From NCBI GenBank assembly GCA_016202845.1, contig JACQNW010000094.1, positions 1 to 26,167 of the forward strand: a stretch of DNA of 26,167 nt, given 5' to 3'. Of the stretch, positions 1-26,167 are shown piece by piece. This stretch comes from Candidatus Aenigmatarchaeota archaeon. GTDB lineage: Archaea; Aenigmatarchaeota; Aenigmatarchaeia; GW2011-AR5. Numbering within the stretch: position 1 is the first letter of the stretch; every line of letters begins with the position of its first letter. Below the pieces are notes generated by a model. It was not told the origin of the DNA. It did not search any database and saw nothing but the letters and a program-made list of their open reading frames with translations. Both the position numbers and the translations under genes were made by a program.

Positions 1-26
1 ATATAGATAAGTTCAAGATTTTCTCA

Positions 27-530
27 ATGAAGACTTCCATGAAAGTTATCCAGGATATTGACAAATCAATTTCTGTTATGCAAAATGCTAGCAGATGGAT
101 GAAATATGAAGGTATTCCAATTTCAAAATGGTGGGACTTGAAAAATCTTAACAAAAAATTCTTGGTGCAATATGCAAAGACGGATGAATTTTATTGCGTT
201 TTAGTTGACAGTAACCCTGCTGCAGCGGCAATTTTGCAGATGAGTCAGAGCGCCCAAGACTGGAAAAATGTTGATAAAAATACACCAAAGCCTGCTCTTT
301 ACATTCATTGGCTGTGTGTAAGCAAAGATTTTAGAGGCAAGCAAATGCCAAAAGTTATGATTGATTTTGCAGGAAAGCTTGCTAAAGAAAATAATGTTAG
401 GCTTTTGAGGGCAGATACAAATTCTGAAGTAGTTAAACTAAGGAAAATTTACGAAAACTTGGGTTTCAAGCTTGTGGCTGAGCAGCAGGAAGATTACAGG
501 AAAACCGCTTTTTACGAAAAGAAAGTTTAG
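27..530 (+). CDS. GNAT family N-acetyltransferase
   Basis: 167-aa ORF. GNAT motif A-like segment LYIHWLCVSKDFRGKQMPKVMIDFA and motif B-like segment LRKIYENLGFKLV. Confidence 0.85.
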   Translation: MKTSMKVIQDIDKSISVMQNASRWMKYEGIPISKWWDLKNLNKKFLVQYAKTDEFYCVLVDSNPAAAAILQMSQSAQDWKNVDKNTPKPALYIHWLCVSKDFRGKQMPKVMIDFAGKLAKENNVRLLRADTNSEVVKLRKIYENLGFKLVAEQQEDYRKTAFYEKKV

Positions 531-749
531 AATTTTTTACATTTTAATAAATTAGATTGCTCGTTAATGCATGAATTAATGGACATTGAAGCTAGGCTTG
601 ATGAGTTAGATACAGAGCATCTTGTTTGTGCCAAAAGGGCTGGTGCAGACATATTCATAACACTTGATGCAATGCTTATAGGTAATAAAACTTTAGAATC
701 AAAACTTGGTCTGCTAATAAAGCATCCAAAAGATTTTGTCAATATTTAA
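531..749 (+). pseudogene. C-terminal fragment of a PIN-domain protein
   Basis: Reads ...LDELDTEHLVCAKRAGADIFITLDAML..., resembling the PIN C-terminal D-x-x-H...A-D-x-F-I-T-x-D pattern. The N-terminal half is absent and the frame is closed upstream by the GNAT TAG. Confidence 0.5.
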
Positions 750-898
750 ATTTAGTCTTGTTTTTTTTGCAGATATCATAGCTTTTTGCCAGGCTTCCTC
801 TAATTCAGGCTCGTCAAACTTCGCTTTATTATACTTGAATTTAATTGGTTTAGCCATAGCTTACTTTATGCAAGAAATCTATAAATAACCTAGAATAT

Positions 899-1975
899 TT
901 ACTCAATGCCTTCGTCTTCTTTTCCTGTAAGCAGCTCTCCTATTATGTTAGTTGAGATGAATTTTTGAATCCTTTCCCTGTCTTCTGGAAACAAAGCAAT
1001 GGCTTGCCTGAATTTTATGTCGGCCATGTCAGGGGTTAAGCTTTCCATGCTGATGGCTCCGGCTTCTTTTGCAAGCTGCCCAAGCTCGTACCTGCCTAGC
1101 AGCACTCGTCCGTCATCAAAGGGCGACAGAACGCCTATATGAATTCCGGCTTCAGTGGCAGCTCCAATAACATCGATCCATGAATATGTAGTGCCGTATT
1201 TGCTGTCACTCCACTCGCGCTGCGGGATTCCTCCTATGCCTTTACATTCAAGTATTATGCCTTTTATGCGGTCATTTCTGATGAGGTCCATGGCTATCCA
1301 TGGAGGCGTGTCAGCAGAAACTTTTAGCGTTGCAACATTCTTCTCAAGCGCAGAGTCTATTCTGATATCCTGAACAGCAAAAACAGGGTCTTTGTAACGA
1401 AGTCCTTCGTCAAAGTGTATGCGCGGCCAAACCTTTGCAACAGGATATCTTCCGGGTGTGTAAAAAGCATTAAAGTTGGATTCAGAGCGCTTTCTCAGCC
1501 TGCTTCCGTCCCAAACGTCGCCAATGCAGACATTATAAACGCCTACTACACCATTGCGATGAAAAGCTGAAGCAACCCTAAGTGTGTTTGAAAGCTGGAA
1601 GACTGCCTCAGAGCCAGGCTCGTCCTTTGCCATTTGGGCGCCAATGATAATCAAAGGCTTTTGCAATGTTGATTTGAAAAACATGCAAAATGCAGCAGCG
1701 CTCTCGGCCAGGCTGTCAGTGCCGTGCAATATAACGAAGGCGTCATGCTTCTTATAAACAGACGCGATCTGCCTTGCCATCATCAGTCTTTCTGAATGCA
1801 GGATGTCAGTAGAATCGCGCAAATATTTAAAATCTGCCAGAGCTAGCTCTACTTCTTTAGGGGCTACCACGCCTTCGACAAGTTCTGCAGCTGATTTCGC
1901 CGGGCGAAGGGGTTTTCCAATAGAGCCTATTGTGCCTCCTGTGTTGAGGACAAATACCTTTACCTTCTCTTTCAA
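899..1975 (-). CDS. ansA: L-asparaginase/glutaminase (type I asparaginase family)
   Basis: NTGGTIG and HGTDSL catalytic Thr motifs, and RLRK with the conserved Lys. TTG start overlaps the upstream TGA (TTGA coupling). Confidence 0.85.
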   Translation of the reverse strand: MKEKVKVFVLNTGGTIGSIGKPLRPAKSAAELVEGVVAPKEVELALADFKYLRDSTDILHSERLMMARQIASVYKKHDAFVILHGTDSLAESAAAFCMFFKSTLQKPLIIIGAQMAKDEPGSEAVFQLSNTLRVASAFHRNGVVGVYNVCIGDVWDGSRLRKRSESNFNAFYTPGRYPVAKVWPRIHFDEGLRYKDPVFAVQDIRIDSALEKNVATLKVSADTPPWIAMDLIRNDRIKGIILECKGIGGIPQREWSDSKYGTTYSWIDVIGAATEAGIHIGVLSPFDDGRVLLGRYELGQLAKEAGAISMESLTPDMADIKFRQAIALFPEDRERIQKFISTNIIGELLTGKEDEGIE

Positions 1976-2286
1976 GCATTACCACCATGCTTTTCTAAAA
2001 ATTCTATGATTTTCTTGTGATTGCCGCGTCTTGCATCAGCAAGAGGCGTCCCTCCCCACCTGTCCTTGAAGTTTATATTGACTTTTTTGTTAACAAGAAA
2101 AACTACCGCTTCATATTTTCCTTCAGAAGCTGCAAGATGCAAGCCTGTCCGGCCGTCATAATCAGCAGCATTAAGGTCAACACCGCTGGCAACCAAGCGC
2201 TGCAGCTCCTGCAAGTCGCCTTGCGCTGCAGCCCAACAGATACCCAAAGCATCATTCATTTCATACGCTAGTGTCATTTCATTCAC
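1972..2286 (-). CDS. Stand-alone ankyrin-repeat protein, paralogous to the C-terminus of the upstream glutaminase homologue
   Basis: DYDGRTGLHLAASEG and KDRWGGTPLADA ankyrin motifs. The start may be the ATG at 2277, downstream of GGTGA. Confidence 0.85.
   Translation of the reverse strand: MNEMTLAYEMNDALGICWAAAQGDLQELQRLVASGVDLNAADYDGRTGLHLAASEGKYEAVVFLVNKKVNINFKDRWGGTPLADARRGNHKKIIEFLEKHGGNA
2024..2067. repeat. 44-nt exact direct repeat; second copy at 2339..2382
   Basis: CCGCGTCTTGCATCAGCAAGAGGCGTCCCTCCCCACCTGTCCTT occurs twice, 315 bp apart, and encodes KDRWGGTPLADARRG in both ankyrin regions. Confidence 0.9.
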
Positions 2287-3849
2287 CTAATCTCTTGCAT
2301 TGTGTTTTTCCAACAAAGCGATTATTTTTTCATAACCTCCGCGTCTTGCATCAGCAAGAGGCGTCCCTCCCCACCTGTCCTTTGGGTTGACATCTACATT
2401 TTTCGATATAAAAAATTCTACAACATTAATATGGCCTTCAGAAGCTGCAAGGTGTATTGGAGTTCTGTTGTCATAATCTCCTTCATTCAAATCTATCCCT
2501 GTGGAAGCCAGCCTTTGCACTTCAAAAAGGTCGCCGCGGCTCGCAGCTTCGACAAGCGCCATGATGCCTTTCATTCGTATTTCATTTTTGGTGAGCCTTG
2601 GATTAATTTTTTCAGGCGTCTTGATAAGGCTGTCATAATTGTGAAAATTAAATCTTTGAATAAATTTACGGCAAAAATCCAGCCCCCTTACAGAAATGCC
2701 ATGGTCATTTATTCGTGGAGACCAAATAGCAATGCCCATCACATTTGGAACAACTATCACAATAACCCCTGAAATTCCGCTTTTAGCCGGAAGCCCCACT
2801 GAAAAAGCAAATTCGCTTGAGTATTGTTCCATGCCGCATGAATACATAAGGGAAAGGCAGTTTTTCACAGTCTCTGGTTTGAGTACTTTTTCGCCGGTCT
2901 TTGGGCATATGCCTGCATTTGCAAGTGTTGATGCTATGACAGACAGTGCTTCTGTCGTAGTCTCTATGGAAAGGCAGGAAAAATAAAGATTAAGGATCTC
3001 GTTTATGTCTGTACCTTTTGCAAATAAACCATTTTGCCGCATAAAATATGCAAGCGTGTATTCTGCGTCAGAAACTCCTTTTTCAGATAAAATTGCGCCT
3101 TTATTAAGCCCGGGTCTTATTCCGCCTGCCATGGCTGCCCATGTATCCAATATAGCATTGAATTTTTTGGCAGGCTCAAGTTCAAGTTTGACTAGCGAAG
3201 AAACCATAAGCGCCCCGCTGGCGTCAAGAGGGTTGTGAGGCAATCCATCATTGTTCAGCATAAGATAATGAAAGCCTTTTTCTTTTGGCGCCCTGCCAAC
3301 ATGTTTGTGGGTTTCTTCTTCTCCAAGCTCATCAAGTGCAATGCAATAATTGATTGGCGTGCAGACAGATCTTGCTATTAGTGCAGCAGTGTAAGGCCCT
3401 ATGTTAAGGCGCTGGCCGTCAATCGTGCAGATGGAAACAGCATACTGCTCTGGGTCTGCTGACAACTCTGGTATATGGTCTGATACATTGCCGTCCGTAT
3501 TCAAAATTGTCCTGTTATATATGTTGGTGATGAAACTGTTAAAGTTGTTAAAGTCAGGAATAATAAGCTGGCCGGTCATGGCCTTTTCTATTAGTGTTAT
3601 GTTTTGGCCCACAGACTTTCTGAATGCTTCTGGCGATATTTTGCTGTCGCCTAATTTGTCAAGCGACTGGATTGTTTCTTTTATTCTTGCGTCATCCTCT
3701 AAGATTCCATGACGGGCAAGAGCCTGAAACAGGTCAGTTTTTTTTATCGCCCCGTTCGCTTCAATGTCCAACGCATCAAATAAATGGTCTATTGCATCAG
3801 GAATTTTTTGCTTTGTTTCTTTCTGGCTGGAAGCAATTTCATTTTCCAT
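2287..3849 (-). CDS. glsA: Glutaminase A homologue (EF-hand-like N-terminus, glutaminase domain, ankyrin repeats) with a degenerate active site
   Basis: GLPAKSGISG, MYSCGM, SICTIDGQ and C-terminal DYDNRTPIHLAASEG/KDRWGGTP motifs. Start placed at MENEI (3849) because of a GGTGGAG ribosome-binding site; the ORF track extends to 3957. Confidence 0.85.
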   Translation of the reverse strand: MENEIASSQKETKQKIPDAIDHLFDALDIEANGAIKKTDLFQALARHGILEDDARIKETIQSLDKLGDSKISPEAFRKSVGQNITLIEKAMTGQLIIPDFNNFNSFITNIYNRTILNTDGNVSDHIPELSADPEQYAVSICTIDGQRLNIGPYTAALIARSVCTPINYCIALDELGEEETHKHVGRAPKEKGFHYLMLNNDGLPHNPLDASGALMVSSLVKLELEPAKKFNAILDTWAAMAGGIRPGLNKGAILSEKGVSDAEYTLAYFMRQNGLFAKGTDINEILNLYFSCLSIETTTEALSVIASTLANAGICPKTGEKVLKPETVKNCLSLMYSCGMEQYSSEFAFSVGLPAKSGISGVIVIVVPNVMGIAIWSPRINDHGISVRGLDFCRKFIQRFNFHNYDSLIKTPEKINPRLTKNEIRMKGIMALVEAASRGDLFEVQRLASTGIDLNEGDYDNRTPIHLAASEGHINVVEFFISKNVDVNPKDRWGGTPLADARRGGYEKIIALLEKHNARD

Positions 3850-3967
3850 ATATAATCTCCACCGCTTAGCTGTTTTCTTTCTTCTTTCTGGTTTTTTTGT
3901 CGAAGGCATGTTATCAGCCGCAATAGAATTGCTACAAACATCTATTTTGAGTGGCAAATTATAAATA

Positions 3968-4978
3968 CTAGAATTTAGTTACAACAACAGGCTCGTCTTT
4001 TATTATGACTGTATGCTCGTGCTGCGATACCATGCCGTTTGAATCTTCCTTCAGTGGCGCATATTCGTGCAGGGCTCCTCTGTCTCTCAGTTCTTTCAGC
4101 GCCATCCTGACCTTGAACTGGCTTTCCATCCTAATCCATCTTTCAGCAAACGGCAGCCCCATCCACTCGACAGACATTTCTGTCAATTTTCGTGCTTCAG
4201 GCCCTCTTACAGTAGGCATACCATAAATTCTGTAAATCTGGATAGGCTGCGAGTCTCTTACATGGCCTTTTCCATCGGTCGCAAACGGCTCTATTGCTAT
4301 GATCATCCCTTCTTCTAATGTTTTCCCGGATTTATGTTTTATATTAGGAATTGTCGGCTCCATGTGGACGATATATTGGCCAACACCATGTCCGGTAAGA
4401 TTTTGTATTGGCTTGTAGCCGTATCCTGTTATCGTATCCTCTATGACAGCAGAAATATCGCTTATCAATGCGCCAGGCTTGCAAAGCTTTATCGCTTCTT
4501 CCAATGCTTTTTTTGAAGCTTCTGTAAGCTTGTCATAGTCAGGGTTAAAGCAGAAAGTCCGTGCAGCATCTGCAACACAGCCGTCAGAGTGCGCGCCTAT
4601 ATCAACTTTCAACACATCTTTTTCAGTAACGATGGTCTCGTCGTTGTAAGTTGGTGTGTAGTGAGCGGCTATCGTATTTAGTGAAAGATTTACAGGGAAA
4701 GCAACCTCCCCGCCCTTTCCCCTTATCATATTTTCTATCTTGTTTGCAATATCAAGCAGCTTTGCCCCGGGCTTCACAAATTCTTCCGTTTCTTTTAATA
4801 TTTCCCCTACAATCTTGCCGGCCTTGATAAAATCAGAATAATCATCATTTTCTATTTTATTATCTTTCAGTTCATCTTCTCTTTCTTCTTCTATATGAGC
4901 ATGCGAATGCTCATGCTTCCCTGCGTCAGCTATTTTTGGCGAAGTCCGCGTATAGTCTTTCTCGATTTTAATCACCAT
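3968..4978 (-). CDS. map: Type II methionine aminopeptidase
   Basis: AAHYTP, KVDIGAH, DAART, GHGV, AIEPF and QHEHT metal-binding motifs. Start at MVIKIE (4978) avoids overlap with the divergent gene. Confidence 0.93.
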   Translation of the reverse strand: MVIKIEKDYTRTSPKIADAGKHEHSHAHIEEEREDELKDNKIENDDYSDFIKAGKIVGEILKETEEFVKPGAKLLDIANKIENMIRGKGGEVAFPVNLSLNTIAAHYTPTYNDETIVTEKDVLKVDIGAHSDGCVADAARTFCFNPDYDKLTEASKKALEEAIKLCKPGALISDISAVIEDTITGYGYKPIQNLTGHGVGQYIVHMEPTIPNIKHKSGKTLEEGMIIAIEPFATDGKGHVRDSQPIQIYRIYGMPTVRGPEARKLTEMSVEWMGLPFAERWIRMESQFKVRMALKELRDRGALHEYAPLKEDSNGMVSQHEHTVIIKDEPVVVTKF

Positions 4979-5058
4979 TGAAGAAAATGCCATTAAATAA
5001 GGCATTTCATTTCTATCCATTGGCAATAAGATTAATAAGTCTGTGGATAAGGTCTATT

Positions 5059-5451
5059 ATGCAAAAACAGGTAGAAATGATTAAGAAGGCTGTGGAGAAA
5101 GACAAGTCAATTAGTTTTGCCTATGTTTTTGGCTCTGTTGCCCGCGGCAAAGCAGGCGCCTTAAGCGATATAGATGTAGCGGTTTTCATCAGGAATGGAA
5201 CATTAAAGAAATGCAAGGCAATTAAAAATATATCCGGTTTTAAAGGCAGACATATAGATGTAGTAGTGTTAAATGACGCTCCTCTGCTTATGCAATTCAA
5301 TGTAATTAAAGAGGGTATTGTAATAAAAAACAGTGCAGAAAGAACTGATTTTGAATATGTCACAATGCGTAATTTTCTTGATGAAGAGTATCATGAACGC
5401 CTTCAGGCACGTGTCGGATTGGCAAGAATAGCAAAAAAGGGACTGGTATGA
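5059..5451 (+). CDS. Minimal nucleotidyltransferase (MNT) antitoxin
   Basis: YVFGSVARG...SDIDVAV (GS-x10-DxD pattern). Overlaps the downstream HEPN gene (ATGA). Confidence 0.88.
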   Translation: MQKQVEMIKKAVEKDKSISFAYVFGSVARGKAGALSDIDVAVFIRNGTLKKCKAIKNISGFKGRHIDVVVLNDAPLLMQFNVIKEGIVIKNSAERTDFEYVTMRNFLDEEYHERLQARVGLARIAKKGLV

Positions 5452-5867
5452 AAAAAGAAATTTATATTAAGATGAAATATCTGAAAGAATACGTTGATAA
5501 TCTCAGAGACATGTCATCGTGCACGCTGCAGCAACTGAAGCAAGACAAAAAACTTAGGGGTGCTGTTGAGCGTTATCTTCAACTTTCCATAGAGATAGCG
5601 CTTGAAGTAGGGGAAATGATTATAGCGCACGAGGGCTTGAGAAAACCGAAGAAACACCAGGAGGTTATAGAAATTTTAGGCGAAGGCGGCATTCTGCCAA
5701 AGGCTTTTGCAAAGAAGTTTGCGCCTGCTGGAGGCTTCAGAAACATCCTTGTTCATATGTACGAAGGCATAGAAGTTGTTGAAGTTTACAAAAACCTGAA
5801 GGAAATAAGCGACTTTGATACATTTGCAAAACACATAGCGCTATACCTCGAAAATAAGGAAGAGTAA
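5448..5867 (+). CDS. HEPN (DUF86-like) RNase toxin of an MNT-HEPN pair
   Basis: GAVERYLQLSIE, and FRNILVHMY carrying the R-x4-H motif. Confidence 0.88.
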   Translation: MKKEIYIKMKYLKEYVDNLRDMSSCTLQQLKQDKKLRGAVERYLQLSIEIALEVGEMIIAHEGLRKPKKHQEVIEILGEGGILPKAFAKKFAPAGGFRNILVHMYEGIEVVEVYKNLKEISDFDTFAKHIALYLENKEE

Positions 5868-5871
5868 TAAA

Positions 5872-5886
5872 GAGTACCTCCGAAAG
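5872..5886 (+). repeat. Solo copy of the MITE terminal repeat GAGTACCTCCGAAAG
   Basis: Identical to 23036..23050 and the reverse complement of 23248..23262. Confidence 0.8.
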
Positions 5887-5994
5887 TAGAGTTAAAGTCG
5901 ACGTATGACAATCCATCCTGGAAGGATAGTCAAAAGAGCTGTTAAGAAGGCATTGAATTCTAAAGTTTTAATAAATTGCTGATATAGAACTGGA

Positions 5995-7050
5995 ATGTAC
6001 TTTGATCCACATGTTCATTTAAGAGATAGAAACCAGAGATATAAAGAAACAATACTTCACGGACTTAGGGTTGCGAGAGACTCTGGTGTAGATGTTGTTA
6101 TAGACATGCCAAATACAGACCCGCCTGTGACTACGCGCAGTGAAGCAATAGCAAGAATTTATTTGGCACTTCTTCCAAGAGACACGCGGAACGTTTTCTA
6201 TTCATTATTTATGGGTCTTACAAAAGATCCTGAGCAGGTAAAACGAGCTATTGGTGTTTATCGAGAACTGTTTCCAAGAGTTGCCGGCATGAAGTTTTAT
6301 GCTGGTCATTCTGTCGGAAATTTAGGAGTGGTTGAATCAGAAGACCAAGCCAGGGTTTATGAAACACTAGCAAGAGAAGGATATGACGGAGTTTTTGTAA
6401 TACATGCAGAGAAAGAATCTCTGTTAAAACCCGATTTGTGGATGCCAGAAAATCCTGTAACTCATTGCAATGCAAGACCTGAAGAGGCAGAAGTCCAGTC
6501 AATAAAAGACCAACTGGAGCTTGCAGTTGAAACAGGATTCAGGGGAAAACTGCATATTTCTCACATATCTTCACCAGTATCTGTAGACATTGTCACTGAT
6601 GCCAAAAAAATTGGTGTTGACATATCTTGTGGTGTATGTCCTCACCATTTCATATACAATTCAGACCAAATGGAAAGGTCGGACGGAAATTTGTGGAAGA
6701 TGAACCCTCCCCTCCGTAGCAGAAAATCACAGGAAAAATTGCCTGAATATCTTCGTCAAGGGAAAATTGACTGGATAGAAACAGATCATGCGCCGCATAC
6801 GCTTGATGAAAAAACAGGCCCGCCATATGCTTCTGGCATACCAGGACTAGCTTGGTGGCCTTTGTTTGAAGAATATCTGCGTAGAAATGATTTTACAGAC
6901 AGGCAGATAGAAGAGCTTACATTCAATAATGCAGCCCGCCGCTTCAATCTGCCTGTAGAAAGGAAAAGACGAAAGCTTGTCGATCGAAGAAAAGATTACC
7001 CGTTCGATCCATATAAGGAAATTGCAGAACAGCTCGGCTGGGCTGCTTAA
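5995..7050 (+). CDS. pyrC: Dihydroorotase
   Basis: DPHVHLRD, IHAE, HISHIS, KMNPPLR and TDHAPH motifs. Adjacent to a DHODH gene. Confidence 0.9.
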   Translation: MYFDPHVHLRDRNQRYKETILHGLRVARDSGVDVVIDMPNTDPPVTTRSEAIARIYLALLPRDTRNVFYSLFMGLTKDPEQVKRAIGVYRELFPRVAGMKFYAGHSVGNLGVVESEDQARVYETLAREGYDGVFVIHAEKESLLKPDLWMPENPVTHCNARPEEAEVQSIKDQLELAVETGFRGKLHISHISSPVSVDIVTDAKKIGVDISCGVCPHHFIYNSDQMERSDGNLWKMNPPLRSRKSQEKLPEYLRQGKIDWIETDHAPHTLDEKTGPPYASGIPGLAWWPLFEEYLRRNDFTDRQIEELTFNNAARRFNLPVERKRRKLVDRRKDYPFDPYKEIAEQLGWAA

Positions 7051-8300
7051 TGTCTTCTTAGTCTTGCTTCTATTTCTCTTCTTGGTCTGCTCAGTCTCAG
7101 TTCTTGCAATGATTTGTATCCGTCTTTTTGCATCCTAGAAGAAACATCCGACATAAGTTCTTTTGCAAGGCCCAATCCATAAAACGTGTAAGGCGTGTAG
7201 CCTTCAACTGCATCTGCGCCTGCAAGAAAAGTTTTGTAAGCGTCATCCCCGTCAAATATTCCGCCGGTTGCAAATATTATTATGTCTTCTCCAAAGTAAG
7301 CTTCTCTCAAGTCCTTGATTGCTCTCATTCTGTATGGCGCAAGAAATCTTCCGCTCTTTCCTGCAGAGCCATAGCCCCATTCTGGTATAGGCTTATCTTC
7401 TCGTGAATACCACCAGTTGAGTGACCAGTGTGGCCAATCCCATGTTTCAGAAACAACTTGTTCTTTTGGAACCATAAATGTGTTTACTACAACAAACCCG
7501 TCGCCTTTCCCGCTGATCCATGGATCTGCCAAAAAAAGCCAGTTTTCTTTTTGGTCTTCTTCGTATGGCCCCATCTTGACAAGAAGAAGCTTATCTCCGC
7601 AAAGGGCTCGCATTAGATACGCTGTGTCATAAAATATTGACGGTGTTCTCAGTTTCTTGAGGGCATCTGTATTTGGAGAAAACGGGTTCCAGACAAATCC
7701 ATCAACATATGGGTTGAGTGTGTCAATTAGTATTCTAAGTTCGTCATTATGCGCAAAGAAATTGCTTTCTTGTGGCAAACCGCAAATGCTTACATAAATT
7801 GTGGCAGTTCCGCCGGATTCTCTGTAGCTTTTTATTTTTCTTGCAAAATATTCCAATCCTTTGCTGGGAAAGCCCTGGGCATTATACATATTCTCGTCGC
7901 CCGCATTAACTGCAACACGCGGCTGTTTGTTGCCTACCCTTACTGGAACAATTACTGTTCCAGATTCTTGGAATCCAAATACGTATGAAAATTCGTCCAA
8001 CACATCTCCGTTCTTGTCCATTCCAGCTGCAGTTCCGAAAGGAACAAATTTTTTCCCTTTAATCTCAACGTCAAGTTCAGGAAACTGTCTGGGAAGATCG
8101 TGTCTTTGCAAAATTTCTCTGAATTCAGGCAGTTGCCTCATTACAGCCTCATGAACTTTTTCAGGATCGTATCGAATGACGCCTTCGGCGTCTGTGGCTC
8201 TTCCATAACGTCTGTAAAGCTCAGGTCTGACAACATTTCTGAAAAATCTTGGAGATCGCAGCGACAAGTCAAATCCAGCCCTTTCAATAACAGAAGCCAT
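7047..8300 (-). CDS. pyrD: Dihydroorotate dehydrogenase (class 2-like)
   Basis: DPEKVH, AAGMDKNG, SGTV, NPFSPNT (catalytic Ser position), LVKMGP, VVNT, GKSG and TGGI...AGADAV. Start taken at MASVIE (8300). Confidence 0.88.
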   Translation of the reverse strand: MASVIERAGFDLSLRSPRFFRNVVRPELYRRYGRATDAEGVIRYDPEKVHEAVMRQLPEFREILQRHDLPRQFPELDVEIKGKKFVPFGTAAGMDKNGDVLDEFSYVFGFQESGTVIVPVRVGNKQPRVAVNAGDENMYNAQGFPSKGLEYFARKIKSYRESGGTATIYVSICGLPQESNFFAHNDELRILIDTLNPYVDGFVWNPFSPNTDALKKLRTPSIFYDTAYLMRALCGDKLLLVKMGPYEEDQKENWLFLADPWISGKGDGFVVVNTFMVPKEQVVSETWDWPHWSLNWWYSREDKPIPEWGYGSAGKSGRFLAPYRMRAIKDLREAYFGEDIIIFATGGIFDGDDAYKTFLAGADAVEGYTPYTFYGLGLAKELMSDVSSRMQKDGYKSLQELRLSRPRREIEARLRRH

Positions 8301-8344
8301 ATATAAAAATAACATGAATCTACAAAAAGAGCTAGTGTTCCAAA

Positions 8345-8746
8345 TCAACGTTCCCAAGGAAAGTGTACAACTGCGTCCAATTTTCTTATATAGAAGTCAG
8401 GGATAATTTCTGCGTCTGCAGTGGAATAAAGCGCTGCAGTCCTGATATTTGCACCTCTCCCTTGCAGATATTCCTTTGCAACTATTAAACTTCTGCCTGA
8501 TTCAAGCATGTCTTCAACTAATAAAATATTTCTTCCTTCGAGTGGAGTAGTTATTTCTGTTCTGACAACTCTCTTGTCACCTTCTTTTCTGACTGTTAGA
8601 AAATACATTTCTTTCACATCAAGCCTGTGCGCCAGCAAAAGCGCAGGGATAACCCCGCCTCTTCCAATGCCAACAACAACATCAGGCCTGTAGTCAATTT
8701 TACTGTATAGTAAGTCTATTTCCCTTTCAAATTTTTTCCAGTTCAT
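8345..8746 (-). CDS. Type I phosphoribosyltransferase (purine/xanthine PRT-like)
   Basis: GIGRGGVIPA, LLVEDMLESGRSL (PRPP-binding loop) and the C-terminal HFPWE. Confidence 0.85.
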   Translation of the reverse strand: MNWKKFEREIDLLYSKIDYRPDVVVGIGRGGVIPALLLAHRLDVKEMYFLTVRKEGDKRVVRTEITTPLEGRNILLVEDMLESGRSLIVAKEYLQGRGANIRTAALYSTADAEIIPDFYIRKLDAVVHFPWER

Positions 8747-9270
8747 ACAAGAACAGCCCTACCGATTTTTACTACATTCAGTGTTCCATAATTTCTTTCA
8801 GCATCTTCAACAAGTCTTAATGCGAAAGCTTTTCTTTCATCTATATATGCTGAGCCCCGTTCTTGCATCCATATGCTATCAAGCCAGTTAGAAACTTTGT
8901 CATATACCTTAAACAGTCTTATTTTAGGTTTTCTAGTCCATAGTTGAGTTAGTTCTGCAGCAGAGGTTTCAAATGTCATGTCATTAACGTCTTCAAGTAC
9001 AATTGATGGAAGGTCTTCTGGAAGTTCTGTTGTTGTATCTTCTGTTACATCATGGTATAATAAAGCAAGCGCACCCTCTTCTCTAAGGTCTTGTGGCAAA
9101 GAAGTTTCTGTTAGGATTGTAGTTGCACACCAGATTGGATGAGCACTATATGGAGTAGCTAAGTCCCATCTTCTGTAAGCGTTTCTTGGCTCCTTTGGGT
9201 GGTCTCTGTGTGCTGCTATCACATAAGCAACATGACTGTCAAAGTTTTGAAGCATGTGAAGATTAAACAA
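8743..9270 (-). CDS. HD-domain hydrolase (RelA/SpoT HD, Mesh1-like)
   Basis: R...TPYSAHP and ALLYHDVTEDT, followed by KVYDKVSN. Confidence 0.7.
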   Translation of the reverse strand: MFNLHMLQNFDSHVAYVIAAHRDHPKEPRNAYRRWDLATPYSAHPIWCATTILTETSLPQDLREEGALALLYHDVTEDTTTELPEDLPSIVLEDVNDMTFETSAAELTQLWTRKPKIRLFKVYDKVSNWLDSIWMQERGSAYIDERKAFALRLVEDAERNYGTLNVVKIGRAVLV

Positions 9271-9390
9271 GCAATTTATTTAATGTTCAGGAAATAATAA
9301 TTTGTAATTTACTTGTAGTCCAAATGATATTTTTACTGTAAGATCAGAAATTATATATACCGGTTGAAACAAAAAGACAGATAGATAAAA

Positions 9391-10347
9391 ATGCCAGAAA
9401 GTCAAATTGAGATAATTGATCAGATAATGAGTAAGCCAGAAATTATTGAAGGATTTGGATCTGAATTGTCTCCACAAGCATCAGCAAAATTATTGGCAGA
9501 ACTTCTTTTTGAAATAACAAATAGAACAGGTACAAAATTGGTGGAAGTAAGAGATCGTGAAACAATAAGAAAAAAAGGTACATTCCGATATTCAGGTCAG
9601 GCAGATACTATGCATGAAGAAGGACTTATGCCTCATGATGTTTATGAAGGTCTTGAAAAAATTGGTATTGACAGACACGTTGGACCTTCTTACCTGAGAG
9701 TAAAAGGTTTGTTAACGCATCATGACGTTAGAAGACTTTTTGGCAGACAAATGGCTTTTGCAATTAAAAGTTATTTAGAAGAACATCCCCTAGAAAAAGA
9801 TGGATATCTGGTCATTGTGCCGAACATGACAGGAGGTGTATGGATAGGTGATGAGACAGCAAAACAGGCGAGAGAAGTTTTGGGTGACAAAGTTTGGCCT
9901 GTCACACCTTATGCAAGGGAAACAAGAAAAGCTATAGAGGCAATTGACAAGGGTGCAAGATTTTCAGATTGTGTTGAAGGTTTGATGCCCTCGCCAGAAG
10001 AGACAGCAGCAGTTTTTTGTTTTGAAGAATTAAGAACTTCTGCAGAAACAACACAAAACGCAACAAATATTTACAGAAGGTTGGGTCACTACGATTCTGA
10101 TAATGGCGTTAGGATAGTAGAAGGATGTGTATTTGATTACAGGCATCCTGTAGGTGTTGAACGACTAAGAAGACTGCAGACAGATGCTTTGTATTTGGTT
10201 GAAGGAGTGCCATTTTTTAATGAAGCCCAATCTATGGGGTATATTTCTGGCGGCCAAAATGAAACAGTTGGTTATTGGCTAAGAGATCCATGGAGCTTCA
10301 CGAGGGAAATATTGCCTGATCTGGCAGCACTGGCTGGAACAAGGTAG
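9391..10347 (+). CDS. Divergent type I PRTase, probably orotate phosphoribosyltransferase
   Basis: IVPNMTGGVWI and CFEELRTSAETT resemble PRTase motifs. Upstream of a PyrF-like gene within the pyrC/pyrD block. The function is inferred from context. Confidence 0.55.
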   Translation: MPESQIEIIDQIMSKPEIIEGFGSELSPQASAKLLAELLFEITNRTGTKLVEVRDRETIRKKGTFRYSGQADTMHEEGLMPHDVYEGLEKIGIDRHVGPSYLRVKGLLTHHDVRRLFGRQMAFAIKSYLEEHPLEKDGYLVIVPNMTGGVWIGDETAKQAREVLGDKVWPVTPYARETRKAIEAIDKGARFSDCVEGLMPSPEETAAVFCFEELRTSAETTQNATNIYRRLGHYDSDNGVRIVEGCVFDYRHPVGVERLRRLQTDALYLVEGVPFFNEAQSMGYISGGQNETVGYWLRDPWSFTREILPDLAALAGTR

Positions 10348-10384
10348 ACTTATAAAGATTTTCTGTTTATTTCGAGTGATTAAG

Positions 10385-11119
10385 ATGGTTGAAAAATTTT
10401 TCCTAGCATTGGATTACAAAACAGACGACGAAGCAATTGAAACTGGTTTAGATACGCTTGGTTTTTTGAAATCAGAATTTGGAGAAGATTTTGTTAGAAA
10501 TAGAATAGGCGCAAAAATTAATGAAGATTTGCTTACAGGAACAGTAGACCCGAGACATAGAAGATACGGAGATGAATATGGCTGTGATGTTTTTGCAGAT
10601 CTTAAAATTGGTCATGGTGCTGATACTGGTGAGAGAATTGTTGAAAGAGTTATAAGGCCGCCATCTGTTCTTCCTGTTAGTCAAATTACCGTTATGGCCG
10701 GTCTTGGACCTACAATACTAAAAAAGTATGCAAAACTTTTACATGATTGTGGCATAGAGGCTGTTGCTTTTACAGCGCATACAAAAATACCAGCAGAAGA
10801 AGCGCGGAAAATGTATAGAGGAGAAACAATGGATGACGTGATATACAACCTTGGTCAAGTAGCCGTTGAGGGTGGATTTGATGCAATGGTTCTCGAAGCA
10901 GAGAGATTGAAAGACCCTAGAATCTATGGACTGCCGATAAAGAAGCTCGTTACAGGCATAAGGATCGACACCACAGACAGAGGTTCACAAAGCAGAGTTA
11001 CAGGTTTAGGTGAGCTGGCAGAAGTCAAGGACAATGTTAATTATGTTGTTGTAAGCAGTAGATATTTAGGATCAGATAAAAGAGCTCAATTAAGAGGATA
11101 TCTTGCTGCTTTGCTTTGA
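10385..11119 (+). CDS. pyrF: OMP decarboxylase-like protein with a non-canonical DxKxxH motif
   Basis: FLALD, KINE, VFADLKIGHGADT, LVTGIR and YVVVSSR align to PyrF barrel motifs. Confidence 0.7.
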   Translation: MVEKFFLALDYKTDDEAIETGLDTLGFLKSEFGEDFVRNRIGAKINEDLLTGTVDPRHRRYGDEYGCDVFADLKIGHGADTGERIVERVIRPPSVLPVSQITVMAGLGPTILKKYAKLLHDCGIEAVAFTAHTKIPAEEARKMYRGETMDDVIYNLGQVAVEGGFDAMVLEAERLKDPRIYGLPIKKLVTGIRIDTTDRGSQSRVTGLGELAEVKDNVNYVVVSSRYLGSDKRAQLRGYLAALL

Positions 11120-11121
11120 TT

Positions 11122-11220
11122 TTATTTCCAGTAGATTTTAGTTTTAACAAATAGTTTTTCAGCTTCTAAGATGTCTTTCAGGAACTTGTCCCTGTCTGTG
11201 TGGCGCTTTTCTAGGGCGTC
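11122..11220 (-). pseudogene. Diverged duplicate of the last ~30 codons of the Lhr helicase gene
   Basis: Translates to DALEKRHTDRDKFLKDILEAEKLFVKTKIYWK*, versus ILAKRHTDRDKFLKDILTAEKEFVRTKIYWK* in Lhr. It has no start of its own. Confidence 0.85.
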
Positions 11221-11227
11221 ATGGCAG

Positions 11228-11554
11228 TTAGTTTTTTACGTCCAGTTCAAGTTTCTTCTTGCTGTCAGCCTTTATTACAACTTCCCCGCCTTTTTTTATG
11301 TTATAAAAATCTGCAACTTCTTTTGGAAACCTTATTACCAACGATTCTCCCAGCATGCCAACTTTTACAGATATGCCCTTTTTAATCTTGTTGAAAACCA
11401 GCATCTTTTGCGCATCTTCAGGGTGTAACACTATCTCGTCGCATTTGCTGCATTTCCATGCTCTTATTTCCATGCCTTCAATAGACATATTGTCTTTTTT
11501 CATTATACTATTGCAGTTTGTACACCTGTGTTCAGCATCCCACAAATCTCTCAT
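11228..11554 (-). CDS. Antitoxin-like protein: YgiT/MqsA-type Zn ribbon fused to an AbrB/SpoVT domain
   Basis: CTNC...WKCSKCDE Zn ribbon, then GESLVIRFPKEVADFYNIKKG (AbrB signature). Confidence 0.75.
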   Translation of the reverse strand: MRDLWDAEHRCTNCNSIMKKDNMSIEGMEIRAWKCSKCDEIVLHPEDAQKMLVFNKIKKGISVKVGMLGESLVIRFPKEVADFYNIKKGGEVVIKADSKKKLELDVKN

Positions 11555-11560
11555 TATTAA

Positions 11561-11857
11561 TCACCTCTTTTTGAATGTCACAATGCCAAAATGTATTAAT
11601 CGCCATACGTCCTCTTCATACCCGTCTTGAAATTTTACTTTCGTTTTACCAACAACAACCTTGAACTCCTTTTCATTTCTCCGTATACATCTTTCTATGA
11701 TATTTTCCTTTCTTTTCGACGCACTGCATTCATAACCTTCATTTAGTATTTCCAAAACATCTGTCAGGTCTTTATCATGCTTTAGCAGTTCTCTTGTGCC
11801 TGCAAGTGTAGGTTCTATTCTCAGACCCTTGTAATGCACGTTCAACATGGCTATCAC
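11561..11857 (-). CDS. Putative toxin (DUF4258/RelE-like fold), partner of the Zn-ribbon/AbrB protein
   Basis: 98-aa basic ORF directly upstream of the Zn-ribbon gene, the typical order for such pairs. The family call is from pattern recall. Confidence 0.5.
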   Translation of the reverse strand: MIAMLNVHYKGLRIEPTLAGTRELLKHDKDLTDVLEILNEGYECSASKRKENIIERCIRRNEKEFKVVVGKTKVKFQDGYEEDVWRLIHFGIVTFKKR

Positions 11858-11898
11858 ATATCATTATAGATATCTTATCTAATATCAAATATTTAAAG

Positions 11899-14676
11899 CT
11901 ATTTCCAATAAATCTTCGTGCGGACGAATTCTTTTTCTGCTGTTAGGATGTCTTTCAGAAACTTGTCCCGGTCTGTGTGGCGCTTGGCTAAAATTCTTGT
12001 TGCAGTCTGTGGGCCTACTCCTCTGCCTGCCAAGGCAATGGCCGCACGATTCCCATACACAATAGAAAGATCTGCAGTACGCCGTATAGAAATTAGTTCT
12101 TTCTCTTCTTCTTTTGTCAGCTTTTTCTTTGCAAATTTTTTCTTTATCAGTCCCATACGGTCCTGCCGTTTGTTCATTACAGCTATAAGCCTTGATGTGC
12201 ACTGCGTGCATTCAGGCTGGTCTTCTATTTCTCCTACTCTTAATATTTTTGCGTATTGTCTGCAGTTCATGCACACGAGCTTTACTTTTGTGCTGAGCAG
12301 TCTTTTCTTGAACGCCTCGAATATTTCAGAGTCAGGCATTCTTGGCTTCATAACTTCTCTGAACTTGTGGACAAGCCCCAACTCTCCTAAATAACTCAAA
12401 CCTGTTTCAGACATGATTTTTATTTTTCCTTGAGCTATCGCATCTAACGTCTCCCTTGCTTTTACAAGATCCATCTTGTCTGTCATAAGTTCTCTCACAG
12501 TTTCTTTGTATATTGGGCTTTTGGCATAAGCTGTAATCATCCTGTTTATGTTCATCTGGTCAAACTTTGCATGCCTGCTTATCACTCCAAAGCGCTTTGC
12601 AACTTGAATAAATCTGTATTTGAAGATGGTGCTTCTTTCCAGCGCAGACATAAGCTGCTCCTCAAGATCATTGGCTTCTTTTAAAAATTCCAGAATCTTT
12701 TCTTTCTTGGCCATAGTCTGCAGCATAATTCTGTAGGGATCGCTCTTCATGTTTACAGCAGTTCCTGTTTCTGTTGTCAATTTGGCAGACAAGTATCGGC
12801 CGATAGTGTCGTTTGTTAATGACCCACCTGCAATATGTATTACAACAAAATCTTTGTAATCTTCTACCAAAACAGTTTTGTCATCAGGTAAAGTATGTGT
12901 GGCAGAATGGTTTTTAACAATATCTTTTATGATCGAAGCAGAATTTTTATCAATATTGTATTCTTCTGATATATGGTCTTCTTTTTTTGTCATGGCTTGC
13001 CTTCTCAGTCTTCCAACGCCTTGTGCAACTTCGTAAGGAACAGGCATCAGCTCTCCTTCCCATGAAGGTATTGCAGATTCGATGTCATTCGAAGGCTCAA
13101 CCATAACTTTGTCCTTGTCTATCTGAATTATTCGCCAGGCACGGCCGGCAAATATGAATTTATTCCCCGGCAGACCATGCTCTGCAACAAATGCCTCATC
13201 TAAAGTTCCAACAGGCTCGTGTTCTATTACAGAAACTACCCTGTAATTAGATTTGTCAGGTATCATTGTTAGATTGCTGAAATAATATTCAAAACATTTT
13301 CTTGCTCTTTTAACTTCTCTTGTGCCGTCAGGCAATTCATTAATCCAAAGCATGTAAAGTTCTTTCAAAAAGTTAAGCATGTCATCAAACTCTTTTTTTG
13401 TAAGATTTCTGAAAGCATATGAGTTTTTTATTATATTGTACATTTTCTTGTCAATATTCTGGTACTCATCCATGGCCATGCCTATGATTTGATTGGCCAG
13501 AACATCCAATGCACCTTCATGTATTCTTATCGGTTCCAGTATCTTCTCAGCAGCCATCTTGGCAATTATGGTGCTCTCAAAAACATCCTCGTCGCCTGTT
13601 ATTATTATGCCCTTGCTTACCAGGCCTGATTTATGTCCCGCTCTGCCCACCCTTTGTATCAGTCTGGCAGCTTGTCTTGGCGACAAGTATTGCACAACCA
13701 GGTCAACAGATCCTATGTCTATGCCTAGTTCTAAAGAGCTTGTGGCTATCAATGACTTCAATTCCTGTTTCTTGAACTGCTGTTCTGATTTTATTCTTCC
13801 CTCTTTTGCCAGAGATCCATGGTGCACTGTCTGCTGTAATTTTTTGTCTAATGTCCTTAGCCTTGAGCTAAGGACTTCTGCAGTTTCTCTGGTGTTTGTA
13901 AAACAAAGAACAGAGGTGTGCTCGTTAATTAGTTCGTGCAACCTCCTCAACCTTGCAGTTGTTTCAGGTCCTGTGAAAAGTTTTTCTGACAGTGCAGTGT
14001 CCTGTAGTCCTGGTTTTGGGCTTTCAACTTTAATGTTGTATTTCTTTTCAGCTTCTGCACGAATAATTTTTGTGTTCTTTCCTAAAAATTCTGCCACCTT
14101 TTCAGGTTCGCCTATCGTAGCAGACAAGCCTATTCTCTGGAATTCTCCTGCTATGTGTTGCAGCCTTTCCAGTGCTAATGACAGTTGCACGCCTCTTTTG
14201 CTCCCGACTATTTCATGTATCTCGTCCACAATAACATGCTTTACATTCCTGAGGTGATTTCTGAATATTTTTGATGGCAGCAGCGCTTGCAGAGTTTCTG
14301 GCGTGACTACAAGAAAATTTGGAGGATTTTCTCGTTGTGCAGCCCTTTCTTTCTGCGTCGTGTCGCCATGTCTGACATCGATTGTCAAATCCATCTTGTC
14401 CGCCCACCAGAAAAGTCTTGTCAATAAATCACGGTTGAGCGCACGCAAGGGCGAAATATAAAGTGCGGCTATGGGTTCATTCTTGTTTCTGCTAATCATG
14501 TCAATGAGTGGCAAGAAAACGCTTTCCGTTTTACCCTGGCCTGTTGGCGCAAGTATCAGCACATTGCTGCCTTTCATGATTTCAGGTATGCCTATCCTTT
14601 GCGGAAGCGTAGGCTCGATGAATCCTTTTTCCTTGATTAATTTTTGCAATTTCTCTGAAAACAATGTGAATGCCAT
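11899..14676 (-). CDS. lhr: Lhr-like SF2 (DEAD/DEAH) helicase with a C-terminal Zn ribbon
   Basis: APTGQGKT, YISPLRALN, VVTPETL, VDEIHE, LSAT, HHGSL, ATSSLELGIDIG and QRVGRAGH. CMNC/CTQC near the C-terminus. Confidence 0.95.
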   Translation of the reverse strand: MAFTLFSEKLQKLIKEKGFIEPTLPQRIGIPEIMKGSNVLILAPTGQGKTESVFLPLIDMISRNKNEPIAALYISPLRALNRDLLTRLFWWADKMDLTIDVRHGDTTQKERAAQRENPPNFLVVTPETLQALLPSKIFRNHLRNVKHVIVDEIHEIVGSKRGVQLSLALERLQHIAGEFQRIGLSATIGEPEKVAEFLGKNTKIIRAEAEKKYNIKVESPKPGLQDTALSEKLFTGPETTARLRRLHELINEHTSVLCFTNTRETAEVLSSRLRTLDKKLQQTVHHGSLAKEGRIKSEQQFKKQELKSLIATSSLELGIDIGSVDLVVQYLSPRQAARLIQRVGRAGHKSGLVSKGIIITGDEDVFESTIIAKMAAEKILEPIRIHEGALDVLANQIIGMAMDEYQNIDKKMYNIIKNSYAFRNLTKKEFDDMLNFLKELYMLWINELPDGTREVKRARKCFEYYFSNLTMIPDKSNYRVVSVIEHEPVGTLDEAFVAEHGLPGNKFIFAGRAWRIIQIDKDKVMVEPSNDIESAIPSWEGELMPVPYEVAQGVGRLRRQAMTKKEDHISEEYNIDKNSASIIKDIVKNHSATHTLPDDKTVLVEDYKDFVVIHIAGGSLTNDTIGRYLSAKLTTETGTAVNMKSDPYRIMLQTMAKKEKILEFLKEANDLEEQLMSALERSTIFKYRFIQVAKRFGVISRHAKFDQMNINRMITAYAKSPIYKETVRELMTDKMDLVKARETLDAIAQGKIKIMSETGLSYLGELGLVHKFREVMKPRMPDSEIFEAFKKRLLSTKVKLVCMNCRQYAKILRVGEIEDQPECTQCTSRLIAVMNKRQDRMGLIKKKFAKKKLTKEEEKELISIRRTADLSIVYGNRAAIALAGRGVGPQTATRILAKRHTDRDKFLKDILTAEKEFVRTKIYWK

Positions 14677-14710
14677 AATTAACACCAAACAAACTAAGTT
14701 TATACGCTTT

Positions 14711-15019
14711 TCATACTTCTATCACTTTGCTCTTTTCAATAAACTTGAGAAATTTTGTATTTCTGTTTTCTATCCACGATACCCCTTTTGGGCCAATTAG
14801 CACAGAGCCTTTGTCTTCCAGATAAGCAAGAATAAGTCTTAATGTTTGGTCCATTATCTGCTTGTTTAGGCTTCTTTTTAATTCCTCTAATGAAATAGGT
14901 CCATCTGAATCTTTCAACGCCTTTTCAACCATTAATACAGTCTTAAGAGTAGGCCAATGATGAATATTTTTAGTTAATTTTATGTTAACAACCTTTCTAT
15001 GAAGCGTTTCTGGAGGCAT
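14711..15019 (-). CDS. Small winged-helix-like DNA-binding protein
   Basis: HWPTLKTVLMVE...SLEELKRSL...TLRLILAYLEDKG...VSWI. Start taken at MPPET (15019). Confidence 0.6.
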   Translation of the reverse strand: MPPETLHRKVVNIKLTKNIHHWPTLKTVLMVEKALKDSDGPISLEELKRSLNKQIMDQTLRLILAYLEDKGSVLIGPKGVSWIENRNTKFLKFIEKSKVIEV

Positions 15020-15052
15020 AATAAATTGTAATGCATGGAAGTATATAAAGAT

Positions 15053-15072
15053 TACATATAAGTTTATATGTA
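15053..15072. promoter_or_regulatory. Inverted repeat TACATATA-agtt-TATATGTA, a possible autoregulatory operator
   Basis: Perfect 8-bp arms located 34-53 bp upstream of the ATG of the winged-helix gene. Confidence 0.4.
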
Positions 15073-15097
15073 TATTTGGTTCTGGTGTCTGCACAAG

Positions 15098-15844
15098 TCA
15101 CTTTTTCTTTTTTGATGTACCGACGCCCTTAGGCGTCATAGACCTTGGTTCAAGCTGCAAGTCTCCAATAGTTCCAATATCCGTGCCGTCTAATAGATGC
15201 AGGCGCGCTGTTTTTTTGATCAGTCTTCTGGCTAAAGGTCCCAAAAGTTCGTCCTGGTTTATTATTGTTGCGCCGCACAGTTCGTTGAACGCAGGCATGA
15301 TAATGAGTTCTTTTCCTTTATACTTTCCTCTTAATTTTCCCAGGACCCATACAGGCTCTGTATAAACAGCCCTGACCTTGTCAATAAATTTTACATGCGG
15401 CTGGTTGTGGCCGATTATTATAGTTTTCTTTTTTGTCTGTATGTTCCTATGGCCATGTGTTAATGCATAGTCTCCTATAGTAAAACCCTCTGTGAGCTTT
15501 ACCCTTTCTGGCAGCGCTCTTTCAATGCCGCCGTCATGATTGCCCTTTACTGCAATTATCTTTTCAAATTCCAGCGCTGAAAAAAATCTTGGCAGCTCCC
15601 TTATTTCCTCGTAATTTGCAAACCCAATTCTGTTTTTTATATCGCCAAGTATCACTAGCGTGCTGGTTTTTGTCTTCTTTTTCAGCTTGTTGAGGCGCTT
15701 TGCAAGAATTTCTGCCTGTCTTGGCAGGGAAAATCCCTTTTCCCAGAGTTCGTGTGATTTCCCTAGATGAAGATCGGCTATGATCAGTGTTTTTCCTATT
15801 TTCAACGCAGGCTGGTTTCTTATAAATTGTACTTTGTTGCTCAT
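15098..15844 (-). CDS. Calcineurin-like metallophosphoesterase (Lhr-associated type)
   Basis: IADLHLG, LGD, KGNHD, THGH, GHNQP and MPAFN motifs. Lies upstream of lhr. Confidence 0.88.
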   Translation of the reverse strand: MSNKVQFIRNQPALKIGKTLIIADLHLGKSHELWEKGFSLPRQAEILAKRLNKLKKKTKTSTLVILGDIKNRIGFANYEEIRELPRFFSALEFEKIIAVKGNHDGGIERALPERVKLTEGFTIGDYALTHGHRNIQTKKKTIIIGHNQPHVKFIDKVRAVYTEPVWVLGKLRGKYKGKELIIMPAFNELCGATIINQDELLGPLARRLIKKTARLHLLDGTDIGTIGDLQLEPRSMTPKGVGTSKKKK

Positions 15845-15906
15845 ATTGTGTTTGCCTATAGAAAGTTCTTAAGGCAGTTGCTACAAATATTAAAGAGGTG
15901 TTTACA

Positions 15907-16065
15907 ATGGCTTGTAAAAAATGCGGTGGAAAAACAAAAGGCTTCAAGTGCGACATTTGCAGTGCAACATCAGACCATCATGTAGAAAGTCACAAATGTG
16001 GTGGAAAGCATTGCATGCCAATGTGCGGTGCTTGCGGTCAGGCTGAAAAAAAGTGCAAATGTTGA
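15907..16065 (+). CDS. 52-aa Cys/His-rich metal-binding microprotein (missing from the ORF track)
   Basis: MACKKCGGKTKGFKCDICSATSDHHVESHKCGGKHCMPMCGACGQAEKKCKC*, with 10 Cys and 4 His. GAGGTG ribosome-binding site at 15895..15900. Confidence 0.85.
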   Translation: MACKKCGGKTKGFKCDICSATSDHHVESHKCGGKHCMPMCGACGQAEKKCKC

Positions 16066-16188
16066 TGTGCACAAAGTAGGATAATTTTGGAATTTTTGAA
16101 CAATTTTGGTTAATTTTTTGGATATTTGTTCCGCTTTAACCAAAACTTTTTATAATCTTTTGCTAAGCTAACAGCTGGAGGTATCAAT

Positions 16189-17508
16189 ATGGAAACAAAA
16201 AATGCGTTACTTCTGCTTGCTTTGGTGGCGGTTGTGTTTGTCGCCGGTTGCACTACATATACATCAGGTTCTGCAACAGGCAGGGCTGTATTTACAGCGA
16301 CAGACGCAGCAGCAGACATGGGCACTATAAGCAGTGTGCAAGTAACAATAGACGAAATCAAGGTACACAGTGCATCGAAGGGCTGGGTTACTGTATCATC
16401 TACACCAAGAACCGTAGATCTGTTGGAGCTTAAAGCAGAGTCAAAAAATGAGTTGCTTGCAGATGCAAATCTTGCGGCAGACGCTTATTCGCAGATGCGC
16501 TTTGAAGTTTCAAAAGTCATGGTAACAGATGCATCTGGCACTTACGAAGCAAAACTCCCTTCCAACGAGGTAAAGTTTTCAGGCACGCTAGTTGTTGAAG
16601 CGAACAAGACTGCAACAGCAACATTCGACTTTCTTGCAGACGAATCTCTTCATATAACTTCCAGGGGTTCAGGCAGTGCAGGAACAAAATATGTTATGGC
16701 TCCTGTGATCCAAGTTACAACACGCAGCAATGCTGATGTCAGGCTGGAGTCTGACAATGAAGTTCAGGTATCAGGCGGAGCTGTTAACACAAATGAAAAA
16801 ATCGGCATGGATATAAACGGAAATGTCGGTGTCGGTTTGAAAATACCTGCCAATGTAGTTCTTGACGTGAATGGCGGAGTAATTTCTGTCATAAGCGCAG
16901 AAGGCAGGGGTGTTTTCGCTGTAACAGATGCAGCCGCAAACATGGGCTCTGTTAGCAAAGTGGAAGTTACAATAAGAGAAGTGCAGGTGCATAGCGCCTC
17001 ACAAGGCTGGGTAACAGTGTCTACAACACCAAAGACAGTGGATCTGTTGGAGCTAAAAACAGAAAATAGAAACGAGTTGTTGGCTGACACAAATCTTGTT
17101 GCAGACACCTACAATCAAGTCAGGCTGGAGGTGGAGAAGGTTGTTGTAACAGACCAGGATGGCGAGCACGAAGCAAAACTGCCTTCAAATGAGCTGAAGA
17201 TAGTAGGAAATTTTGTGGTCGAGGCAAACAAGACAACCGCAACTGTTTTTGACTTCATGGCAAATGAGTCTCTTCACACGACATCTGGTGCAAATAAGCA
17301 GTACATCATGGCCCCAGTTATAAAAATTACATCTGCAACAGATGCACAGGTTGACGCAGAGTCAAACAGCGATGTAAAAATTGCCGGCGGTTCTGTAAAG
17401 ACCGATACCACAGTGGGCATGGATGTCAAGGGAAATGTCGGTGCTGGTTTGAGAATTCCAAGCAGTGCCATGCTGCAGATAATTGGCAATATTGCCGTTA
17501 TCGTGTAA
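16189..17508 (+). CDS. Lipoprotein with two tandem DUF4382-like domains
   Basis: Lipobox FVAGC. Two ~200-aa internal repeats (VFxxTDAAAxMG...VDLLELK...AKLPSN...FDFxAxESLH...MAPVI). GGAGGT ribosome-binding site. Confidence 0.8.
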   Translation: METKNALLLLALVAVVFVAGCTTYTSGSATGRAVFTATDAAADMGTISSVQVTIDEIKVHSASKGWVTVSSTPRTVDLLELKAESKNELLADANLAADAYSQMRFEVSKVMVTDASGTYEAKLPSNEVKFSGTLVVEANKTATATFDFLADESLHITSRGSGSAGTKYVMAPVIQVTTRSNADVRLESDNEVQVSGGAVNTNEKIGMDINGNVGVGLKIPANVVLDVNGGVISVISAEGRGVFAVTDAAANMGSVSKVEVTIREVQVHSASQGWVTVSTTPKTVDLLELKTENRNELLADTNLVADTYNQVRLEVEKVVVTDQDGEHEAKLPSNELKIVGNFVVEANKTTATVFDFMANESLHTTSGANKQYIMAPVIKITSATDAQVDAESNSDVKIAGGSVKTDTTVGMDVKGNVGAGLRIPSSAMLQIIGNIAVIV

Positions 17509-17542
17509 AAAAAGATTTTCTATTTTTTTTAATTTCATTTAT

Positions 17543-17854
17543 TTACACTTTGCTTACTTTTTCCTGCTTCATCACTGTTTTGGCAATCCAGAATATGACC
17601 AATGCTATTATTATGAAGTTTATTACAGATGACAAGAATGGGCCAACTCCGAAGTGGAACGGGCCTATGTTTAATGTGGATGTCTGCCAATCGCTGCCCG
17701 CTGCTGAAAGCATCGGCGCTATGACGGGCATTATTATGTTCTTGACAAGAGACTGCACAAGATCTGTTACTGCAAGGCCCATGACAAATGCGATTGCCAG
17801 GGCAAGAATTTTGTACTCATTCAAAAATTCCTTGAATTCTTTTATAAATCCCAT
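17543..17854 (-). CDS. mscL: MscL-family mechanosensitive channel
   Basis: MGFIKEFKEFL..., LAIAFVMG, LVKNIIMP and FLSSVINFIIIALVIF. Confidence 0.85.
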   Translation of the reverse strand: MGFIKEFKEFLNEYKILALAIAFVMGLAVTDLVQSLVKNIIMPVIAPMLSAAGSDWQTSTLNIGPFHFGVGPFLSSVINFIIIALVIFWIAKTVMKQEKVSKV

Positions 17855-17885
17855 GGCACACACTCTCTTTTTAAGATTATAAATA

Positions 17886-18305
17886 ATGATTTTAAATATG
17901 AATTTTAAGGCTACCGTTTTGTTCGTGATGCTGGTTTCAGCAGCTGCTTTCGCAGCAGAGCTGAACATGGGAAAAGTTGAAGTGATCAAAGGCGAGCTGG
18001 CGCAGATAAATATTGAAAATGCGCCTTATGGAGGCGCATATGGAACAATAAAGCTAAGGATTGGTTTTGCGGAATGGTACCCTGATGCAGTCTGGATGAT
18101 TCCGGAAAATTCAAACAAGGGTGATTTTTCTTATACAGGCACTGCTTATTCTGTCCCCTCTGCACTTAATCTGACGAACAACTGCCGCTCTTCAATATAT
18201 TATAATTCAACACTGGGCTATGCTTTCAAATCGTCTGTAAAAGAAAACGGAACTTTCTGTATTCTTGCAGATCCGGGGGATTACAAATTTATTGCAGAAT
18301 ATTGA
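17886..18305 (+). CDS. Hypothetical secreted protein
   Basis: Signal-peptide-like N-terminus (FKATVLFVMLVSAAAFA); no recognisable family. Confidence 0.55.
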   Translation: MILNMNFKATVLFVMLVSAAAFAAELNMGKVEVIKGELAQINIENAPYGGAYGTIKLRIGFAEWYPDAVWMIPENSNKGDFSYTGTAYSVPSALNLTNNCRSSIYYNSTLGYAFKSSVKENGTFCILADPGDYKFIAEY

Positions 18306-18343
18306 GCGCTTTGATTAACCAATTTTTCAAAGTCCTCTATTAG

Positions 18344-18547
18344 GTGATGTATATGAAAAGAGTAATTTTTGCTGCCATCCTCATTAGCATCGCAGCTCTG
18401 GCTTTAACGCCTTTGCTGCAGTCTACAGGCTTGGCAACAGCGCCTTTATCAGAACTTCCAAAAAGCAGCTCTGTATTCTTGCAGAATGTGAAGATCACCC
18501 AAGGTTCCCTAATTCAATTAACCATAGTCAGGCAAATTGAATCCTAA
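18344..18547 (+). CDS. Short hypothetical protein with a signal/TM segment, possibly truncated
   Basis: Hydrophobic N-terminus followed by STGLAT. GGTGA precedes ATG at 18353. Confidence 0.4.
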   Translation: MMYMKRVIFAAILISIAALALTPLLQSTGLATAPLSELPKSSSVFLQNVKITQGSLIQLTIVRQIES

Positions 18548-18593
18548 AAGTCACGATAGATCTTTATATATGGCATGTCAACAAATAGAAAGT

Positions 18594-19034
18594 ATGAAAG
18601 GAATTACGCCTGTAATTGCCATAATACTTTTGCTTCTTATAACAGTTGCAATGGTAGGTTTTGCTCTTGTATGGTTTCAGAGGTTCGTTTCTGCAACAGG
18701 CAGCCAGACCGAGCAGAATTTGCAGACACAGTTGGATCAGCAAAGCAAGCTGATTAGCATAGTTAACATCAATAACGCGGGCGGCGCCAAAAGCATAGTA
18801 AGTGTAAAAGATATAGGAACCCGGAACATAGCGCTTACAGAGATTGCAATATTTGTTGATTCTTCCAGGGCAGATGTAGATAGCGTCGCTGGATGTACTG
18901 ATGCAGGTGGTACACGTGTGACTACGATTGCAACTGGCGCAACAATTGACTGCACGCTTGATACTTTATGTAGTTCAGGCAGTAGGTTGAAGATAACAGC
19001 ACCCGGAAACTTTGATGAAACAATTTGCCCTTGA
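18594..19034 (+). CDS. Archaeal type IV pilin-like protein
   Basis: Class III signal peptide MKG/ITPVIAIILLLLITVAMVGFALVWF. TTTATATA box near 18565. Confidence 0.85.
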   Translation: MKGITPVIAIILLLLITVAMVGFALVWFQRFVSATGSQTEQNLQTQLDQQSKLISIVNINNAGGAKSIVSVKDIGTRNIALTEIAIFVDSSRADVDSVAGCTDAGGTRVTTIATGATIDCTLDTLCSSGSRLKITAPGNFDETICP

Positions 19035-19076
19035 TTCTATAGAGCTATAAATAATACTTAGCACATAATATTACAG

Positions 19077-19370
19077 GTGAAAGTAATGAACGTACGCAAT
19101 TTCTCAGATATGATTCGAAAAGACGTATTTACAAACAAGGGTGCATTTGGTGGAAAGGTCATTGATGTTGATCTTGACCTTGAAAAATATCGTGTTAAAT
19201 CGCTTGTTGTAGATGCTGTCCGCGGGTCATTCTTGGCAGATTTGGTTGGCGACAAGCGTGGTGTTATAGTGCCATTCACAATGGTTCAAAGCATTGGTGA
19301 TATTGTTATCATAAAACACATAACGCCGACATCTGTTGAAACAGAAGAAGCTCCCCCGGCAGAAAACTAA
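19077..19370 (+). CDS. PRC-barrel domain protein
   Basis: VFTNKGAFGGKVIDV...IVPFTMVQSIGDIVII. Confidence 0.85.
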   Translation: MKVMNVRNFSDMIRKDVFTNKGAFGGKVIDVDLDLEKYRVKSLVVDAVRGSFLADLVGDKRGVIVPFTMVQSIGDIVIIKHITPTSVETEEAPPAEN

Positions 19371-19474
19371 ACAAATTCACTATGGGTTTTAGCCATAGTA
19401 GTTTAATTTTTTCTTCAAAATAGTTCTATTTTTACCTTATCTATAAATCGATGCTTCAACAATAAGGTAAGAAT

Positions 19475-19948
19475 ATGCTTATTGAGTTGTATGGCTTGCA
19501 TGGAAGGGGGGTTGCAACCGCTTGTAAAATTCTTGCCGATGCATGTGCTTCTTCAAATTTTCATGTCCAGGCAATGGTTAAGGAAGATGATGAAGGATAC
19601 AAGTCTGCTTTTATTAAATTTGACAATGTTTTGGCTGACAAAACATTCCAGGGACCTGATTTTATTATTTTTATGGACGATATAGATATTAAGAGCAAGT
19701 CTTTGAAAGAAAAATCAATTGTGGTTCATAATTCAAAACAGAGAATAGAAAATGCATTATATAAAAAAAAGAAAATCAAGTCGCATTATGTAGATGCATT
19801 TTCTATATCATTAAAACCAAATATTGTAATGCTTGGAGCTCTTTCAAAGTTGTGTAGTAAAATTTCCGCCACATCTGTTAAAGCTGTTTTGAAAAATTAT
19901 AAGATATCAGCCCAGGATTTTGAAGAAGGTTACAGGGGAGTAAAATGA
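19475..19948 (+). CDS. Degenerate 2-oxoacid:ferredoxin oxidoreductase gamma subunit
   Basis: LYGLHGRGVATACKILA (compare GRGGQG.VTA) and VMLGAL. Confidence 0.7.
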   Translation: MLIELYGLHGRGVATACKILADACASSNFHVQAMVKEDDEGYKSAFIKFDNVLADKTFQGPDFIIFMDDIDIKSKSLKEKSIVVHNSKQRIENALYKKKKIKSHYVDAFSISLKPNIVMLGALSKLCSKISATSVKAVLKNYKISAQDFEEGYRGVK

Positions 19949-20172
19949 ATACTAGTATTAATGTAAAACAGGCAATGCTGCGGGTGGCTAAGCCTAAGAT
20001 TGATCTTGACAGGTGCCAAAAAAATTACAGGTGCTTTGTTTTTTGCCCGAGAGATGCGATTGAAATAAAACCAAACGGGTTTCCTTTTATAAATTATAAT
20101 CAGTGTGATGGCTGTCTTATATGCCTGAGGGAATGCCCTGCAACAGCCATAGCCGAGGAGCGGGAGAAATAA
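19945..20172 (+). CDS. Oxidoreductase delta subunit (ferredoxin-like)
   Basis: KPKID..CQKNYRCFVFCP has the second Cys replaced by Asn; CDGCLICLRECP is intact. Confidence 0.82.
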   Translation: MNTSINVKQAMLRVAKPKIDLDRCQKNYRCFVFCPRDAIEIKPNGFPFINYNQCDGCLICLRECPATAIAEEREK

Positions 20173-20251
20173 TGAAGTTAAATAATATTGTTTTCTTTGA
20201 TACGGTAACTTTCTTTTACGAAAAGAAAGCTAGCAAGGAGCGGGAGAAATA

Positions 20252-21121
20252 ATGCTTTCAGCGCTTTCGTCGCAGGAATCTGCAGTTTACGGCGCATTCT
20301 TGTCGTCTGCAGATCTTGTTGTTCTTGGATCGCAAGAGAAAGTAAATGGTTTTGCAAACTCTCTTTCACTAAAAACATTGATTGACTATGACCCTGAAGC
20401 AGCAGCTTCTGCCGCAGCTTTCTCGTCCAAGCGCGTCTTTACTGCGTCTCCAATATATTCTGAAACATCGCCCCTTGTTTACGCGGGCAAAATAGCCCCT
20501 TCCAATGCCATCGTTTTTATAGCAGAGTCAAATCAGGAAATAATGGATTCAATAGTGCTCGCATACAGGGTGGCAGAAGATCCCAAAGTTAGCGCTCCTG
20601 CTGCAGTTCTTTACGAATATCCTGGCTTCATAGAGTCTGTGAGATTGCCAAATATTGCAGCAGTCAAGAATTTTCTGCAAAAACCAAAGCCTGGAAAACC
20701 AAACATAGAAGCAGCAATCCATGTTATAGAAAAAACAGAGGACCTTTGGAAGAAAAAGTTTCACCGTTCTTTCGGTTTATTCGAATGTTATAAAACAGAG
20801 GACGCCAAGGAGATCCTTGTCATGTCCGGTTTTCATTTCCCTACATGCAAGACTGCAGTTGACAGGCTTAGGGTAGGCGGGAGAAAAGCAGGCGCTGTAA
20901 GGGTAAGGACAGTAAACCCCTTCCATTCTGAAGGGATTTCAAAAATCCTTTCTTCCGCAGAGAAAATATCTGTGCTTGACAGCGCAACTTTTGGCGCTTT
21001 GCTGGCAGACAAAACGCCCTCTGTTAAATCAAGATTCACCTATACCAAGTACCTCTCAGTTGATGATTTTATCAATATTTTTGCAAACATCGGCAAAGAG
21101 GGGAATTTTCAGATAAAATAA
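20252..21121 (+). CDS. Degenerate, shortened oxidoreductase alpha subunit
   Basis: SKRVFTAS, AYRVAED, FGLFECYKTEDAKEILV and RVRTVNPF. Lacks YPITP. Confidence 0.72.
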   Translation: MLSALSSQESAVYGAFLSSADLVVLGSQEKVNGFANSLSLKTLIDYDPEAAASAAAFSSKRVFTASPIYSETSPLVYAGKIAPSNAIVFIAESNQEIMDSIVLAYRVAEDPKVSAPAAVLYEYPGFIESVRLPNIAAVKNFLQKPKPGKPNIEAAIHVIEKTEDLWKKKFHRSFGLFECYKTEDAKEILVMSGFHFPTCKTAVDRLRVGGRKAGAVRVRTVNPFHSEGISKILSSAEKISVLDSATFGALLADKTPSVKSRFTYTKYLSVDDFINIFANIGKEGNFQIK

Positions 21122-21214
21122 TATTTCCAATAGAGGACTTTGAAAAATTGGTTAATCAAAGTGCCCAATAGAATTGTCAAAGAATTTGAAACTGAAATTT
21201 CCTTCGGTTAAGAA

Positions 21215-21316
21215 ATGGCTCAGAAGCTACCCAATCGTCTACATCAGGAGCAGGTACCGACGCCAAAGGCGTCAATGCATGTCCTTTCAGACTGGGGTCG
21301 GTTTCGTCATCGCCAC
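21215..21316 (-). ncRNA. Box C/D guide sRNA
   Basis: Minus strand: GUGGC stem, 3-nt bulge, C box AUGACGA (21310..21304), guide, D' CUGA (21290..21287), hairpin insert, C' UGAUGU (21246..21241), guide, D CUGA (21223..21220), GCCAU closing the stem. Both guides are complementary to conserved 23S rRNA motifs. Confidence 0.8.
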
Positions 21317-21318
21317 TA

Positions 21319-21795
21319 ATGATTGACAATGAAACAGTTTTAAGCTTGCCATATTTCCATGGAACAAGTGAACTAATGACAATGAGAAAAGGCCGTGAGG
21401 TCTATCCAGAAAAGTATGAGCAGGCCGTAAAGCTGCACGCATCCGGAATGCCAGTAAAAGACATTGCACAAAAACTGTCAATCTCATATTCCTGCGCTTA
21501 CCATTGGGTGAAGGGATTGAGAAAGCCAGAAGAGGGCAATGTTTCAGAATTTATGTCTTTATTGAAAACCAACGGTCCATTGCCTATCGTTGACGTAAAG
21601 GAAAAATTCCCCAAGCACAACGAACTTTTCCTGATATCATCCCGCCGCGGCCTCCCTATAATGCGCAAGACATTGGACAGAAAGTTGAATGATTATAACA
21701 CCTGGTATTTTCTTTCAGGCCAGGAACAGGAGCTTGATAAACGTATAAATCAATTGTACGATAAAATAAAGAGTGTAAAAGAGTTGTTAAAATAA
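21319..21795 (+). CDS. Helix-turn-helix protein inside the oxidoreductase operon
   Basis: YEQAVKLHASGMPVKDIAQKLSISYSCAYHWVKG is HTH-like. The true start is probably at 21376 or 21382. Confidence 0.65.
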   Translation: MIDNETVLSLPYFHGTSELMTMRKGREVYPEKYEQAVKLHASGMPVKDIAQKLSISYSCAYHWVKGLRKPEEGNVSEFMSLLKTNGPLPIVDVKEKFPKHNELFLISSRRGLPIMRKTLDRKLNDYNTWYFLSGQEQELDKRINQLYDKIKSVKELLK

Positions 21796-22607
21796 TGACA
21801 AATTCAATTAGGAGCGAGGGAAGCGTGGGAGAGAACCTAGGTTCTCGCTCGTTTGAAATGAAATCATTCAAAAAAGTTTTTGCAGCCACTCCATTGCATC
21901 CAGGAAGCGGCCCGCTTCTTGCTTTCAAGCAAACTTTGTTAGCACTGCAGCCTCAGGCGCCCGCAAAGAAAAATGGCAAACAAGAGATTATGCCTTCATT
22001 TGTTGTTTCAGGACCTGCAGCAGATGTTGCCAAGCATGTTGCTGATTTGAAATATTTTATAACAGACAGCCCTGCATCTGCAGCTAGAGGGCTTTCAGTG
22101 TTTGAAAAAACAGTTGTTTTTGCAGACCAGCATTCCGCGATAAAAGCCCTTCCATCTATAGTGGATGCATCAAAAAACAATGAAAATTTTCTTTTTATTT
22201 GCTACAATACTGAAGAATATTCATTGGCTCCCATGATTCGTGCAGCCTACGTGGCCACAGCCTGCACAGCTTATCCTGAAGATTATATCGCAAAAGTAAA
22301 AAAAGCCATGCTAGAGGCTGGTGGTTTAAAATTCATTGAAATTTTGTGCCCTGACCCTAAGTCTGGTTTTGATGCGTCAAATGCAATAGAAGTGGGTCGT
22401 CTTGCAGTGGAATCCAGTTTGTGGCCTTTGTACGAATTTACAGACCAGCAGCTGACTCTGACTAAAAGGCCTATCAGGCTGGAACCTCTGGATAGGTATA
22501 CTTCTATACAAAAGAAATTTGAGAATTACAGCATGGAACAGATAGCAGCATGGCAGGAAAAAGTCAACAAAAGATGGAAGCTTCTTCTTGATGGGAGATT
22601 GGTTTAA
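21795..22607 (+). CDS. Degenerate oxidoreductase beta subunit
   Basis: LHPGSG (compare ACxGCG), FICYNTEEY, YVATACTAYPEDYIAKVKKA, IEILCPDP and AVESSLWPLYE. Confidence 0.75.
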   Translation: MTNSIRSEGSVGENLGSRSFEMKSFKKVFAATPLHPGSGPLLAFKQTLLALQPQAPAKKNGKQEIMPSFVVSGPAADVAKHVADLKYFITDSPASAARGLSVFEKTVVFADQHSAIKALPSIVDASKNNENFLFICYNTEEYSLAPMIRAAYVATACTAYPEDYIAKVKKAMLEAGGLKFIEILCPDPKSGFDASNAIEVGRLAVESSLWPLYEFTDQQLTLTKRPIRLEPLDRYTSIQKKFENYSMEQIAAWQEKVNKRWKLLLDGRLV

Positions 22608-22951
22608 TGGGGTTAATAGAGATTCCAAATTTTGGAAAAGTTGCCATAGGCAGAGCAACCAGAGAAGACGTAGCGCAGGTCCAAACAATTGAAAATGAGG
22701 TTTGGGGTCCTGATGCTGTTTATCCGAAGGATCATCCCAATTCAGGCCAGAGGTTCGGAGATGTATGGGGTGAAAACGGCCTTGCATTCACGCAATATGA
22801 AGAGCTTTTTGAAATATTTCCCGCGGGCATAGAAGTTGTTTTTGACAGCGAAGGGAAACCTTATTTGTTTGGAGAAAAAGGAGAAAGGTTTGGGGAAAAT
22901 ACGGTTTCAAGCCTCTGGATCTGCCAAAAAAGCAGGAATGGAGCCCTGTAG
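22607..22951 (+). CDS. Hypothetical protein, possibly a truncated GNAT-like N-terminal fragment
   Basis: IGRATREDVAQVQTIENEVW resembles a GNAT start but no motif A/B follows. A natural-looking continuation lies in another frame (KKQEWSPVEG...). Confidence 0.4.
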   Translation: MGLIEIPNFGKVAIGRATREDVAQVQTIENEVWGPDAVYPKDHPNSGQRFGDVWGENGLAFTQYEELFEIFPAGIEVVFDSEGKPYLFGEKGERFGENTVSSLWICQKSRNGAL

Positions 22952-23035
22952 AAGGCAGAAGGTCTGTAGAAATGACTCCAAAGATTTGGAGATTGTAATG
23001 CTTTTAATTTCTTAAGCTAATAAAACAACGAAGTA

Positions 23036-23262
23036 GAGTACCTCCGAAAGTGAAAACATATGGGTTTGCAATACATCCAGGATGGATTTTCATACTTTGG
23101 CTTTATAGCAAGCCAATGAAATAAGTTCTATATAACTTCATTGGTTGCTATACATCATAGATGCTTACACCTATGTGTGTCGGCATAGCCGACATGTGAA
23201 ACAAATAAATTATATCCTGTTTATTTATTTGGTTCATTATAACCCTGCTTTCGGAGGTACTC
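23036..23262. mobile_element. 227-bp MITE-like element with perfect 15-bp terminal inverted repeats
   Basis: GAGTACCTCCGAAAG (23036..23050) and CTTTCGGAGGTACTC (23248..23262). Internal hairpins at 23104..23152 and 23178..23194. No transposase and no clear target-site duplication. Confidence 0.7.
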
Positions 23263-23275
23263 AAATAAGCAATGT

Positions 23276-23505
23276 GCTGAGGTGGCAGAGCTTGGTCAAA
23301 GAGCCCCTTTCTCTTCTGCAGAAAGCAGCGCTTTCTGAGATCTCAGGCGAAGCCTGCAGATGAAAGAGAAGGGGCATGACTTAACGCGCAGGATTGCTAA
23401 AGCCCTTTGTGCATGTAAACGCACAAATCGCTTGCGGAAATAAGTTTCACTAAGCAAATATCCTGTTCCCGCAAGGGAGCGAGAGTTCAAATCTCTCCCT
23501 CAGCG
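23276..23505 (+). tRNA. tRNA-Ser(GCT) with two introns (21/22: 23300..23383; 37/38: 23400..23459)
   Basis: The exons give an 86-nt cloverleaf: GCTGAGG/CCTCAGC acceptor, CAGGA/TCCTG anticodon stem, long variable arm, GAGAG-TTCAAAT-CTCTC T arm and G73. BHB central helices are GGTC/GACT and TTGC/GCAA. Confidence 0.9.
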
Positions 23506-23509
23506 CTAT

Positions 23510-23742
23510 GGGTCGGTGGTCTAGTACCAATCCCTTTCTTAAAAGAAAGGTCTTGGTGAACTCCAAAGAAAAGGAGTTTTAGCATATTAAAAATATGCCA
23601 GAAAATGGCTATGAGTTTCAGTAACTAGCAAACGTTGCCCTTACAAACCGATGTCCTTACGACATCTAGCTAAATGAGGCGAAGGCCGGCGGTTCGAACG
23701 AGTGAAGCAAAAGCTTCTCTTCCGAAATTCCGCCCCGACCCA
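23510..23742 (+). tRNA. tRNA-Val(TAC) with four introns (~16/17: 23526..23604; 23/24: 23614..23631; 37/38: 23646..23676; 59/60: 23699..23728)
   Basis: Five exons (16+9+14+22+14 = 75 nt) form a complete cloverleaf with a GGGTCGG/CCGACCC acceptor. Introns 2 and 4 have clean BHBs; introns 1 and 3 have relaxed BHBs. Confidence 0.88.
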
Positions 23743-23743
23743 C

Positions 23744-23757
23744 TTTTAAGTTTTTTG
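23744..23757 (+). terminator. T-rich archaeal terminator after the Ser-Val tRNA pair
   Basis: TTTTAAGTTTTTTG immediately downstream of the discriminator base. Confidence 0.45.
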
Positions 23758-23772
23758 TAGTCAATTATAGCA

Positions 23773-24126
23773 ATGCCAGACGGAACACAGATTGAAGAAA
23801 AAGCAAAGCAGTTCATGAATGTCAGGACATTGATTTTAACTACAATTCTCTCTGCGTTGGGTTTTGTTCTTGCTTTATTCTGGAATGATGCAATCAAGAC
23901 ATCAATAGAAAGTTTATTGCCTCCAGCCCAGACGGTAACAGCCAAATTCATGGTTGCATGGATGGTTACCGTTATAATAATATTTGTTGTTTACATCATT
24001 GTCCAGCTGAACAAGCTGACAGAAAAGCATATTATTCAGGAGCTGAAGAAAATCCAGAAAGAGGAAGACGAACACATAAAAGAAGTAGTCAAGCAGGAAA
24101 TCAAAGACAAAAAGAAGAAGGGGTAA
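23773..24126 (+). CDS. Small membrane protein (DUF5654-like)
   Basis: ILSALGFVLALFWNDAIK motif, two hydrophobic helices and a charged tail. Confidence 0.7.
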   Translation: MPDGTQIEEKAKQFMNVRTLILTTILSALGFVLALFWNDAIKTSIESLLPPAQTVTAKFMVAWMVTVIIIFVVYIIVQLNKLTEKHIIQELKKIQKEEDEHIKEVVKQEIKDKKKKG

Positions 24127-24165
24127 ATGTTACCTTTAAATAGTAACAAATGTTAATTAATTTTC

Positions 24166-25242
24166 ATGACTCATGATAGAAGGGAATTTTTAAACACATT
24201 TGCGTCATTAGGCTTTGGAACAGCTTTGATAGGAGCAGAGTTATTGTTTCCAGACGAAGCTTACGCTTATAGAATGACGGATTCTGTCAGTCCGAAGAGA
24301 AGAAAAAGGTCAAACAGAAAAGATACGAAATTCATTGTTTTACATACAACAGAAGCAAATGGAAGTAGCTCCCTTAACAACCTTACACGAGACGGAAAGG
24401 CAAGCTATATGATTGATACAAACGGCAAAGTTTACAAGATTATGAATCCAGATCAGATTTCTATAGGTTGCGGAAGAAGCATGTGGGATGGCCGCAGAAA
24501 TTTAGATAATTGGGCTATTAACATAGAAGTGGTGGGAAGACATAATACACGGCCAACGGCAAGTCAGTATTCTAGCTTGAGAGATCTGGTGCAAGACTTG
24601 CAAAAAACGTACGATATATCTGACAGGAATGTTATGCCTCACTCTCAGGTTGCTTACGGCCGTCCAAATAAATGGCACAGAAGGTCGCATAGAGGAAGAA
24701 AAAGATGCGGCATGCTTTTTGCAACAGATTCAGTAAGAGAAAGACTTGGATTATCTTCAAAACAAAGGGATGATCCTGATGTAGAAGAAGGAAGGTTAAT
24801 GGTTGCTGATCCTTATTTGCGCCAGGTGATATACGGAAGAGCAGTGCCTGAAAGAGAACCTGATGCTGTGAAAGAAGAAGTGGATGAAGATAAACATATT
24901 TTACGAATAGTTGAAAGAGGCCAAACTGTCTGGAGATATGCGGGAGATGAATTTGATGCAGAAACAACCATTTACATGCTCCCGGATGGAAGAGTAAGAA
25001 CCGGAGAAGAATTGCAAAAAGCAGGTTATGACTTTAGTCGTGTGCCGCCAGGTGTCCAAATGGCTGTTGGATATGTTTATGGTGGTCATGTCCACCCTGG
25101 TAGATCAGCATACGAGATAGCAGGCAGAGATTGGAATAATCCTTCCACACTTTACAGGCTGCCGGATAGGAGAATAATTACTGGCGACGATTTGGACTCT
25201 AGAGCTATACCAGATGGAACTCTTGTTCTGTTTAGAAAATAA
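24166..25242 (+). CDS. Tat-exported N-acetylmuramoyl-L-alanine amidase (Amidase_2) with two C-terminal repeats
   Basis: RREFL twin-arginine signal. IVLHTTE, YMIDTNG, INIEVVG, VMPHSQV and RKRC give the Zn ligands His/His/Cys and the catalytic Glu. Confidence 0.82.
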   Translation: MTHDRREFLNTFASLGFGTALIGAELLFPDEAYAYRMTDSVSPKRRKRSNRKDTKFIVLHTTEANGSSSLNNLTRDGKASYMIDTNGKVYKIMNPDQISIGCGRSMWDGRRNLDNWAINIEVVGRHNTRPTASQYSSLRDLVQDLQKTYDISDRNVMPHSQVAYGRPNKWHRRSHRGRKRCGMLFATDSVRERLGLSSKQRDDPDVEEGRLMVADPYLRQVIYGRAVPEREPDAVKEEVDEDKHILRIVERGQTVWRYAGDEFDAETTIYMLPDGRVRTGEELQKAGYDFSRVPPGVQMAVGYVYGGHVHPGRSAYEIAGRDWNNPSTLYRLPDRRIITGDDLDSRAIPDGTLVLFRK

Positions 25243-25275
25243 TTATAAATACTGCACAAAAACAATTAGTTCTCA

Positions 25276-25722
25276 ATGCCTGCTAAAAAAAGAAGCCAGA
25301 GAAAAGCAAGGATAAATCAGCATTCTGCAGCAATGCCCTGGGACAGTTTGATGATACAGCTTATAGTAATACTGCTTATTCTGCTAATGCTAGCATTCGG
25401 TGCAGCATATTATGCGCCAATTCTGGCAGGCGGAGCTTATTTTGGTGACTATGAGGGACGATTAAGTGATCCTAACTATGACCAGCTTACAGAGGACAAC
25501 ACTGCAGGACAGGCATATATTAGGGATGCTGAAGGGCAACTTGTTGGAGGCACGGCAGGCGCTTTTCCTTTGGTAAGTGGTGAAGATATAGTAGGCTCGC
25601 ATGATGATTATCAGAACCAAATAGAATGCAATGATGGCATGGATAACGACAATGACGGCCTTTCAGACCTCGAAGATCAGGAATGCAAAAACTCATGGGA
25701 CACCTCTGAAAGCACTTTTTAA
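25276..25722 (+). CDS. Membrane-anchored hypothetical protein with a C-terminal Asp-rich Ca-binding-type motif
   Basis: TM helix LIVILLILLMLAFGAAYY, and ECNDGMDNDNDGLSDLEDQEC. Confidence 0.65.
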   Translation: MPAKKRSQRKARINQHSAAMPWDSLMIQLIVILLILLMLAFGAAYYAPILAGGAYFGDYEGRLSDPNYDQLTEDNTAGQAYIRDAEGQLVGGTAGAFPLVSGEDIVGSHDDYQNQIECNDGMDNDNDGLSDLEDQECKNSWDTSESTF

Positions 25723-25732
25723 CAAAATTCTA

Positions 25733-25740
25733 TTTATAAA
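25733..25740 (+). promoter_or_regulatory. TATA box for tRNA-Glu
   Basis: TTTATAAA preceded by an A-rich BRE-like tract. Predicts a start site near 25762-25766. Confidence 0.55.
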
Positions 25741-25781
25741 TCTTAAGCATAACATTATTCAGCTCTGTGGTCTAGAATAAT

Positions 25782-25972
25782 GCTCCAAACAAGTTATCAA
25801 TAATTTGTTGGCAAAGTTCGTCTAGCCCGGTCAGTGAACGGCGATCAAACTTGTTTTTATCGTCTCAACTGTTAGGATTTCGGCCTTTCGATAACCAGAT
25901 TGAAAGATCTGAGAGCTCTTTGCTCGTTGAAGAAGCAAGCCGACGGCACGGGTTCAAATCCCGTACGGAGCA
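25782..25972 (+). tRNA. tRNA-Glu(TTC) with three introns (5/6: 25787..25815; 20b/21: 25834..25873; 37/38: 25891..25937)
   Basis: Exons of 5+18+17+35 = 75 nt, with a perfect GCTCCGT/ACGGAGC acceptor after splicing. BHB central helices are TGCT/GGCA, CGGT/ACTG and CTTT/GAAG, each flanked by 3-nt bulges. Confidence 0.92.
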
Positions 25973-25973
25973 T

Positions 25974-26017
25974 TTAACCCCACCAAAACAAGTAACTTTA
26001 AATATTAGTGGGGTTAA
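25974..26017. promoter_or_regulatory. Perfect 10-bp inverted repeat TTAACCCCAC...GTGGGGTTAA enclosing a TATA box
   Basis: Arms at 25974..25983 and 26008..26017 flank TTTAAATA (25997..26004), 8 bp before the ATG at 26026. Confidence 0.55.
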
Positions 26018-26025
26018 CTATATGT

Positions 26026-26167
26026 ATGGTGTATCTGACAACTAAGAAAATCAAAGGAAAAGACTACTTGTACATTGTAAAGTCCGTTAAAATGCCTAAT
26101 GGCAATACTGAAAAACTGTCAAAAATGCTCGCAGGCAATGAAAAGAAGCTTTCTGTTAAAAAACTTG
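26026..26167 (+). CDS. 5' part of a gene running off the window
   Basis: MVYLTTKKIKGKDYLYIVKSVKMPNG... is open to the window edge. This N-terminal pattern is recalled from archaeal Fic-family proteins and IS1634-type transposases; the two cannot be distinguished here. Confidence 0.55.
   Translation, partial: MVYLTTKKIKGKDYLYIVKSVKMPNGNTEKLSKMLAGNEKKLSVKKL

Follow-up and report, generated by a model that had tools for sequence, protein, structure and literature searches.

A predicted dual-guide box C/D sRNA in an Aenigmatarchaeota genome, complementary to the G2251 and U2438 regions of 23S rRNA and carrying a palindromic repeat

The closest described relatives of the RNA reported here are archaeal C/D sRNAs that have been predicted in three species to target the P-loop of 23S rRNA, where position G2520 of the alignment corresponds to E. 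coli G2251 (Dennis et al. 2015, PMC4644070). These sRNAs are of the same kind, with C, D', C' and D boxes and a terminal stem, and have the L7Ae/Nop5/fibrillarin machinery and the target nucleotide that are predicted for the RNA described here. They come, however, from thermophilic Crenarchaeota and Euryarchaeota and have the usual length of 50-70 nt, whereas the RNA described below belongs to the Aenigmatarchaeota (DPANN) and measures 102 nt with a repeat insert; the two are likened here by type and by the G2251 target.

In eukaryotes, yeast snR67 is reported to guide Gm2619, equal to E. coli Gm2251 (PMC11121408); it also guides Um2724. The Rfam consensus of SNORD31 (..UACCG.CCCCAGU-CUGA) shows the same guide sequence and the same register as our candidate (AACCGACCCCAGU-CUGA), with a guide-driven match of 16 bits against a gathering score of 40. 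We take yeast snR67 to be the counterpart of human SNORD31 (U31) and, by our count, its Um2724 not to be equivalent to U2438. Both are eukaryotic snoRNPs with Nop56/Nop58, and the second target of snR67 differs from that of our candidate; the likeness may reflect either convergence on the same target or common descent. The same P-loop nucleotide is also modified by protein-only Gm2251 methyltransferases, the stand-alone SpoU-type enzymes RlmB of E. coli and Pet56/Mrm1 of yeast mitochondria, which, unlike the system proposed here, work free of any guide RNA.

Anatomy and setting of the RNA at 21215-21316

We analysed a stretch of 26,167 nt (the window) from an assembly of 0.95 Mb in 137 contigs, with 40% G+C and an estimated completeness of 77%. 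The candidate lies in a 197-nt gap between a gene resembling the alpha subunit of PFOR (20252-21121) and an ORF with an HTH domain (21319-21795). Read on the minus strand from 21316 to 21215, its sequence is GUGGC-G-AUGACGA-AACCGACCCCAGU-CUGA-39 nt-CUGAUGU-AGACGAUUGGGUAGCUU-CUGA-GCCAU, with the following features:

21215..21316, minus strand: whole predicted box C/D sRNA, 102 nt, full-length match of covariance model R1 (see below)
21312..21316, minus strand: terminal stem, 5' half GUGGC, pairing with GCCAU at 21215-21219
21304..21310, minus strand: box C, AUGACGA, aligning with AUGAAGA/AUGAUGA/AUGACGA of homologues
21291..21303, minus strand: D' guide AACCGACCCCAGU, 13 nt, predicted to be aimed at the LSU P-loop with position 5 facing G2251
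21287..21290, minus strand: box D', CUGA, aligning with NNGA of homologues (UUGA, AUGA, GGGA and others)
21253..21280, minus strand: copy of a palindromic repeat, core GACGCCUUUGGCGUC at 21259-21273, from pattern counts and consensus
21241..21247, minus strand: C'-like box CUGAUGU, from sequence; the model alignment sets the AUGAnnn boxes of homologues over this stretch
21235-21241, minus strand: alternative C' box UAGACGA, from sequence
21224..21240, minus strand: D guide AGACGAUUGGGUAGCUU, with core GGGUAGCUU at 21224-21232 predicted to be aimed at LSU AAGCUACCC, position 5 facing U2438
21220..21223, minus strand: box D, CUGA, aligning with CUGA/UUGA/CCGA/CGGA/CAGA of homologues
21215..21219, minus strand: terminal stem, 3' half GCCAU, pairing with GUGGC at 21312-21316
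21338..21343, minus strand: TATA-like hexamer TTAAAA, 22-27 nt upstream of the 5' end of the sRNA, at the position of the homologues' hexamer

The initial annotation, made from the sequence alone, had read here four boxes in order on the minus strand, closed by a 5-bp stem with K-turn geometry and preceded by TTAAAA at about 25 nt. Most of this holds. The stem can be read directly (four Watson-Crick pairs and one G.U) and covaries in homologues, and TTAAAA (21343-21338) falls in the same alignment column as the TATA-like hexamers of homologues, from which we infer that it is the promoter. Box C departs from RUGAUGA by one mismatch (U5 to C) and keeps the G3-A4 and G6-A7 dinucleotides that a K-turn requires, and box D is CUGA, in agreement with the proposed geometry. 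Box D' is a perfect CUGA, and the spacer that precedes it has 13 nt rather than 12. Boxes C, D' and D are thus as placed, but C' is ambiguous between CUGAUGU and UAGACGA: the spacing to D is 17 nt for the former and 11 nt for the latter, the usual value being 12 nt, and reading of the sequence found no UGA-type C' box at 12-nt spacing in the sRNA.

The HTH protein has database matches at 53-71% identity. Its homologues align only from residues 10-21 of the 158-aa ORF, and most from 16-21; translation therefore probably begins at one of two ATGs, at 21376 or at 21382, which would leave a non-coding gap closer to 250 nt. An extension of the HTH ORF upstream through the palindrome was considered and rejected: the frame is open but offers no ATG, GTG or TTG, and homologues align from residues 10-21. 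The candidate had also been called a hidden antisense RNA. It does lie on the minus strand between the alpha-subunit and HTH genes, but it is intergenic and antisense to no gene, the arrangement being simply inverted. In most relatives the sRNA stands upstream of the HTH gene on the same strand, in several at 33-40 nt, in most others at a few hundred nt and in G034 at 1.5 kb; it is inverted in the window and in G029, G035 and G030, and it is found away from the HTH gene in G012 (on another contig) and G028 (1.9 kb off). In the window, a single quasi-symmetric TTTTAA/TTAAAA could serve both divergent units.

The sRNA region is identical, with no substitution or indel, in contigs of four groundwater metagenome runs from one study, and because the same sequence is found in all four, neither the insert of this copy nor the additional C of its D' guide is likely to be an artefact of one assembly.

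Conservation of the RNA across the order

Homologues were reached through a DNA search: in other families, short segments close upstream of the orthologous HTH gene matched the 3' part of the candidate perfectly. Read next to that gene, they are compact canonical C/D sRNAs of 59-75 nt. Six compact relatives were aligned, excluding the window sequence, to build a covariance model (R1) whose sole structure is the terminal stem. R1 matches the window at exactly 21215-21316(-), over model positions 1-68, with 33 bits and an E-value of 1.8e-6 in a search of the genome or 2.6e-7 in a search of the locus; it is the only R1 match in that genome. An Infernal-type search with a model blind to the window thus recovers, in full length, the RNA that the initial annotation had delimited. 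Among 70 genomes of the order, 45 contain a match, single copy in each, plus a weak second match in G004. None was found with R1 in G001, a member of the same genus, whose contig stops 100 nt upstream of the HTH gene.

Conservation in relatives of boxes and guides, on which the initial annotation had made its reading depend, is what the alignment displays. Across 35 aligned copies, box C is (A/G)UGAnGA in most (variants include AUGAUAA and AUGAGAA), the D' box is NNGA in all but one, and the D box is CUGA, UUGA, CCGA, CGGA or CAGA. The D-guide core GGUAGCU (guide positions 2-8) is identical in 34/35 homologues while position 1 and positions from 9 onwards vary, and the D'-guide core GUCCCAG and its variants are conserved as well. 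Variation is free at guide position 1, among the outer nucleotides of the guides and in the D'-C' linker, whose length ranges from about 6 to 50 nt. In 33 distinct homologues the terminal stem is paired in 88.5% of cells, against 25-50% when the partner strand is slid, and all five pairs are changed on both sides, a covariation score that none of 500 shuffles reaches. A TATA-like hexamer stands 22-28 nt upstream of the 5' end in 30/30 free-standing copies, and a T-rich run follows many copies. This family conservation, the covariation of the stem and the fixed position of the TATA-like hexamer show the locus to be a real RNA gene, probably one with transcription of its own. Adding the complementarities described below, we consider it very probable that it encodes a box C/D sRNA with dual guides to G2251 and U2438; as such it is an ordinary, previously unannotated member of a known archaeal class.

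Several other searches and readings were tried. A scan of the window against Rfam gave no family at gathering score; snoPyro_CD (RF00095) matched with 18.6 bits against a threshold of 45, and since this score and that of SNORD31 (RF00089) fall below their thresholds the sRNA is assigned to neither family. RF00095 was useless as a whole-genome detector, with nothing above the gathering score and E <= 1 in 11/14 control genomes that included E. coli and B. subtilis. An exact search for TGANGA-N6-12-CCCCAGTCTGA retrieved no relative among 61 genomes, a result that first resembled non-conservation; in the relatives, however, the guide reads GUCCCAG, which forms a G.U wobble with G2253, and the D' boxes depart from the consensus. 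Finally, two overlapping ORFs of 50 aa were rejected as coding sequence, the linker indels of homologues not being multiples of three and conservation being confined to boxes and guides.

Complementarity to the large-subunit rRNA

The bin holds no LSU rRNA, so both guides were tested on LSU genes of relatives, obtained from 15 of them; the P-loop could be placed in 13. It reads (A/G)CUGGGGCGGUA in 12/13 sequences, with one substitution in the remaining one. The D' guide of the window pairs with ACUGGGGCGGU of the relatives' LSU through 7 bp, a bulged A and 4 bp, which is the 7+4 bp duplex put forward in the initial annotation. The D' guides of homologues (..CYGUCCCAGN, for example AACCGUCCCAGU) form 8-11 bp with the P-loop from guide position 2, including 1-2 G.U, and show a U.G wobble at G2253. 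When the whole LSU locus was searched, the P-loop was the top-ranked anchored site for the D' guide in 8/10 same-genome sRNA/LSU pairs. Counted upstream from D', guide nucleotide 5 lies opposite the second residue of the GGGG run, as the initial annotation had predicted from the D+5 rule. By our count in E. coli numbering, we take this G to be G2251 and the nucleotide selected by the D guide to be U2438. For G2251 the count agrees with PMC4644070 and PMC11121408. The window guide resembles that of genus g15 (GACCGACCCAGU) plus one C, which replaces an A-G mismatch of the g15 guides at G2253 with a C-G pair and a bulge.

The second guide had been assigned 9 bp and the equivalent of U2438. Its core GGGUAGCUU indeed forms 9 bp with AAGCUACCC in the window when position 1 is counted, and this complement is located directly 5' of (C/U)GGGGAUAA in the relatives' LSU (exact in 7/13, one mismatch in the others tabulated). 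The duplex is short: in 10/10 same-genome pairs the U2438 site offers 7-8 Watson-Crick pairs from D-guide position 2 with no G.U, and the sites that outrank it owe their rank to 2-5 G.U pairs. The strongest argument for U2438 as the predicted target is the invariance, across the family, of exactly guide positions 2-8. An 11-nt complementarity of the D guide to CUACCCAAUCG, about 60 nt upstream of the P-loop in the LSU of G010, was discarded as a target because that sequence varies among relatives, is unmatched by the sRNA of G010 itself and would be read in a register that mismatches guide positions 2-3. A search for alternative targets in the organism's own genome and in its own SSU rRNA gave only chance matches of 10-11 nt.

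Immediately 3' of the U2438 site, LSU loci L029, L030, L033 and others of the relatives have GGGGAUAAUGGUGUCGUAGCGGG as the central loop of domain V. The same loop is GGGGAUAAC(A/U)GGCU in E. coli and Haloarcula, which would imply that in these relatives C2452 and adjacent positions of the peptidyl transferase centre are either occupied by an unusual base or deleted.

In five relatives the sRNA is situated inside an insertion of the LSU rRNA gene, and these copies are devoid of a TATA box:

L033 (G010), 4512-4588: LSU-hosted sRNA copy
L032 (G009), 4139-4230: LSU-hosted sRNA copy
L048 (G014), 3452-3521: LSU-hosted sRNA copy
L047 (G004), 5958-6040: LSU-hosted sRNA copy
L051 (G033), 641-744: LSU-hosted sRNA copy

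In four of them (G010, G009, G014 and G004) the insertion site comes right after GAGAGUU, at about E. coli 2474/2475, and lies some 36 nt to the 3' side of the U2438 nucleotide that the sRNA itself would target; G011 has an insertion at the GAGAGUU site that contains no sRNA. These insertions are probably introns that host a guide for their own host rRNA. Archaeal C/D guides hosted by introns are known from the pre-tRNA-Trp intron of Haloferax and Pyrococcus. The five relatives likewise have a promoterless sRNA within an insertion, here of the LSU gene that it would target; their host is an rRNA instead of a tRNA and the introns are putative, while the window copy is free-standing with a TATA-like element of its own. 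A literature search on C/D sRNAs in archaeal rRNA introns found nothing relevant.

The insert, the methylation machinery and competing explanations

The core of the D'-C' linker, GACGCCUUUGGCGUC at 21259-21273, is a copy of a dispersed palindrome, GACGCC-N3-GGCGTC, whose wider consensus (aaGTG.aTT-GACGCC-TTT-GGCGTC-GGTTC.tcttt) spans about 30-35 nt. Exact copies number 27 in the window genome (46 with two mismatches), 35 in G001 of the same genus and 14 in G042, against <=7 in other genomes of the family and 0 in four other families; a control with the reversed pattern gave 0-1 per genome. Together with its flanks, the repeat folds into an extended hairpin that closes the linker (-17.3 kcal/mol, z -3.2), and its stem is predicted to extend into the C' box CUGAUGU. 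The initial annotation had noticed a structured insert of about 40 nt and attributed to it an unusual length of the RNA. The insert is real and folded, but it is a repeat copy and not intrinsic to the sRNA. A long linker is not unique to the window, since that of G011 has about 48 nt and the sRNAs of G049, G062, G061 and G047 reach totals of 93-101 nt; many homologues have a small hairpin in this linker.

The same palindrome core appears in the same loop in G047 (L094, 1540-1554), and because it is absent from its congeners G015 and G041 this points to an independent gain. In a third genus (G042; L087, 1639-1653) a copy lies 73 nt upstream of the sRNA. By a rough estimate, from 4-46 copies per genome, the chance of each such placement is of the order of 1e-4 to 1e-3. 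Since recurrence at the sRNA/HTH locus in three genera would be rare by chance, it suggests either a link with the locus, possibly as an operator of the HTH protein, or an insertion preference.

Examples of other copies of the palindrome are found at 8178-8192 of the window and in G000:C13:9019-10071, G000:C118:6176-6760 and G000:C72:5249-5749. In the genus they are mostly within ORFs, in one preferred orientation and frame encoding (R/G)T-DAKGV-N(T/P)L, and are enriched in the first 60 codons. One forms an insertion of about 6 residues, by comparison with four relatives, in a protein resembling cytidylate/adenylate kinase (identity read from the N-terminal sequence); another is part of a genus-specific N-terminal extension of a putative small subunit of replication factor C (WTEKYRP motif), where G001 has two tandem copies. 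The stem of the palindrome shows compensatory variants. An analogy for the insert only is offered by the palindromic elements of Rickettsia, which are likewise short palindromic repeats expanded in one lineage and located both within protein genes, in frame, and in non-coding DNA; those are roughly 100-150 nt long, against a 15-nt core and about 30-35 nt overall for the archaeal repeat. We tentatively entertain, as a possibility that we rate as rather doubtful, that the insert is not inert, being either a new kind of very small archaeal palindromic element or a protein recognition site (for instance of the adjacent HTH regulator) recruited into a guide RNA, and that, alongside, the LSU-hosted guide of sister genera, some 36 nt away from the site it would target, corresponds in archaea to the intron-hosted snoRNAs that act on their host transcript.

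Of the genes for the methylation machinery, L7Ae is present in the genome (96 bits), so that this part of what the initial annotation expected is found; fibrillarin and Nop5 were found neither in the bin nor in G001, the only other genome of the genus, both 77% complete. Nop5 and fibrillarin are present in 37/41 and 22/26 searched genomes, respectively, that of the window being among those searched. We read their absence as incompleteness of the bins, because the two genes are adjacent in relatives, where one missing contig would remove both at once, and because G005 (81% complete) lacks both and yet has a canonical sRNA copy (E 1e-15), its congener G021 having fibrillarin. The two missing genes are the main weakness of our reading and underlie its leading alternative, which is that the window copy is a decaying relic, either because the genus has lost C/D methylation or because the copy was crippled by the repeat insertion.

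We judge this alternative improbable, although several observations speak in its favour besides the two genes missing from both bins. Among the 35 aligned copies, that of the window has the fourth-lowest R1 score, 33 bits, where all the other free-standing ones reach 41-78 and only three LSU-hosted ones fall below it; its D' duplex is interrupted, it has no C' box at canonical spacing and it contains about 30 nt of foreign sequence. Yet boxes C, D' and D are intact, as are the terminal stem, the position of the TATA-like hexamer and the core of the D guide, the D' box is nearer to consensus than those of relatives, and the extra C adds a C-G pair relative to the g15 guides. Other homologues of 90-107 nt keep conserved guides. 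As to the genes, the probability that a single operon of two genes escapes both 77%-complete bins is about 0.05, and in G005 the same absence is produced by incompleteness.

A second alternative is that the conserved element is a control region of the downstream HTH gene, acting at the DNA or mRNA level, in which the palindrome would serve as operator or leader hairpin and the likeness to C/D motifs would be incidental. The tight linkage of the element to the HTH gene across the order and the recurrence of the palindrome at the locus in three genera would fit, and a dimeric HTH protein would bind a dyad-symmetric site. What is conserved, however, is boxes and guides at fixed mutual distances and not the dyad, most homologues have no palindrome, and the element also occurs away from the HTH gene, on another contig or 1.9 kb off and in five LSU genes. 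Moreover, a regulatory palindrome would add to a guide RNA without replacing it, and we hold this explanation to be very improbable. Chance co-occurrence of short box-like motifs in intergenic DNA, for which one could invoke the shortness of the boxes, one of them with a mismatch, and the silence of Rfam at gathering score, is effectively refuted by the R1 matches (an independent model, E ~1e-6 at the exact coordinates), the 45 single-copy homologues with conserved guides and the covariation.

The guide RNA reading is therefore retained. From the observed sequence anatomy, family conservation, stem covariation, fixed TATA position and complementarity to the rRNA of relatives, we propose the following working for it, in which transcription, RNP assembly and the methylations are deduced from sequence; the public runs that hold the sRNA are all DNA (groundwater metagenomes). 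A dual-guide box C/D sRNA would be transcribed from its own TATA-type promoter (TTAAAA, about 25 nt upstream). Box C (AUGACGA), joined to box D (CUGA) by the terminal stem, would form with it a K-turn that L7Ae binds, the platform for assembly of Nop5 and fibrillarin. The D' guide, bound to the 23S P-loop, would set G2251 opposite the fifth nucleotide upstream of D', and the D guide, bound to AAGCUACCC, would set U2438 opposite the fifth nucleotide upstream of D, both riboses being 2'-O-methylated during ribosome assembly. The two sites are separated by about 190 nt of domain V, so a role of the RNA in folding this region is also possible. With respect to its relatives of 59-75 nt, the window copy would have undergone three changes: the gain of a genus-specific palindrome in the D'-C' linker, which is tolerant of such changes, an additional C in the D' guide, and inversion relative to the HTH gene.

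According to this proposal, very small DPANN genomes would keep a dedicated guide RNA for two nucleotides that both stand beside the catalytic centre of the ribosome. A strict four-box scan of the genome, independent of R1, gave no candidate and missed even the window copy, because of its odd C' spacing. Relaxed motif scans of the whole bin, one of them demanding a TATA box, boxes C and D, a D' box of the form NNGA and a terminal stem of 4 bp or more, gave no second convincing C/D sRNA, nor any other candidate with a guide fitting a site conserved across the relatives' LSU; a complementarity statistic used in one of them did not separate real from reversed rRNA and was dropped. C/D guides may be very few in this lineage, or the boxes of the others may be degenerate. 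As the scans found no other convincing guide, this sRNA may be one of very few retained and thus a pointer to the least dispensable modifications. It also adds one more unannotated RNA gene in genomes in which RNA genes are routinely missed. The guide RNA itself being ordinary, the parts that deserve further attention are the repeat insertion, by which the D'-C' linker of an archaeal guide RNA appears to tolerate 30 nt, and the LSU-hosted relatives, which suggest that rRNA insertions can host a guide targeting the flanking exon.

Two further observations concern the genome. The SSU rRNA gene of the bin (G000:C135:111-2550) spans 2440 nt for a model of 1478 positions and scores only 384 bits, and for this reason it probably contains large insertions, a feature shared by many of the relatives' LSU genes, which reach up to 6.7 kb. 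A second short repeat is present at 21129-21170 of the window, close behind the alpha-like gene and some 45 nt away from the sRNA on its 3' side; it recurs at 18300-18341 of the window (95% identical) and at G000:C72:4077-4120, with many copies in G026 and G034, and it breaks the unitigs of all four runs, with 3-5x local depth in runs X1 and X3.

Follow-up and report, generated by a model that had tools for sequence, protein, structure and literature searches.

The three largest introns of a tandem of tRNA-Ser and tRNA-Val genes in a tiny, uncultured member of the Aenigmatarchaeota are, as judged by sequence comparison, largely built of small hairpin repeats that occur genome-wide. We suggest, with a probability of roughly two in three, that both genes give rise to functional tRNAs and that repeat-built introns, which EndA (the splicing endonuclease) tolerates, drive a fast turnover of tRNA introns. 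The tandem is located in a stretch of 26,167 nucleotides (the window) from a fragmented metagenome-assembled DPANN genome of 950 kb and 77% completeness (G000). The analysis also covered 43 relatives, among them a genome of the same genus (G001) and a near-complete genome of the same family (G003). An initial annotation of the window had described the structured introns; what appears to be the genome-wide repeat nature of their structured parts had escaped it.

The features of the locus are listed in Table 1. Gene boundaries, spacer, T tract and the six introns are as annotated initially and were recovered from the sequence, by BHB-aware dynamic programming and by ARAGORN on the spliced products; likewise, the census described below gives nine introns at seven positions when tRNA-Glu is included. 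Neither ARAGORN nor Rfam reports anything for the unspliced window. Excision of the introns yields canonical tRNAs, and each is the sole copy found of its anticodon. On exon evidence alone the 3′ edge of the Val 16/17 intron may slide by up to 2 nt, 79 nt being the length with the best helix. For tRNA-Ser we rejected a reading as Ser(GGA) and also nested introns within the 37/38 intron; read as GCT and with a single intron of 60 nt, the gene shows a perfect central helix and agrees with G001. The two genes are likely transcribed as one precursor, because the spacer is too short to hold a promoter and because tRNA-Val alone is followed by a T tract, with runs at 23744-47 and 23751-56. A scan for sigma-70 promoters, a model not suited to archaea, gave nothing above shuffled sequences. 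Ser-GCT followed by Val-TAC at a distance of 2, 3, 4 and 7 nt is also present in G007, G014, G020 and G042, which belong to four other genera. In G010 and G003 the two genes lie apart from each other, and in G001 they are divergent.

Table 1. Features of the Ser-Val tandem and its surroundings (positions in the window)
Feature	Position	Strand	Basis or remark
High-copy dispersed repeat, other family	23034..23262	.	self-blast depth 23
tRNA-Ser(GCT), three exons	23276..23505	+	BHB-aware DP; ARAGORN on spliced product
Ser intron 21/22, 84 nt	23300..23383	+	central helix 4/4
Ser intron 37/38, 60 nt, of the family E type, without intron-side helix (h')	23400..23459	+	central helix 4/4
Ser-Val spacer, 4 nt	23506..23509	+	sequence
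tRNA-Val(TAC), five exons	23510..23742	+	BHB-aware DP; ARAGORN on spliced product
Val intron 16/17, 79 nt, repeat family A over the first 51 nt, three hairpins	23526..23604	+	central helix 3/4
Val intron 23/24, 18 nt, strict BHB	23614..23631	+	central helix 4/4 and h'
Val intron 37/38, 31 nt, relaxed BHB	23646..23676	+	central helix 3/4
Val intron 59/60, 30 nt, strict BHB	23699..23728	+	central helix 4/4, h and h'
T-rich tract, probably terminating transcription of the tandem	23744..23756	+	sequence only
tRNA-Glu(TTC)	25782..25972	+	introns 5/6 (25787-25815), 20b/21 (25834-25873), 37/38 (25891-25937)

Some observations concern the surroundings of the genes. The dispersed repeat upstream of the tandem stops 13 nt before tRNA-Ser and lies over the likely TATA region; it is composite, and its family is apparently absent from the introns. 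A protein with an Amidase_2 (peptidoglycan amidase) domain is encoded between the tRNA genes (24166-25242). Upstream of tRNA-Glu, at a distance of 6 nt, the first 15 nt of the gene recur as a near copy (25762-25775) that might form pairs with the 3′ strand of tRNA-Glu. In G003 (C2:739025) there is a 16-nt copy of the 5′ end of tRNA-Met with a repeat element between copy and gene.

tRNA genes were searched with a profile search of our own, which allows introns anywhere and scores the stems as well as the BHB central helix. Accepted genes score between 45 and 114, the best hit in the reversed genome scores 19. The calls were manually curated in G000. We found 32 complete tRNA genes and a truncated one in G000. 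The tRNA genes are not mostly intron-free: 31 of the 32 complete genes (97%) carry introns, 58 in total or 1.8 per gene, and 23 genes have two or more. The introns are 14-141 nt long with a median of 34 nt. ARAGORN recognises all 32 spliced products, each with the expected anticodon, whereas Rfam at E 0.001 gives six tRNA matches in G000; most tRNA genes in such genomes escape standard tools. Uncurated counts, in which a few anticodons are misassigned, are 27 genes with 52 introns for G001 and 41 genes with 79 introns for G003, that is about 1.9 introns per gene in both. Together with the differences within the genus (see below) these numbers support the massive intron gain proposed initially. 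Across the order the intron load is uneven, with 6 to 38 good Rfam tRNA matches per genome. In 16 genomes the number of intact Rfam tRNA matches correlates with the number of repeat matches with a rho of -0.68, a value that is partly circular and stems from kin which are not independent, and which we left out of the evidence for this reason. As side results, a tRNA-Ile with UAU anticodon is present in G000 (C131), G001 (L137) and G003 (C2:431502), as reported for ARMAN-2, and a candidate tRNA-Pro(AGG), unusual for archaea, in G003, L336 and L339.

A BHB motif has a central helix of 4 bp and is cut in two 3-nt bulges. By their sequence the six introns of the tandem appear to be archaeal BHB introns of ordinary type, and on their own they make an extreme gene of a known kind. 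Several relaxed motifs had been noted before; in the tandem, one central pair is missing at the Val 16/17 and 37/38 junctions. Genome-wide, 53 of the 58 introns have three or more of the four pairs in the central helix and 26 have all four, compared with 12.8 and 2.3 after swapping of the 3′ ends among the introns; since the dynamic programming scores the central helix, non-canonical boundaries are partly circular in this count. At position 37/38 the boundary is set by the anticodon, independent of the BHB score, and here 20 of 23 introns have at least three pairs against a shuffle mean of 4.4 (maximum 12 in 5000). A full central helix together with the intron-side helix is present in only 14 of the 58 introns, which makes the suggested need for broad-specificity splicing a reasonable one. 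The 37/38 intron of tRNA-Arg(CCT) (C97:6217-6473, plus strand), 107 nt long, has no central helix when taken as one unit; a nested 20-nt intron with strict BHB at its 3′ splice site would restore the helix, suggesting ordered splicing.

Two of the large introns are predicted to be highly structured. The folds of Ser 21/22 and Val 16/17 beat all of 200 shuffles (z -4.2 and -5.5). Fold prediction returns the Val intron as three consecutive hairpins, as described initially. For Ser 21/22 the long stem with a multiway junction holds, but the junction is three-way with two hairpins and not four-helical: the CTGAG/CTCAG helix, which was thought to be part of it, occurs neither in the MFE nor in the centroid structure, has a loop of 2 nt and clashes with the other two hairpins.

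Which enzyme could cut these junctions? An EndA gene is not found in G000 by Pfam or tblastn and is not assembled in G001 either. In the relatives one gene directly follows EndA; in G000 this syntenic neighbour is cut by the end of contig C96, so that the EndA gene probably lies in a gap between contigs. A single-unit alpha EndA of about 200 aa (frames of 190-240 aa) is encoded in 22 of 24 other genomes of the family (f1), and in five genomes which are at least 90% complete the EndA N-terminal domain is matched once each. With a profile of 73 EndA homologs no beta paralog is detected in the near-complete G003 (next best E 0.11); the same protein of the G003 search detects the N. equitans beta subunit at 1.7e-5. 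In the relatives searched, G000 itself being without an assembled EndA, neither a separate beta subunit nor a fused three-unit (epsilon2) enzyme was found. The heteromeric or epsilon2 EndA expected by the initial annotation finds no support in the relatives, where one alpha-type enzyme with an L3-like loop is encoded.

PDB entries 3IEY and 1A79 are the N. equitans alpha subunit and the M. jannaschii EndA, respectively. The EndA of the relatives has a basic insert of 6-7 residues between the catalytic Tyr and His which aligns without gaps to N. equitans alpha (3IEY_A), and the Tyr-His spacing is 15-16 versus 9 in M. jannaschii. Going by PMC5829648, this insert would be the L3 loop. In DPANN, Kaneta 2018 linked alpha4+L3 EndA to disrupted tRNAs (PMC5829648). 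The EndA of the relatives resembles this type (PMC5829648; PDB 3IEY, 1A79) in its single unit of about 200 aa, the Tyr-His insert and the association with disrupted tRNAs. However, a beta partner as in N. equitans was not found, and the position of the catalytic Lys156 is Ala in 70 of the 73 sequences (Ser in two). A single-subunit EndA without the textbook lysine may be what handles relaxed junctions. The enzyme type looks permissive rather than causal, as the intron load varies widely among genomes which share it; an Asgard preprint arrives at the same view (bioRxiv 10.64898/2026.10.13.758758). In family f7 we found a second EndA-like gene of 398-485 aa (G030 C2:64588, G036 C16:11658 and G040 C50:15353), and G030 is the genome with the most intact Rfam tRNA matches, 38.

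We suggest that the tandem is processed as follows. The Ser-Val precursor would be separated into its two tRNAs by the enzymes that usually trim 5′ and 3′ ends. An alpha4-type EndA with L3-like loop would cut at all six BHB junctions, strict or relaxed, and the exons would be joined by RtcB, which is encoded in G000. The lack of an assembled EndA in G000 and the Ala at the catalytic Lys position in the relatives speak against this scheme. One could also object that insertions have turned the Ser and Val genes into decaying pseudogenes, or that the tandem is an artefact of assembly: the genome is a fragmented MAG, the central helix has a mismatch at two of the six junctions and the assembly holds no EndA. 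This is hardly credible in our view, because excision restores canonical tRNAs which are the sole copies found of their anticodons, the BHB enrichment is far above the null, other genomes show the same pattern and the gene after EndA is cut at the end of C96.

G000 is rich in dispersed hairpin repeats. HMMs were trained exclusively on copies outside tRNA genes and have no matches in the reversed genome. Family A has 40 non-tRNA copies, which are often antisense and abut a start codon, and family E/B has 23, often directly after a stop codon; 11 copies belong to family C and 16, mostly within ORFs, to family D. The HMMs match 14 of the 58 introns and 12 of the 26 introns of at least 44 nt, compared with 0-1 for reversed introns, and many introns of G001 and G003 are matched as well. 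In G003, matches to sequence that lies outside the called tRNA genes were obtained for 38 of 79 introns (null 0), where some of the matched sequences are tRNA genes that the census missed.

Within the tandem the clearest case is Val 16/17. Its first 51 nt match the family A HMM, built from free copies only, with E 7.5e-8, and 48 of the 51 positions are identical to a free copy of the same genome (C57:12620) versus 43 in the intron at the same position in G007; a gapped alignment to a free copy in G041 likewise gives 48. Ser 37/38 matches the family E HMM from free copies weakly (E 0.006). The start of Ser 21/22 resembles E-type introns (88% over 25 nt to the introns of Gly-TCC and Ser-CGA), its match to the family E profile being below significance at E 0.46. 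The inner hairpin of the same intron (about 23315-23346) is a second dispersed module with a free copy at C13:6541 in G000, and it is present in 19 of 43 relatives, often in several copies. For the three short Val introns there is mostly no repeat explanation: the HMMs do not match short introns such as Val 23/24 and 59/60, and for Val 37/38 blast gives a 22-nt near copy outside tRNA genes (C33:9120). Apart from the tandem, family D palindromes are found in ORFs of the window at 8174-8195 and 15121-15143, with a further copy at 21256-21276. Within these ORFs, a dihydroorotate dehydrogenase-like one and one of 248 aa, the palindromes recall in-frame palindromic elements. In G001 the 37/38 intron of tRNA-Trp (L208:5592-5951) is composed of several repeat modules and is 263 nt long, about twice the maximum of 129 nt given in PMC4090602.

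Intron gain, loss and replacement are fast within one genus. The mature tRNAs of G000 and G001 are mostly 90-100% identical, but intron positions and sequences differ, so that in most orthologous pairs the introns are unlike in one or the other. This comparison is at the same time a motif-free check of the G000 junctions. Mature Ser-GCT is 99% identical between the two genomes and is broken at the same two junctions; at 21/22 G001 has a different intron, at 37/38 a homologous one of 61 nt. Val-TAC of G001 (mature identity 93%) is uninterrupted at all four Val intron positions. An A-type intron at Val 16/17 is common to three genera and may be old, a source rather than a product of the free copies. 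The Val intron of G014 has palindromic modules nested inside the loop of the A hairpin.

The strong folds could be taken to mean that the structured introns are selected as stable, functional circular RNAs and are released by a heteromeric or epsilon2 EndA. Indeed, covariation is seen in the outer 5-bp stem of family A (129 of 135 pairs kept, one G-T), and excised archaeal tRNA introns circularise, although most of the circles are described as relatively unstable (PMC3326292). Nevertheless we hold this to be very unlikely. The introns are not conserved even within the genus, there is no Rfam match at E 1, and the fold belongs to a repeat that is present in both orientations; near-exclusive Watson-Crick covariation of the A stem is as expected for a structure kept on either strand. 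Moreover, the relatives have a single alpha EndA, and G030 with its extra EndA-like gene retains the most intact tRNA matches. Circular introns would be expected by default with RtcB present, and nothing seems to suggest a function for them. A box C/D guide encoded in the introns, as in the tRNA-Trp type, was dismissed on the same Rfam and conservation results.

We prefer to regard the folds of the large introns as copies of small palindromic repeats and not as a designed RNA module. Since EndA reads only the junction, tRNA introns could be a tolerated home for repeats. Repeat-derived sequence would enter at the 5′ splice site and move between tRNA genes and positions, introns would grow by nested insertion of further modules, and at the DNA level there would be exchange between the repeats in introns and free copies. 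Such traffic would drive the fast gain, loss and replacement of introns. We directly observe the shared sequence, its position at the splice site, the turnover and one inverted copy: the 35/36 intron of Arg-TCT is the reverse complement of family E, and therefore a step at the DNA level must be involved. Only a quarter of the introns match the repeat HMMs.

The free copies follow a rule of their own. CAT precedes 14 of 17 free A copies and 0 of 10 intron copies, the background being about 4%. The CAT flank accounts for the position of free A copies beside start codons and tRNA 3′ ends. As the intron copies lack it, a single insertion rule does not fit both, and there is probably a second route, copying between tRNA genes. 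Strict BHB motifs flank 1 of 32, 1 of 23 and 2 of 11 free copies compared with 8 of 300 random sites. We therefore consider it unlikely that free repeats are mRNA introns of the cbf5 type. In a MITE-type check for terminal inverted repeats and target-site duplication, the 3′ ends of the elements are not exactly delimited and the hairpins look internal.

A less likely alternative is that repeats only insert into, or gene-convert, existing short introns and thus enlarge but do not create them, the gain itself occurring by copying as in the Thermoproteales. The 3′ ends of the introns are site-specific and the 5′ parts are shared, as in Gly-TCC 37/38 and Ser-CGA 15/16, which are 96% identical over 49 nt and then unrelated. 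The same junction can hold different introns in G000 and G001, the 16/17 introns of tRNA-Met and tRNA-Thr are 90% identical over 86 nt, and many short introns are without a repeat. However, random insertion would scatter the start of the repeat, whereas the lead motif lies within 8 nt of the 5′ splice site in 65 of the 69 long introns which carry it (three genomes). One might go further and propose that the palindromic elements create BHB introns de novo, their 5′ end becoming the new 5′ splice site, with rescue by a lysine-less alpha4 EndA and with the tRNA genes as a reservoir that reseeds the genome. This is conceivable, but we would not expect it to be the case. If true, it would amount to a direct and ongoing mobile-element origin of protein-spliced tRNA introns.

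Conversely, the introns could be the source: excised circles would reverse-splice and be reverse-transcribed, and would seed other tRNA genes and the free copies. The 5′ ends of the repeats coincide with the 5′ splice site, A-type introns are common to several genera, RtcB is present, and G000 (C136:13971-15152, minus strand) as well as G001 encode a reverse transcriptase, 393 aa in G000 and apparently DGR-like by its motif, for which template and variable repeats were not located. But a reverse transcriptase was not found in the repeat-rich genomes G003, G012 and G015, one intron copy is inverted, the A copies at start codons are mostly antisense to the gene, and the free copies far outnumber the intron copies and have no strict BHB flanks. 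We thus judge this route to be rather improbable. For the exchange at the DNA level which we favour, a mobilising enzyme is something we infer, as is the direction of transfer. A transposase bearing the repeat ends was not found in G000 and 43 relatives. Y1 transposase genes are present in 19 of the 43 relatives and absent from G000; as movers of the repeats they were discarded, being parts of ordinary IS200/IS605 elements with ends unlike the repeats.

REP/BIME, MITE and IS200/IS605-derived elements are, like the repeats of G000, short multi-copy hairpins which lie between genes and near starts or stops, in tandem or nested. As in the IS200/IS605-type or REP elements, family A of G000 has a covarying hairpin and a fixed 5′ flank, CAT, that recalls HUH-type targeting; unlike REP, MITE and IS200, the repeats of G000 double as spliceable tRNA introns, and no cognate transposase was found adjacent to them.

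The intron load of G000 is extreme, though it has a precedent in the Asgard archaea. The older literature gives three introns per tRNA gene as the archaeal maximum (PMC3239211). In Asgard genomes 92-95% of the tRNA genes are interrupted (PMC11291895), with 2.2 introns per tRNA gene and up to five in one (bioRxiv 10.64898/2026.10.13.758758). Thus, both groups share more than 90% interrupted genes, about two introns per gene and D-arm introns that standard tools miss, and the four introns of tRNA-Val are no record. The Asgard introns are shorter, however, with a median of 22-23 nt versus 34 nt in G000, a DPANN genome. A general route of intron arrival did not emerge from the Asgard study, which gives 1.5% cross-isotype families and no link to mobile elements (bioRxiv 10.64898/2026.10.13.758758); in G000, by comparison, introns have sequence in common both among themselves and with the free repeats.

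In the Thermoproteales, as summarised in PMC4090602 (Fujishima 2010), near-identical introns occur in different tRNAs and positions, and gain at the DNA level by a mechanism described as unknown has been proposed. Similar introns in different tRNA genes and positions are what we find in G000, too. According to the same summary the Thermoproteales copies are described among tRNA genes and the EndA is (alpha-beta)2, whereas in G000 the shared sequence is also a free repeat throughout the genome and the EndA of its relatives is single-subunit. The DPANN archaeon ARMAN-2 (Ca. Micrarchaeum) likewise has introns at non-canonical positions including 59/60 and relaxed motifs, but 56% of its tRNA genes are disrupted and its EndA is of the epsilon2 type (PMC3239211), compared with 97% in G000 and a single alpha unit in the relatives. 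In literature on Aenigmarchaeota tRNA introns and on DPANN REP elements, most subscription papers lying outside the search, we found no description of a link between repeats and introns. What sets G000 apart from the systems above is a free, genome-wide donor pool for introns, in a lineage with single-subunit EndA.

The question of how introns come into archaeal tRNA genes is open; copying, mobile elements and reverse transcription were tested for it in the Asgard census of 2026. In the lineage described here donors lie in the same genome, intron turnover is seen inside a single genus and there is a candidate target rule, which makes the question testable. Our findings point to one specific way in which tRNA genes of archaea may acquire introns.

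Follow-up and report, generated by a model that had tools for sequence, protein, structure and literature searches.

Does the segment between positions 23510 and 23742 of the DNA analyzed here (the window, a stretch of 26,167 nt) hold a working tRNA gene dispersed over five exons, and where could its introns have come from? Judging from the sequence data, we conclude that this is likely a functional gene for tRNA-Val(UAC), present in single copy and divided by four introns of the protein-spliced BHB type, and we document below its exon layout, splice motifs, orthology, and uniqueness. The introns lie in the D loop (~16/17), the D stem (23/24), the anticodon loop (37/38), and the T loop (59/60), and the host is a small-genome, DPANN-like groundwater archaeon, whose assembly (the genome under study, G000) spans 0.95 Mb in 137 contigs, is 77% complete, has a GC content of 40%, and stems from groundwater metagenomes. 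G001 designates a relative of the same genus and the other G numbers designate related genomes. The parts of the locus are as follows:

23276..23505, plus strand: tRNA-Ser(GCU), upstream of Val, with two intervening sequences, 23302-23385 (D arm) and 23402-23461 (after the anticodon loop)
23510..23525, plus strand: exon 1, with the acceptor 5' strand, U8, the D-stem 5' strand, and the start of the D loop; alternative ends 23524 or 23522
23526..23604, plus strand: intron 1, in the D loop at ~16/17, 79-81 nt, three hairpins; alternatives 23525-23605 or 23523-23602
23526..23576, plus strand: HP1-HP2 repeat module within intron 1, HP1 having an outer helix ACCAA/TTGGT and an inner helix CCTTTCTT/AAGAAAGG, HP2 being CTCC-loop-GGAG
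23605..23613, plus strand: exon 2, 8-9 nt, from G18 G19 to position 23; 23606-23613 according to the orthologue alignment
23614..23631, plus strand: intron 2, at 23/24, 18 nt, strict hBHBh' (GCTA/TAGC)
23632..23645, plus strand: exon 3, positions 24-37, including the anticodon UAC
23646..23676, plus strand: intron 3, at the canonical 37/38, 31 nt, relaxed BHB (CTTA/TAAA, 3 of 4 pairs), with an internal 6-bp hairpin
23677..23698, plus strand: exon 4, positions 38-59, with the anticodon-stem 3' strand, the variable loop, the T-stem 5' strand, and most of the T loop
23699..23728, plus strand: intron 4, at 59/60 in the T loop, 30 nt, strict BHB (TTCG/CGAA), the outer helix being the T stem
23729..23742, plus strand: exon 5, positions 60-73, with A73; CCA is not encoded and an oligo-T tract follows
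Predicted joined-exon junctions (RNA): ...UCUAG(U)/(A)UGGCUAUG/ACGUUG...; ...CUUACA/AGGCG...; ...GUUCGAA/UCCGCC...

The five exon coordinates and the four intron sequences that had been put forward in an earlier note on this DNA proved exact, and the five exons, once joined into 75 nt, are called tRNA-Val(tac) by ARAGORN. The joined exons fold into an acceptor stem of 7 bp, an anticodon stem of 5 bp with one G-U, and a T stem of 5 bp, with a TTCGAAT T loop and the discriminator A73. These three stems are intact, as the note had stated for all four, but the D stem has to be corrected to 3 bp plus a U13-U22 mismatch, a mismatch that is common to all orthologues. The anticodon UAC, U33, G18G19, the UUCGAAU T loop, A73, and orthology to the Val(UAC) genes of relatives mark the gene as a member of this family, and its five exons are collinear, on one strand, and within 233 nt, which is not the layout of a split or permuted tRNA gene. 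The prediction that standard finders would miss it is borne out, as neither ARAGORN (default mode) nor Rfam (gathering threshold) returned anything from the unspliced DNA of the whole window, and Rfam at E<=10 over 23260-23760 returned noise only.

The same partition into exons and introns was recovered without any splice motif, by a global alignment of 23510-23742 with the intron-less genes of G037, G031, and G018 that used match, mismatch, and gap costs only. In this alignment, the locus falls into five collinear blocks separated by four insertions, of 81, 18, 31, and 30 nt (23525-23605, 23614-23631, 23646-23676, and 23699-23728), the last of which slides by 3 nt where the T loop of the orthologue differs. 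We also ran a SPLITS-like scan over the whole 0.95 Mb genome, in which an acceptor pair and a T arm serve as the anchor, a cloverleaf is then sought, and jumps are allowed only at BHB-like helices. The scan recovers Val(TAC) de novo with four introns, introns 2-4 being identical to those of the earlier note, and with a score of 34; 26 parses of the genome reach 33 or more, whereas the reversed-genome control does not exceed 29.

From the perspective of intron history, when the locus and the 3' half of an orthologue were used to search 40 related genomes, Val(TAC) genes came back from 12 of them. Five of these genes are uninterrupted (G037, G031, G029, G018, and G035), five have one D-arm intron (the same-genus G001, G030, G009, G036, and G039), that of G014 has one large D-loop intron, and that of G007 has two introns. 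The Val(UAC) gene of G001 (L002:1900-2006) differs from the joined exons at 3 of 73 nt (96% identity), and two of the three substitutions lie in stems whose pairing is kept (U28-G42 vs. C-G; G7-C66 vs. G-U). Apart from these substitutions, the G001 gene reads without a break through the junctions of introns 1, 3, and 4, and exon 4 matches it at 100%. The joined exons are also close to the intron-less or one-intron Val genes of G037 and G030, and exon 1 aligns with positions 1-15 of intron-less orthologues. Introns 3 and 4 are probably recent gains, because they were detected in none of the 12 Val(TAC) orthologues examined, that of G001 included. Intron 1 is shared between genera, since its start, ACCAATCCCTTT, is common to the Val(TAC) genes of G000, G007, and G014 at the same site; its homologues at that site are found in Val(TAC) of G007 and G014 and in Met(CAT) and Thr(TGT) of G000 itself. 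As for the widespread D-arm intron of the relatives, it lies 1-3 nt upstream of the intron 2 site and its sequence is unrelated to that of intron 2.

Several observations on related loci can be set beside this history. In G001 (L002:1382-2006), Ser(GCU) and Val(UAC) are divergent, not tandem, and Val is devoid of D-loop, 37/38, and 59/60 introns, an arrangement that fits a loss of intron 1 accompanied by rearrangement; the comparison of G001 with G000 suggests that intron loss or gain was linked to rearrangement within one genus. T-loop introns at 59/60, of 75-111 nt, occur elsewhere in the lineage, namely in an Arg-like gene (G000, C97:6217-6473), in Gln(CTG) (G027, L004 80-354, minus strand), and in Ser(CGA) (G024, L007 1200-1422). 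Besides, intron 3 of Val (23646-23676, GATGTCCTTACGACATCTAGCTAAA) resembles the anticodon arm and intron start of tRNA-Ile(UAU) (C131:4259-4405, minus strand; TCTGTCTTATA|CGACATGTAGTTAAAA), a likeness that may point to copying between introns at the canonical position, or between their flanks.

How well do the intron borders conform to what the splicing endonuclease EndA would recognize? We scored each BHB as (H pairs of 4, h, h'), the intron and the 5' exon each ending with four H nucleotides and two bulge nucleotides, a geometry based on the pairing of position 32 with intron position -3. The BHBs that the earlier note had described for introns 2 and 4 are upheld by scores of 4,4,3 (GCTA/TAGC; bulges TG|A and AA|A) and 4,5,3 (TTCG/CGAA; h being the T stem), respectively, and when random genome positions with equal intron length are considered, the pattern of intron 2 has a chance frequency of 2e-5 and that of intron 4, counting H and h' only, of 1e-3. 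The relaxed BHB attributed to intron 3 also stands, with 3 of 4 pairs and a score of 3,5,0 (CTTA/TAAA; C32-A mismatch; no adjacent h'), but that attributed to intron 1 does not rise above chance, with a score of 3,1,0 (TCTA/CAGA), a central helix made of TCT/AGA only, and no closing helix h'. Indeed, because an H of at least 3, as in introns 1 and 3, arises with a frequency of 0.15 under the same sampling, the motifs of these two introns carry no weight alone. On these scores, introns 2 and 4 are predicted to be textbook, strict EndA substrates, intron 3 a relaxed canonical one, and intron 1 an atypical one. The outer helix of intron 2 had been said to use bases at the intron 1 boundary, and at most one or two of its four pairs involve intron 1 bases; as to the ordered splicing put forward in the note, the motif overlap at exon 2 implies sequential folding and fixes no order.

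The borders of intron 1 can be placed only to within 1-3 nt, and all three boundary sets considered lead to an ARAGORN call of Val(tac). With 23526-23604 as the intron, the D loop is AGTATGGCTA, of 10 nt; with 23525-23605, the set given by the orthologue alignment, it is AGTGGCTA, which is identical to the D loop of G001, G037, G030, and the Val(GAC) of G000 itself; with 23523-23602, the set that has the best BHB (TGGT/GCCA), it is AAATGGCTA, and G15 is lost. A perfect BHB of this TGGT/GCCA type exists in G014. For Val of G000, we rejected this variant (score 4,0,3), which is not significant over the 81 boundary combinations and removes G15. The orthologues favor a predicted exon 2 of 8 nt, TGGCTATG, together with an 8-nt D loop, over the 9-nt exon of the earlier note, which is nonetheless compatible, as are its intron ends, with a Val(tac) call. 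The homologous D-loop intron of Met(CAT) in G000 has the layout of the 23526-23604 set (H being the D-stem 5' strand plus A; bulges GT|A and AA|G) and possesses a 7-bp closing helix, which intron 1 of Val lacks. In the latter, hairpin 1 begins directly after the 5' bulge and hairpin 3 stops directly before H', and therefore each bulge still lies between two helices. We infer that intron 1 may form a junction-type relaxed BHB, in which the closing helix would be replaced by two separate hairpins.

The origin of intron 1 can be approached through its first 51 nt, the HP1-HP2 module, which corresponds to an element of ~55 nt present in ~17 copies in G000 and in up to 17 copies in relatives. The D-loop introns of the Val, Met, and Thr tRNA genes account for three of the copies in G000, and 13 lie directly against the ATG of protein genes, in the opposite orientation; as read by eye from N-terminal sequences, these protein genes include rpL2, rpS19, rpS3Ae, rpL3, a gene for a KaiC-like ATPase, and genes whose products resemble RNase PH or an RNA polymerase subunit. 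The copies in G000 include C57:12616-12671, C57:11593-11650, C57:15212-15268, C77:6277-6335, C14:2822-2879, C67:2668-2723, and C8:8956-9015, among others. The outer helix of HP1 covaries (ACCAA/TTGGT, ACAAA/TTTGT, and GTAAA/TTTAC), and HP1-HP2 has no match in Rfam; it could be a promoter/leader cassette, a protein-binding palindrome, or a mobile element. A scenario that we consider doubtful is that intron 1 descends from a highly conserved, community-abundant two-hairpin cassette located before the starts of ribosomal-protein, RNA-polymerase, and exosome genes, which would have inserted itself at AG(U)|A sites into the D loops of Val, Met, and Thr here and, in relatives, into those of Gln and Val(CAC). 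If this were true, the entry of the cassette would offer a concrete route for the arrival of BHB introns in tRNA genes, and a short alpha4-type EndA would be able to handle a junction-type BHB that has no closing helix. As a side observation, rpL2 and rpS19 stand ~350 nt apart at C57:11207-12619 with HP1-HP2 in between, an unusually long spacing for a ribosomal-protein cluster in a streamlined genome.

A second tRNA-Val(TAC), which according to the earlier note would, together with a lack of spliced junction reads, have spoken against its reading, was not found in the 0.95 Mb of this 77%-complete assembly. The other valine tRNA genes of G000 are interrupted as well: the one for Val(GAC), on C91, contains two introns, and the one for Val(CAC), on C128, contains one. 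GTA occurs at 16.5 per 1000 codons and accounts for 25% of valine codons in 529 long ORFs. The second "Val(tac)" that ARAGORN (-i200) reported on C131 turned out, once re-parsed, to be an Ile(UAU) gene containing two introns. Introns are present in all but one of the ~24 other tRNA genes of G000 that we parsed, the exception being Cys(GCA) on C136; they number one to three per gene, in most cases with one placed in the D arm and another at 37/38 or close to it, and Val(UAC) holds the most. Since so many other tRNA genes are interrupted, the splicing machinery is presumably active in G000. The ligase RtcB is encoded at C53:531-1775 (538 bits to PF01139); its best matches do not exceed 76% and are scattered among MAGs of Nanoarchaeota, Micrarchaeota, Aenigmatarchaeota, and even Thermoproteota. 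PF01974 and tblastn searches with the EndA of relatives found no EndA in G000 or in the same-genus G001, both 77% complete. A weak match on C87 was discarded as an unrelated ORF of 189 aa that is DUF655-like when read by eye. As a matter of fact, 23 of 26 relatives have one EndA gene, of ~190-240 aa, and this single short form suggests an enzyme of the alpha4 type.

Could the gene nonetheless be a dead one? On this account, the HP1-HP2 insertion in the D loop would not be excisable, the locus would be a decaying pseudogene, and Val(UAC) would be supplied by an unassembled copy, as might be argued from the chance-level BHB of intron 1, from the occurrence of the module outside tRNA genes, and from the incompleteness of a genome recovered at only 77%. 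We deem this quite unlikely, given that the exons are intact and, at 96% identity to the same-genus orthologue, retain stem pairing with compensatory changes, that intron 1 has kept counterparts at this position in Met(CAT) and Thr(TGT) of G000 as well as in intact Val(TAC) genes from two other genera, that the 0.95 Mb contain no other Val(UAC) that could be found, and that two further perfect-BHB introns would not persist in a dead gene. It is unlikely, too, that the layout is something other than four simple introns, with a composite intron 1 (an older intron in which a repeat is nested, or a pair of adjoining introns removed stepwise) that would entail at least five cleavage events or other ends for exons 1 and 2. 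The strict scan detected no inner BHB inside intron 1 and no orthologue of intermediate form was recovered, even if three boundary sets are equally tRNA-compatible, a 7-bp closing helix is present in the Met and Thr homologues and missing from Val, and the closing segment of the G007 homologue, AATTGGTT, stands ~35 nt ahead of the end of that intron, a hint of added material.

The repeat also raises the question of whether the assembly could be a chimera, in which exon 1, together with tRNA-Ser, and exons 2-5 would come from different loci or strains joined via the 50-nt repeat. Logan contigs of all four runs do break within the repeat (23527-23578), where the summed depth reaches 100-300x that of the flanks, and no contig bridging the intron 1 repeat was present among them, nor was an intron-less joint seen. 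The evidence for connecting the two sides of intron 1 comes from the original assembly and from the complementarity of these sides. This complementarity is however perfect over the 7 bp of the acceptor and extends to a matching D stem, and exon 1 is of the Val type. Moreover, contigs from three samples match 23207-23556 and 23527-23850 with zero differences, their overlapping ends agreeing, and the independently assembled G007 and G014 display the same architecture across intron 1, with a Ser-Val tandem and a repeat-bearing D-loop intron within one gene, which supports the join. A chimera thus appears extremely improbable.

Returning to the reading that we prefer, that of a functional four-intron gene, a dicistronic Ser-Val precursor is likely, because tRNA-Ser(GCU) ends 4 nt before Val, the Ser-Val tandem is conserved with a 2-3 nt spacer in G007, G014, and G009, a TTATAA at ~23238-23243 precedes Ser by 33-38 nt, and Val is followed by an oligo-T run. 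For this gene, we infer from sequence features the following course of transcription, cleavage, ligation, and order of events. Val would be co-transcribed with the tRNA-Ser(GCU) located 4 nt upstream, from the TATA-like box at ~23238, and the ends of the precursor would be cut by RNase P and RNase Z. EndA would cut within the 3-nt bulges of each BHB, the central helix of intron 1 being formed by the D-stem 5' strand paired with a purine run at the intron 3' end, RtcB would ligate the five exons into a tRNA of 73-75 nt, and CCA would be added afterwards.

With regard to the region upstream of Val, ARAGORN calls the neighboring gene "Gly(ccc)", a call that we rejected, as orthologue alignment identifies it as Ser(GCU) with two introns. 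Parts of these Ser(GCU) introns (~23315-23346 and 23399-23447) are repeated in related genomes. Directly upstream of tRNA-Ser and overlapping the putative TATA box, the segment 23198-23245 has a depth of ~1000 versus ~12 in metagenome contigs, which fits the MITE-like element that the earlier note had flagged there.

How does this gene compare with known intron-rich systems? According to reviews, the maximum is three introns per tRNA gene, in Thermoproteales. In that group, multi-intron tRNA genes reportedly have up to three introns each and introns are said to transpose between tRNA genes. As in Thermoproteales, we find noncanonical positions, relaxed BHBs, and related intron families across tRNA genes; unlike here, their enzyme is said to be a heterotetrameric (alpha-beta)2 endonuclease with a Crenarchaea-specific loop.

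A closer parallel is provided by Asgard archaea, where tRNA genes with four introns (Arg-TCT, Ile2-CAT, Leu-GAG, and Trp-CCA) have already been recorded from Freyarchaeia and Atabeyarchaeia (PMC11291895, Suppl. Data 4). The claim that Val(UAC) would match or exceed the known maximum fails for this reason, and the gene is a new example of a four-intron archaeal tRNA, not a record. Focal Asgard families have 2.0-2.4 intervening sequences per gene, and their tRNA intron gains were repeated and lineage-specific (bioRxiv 10.64898/2026.10.13.758758). As in Freyarchaeia and Atabeyarchaeia, nearly every tRNA gene of G000 is interrupted, with many D-arm introns at BHBs that standard tools miss, and its intron burden is near that of the most intron-rich Asgard families, yet it resides in a DPANN-like genome of ~1 Mb versus 3-5 Mb in Asgard, and the relatives of the host carry a single short alpha4-like EndA versus the alpha-beta type of TACK/Asgard. 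Furthermore, the repeat in one of the Val introns also exists at non-tRNA loci; the Asgard preprint, by contrast, found no mobile-element route and left the way in which BHB introns enter tRNA genes as an open question (bioRxiv 10.64898/2026.10.13.758758). Many noncanonical and multiple introns are likewise a feature of lineages with a DPANN alpha4 EndA bearing an L3 loop or with the ARMAN-2 epsilon2 EndA, but these reports give no per-gene count of four, and the EndA type considered here is deduced from relatives (PMC5829648, PMC3239211). The alpha4 EndA of DPANN with an extra loop has been linked to heavy tRNA disruption, in lineages where tRNA sets are incompletely predicted (PMC5829648).

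In this regard, the Val(UAC) locus offers a clean comparative series of zero, one, two, and four introns across related genomes, in which two introns of the gene were not found in the same-genus relative and one is built on a repeat that also exists outside tRNA genes. The locus also illustrates the under-calling of DPANN tRNA sets: in G000, the Rfam tRNA model finds 6 tRNA genes, ARAGORN in long-intron mode 15, several with wrong anticodons, and the BHB scan ~26. Farther along the window, alignment to intron-less orthologues gives tRNA-Glu(UUC) (25782-25972) three intervening sequences, at 25787-25815 (acceptor stem, 5/6), 25834-25873 (D loop), and 25891-25937.

Follow-up and report, generated by a model that had tools for sequence, protein, structure and literature searches.

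An acceptor-stem intron in a DPANN tRNA-Glu gene: a splicing motif built partly from the leader, and a conserved leader copy of the acceptor strand

How might a tRNA mature when an intron divides the 5' strand of its acceptor stem and the motif that marks this intron for splicing reaches upstream, into a leader that RNase P is predicted to remove? The question is raised by a tRNA-Glu(UUC) gene in a DPANN archaeal assembly (G000: 0.95 Mb, 40% GC, 77% complete, 137 contigs). The gene lies on contig C63, which is the window analyzed here, at its whole length of 26,167 nucleotides. The public sequencing runs found to hold the locus are all groundwater metagenomes from DNA, with no RNA run listed. 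For one protein of the genome, the nearest named relatives come from MAGs assigned to Candidatus Nanoarchaeia or Woesearchaeota, in keeping with a DPANN archaeon; a protein query made for taxonomy led only to a glutaminase-ankyrin protein. Acceptor-stem introns at another position (3/4) and BHB motifs that depend on flanking sequence are already known; what is new here is a conserved decoy: at genes with an acceptor-stem BHB intron at position 5/6, the leader repeats the 5' strand of the acceptor stem.

Read without splicing, the window yields no tRNA by ARAGORN and none by Rfam. When the four exons listed in Table 1 are joined, the 75-nt product is called by ARAGORN as tRNA-Glu(ttc) with all four stems perfect, and a spliced aligner recovered the same four exons. 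The spliced exons are identical, GCTCCGT included, to the mature tRNA-Glu(UUC) of a genome of the same genus (G001), whose own gene has introns at 20b/21 and 37/38 only and none at 5/6. Exon 4 carries the acceptor 3' strand ACGGAGC (25965-25971) and the discriminator A25972, and it is the conserved part matched by BLAST in relatives. A split, trans-spliced gene is ruled out by the placement of all four exons within 191 nt behind a single upstream TATA box. A tRNA pseudogene is made very unlikely by the perfect cloverleaf, by exons identical to those of the congener, and by the standing of this gene as the sole UUC gene in the assembly: no second tRNA-Glu(UUC) gene was found in the 77%-complete G000 sequence. 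The flanking open reading frames (25276-25722 and 26008-26166) have no Pfam match.

Table 1. Positions of the features of the tRNA-Glu(UUC) locus in the window, followed by the decoy strands of the five genes with a 5/6 intron
Feature	Position	Strand	Basis or remark
TATA-like box TTTATAAA, probable promoter	25733-25740	+	read from sequence
Pseudo-acceptor (decoy) strand GCTCTGT; look-alike runs on to 25775	25762-25768	+	pairing, conservation
Leader spacer	25769-25778	+	MFE fold
Leader -3, -2, -1 (AAT): two outer-helix pairs and first central-helix pair of BHB-1	25779-25781	+	BHB scan, covariation
Exon 1, tRNA positions 1-5, GCTCC	25782-25786	+	spliced alignment, ARAGORN, G001 identity
Intron 1, 29 nt, position 5/6	25787-25815	+	strict BHB scan
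Exon 2, tRNA positions 6-20b	25816-25833	+	spliced alignment, ARAGORN, G001 identity
Intron 2, 40 nt, position 20b/21	25834-25873	+	strict BHB
Exon 3, tRNA positions 21-37, anticodon TTC 25887-25889	25874-25890	+	ARAGORN, spliced alignment
Intron 3, 47 nt, canonical position 37/38	25891-25937	+	relaxed BHB
Exon 4, tRNA positions 38-73, T arm	25938-25972	+	ARAGORN, spliced alignment
Decoy of G000, GCTCTGT			pairs 7/7 with own 3' acceptor strand
Decoy of G017, GCTCCTG			pairs 7/7 with own 3' acceptor strand
Decoy of G042, GCTCTTG			pairs 7/7 with own 3' acceptor strand
Decoy of G048, GCTCTTG			pairs 7/7 with own 3' acceptor strand
Decoy of G008, GCTCCTA			pairs 6/7 with own 3' acceptor strand

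Motifs were scanned for in the BHB layout of an outer helix, a 4-nt central strand, two bulge bases, the cut, one bulge base and an inner helix, mirrored on the 3' side. Intron 1 opens with a single bulge base, A; a hairpin of 9 bp closed by a TCAA loop (25788-25809) comes next, and the tetranucleotide GGCA (25810-25813) and AA complete it. Its motif, BHB-1, is a strict 3-4-3 BHB in which all four central pairs form (T25781-A25813, G25782-C25812, C25783-G25811 and T25784-G25810), the outer helix has 2 bp (A25780-T25817 and A25779-T25818), the inner helix has 9 bp, and the bulges are CC/A and AA/G. For intron 2, the BHB has a full central helix (CGGT/ACTG, 4/4), an outer helix of 2 bp and an inner helix of 3 bp that continues past a bulge; introns at 20b/21 are common among relatives. 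Intron 3 also has a full central helix (CTTT/GAAG, 4/4), with the 5-bp anticodon stem as its outer helix, an inner helix offset by 2 nt and an internal three-way junction; a single A could fall on either side of its boundary (37/38 or 38/39), and BHB geometry favors 25890/25938. An earlier note, made from the sequence alone, had already described exon 1 as GCTCC, a 29-nt intron at 5/6 and a continuation with GTTCG, and all of its coordinates hold; exon 2 starts at G25816. The pairs that it had drawn for BHB-1, with leader bases in the central and outer helices and a 9-bp inner hairpin, are exactly those found here, and the further introns that it had placed at 20b/21 and 37/38 are both present, with a strict and a relaxed BHB, respectively. 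The shape of BHB-1 by itself proves little, and motifs of comparable quality number about 10 in 52 kb (both strands); its significance comes from the exact fit to junctions that restore a perfect tRNA and from the identity of the spliced exons with those of G001.

The interruption at 5/6 is unusual even within G000, since nearly all other tRNA genes that could be resolved there keep a contiguous 5' acceptor strand. This count comes from a census by BHB stripping and ARAGORN that was noisy and was used only for the contiguity of 5' acceptor strands. Introns as such are widespread in this genome: most of the 34 T-arm anchors resolve into genes with one to four introns, and the Rfam tRNA model sees six tRNAs, with Cys the only intron-less gene seen. 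ARAGORN with introns allowed gave 16 calls for the whole genome, several of them mis-parsed. A ‘Glu’ on contig C80 is really tRNA-Lys(UUU) with a 127-nt intron, a ‘Gly’ at C63:23276 belongs to a Ser gene, and the ‘Glu’ solutions on C97 from the stripping census are junk. Contig C89 begins inside a tRNA-Glu(CUC) gene.

A pattern search for the 5/6 intron, covering 70 genomes of the order and then 371 of the class, found the signature nowhere outside five genes. In addition to the gene described here, these are tRNA-Glu genes of G008, G017, G042 and G048; the four genomes fall in two further genera of this DPANN family, g8 and g17, and all four genes are CUC isoacceptors. The five thus span three genera, and the spliced products of all five are called as tRNA-Glu by ARAGORN. 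The intron is present in some and absent in other members of genera g1, g8 and g17, so its gain or loss is recent. In the other four genes it is 15, 20, 32 or 47 nt long, with hairpins that are unrelated to one another, and in every case it ends in GGCR followed by AW.

Against this background of variable hairpins, a script-made table of pairs across the five genes shows what is kept of the motif around the mature 5' end. G000 has A-U at -2:7, where the other four genes all have C-G. Position -1, opposite the last base of GGCR, forms U-A in G000 and C-G in G017 and G008, with an A/G mismatch in G042 and G048. The pair -3:8 is A-U except for G-U in G017, and -4:9 is unpaired in all five, which sets the outer helix at exactly 2 bp. 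Covariation of leader and intron bases in related genomes, which the earlier note had named as a check, is thus seen: both -2:7 and the pair between -1 and its intron base show compensatory change. The motif has only six pairs, and two such changes support selection on the leader-built BHB, within a small sample of five genes whose homology leaves few independent events.

Upstream of this motif lies a stretch resembling the start of the tRNA itself. The look-alike (25762-25775) stands at an edit distance of 3 from the true 5' 15-mer, a score equaled by one in 2000 shuffles, and the resemblance is not due to chance. Its first seven nucleotides, the decoy, pair along their whole length, with one G-U, to the acceptor 3' strand at 25965-25971. 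A decoy 7-mer is found 14-20 nt upstream of +1 in 5/5 genes with the 5/6 intron; by comparison, none of 17 tRNA-Glu genes that lack this intron has a 7/7 match in the zone from -10 to -25, where a single weak 6/7 match was seen. At decoy positions 6-7, four of the five genes track their own 3' strand: GT faces AC in G000, and TG faces CG in G017, G042 and G048; G008 has TA there, mismatched at position 7. The leaders of G000 and G017 are visibly homologous beyond the 7-mer. Differences between decoy and real strand are all transitions, about half of which would keep pairing by chance, and a test of the substitution pattern is not significant under a transitions-only null; as support for retained pairing, the pattern is only suggestive.

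The placement of the decoy relative to the promoter is also regular. In G000 the TATA box starts 29 nt before the first G of the decoy and 49 nt upstream of +1. The distance from TATA start to decoy is 28-34 nt among the five genes with a 5/6 intron, and the distance from TATA start to mature +1 is 32-37 nt among eight ordinary tRNA-Glu genes. From this spacing we infer that the decoy sits at the start of the predicted transcript. The promoter core of G000 can be aligned locally with that of G001, and a MAFFT alignment of the two upstream regions was uninformative. Between decoy and BHB-1, the sequence CUAGA (25772-25776) can pair with UCUAG (25821-25825, on the 5' side of the D arm), which would extend the outer helix of BHB-1 across a 2x2 internal loop; this extension belongs to G000 only and has no counterpart in the remaining four genes.

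Folding of the precursor suggests what such a decoy could do. Pairing between decoy and 3' strand is predicted with a probability of 0.87-1.0 for the G000 precursor before splicing and of about 1 across all five precursors, and real bases 1-5 do not pair with the 3' strand in any of the five unspliced precursors. When the decoy is deleted in silico, pairing of bases 1-5 with 68-72 takes over at a probability of 0.62-1.0, and the central helix of BHB-1, never the dominant predicted conformer even with the decoy in place (0-0.45), falls to about zero. The earlier note had started from the premise that the acceptor stem is unable to form while the intron is present. This premise does not survive folding: without the decoy, 1-5:68-72 is predicted to form readily, at the expense of the BHB. 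Because the stem could form around the intron if the decoy were absent, any fixed order of processing would be enforced by the decoy and would not be a simple geometric necessity. As an isolated duplex, the decoy helix is weaker than the real acceptor stem in all five genes, by 1.1-5.0 kcal/mol. Whole-molecule 2D folding of leader plus mature tRNA, a method that handles tRNAs poorly, gave no clear displacement of the decoy by the real stem, and the decoy was still preferred in G000 (0.91) and G017 (0.85). The folding results fit a decoy that would free G1-U3 for the BHB and would be displaced after ligation.

The reading that we prefer, and consider rather probable as a whole, is that the gene yields a functional tRNA, that BHB-1 is built from the leader, and that the decoy enforces splicing before 5' maturation. 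The transcript would begin with the decoy or very slightly upstream of it. Before any processing, the decoy would pair with the acceptor 3' strand (positions 66-72), giving a tRNA-like top half and keeping G1-C5 off that strand. Positions G1-U3 and -1 would thus be free for the intron's GGCA, and -2 and -3 for U7 and U8, so that a 3-4-3 BHB could be offered to EndA. Ligation of the first two exons by RtcB would make the real strand contiguous, and with Watson-Crick pairs throughout it could displace the weaker, G-U-containing decoy; the 20-nt leader would be left single-stranded, and RNase P could cut at -1/+1. Removal of intron 1 would in this way precede 5' maturation, with the decoy as the device that enforces the order. 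Splicing before RNase P is a plausible prediction of this model, and a reasonable one because cleavage at -1/+1 would deprive the 3' splice-site bulge of its outer helix.

Much of the machinery invoked can be located in the assembly or in its relatives. RtcB is encoded in G000 (PF01139 at G000:C53:531-1775, 538 bits), as are the RNase P proteins Pop5 and Rpp29. The RNase P RNA was not detected in the 77%-complete G000 assembly; it was found in 17/25 relatives, mostly below the gathering score. EndA (PF01974) was found in neither G000 nor G001, both 77% complete, and is present in 23/25 genomes of the family as a single ORF with N-terminal and catalytic domains. The syntenic neighbor of EndA in relatives matches the very last bases of G000 contig C96, so the EndA gene of G000 likely lies in an assembly gap beyond this contig end.

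Several other explanations deserve to be weighed against the preferred one. One, which we regard as unlikely, accepts the gene, the introns and the leader BHB as real and takes the look-alike for a neutral relic of duplication without any role in folding. It would have been left by integrase-mediated insertion or excision, or by tandem duplication, at the tRNA gene, and the order of processing would be set by the enzyme that binds first. Copies of 5' ends do recur at tRNA genes of this family: in the CUC gene of G001, 11 nt are repeated exactly at the distance that is normal for +1, with an insert of 39 nt behind them; G049 has an exact 12-nt copy upstream of a second TATA box; and the tRNA-Asp gene of G000 has a 9-nt copy upstream. 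No convincing BHB was found at any of these three copies, with every register scanned for the tRNA-Asp 9-nt and G001 11-nt repeats. In both G000 and G017, tRNA-Glu(CUC) is followed immediately by tyrosine-recombinase (integrase) genes. The look-alikes of these two genomes continue beyond the 7-mer into sequence resembling a D arm, which is what a duplication would produce, and stranded 5' tRNA fragments have been tied to intron gain via mobile elements in a published model (PMC3293823). The nonsignificant substitution test also suits a relic. Such a relic is harder to reconcile with a 7-mer that three genera have kept while nothing alignable is left of the spacer, the intron hairpin or the promoter-proximal sequence, or with a decoy that always falls at the predicted transcript start. 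Every decoy difference keeps pairing in four of the five genes, the real stem is stronger than the decoy helix in all five, and removal of the decoy in silico abolishes the BHB helix. A distinctly unlikely reading holds that the order is not obligatory, either because a relaxed EndA cuts leaderless RNA, taking the 9-bp inner helix and the three remaining central pairs as an HBh'-like half motif, or because RNase P and EndA act in either order. EndAs of the alpha4 type with an extra loop do go with heavy tRNA disruption and relaxed motifs in DPANN (PMC5829648), intron 3 of this same gene already has a relaxed BHB, and the outer helix of BHB-1 consists of two weak pairs only, with the -1 pair mismatched in two genes. 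Yet RNase P cleavage would strip the 3' splice-site bulge of its entire outer helix, and the retention of -2:7 and -3:8 in 5/5 genes through compensatory change implies selection on just these pairs.

Doubts about the gene itself weigh far less. That it could be a decaying pseudogene or a chimera assembled at a contig end, intron 1 being junk in a dead gene, is very improbable, even though it lies about 200 nt from the contig end, the conserved 3' exon is a known assembly break point, and public DNA contigs leave 25684-25798 uncovered, so that leader and intron 1 have no independent coverage. All four stems are intact and the exons match those of the G001 gene, the tRNA is the only UUC isoacceptor in the assembly, the same architecture recurs in four other independently assembled genomes, and leader base -2 is co-adapted to the gene's own U7. 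Scarcely credible is a mature tRNA beginning at the look-alike (GCUCUGU...), with everything up to exon 2 forming one long intron, a possibility that the earlier note had entertained in treating the look-alike as an alternative 5' end. The look-alike does pair 7/7 with the 3' strand, is used in MFE folds and sits at a normal promoter distance. It has no BHB to any downstream junction, however, and the resulting products would lack a proper 8-9 linker and D arm; the G001 gene, uninterrupted at this point, reads GCTCCGT, and inspection of G017 by hand had the same outcome. What the look-alike provides instead is a leader element conserved in all five genes.

Parts of this architecture have precedents. 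Introns in the acceptor stem are indeed rare, as the earlier note had said, though position 3/4 is known in Thermoproteales (PMC4090602). Thermoproteales have non-canonical and multiple BHB introns that include this position, according to the summaries of Sugahara et al. 2008 given in later papers (PMC4090602, PMC4033280), and acceptor-stem positions are mentioned in a 2025 paper on EndA structure (PMC12397907). In keeping with such positions, tRNAscan-SE 2.0 extends its scan by 60 nt of flanking sequence so that introns close to tRNA ends are not missed (PMC8450103). As far as those summaries go, the Thermoproteales genes share with the present one non-canonical BHB introns that are spliced by proteins, up to three per gene, at positions in the acceptor 5' strand that reach the 5' flank; they differ in belonging to Crenarchaeota and in using position 3/4, whereas here the host is a DPANN archaeon, the position is 5/6 and the leader holds a conserved pseudo-acceptor strand. 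In the literature searched, where Sugahara et al. 2008 figured only through citing summaries, we found no account of a gene that combines an acceptor-stem intron with a copy of the acceptor strand in its leader.

Heavy disruption of tRNA genes is documented in DPANN, together with an alpha4-type EndA carrying an extra loop (PMC5829648). The present genome resembles those lineages in its small size, in a tRNA set that tools fail to recover in full and in the frequency of multi-intron genes, and the EndA of this family, a single ORF with N-terminal and catalytic domains, is as in that comparison. The same study catalogs intron classes and enzyme types and includes neither leader-built acceptor-stem introns nor leader decoys. 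In split tRNAs of Nanoarchaeum equitans and Caldivirga (PMC4033280, PMC4090602), as here, one side of the BHB comes from leader or trailer sequence that is absent from the mature tRNA. Those tRNAs are made from two transcripts joined in trans through long complementary flanks; here there is one transcript, with three leader bases in the BHB, and the leader is predicted to be removed by RNase P, unlike in split tRNAs, where this falls to EndA.

Permuted tRNAs offer a precedent for an enforced processing order, since splicing before end maturation is enforced in them (PMC3978253, PMC3728597). In Cyanidioschyzon merolae and Thermofilum pendens (PMC3978253, PMC3728597, PMC3218864), BHB processing has to come before RNase P and tRNase Z generate the acceptor ends, as is predicted here for RNase P; their order follows from the permutation and a circular intermediate, whereas here it would come from competing pairings in a linear precursor. 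For the decoy itself, the tRNA-Thr locus of Caldiarchaeum (PMC3293823) has a comparable copy of the 5' end upstream of a gene with a gained intron, for which integration of a mobile element is suspected. There the distance is 1.8 kb, or over 500 kb, and fragment and gene do not share a transcript, in contrast to a copy that here lies 6-10 nt upstream, inside the transcript, and is conserved across genera. The integrase genes that flank tRNA-Glu genes in the present family recall the mobile-element model proposed for Caldiarchaeum. Taken with the other copies in this family, the sequences suggest that the decoy probably began as a short 5'-end duplication of the kind that recurs at its tRNA genes.

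Several lessons may follow from this gene. Standard finders miss essential DPANN tRNA genes, and their failure here shows why: ARAGORN and Rfam are both blind to the tRNA-Glu(UUC) gene as it stands in the genome. The locus also connects the origin of a seldom-used intron position with short duplications of 5' ends at tRNA genes targeted by integrating elements, and so bears on how archaeal tRNA introns are gained. The steps of tRNA processing are usually treated as largely independent of one another, and the anatomy of this gene predicts a strict order of splicing before trimming. We put forward more tentatively, with slightly more doubt than confidence, a broader proposal: that the pseudo-acceptor strand is a selected cis-acting RNA chaperone and timer, which through its hold on the 3' acceptor strand would render an acceptor-stem intron spliceable and would hide -1/+1 from RNase P until splicing, and that a decoy weaker than the real strand is a general solution for acceptor-stem BHB introns in several archaeal lineages. 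If this is true, weaker and displaceable decoys would be what lets BHB introns colonize the acceptor stem in those lineages.

Interruption of tRNA genes is nearly genome-wide in the assembly to which the window belongs (G000): the Rfam tRNA model returns six genes in total, most T-arm anchors resolve to tRNA genes carrying one to four introns, and a single intron-less gene, for Cys, was seen in the whole genome. The window itself carries multi-intron Ser and Val genes.

Table. Coordinates of the features discussed; L-numbers are loci, and C-numbers contigs, of the window's genome and its relatives.
Feature	Location	Strand	Remark
tRNA-Asp(GUC) 5'-end repeat	G000 contig C80, ~5514-5522 and ~5459-5467 (plus-strand coordinates)	minus	Exact 9-nt copy, GCCTCGATG
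tRNA-Glu(CUC) with 5'-end copy	L056:1501-1570 (G001 contig C71)		Exact 11-nt copy
tRNA-Glu(UUC) with 5'-end copy	L052:1501-1577 (G049 contig C41)		Exact 12-nt copy
Tyrosine-recombinase gene (Phage_integrase, PF00589)	L057:175-1422 (G000 contig C89)		Directly 3' of tRNA-Glu(CUC)
Tyrosine-recombinase gene (Phage_integrase, PF00589)	L030:1764-2897 (G017)		Directly 3' of tRNA-Glu(CUC)
Intron-less tRNA-Cys gene	G000, C136:11532-11602
Multi-intron Ser and Val tRNA genes	Window 23276-23742
ORF with N-acetylmuramoyl-L-alanine amidase domain	Window 24166-25242		Amidase_2, PF01510, 63 bits

Exact copies of tRNA 5' ends recur upstream of the genes themselves, in differing arrangements. At tRNA-Asp(GUC) of the window's genome the copy precedes the real start by 55 nt, and the 46-nt insert between the two contains two hairpins; no register of this repeat accommodates a bulge-helix-bulge (BHB) splice motif. 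The transcript would carry a long leader, as the first clear TATA box upstream is a considerable distance away. At tRNA-Glu(CUC) of the same-genus relative (G001) it is the copy that has the normal spacing (33 nt) to the TATA box, followed by a 39-nt insert and then the real gene; the insert includes GGGAG, which is complementary to the copy, and the gene also appears to harbor a very long intron within its T loop. At tRNA-Glu(UUC) of a further relative (G049), where the copies are 45 nt apart, the insert supplies a correctly spaced TATA box of its own, suggesting two stacked promoters for the gene.

Other sequence features flank tRNA-Glu genes. The tRNA-Glu(CUC) of G009 (L020) lacks the intron at position 5/6 and is preceded, 19 nt upstream, by GCTTCTA, a weak match (6/7 pairs) to the leader decoys that are complementary to the acceptor 3' strand in 5/6-intron genes; it is placed as those decoys are, and may have been left behind when the intron was lost. 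Directly 3' of tRNA-Glu at three loci from different genera (L011, L013 and L029) lies a short conserved hairpin (GGATTTGAACC...GGGTTCA) resembling an inverted T arm; its candidate roles are terminator, attachment site and processing signal.

Integrase genes adjoin tRNA-Glu(CUC) downstream in two genera, and on this evidence tRNA-Glu genes appear to serve mobile elements as integration sites. In G042 (L029), the last ~17 nt of tRNA-Glu(CUC) are repeated (AATCCCGTCGGGAGCAC) ~140-150 nt beyond the 3' end, resembling the direct repeat that an element integrating into the 3' portion of a tRNA gene leaves behind. The window's contig ends within an unassigned ORF, 195 nt past its own tRNA-Glu. Between the window's tRNA genes sits the amidase ORF. 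Murein is not expected in this archaeon; the ORF would fit an episymbiotic or predatory DPANN lifestyle, or acquired DNA.
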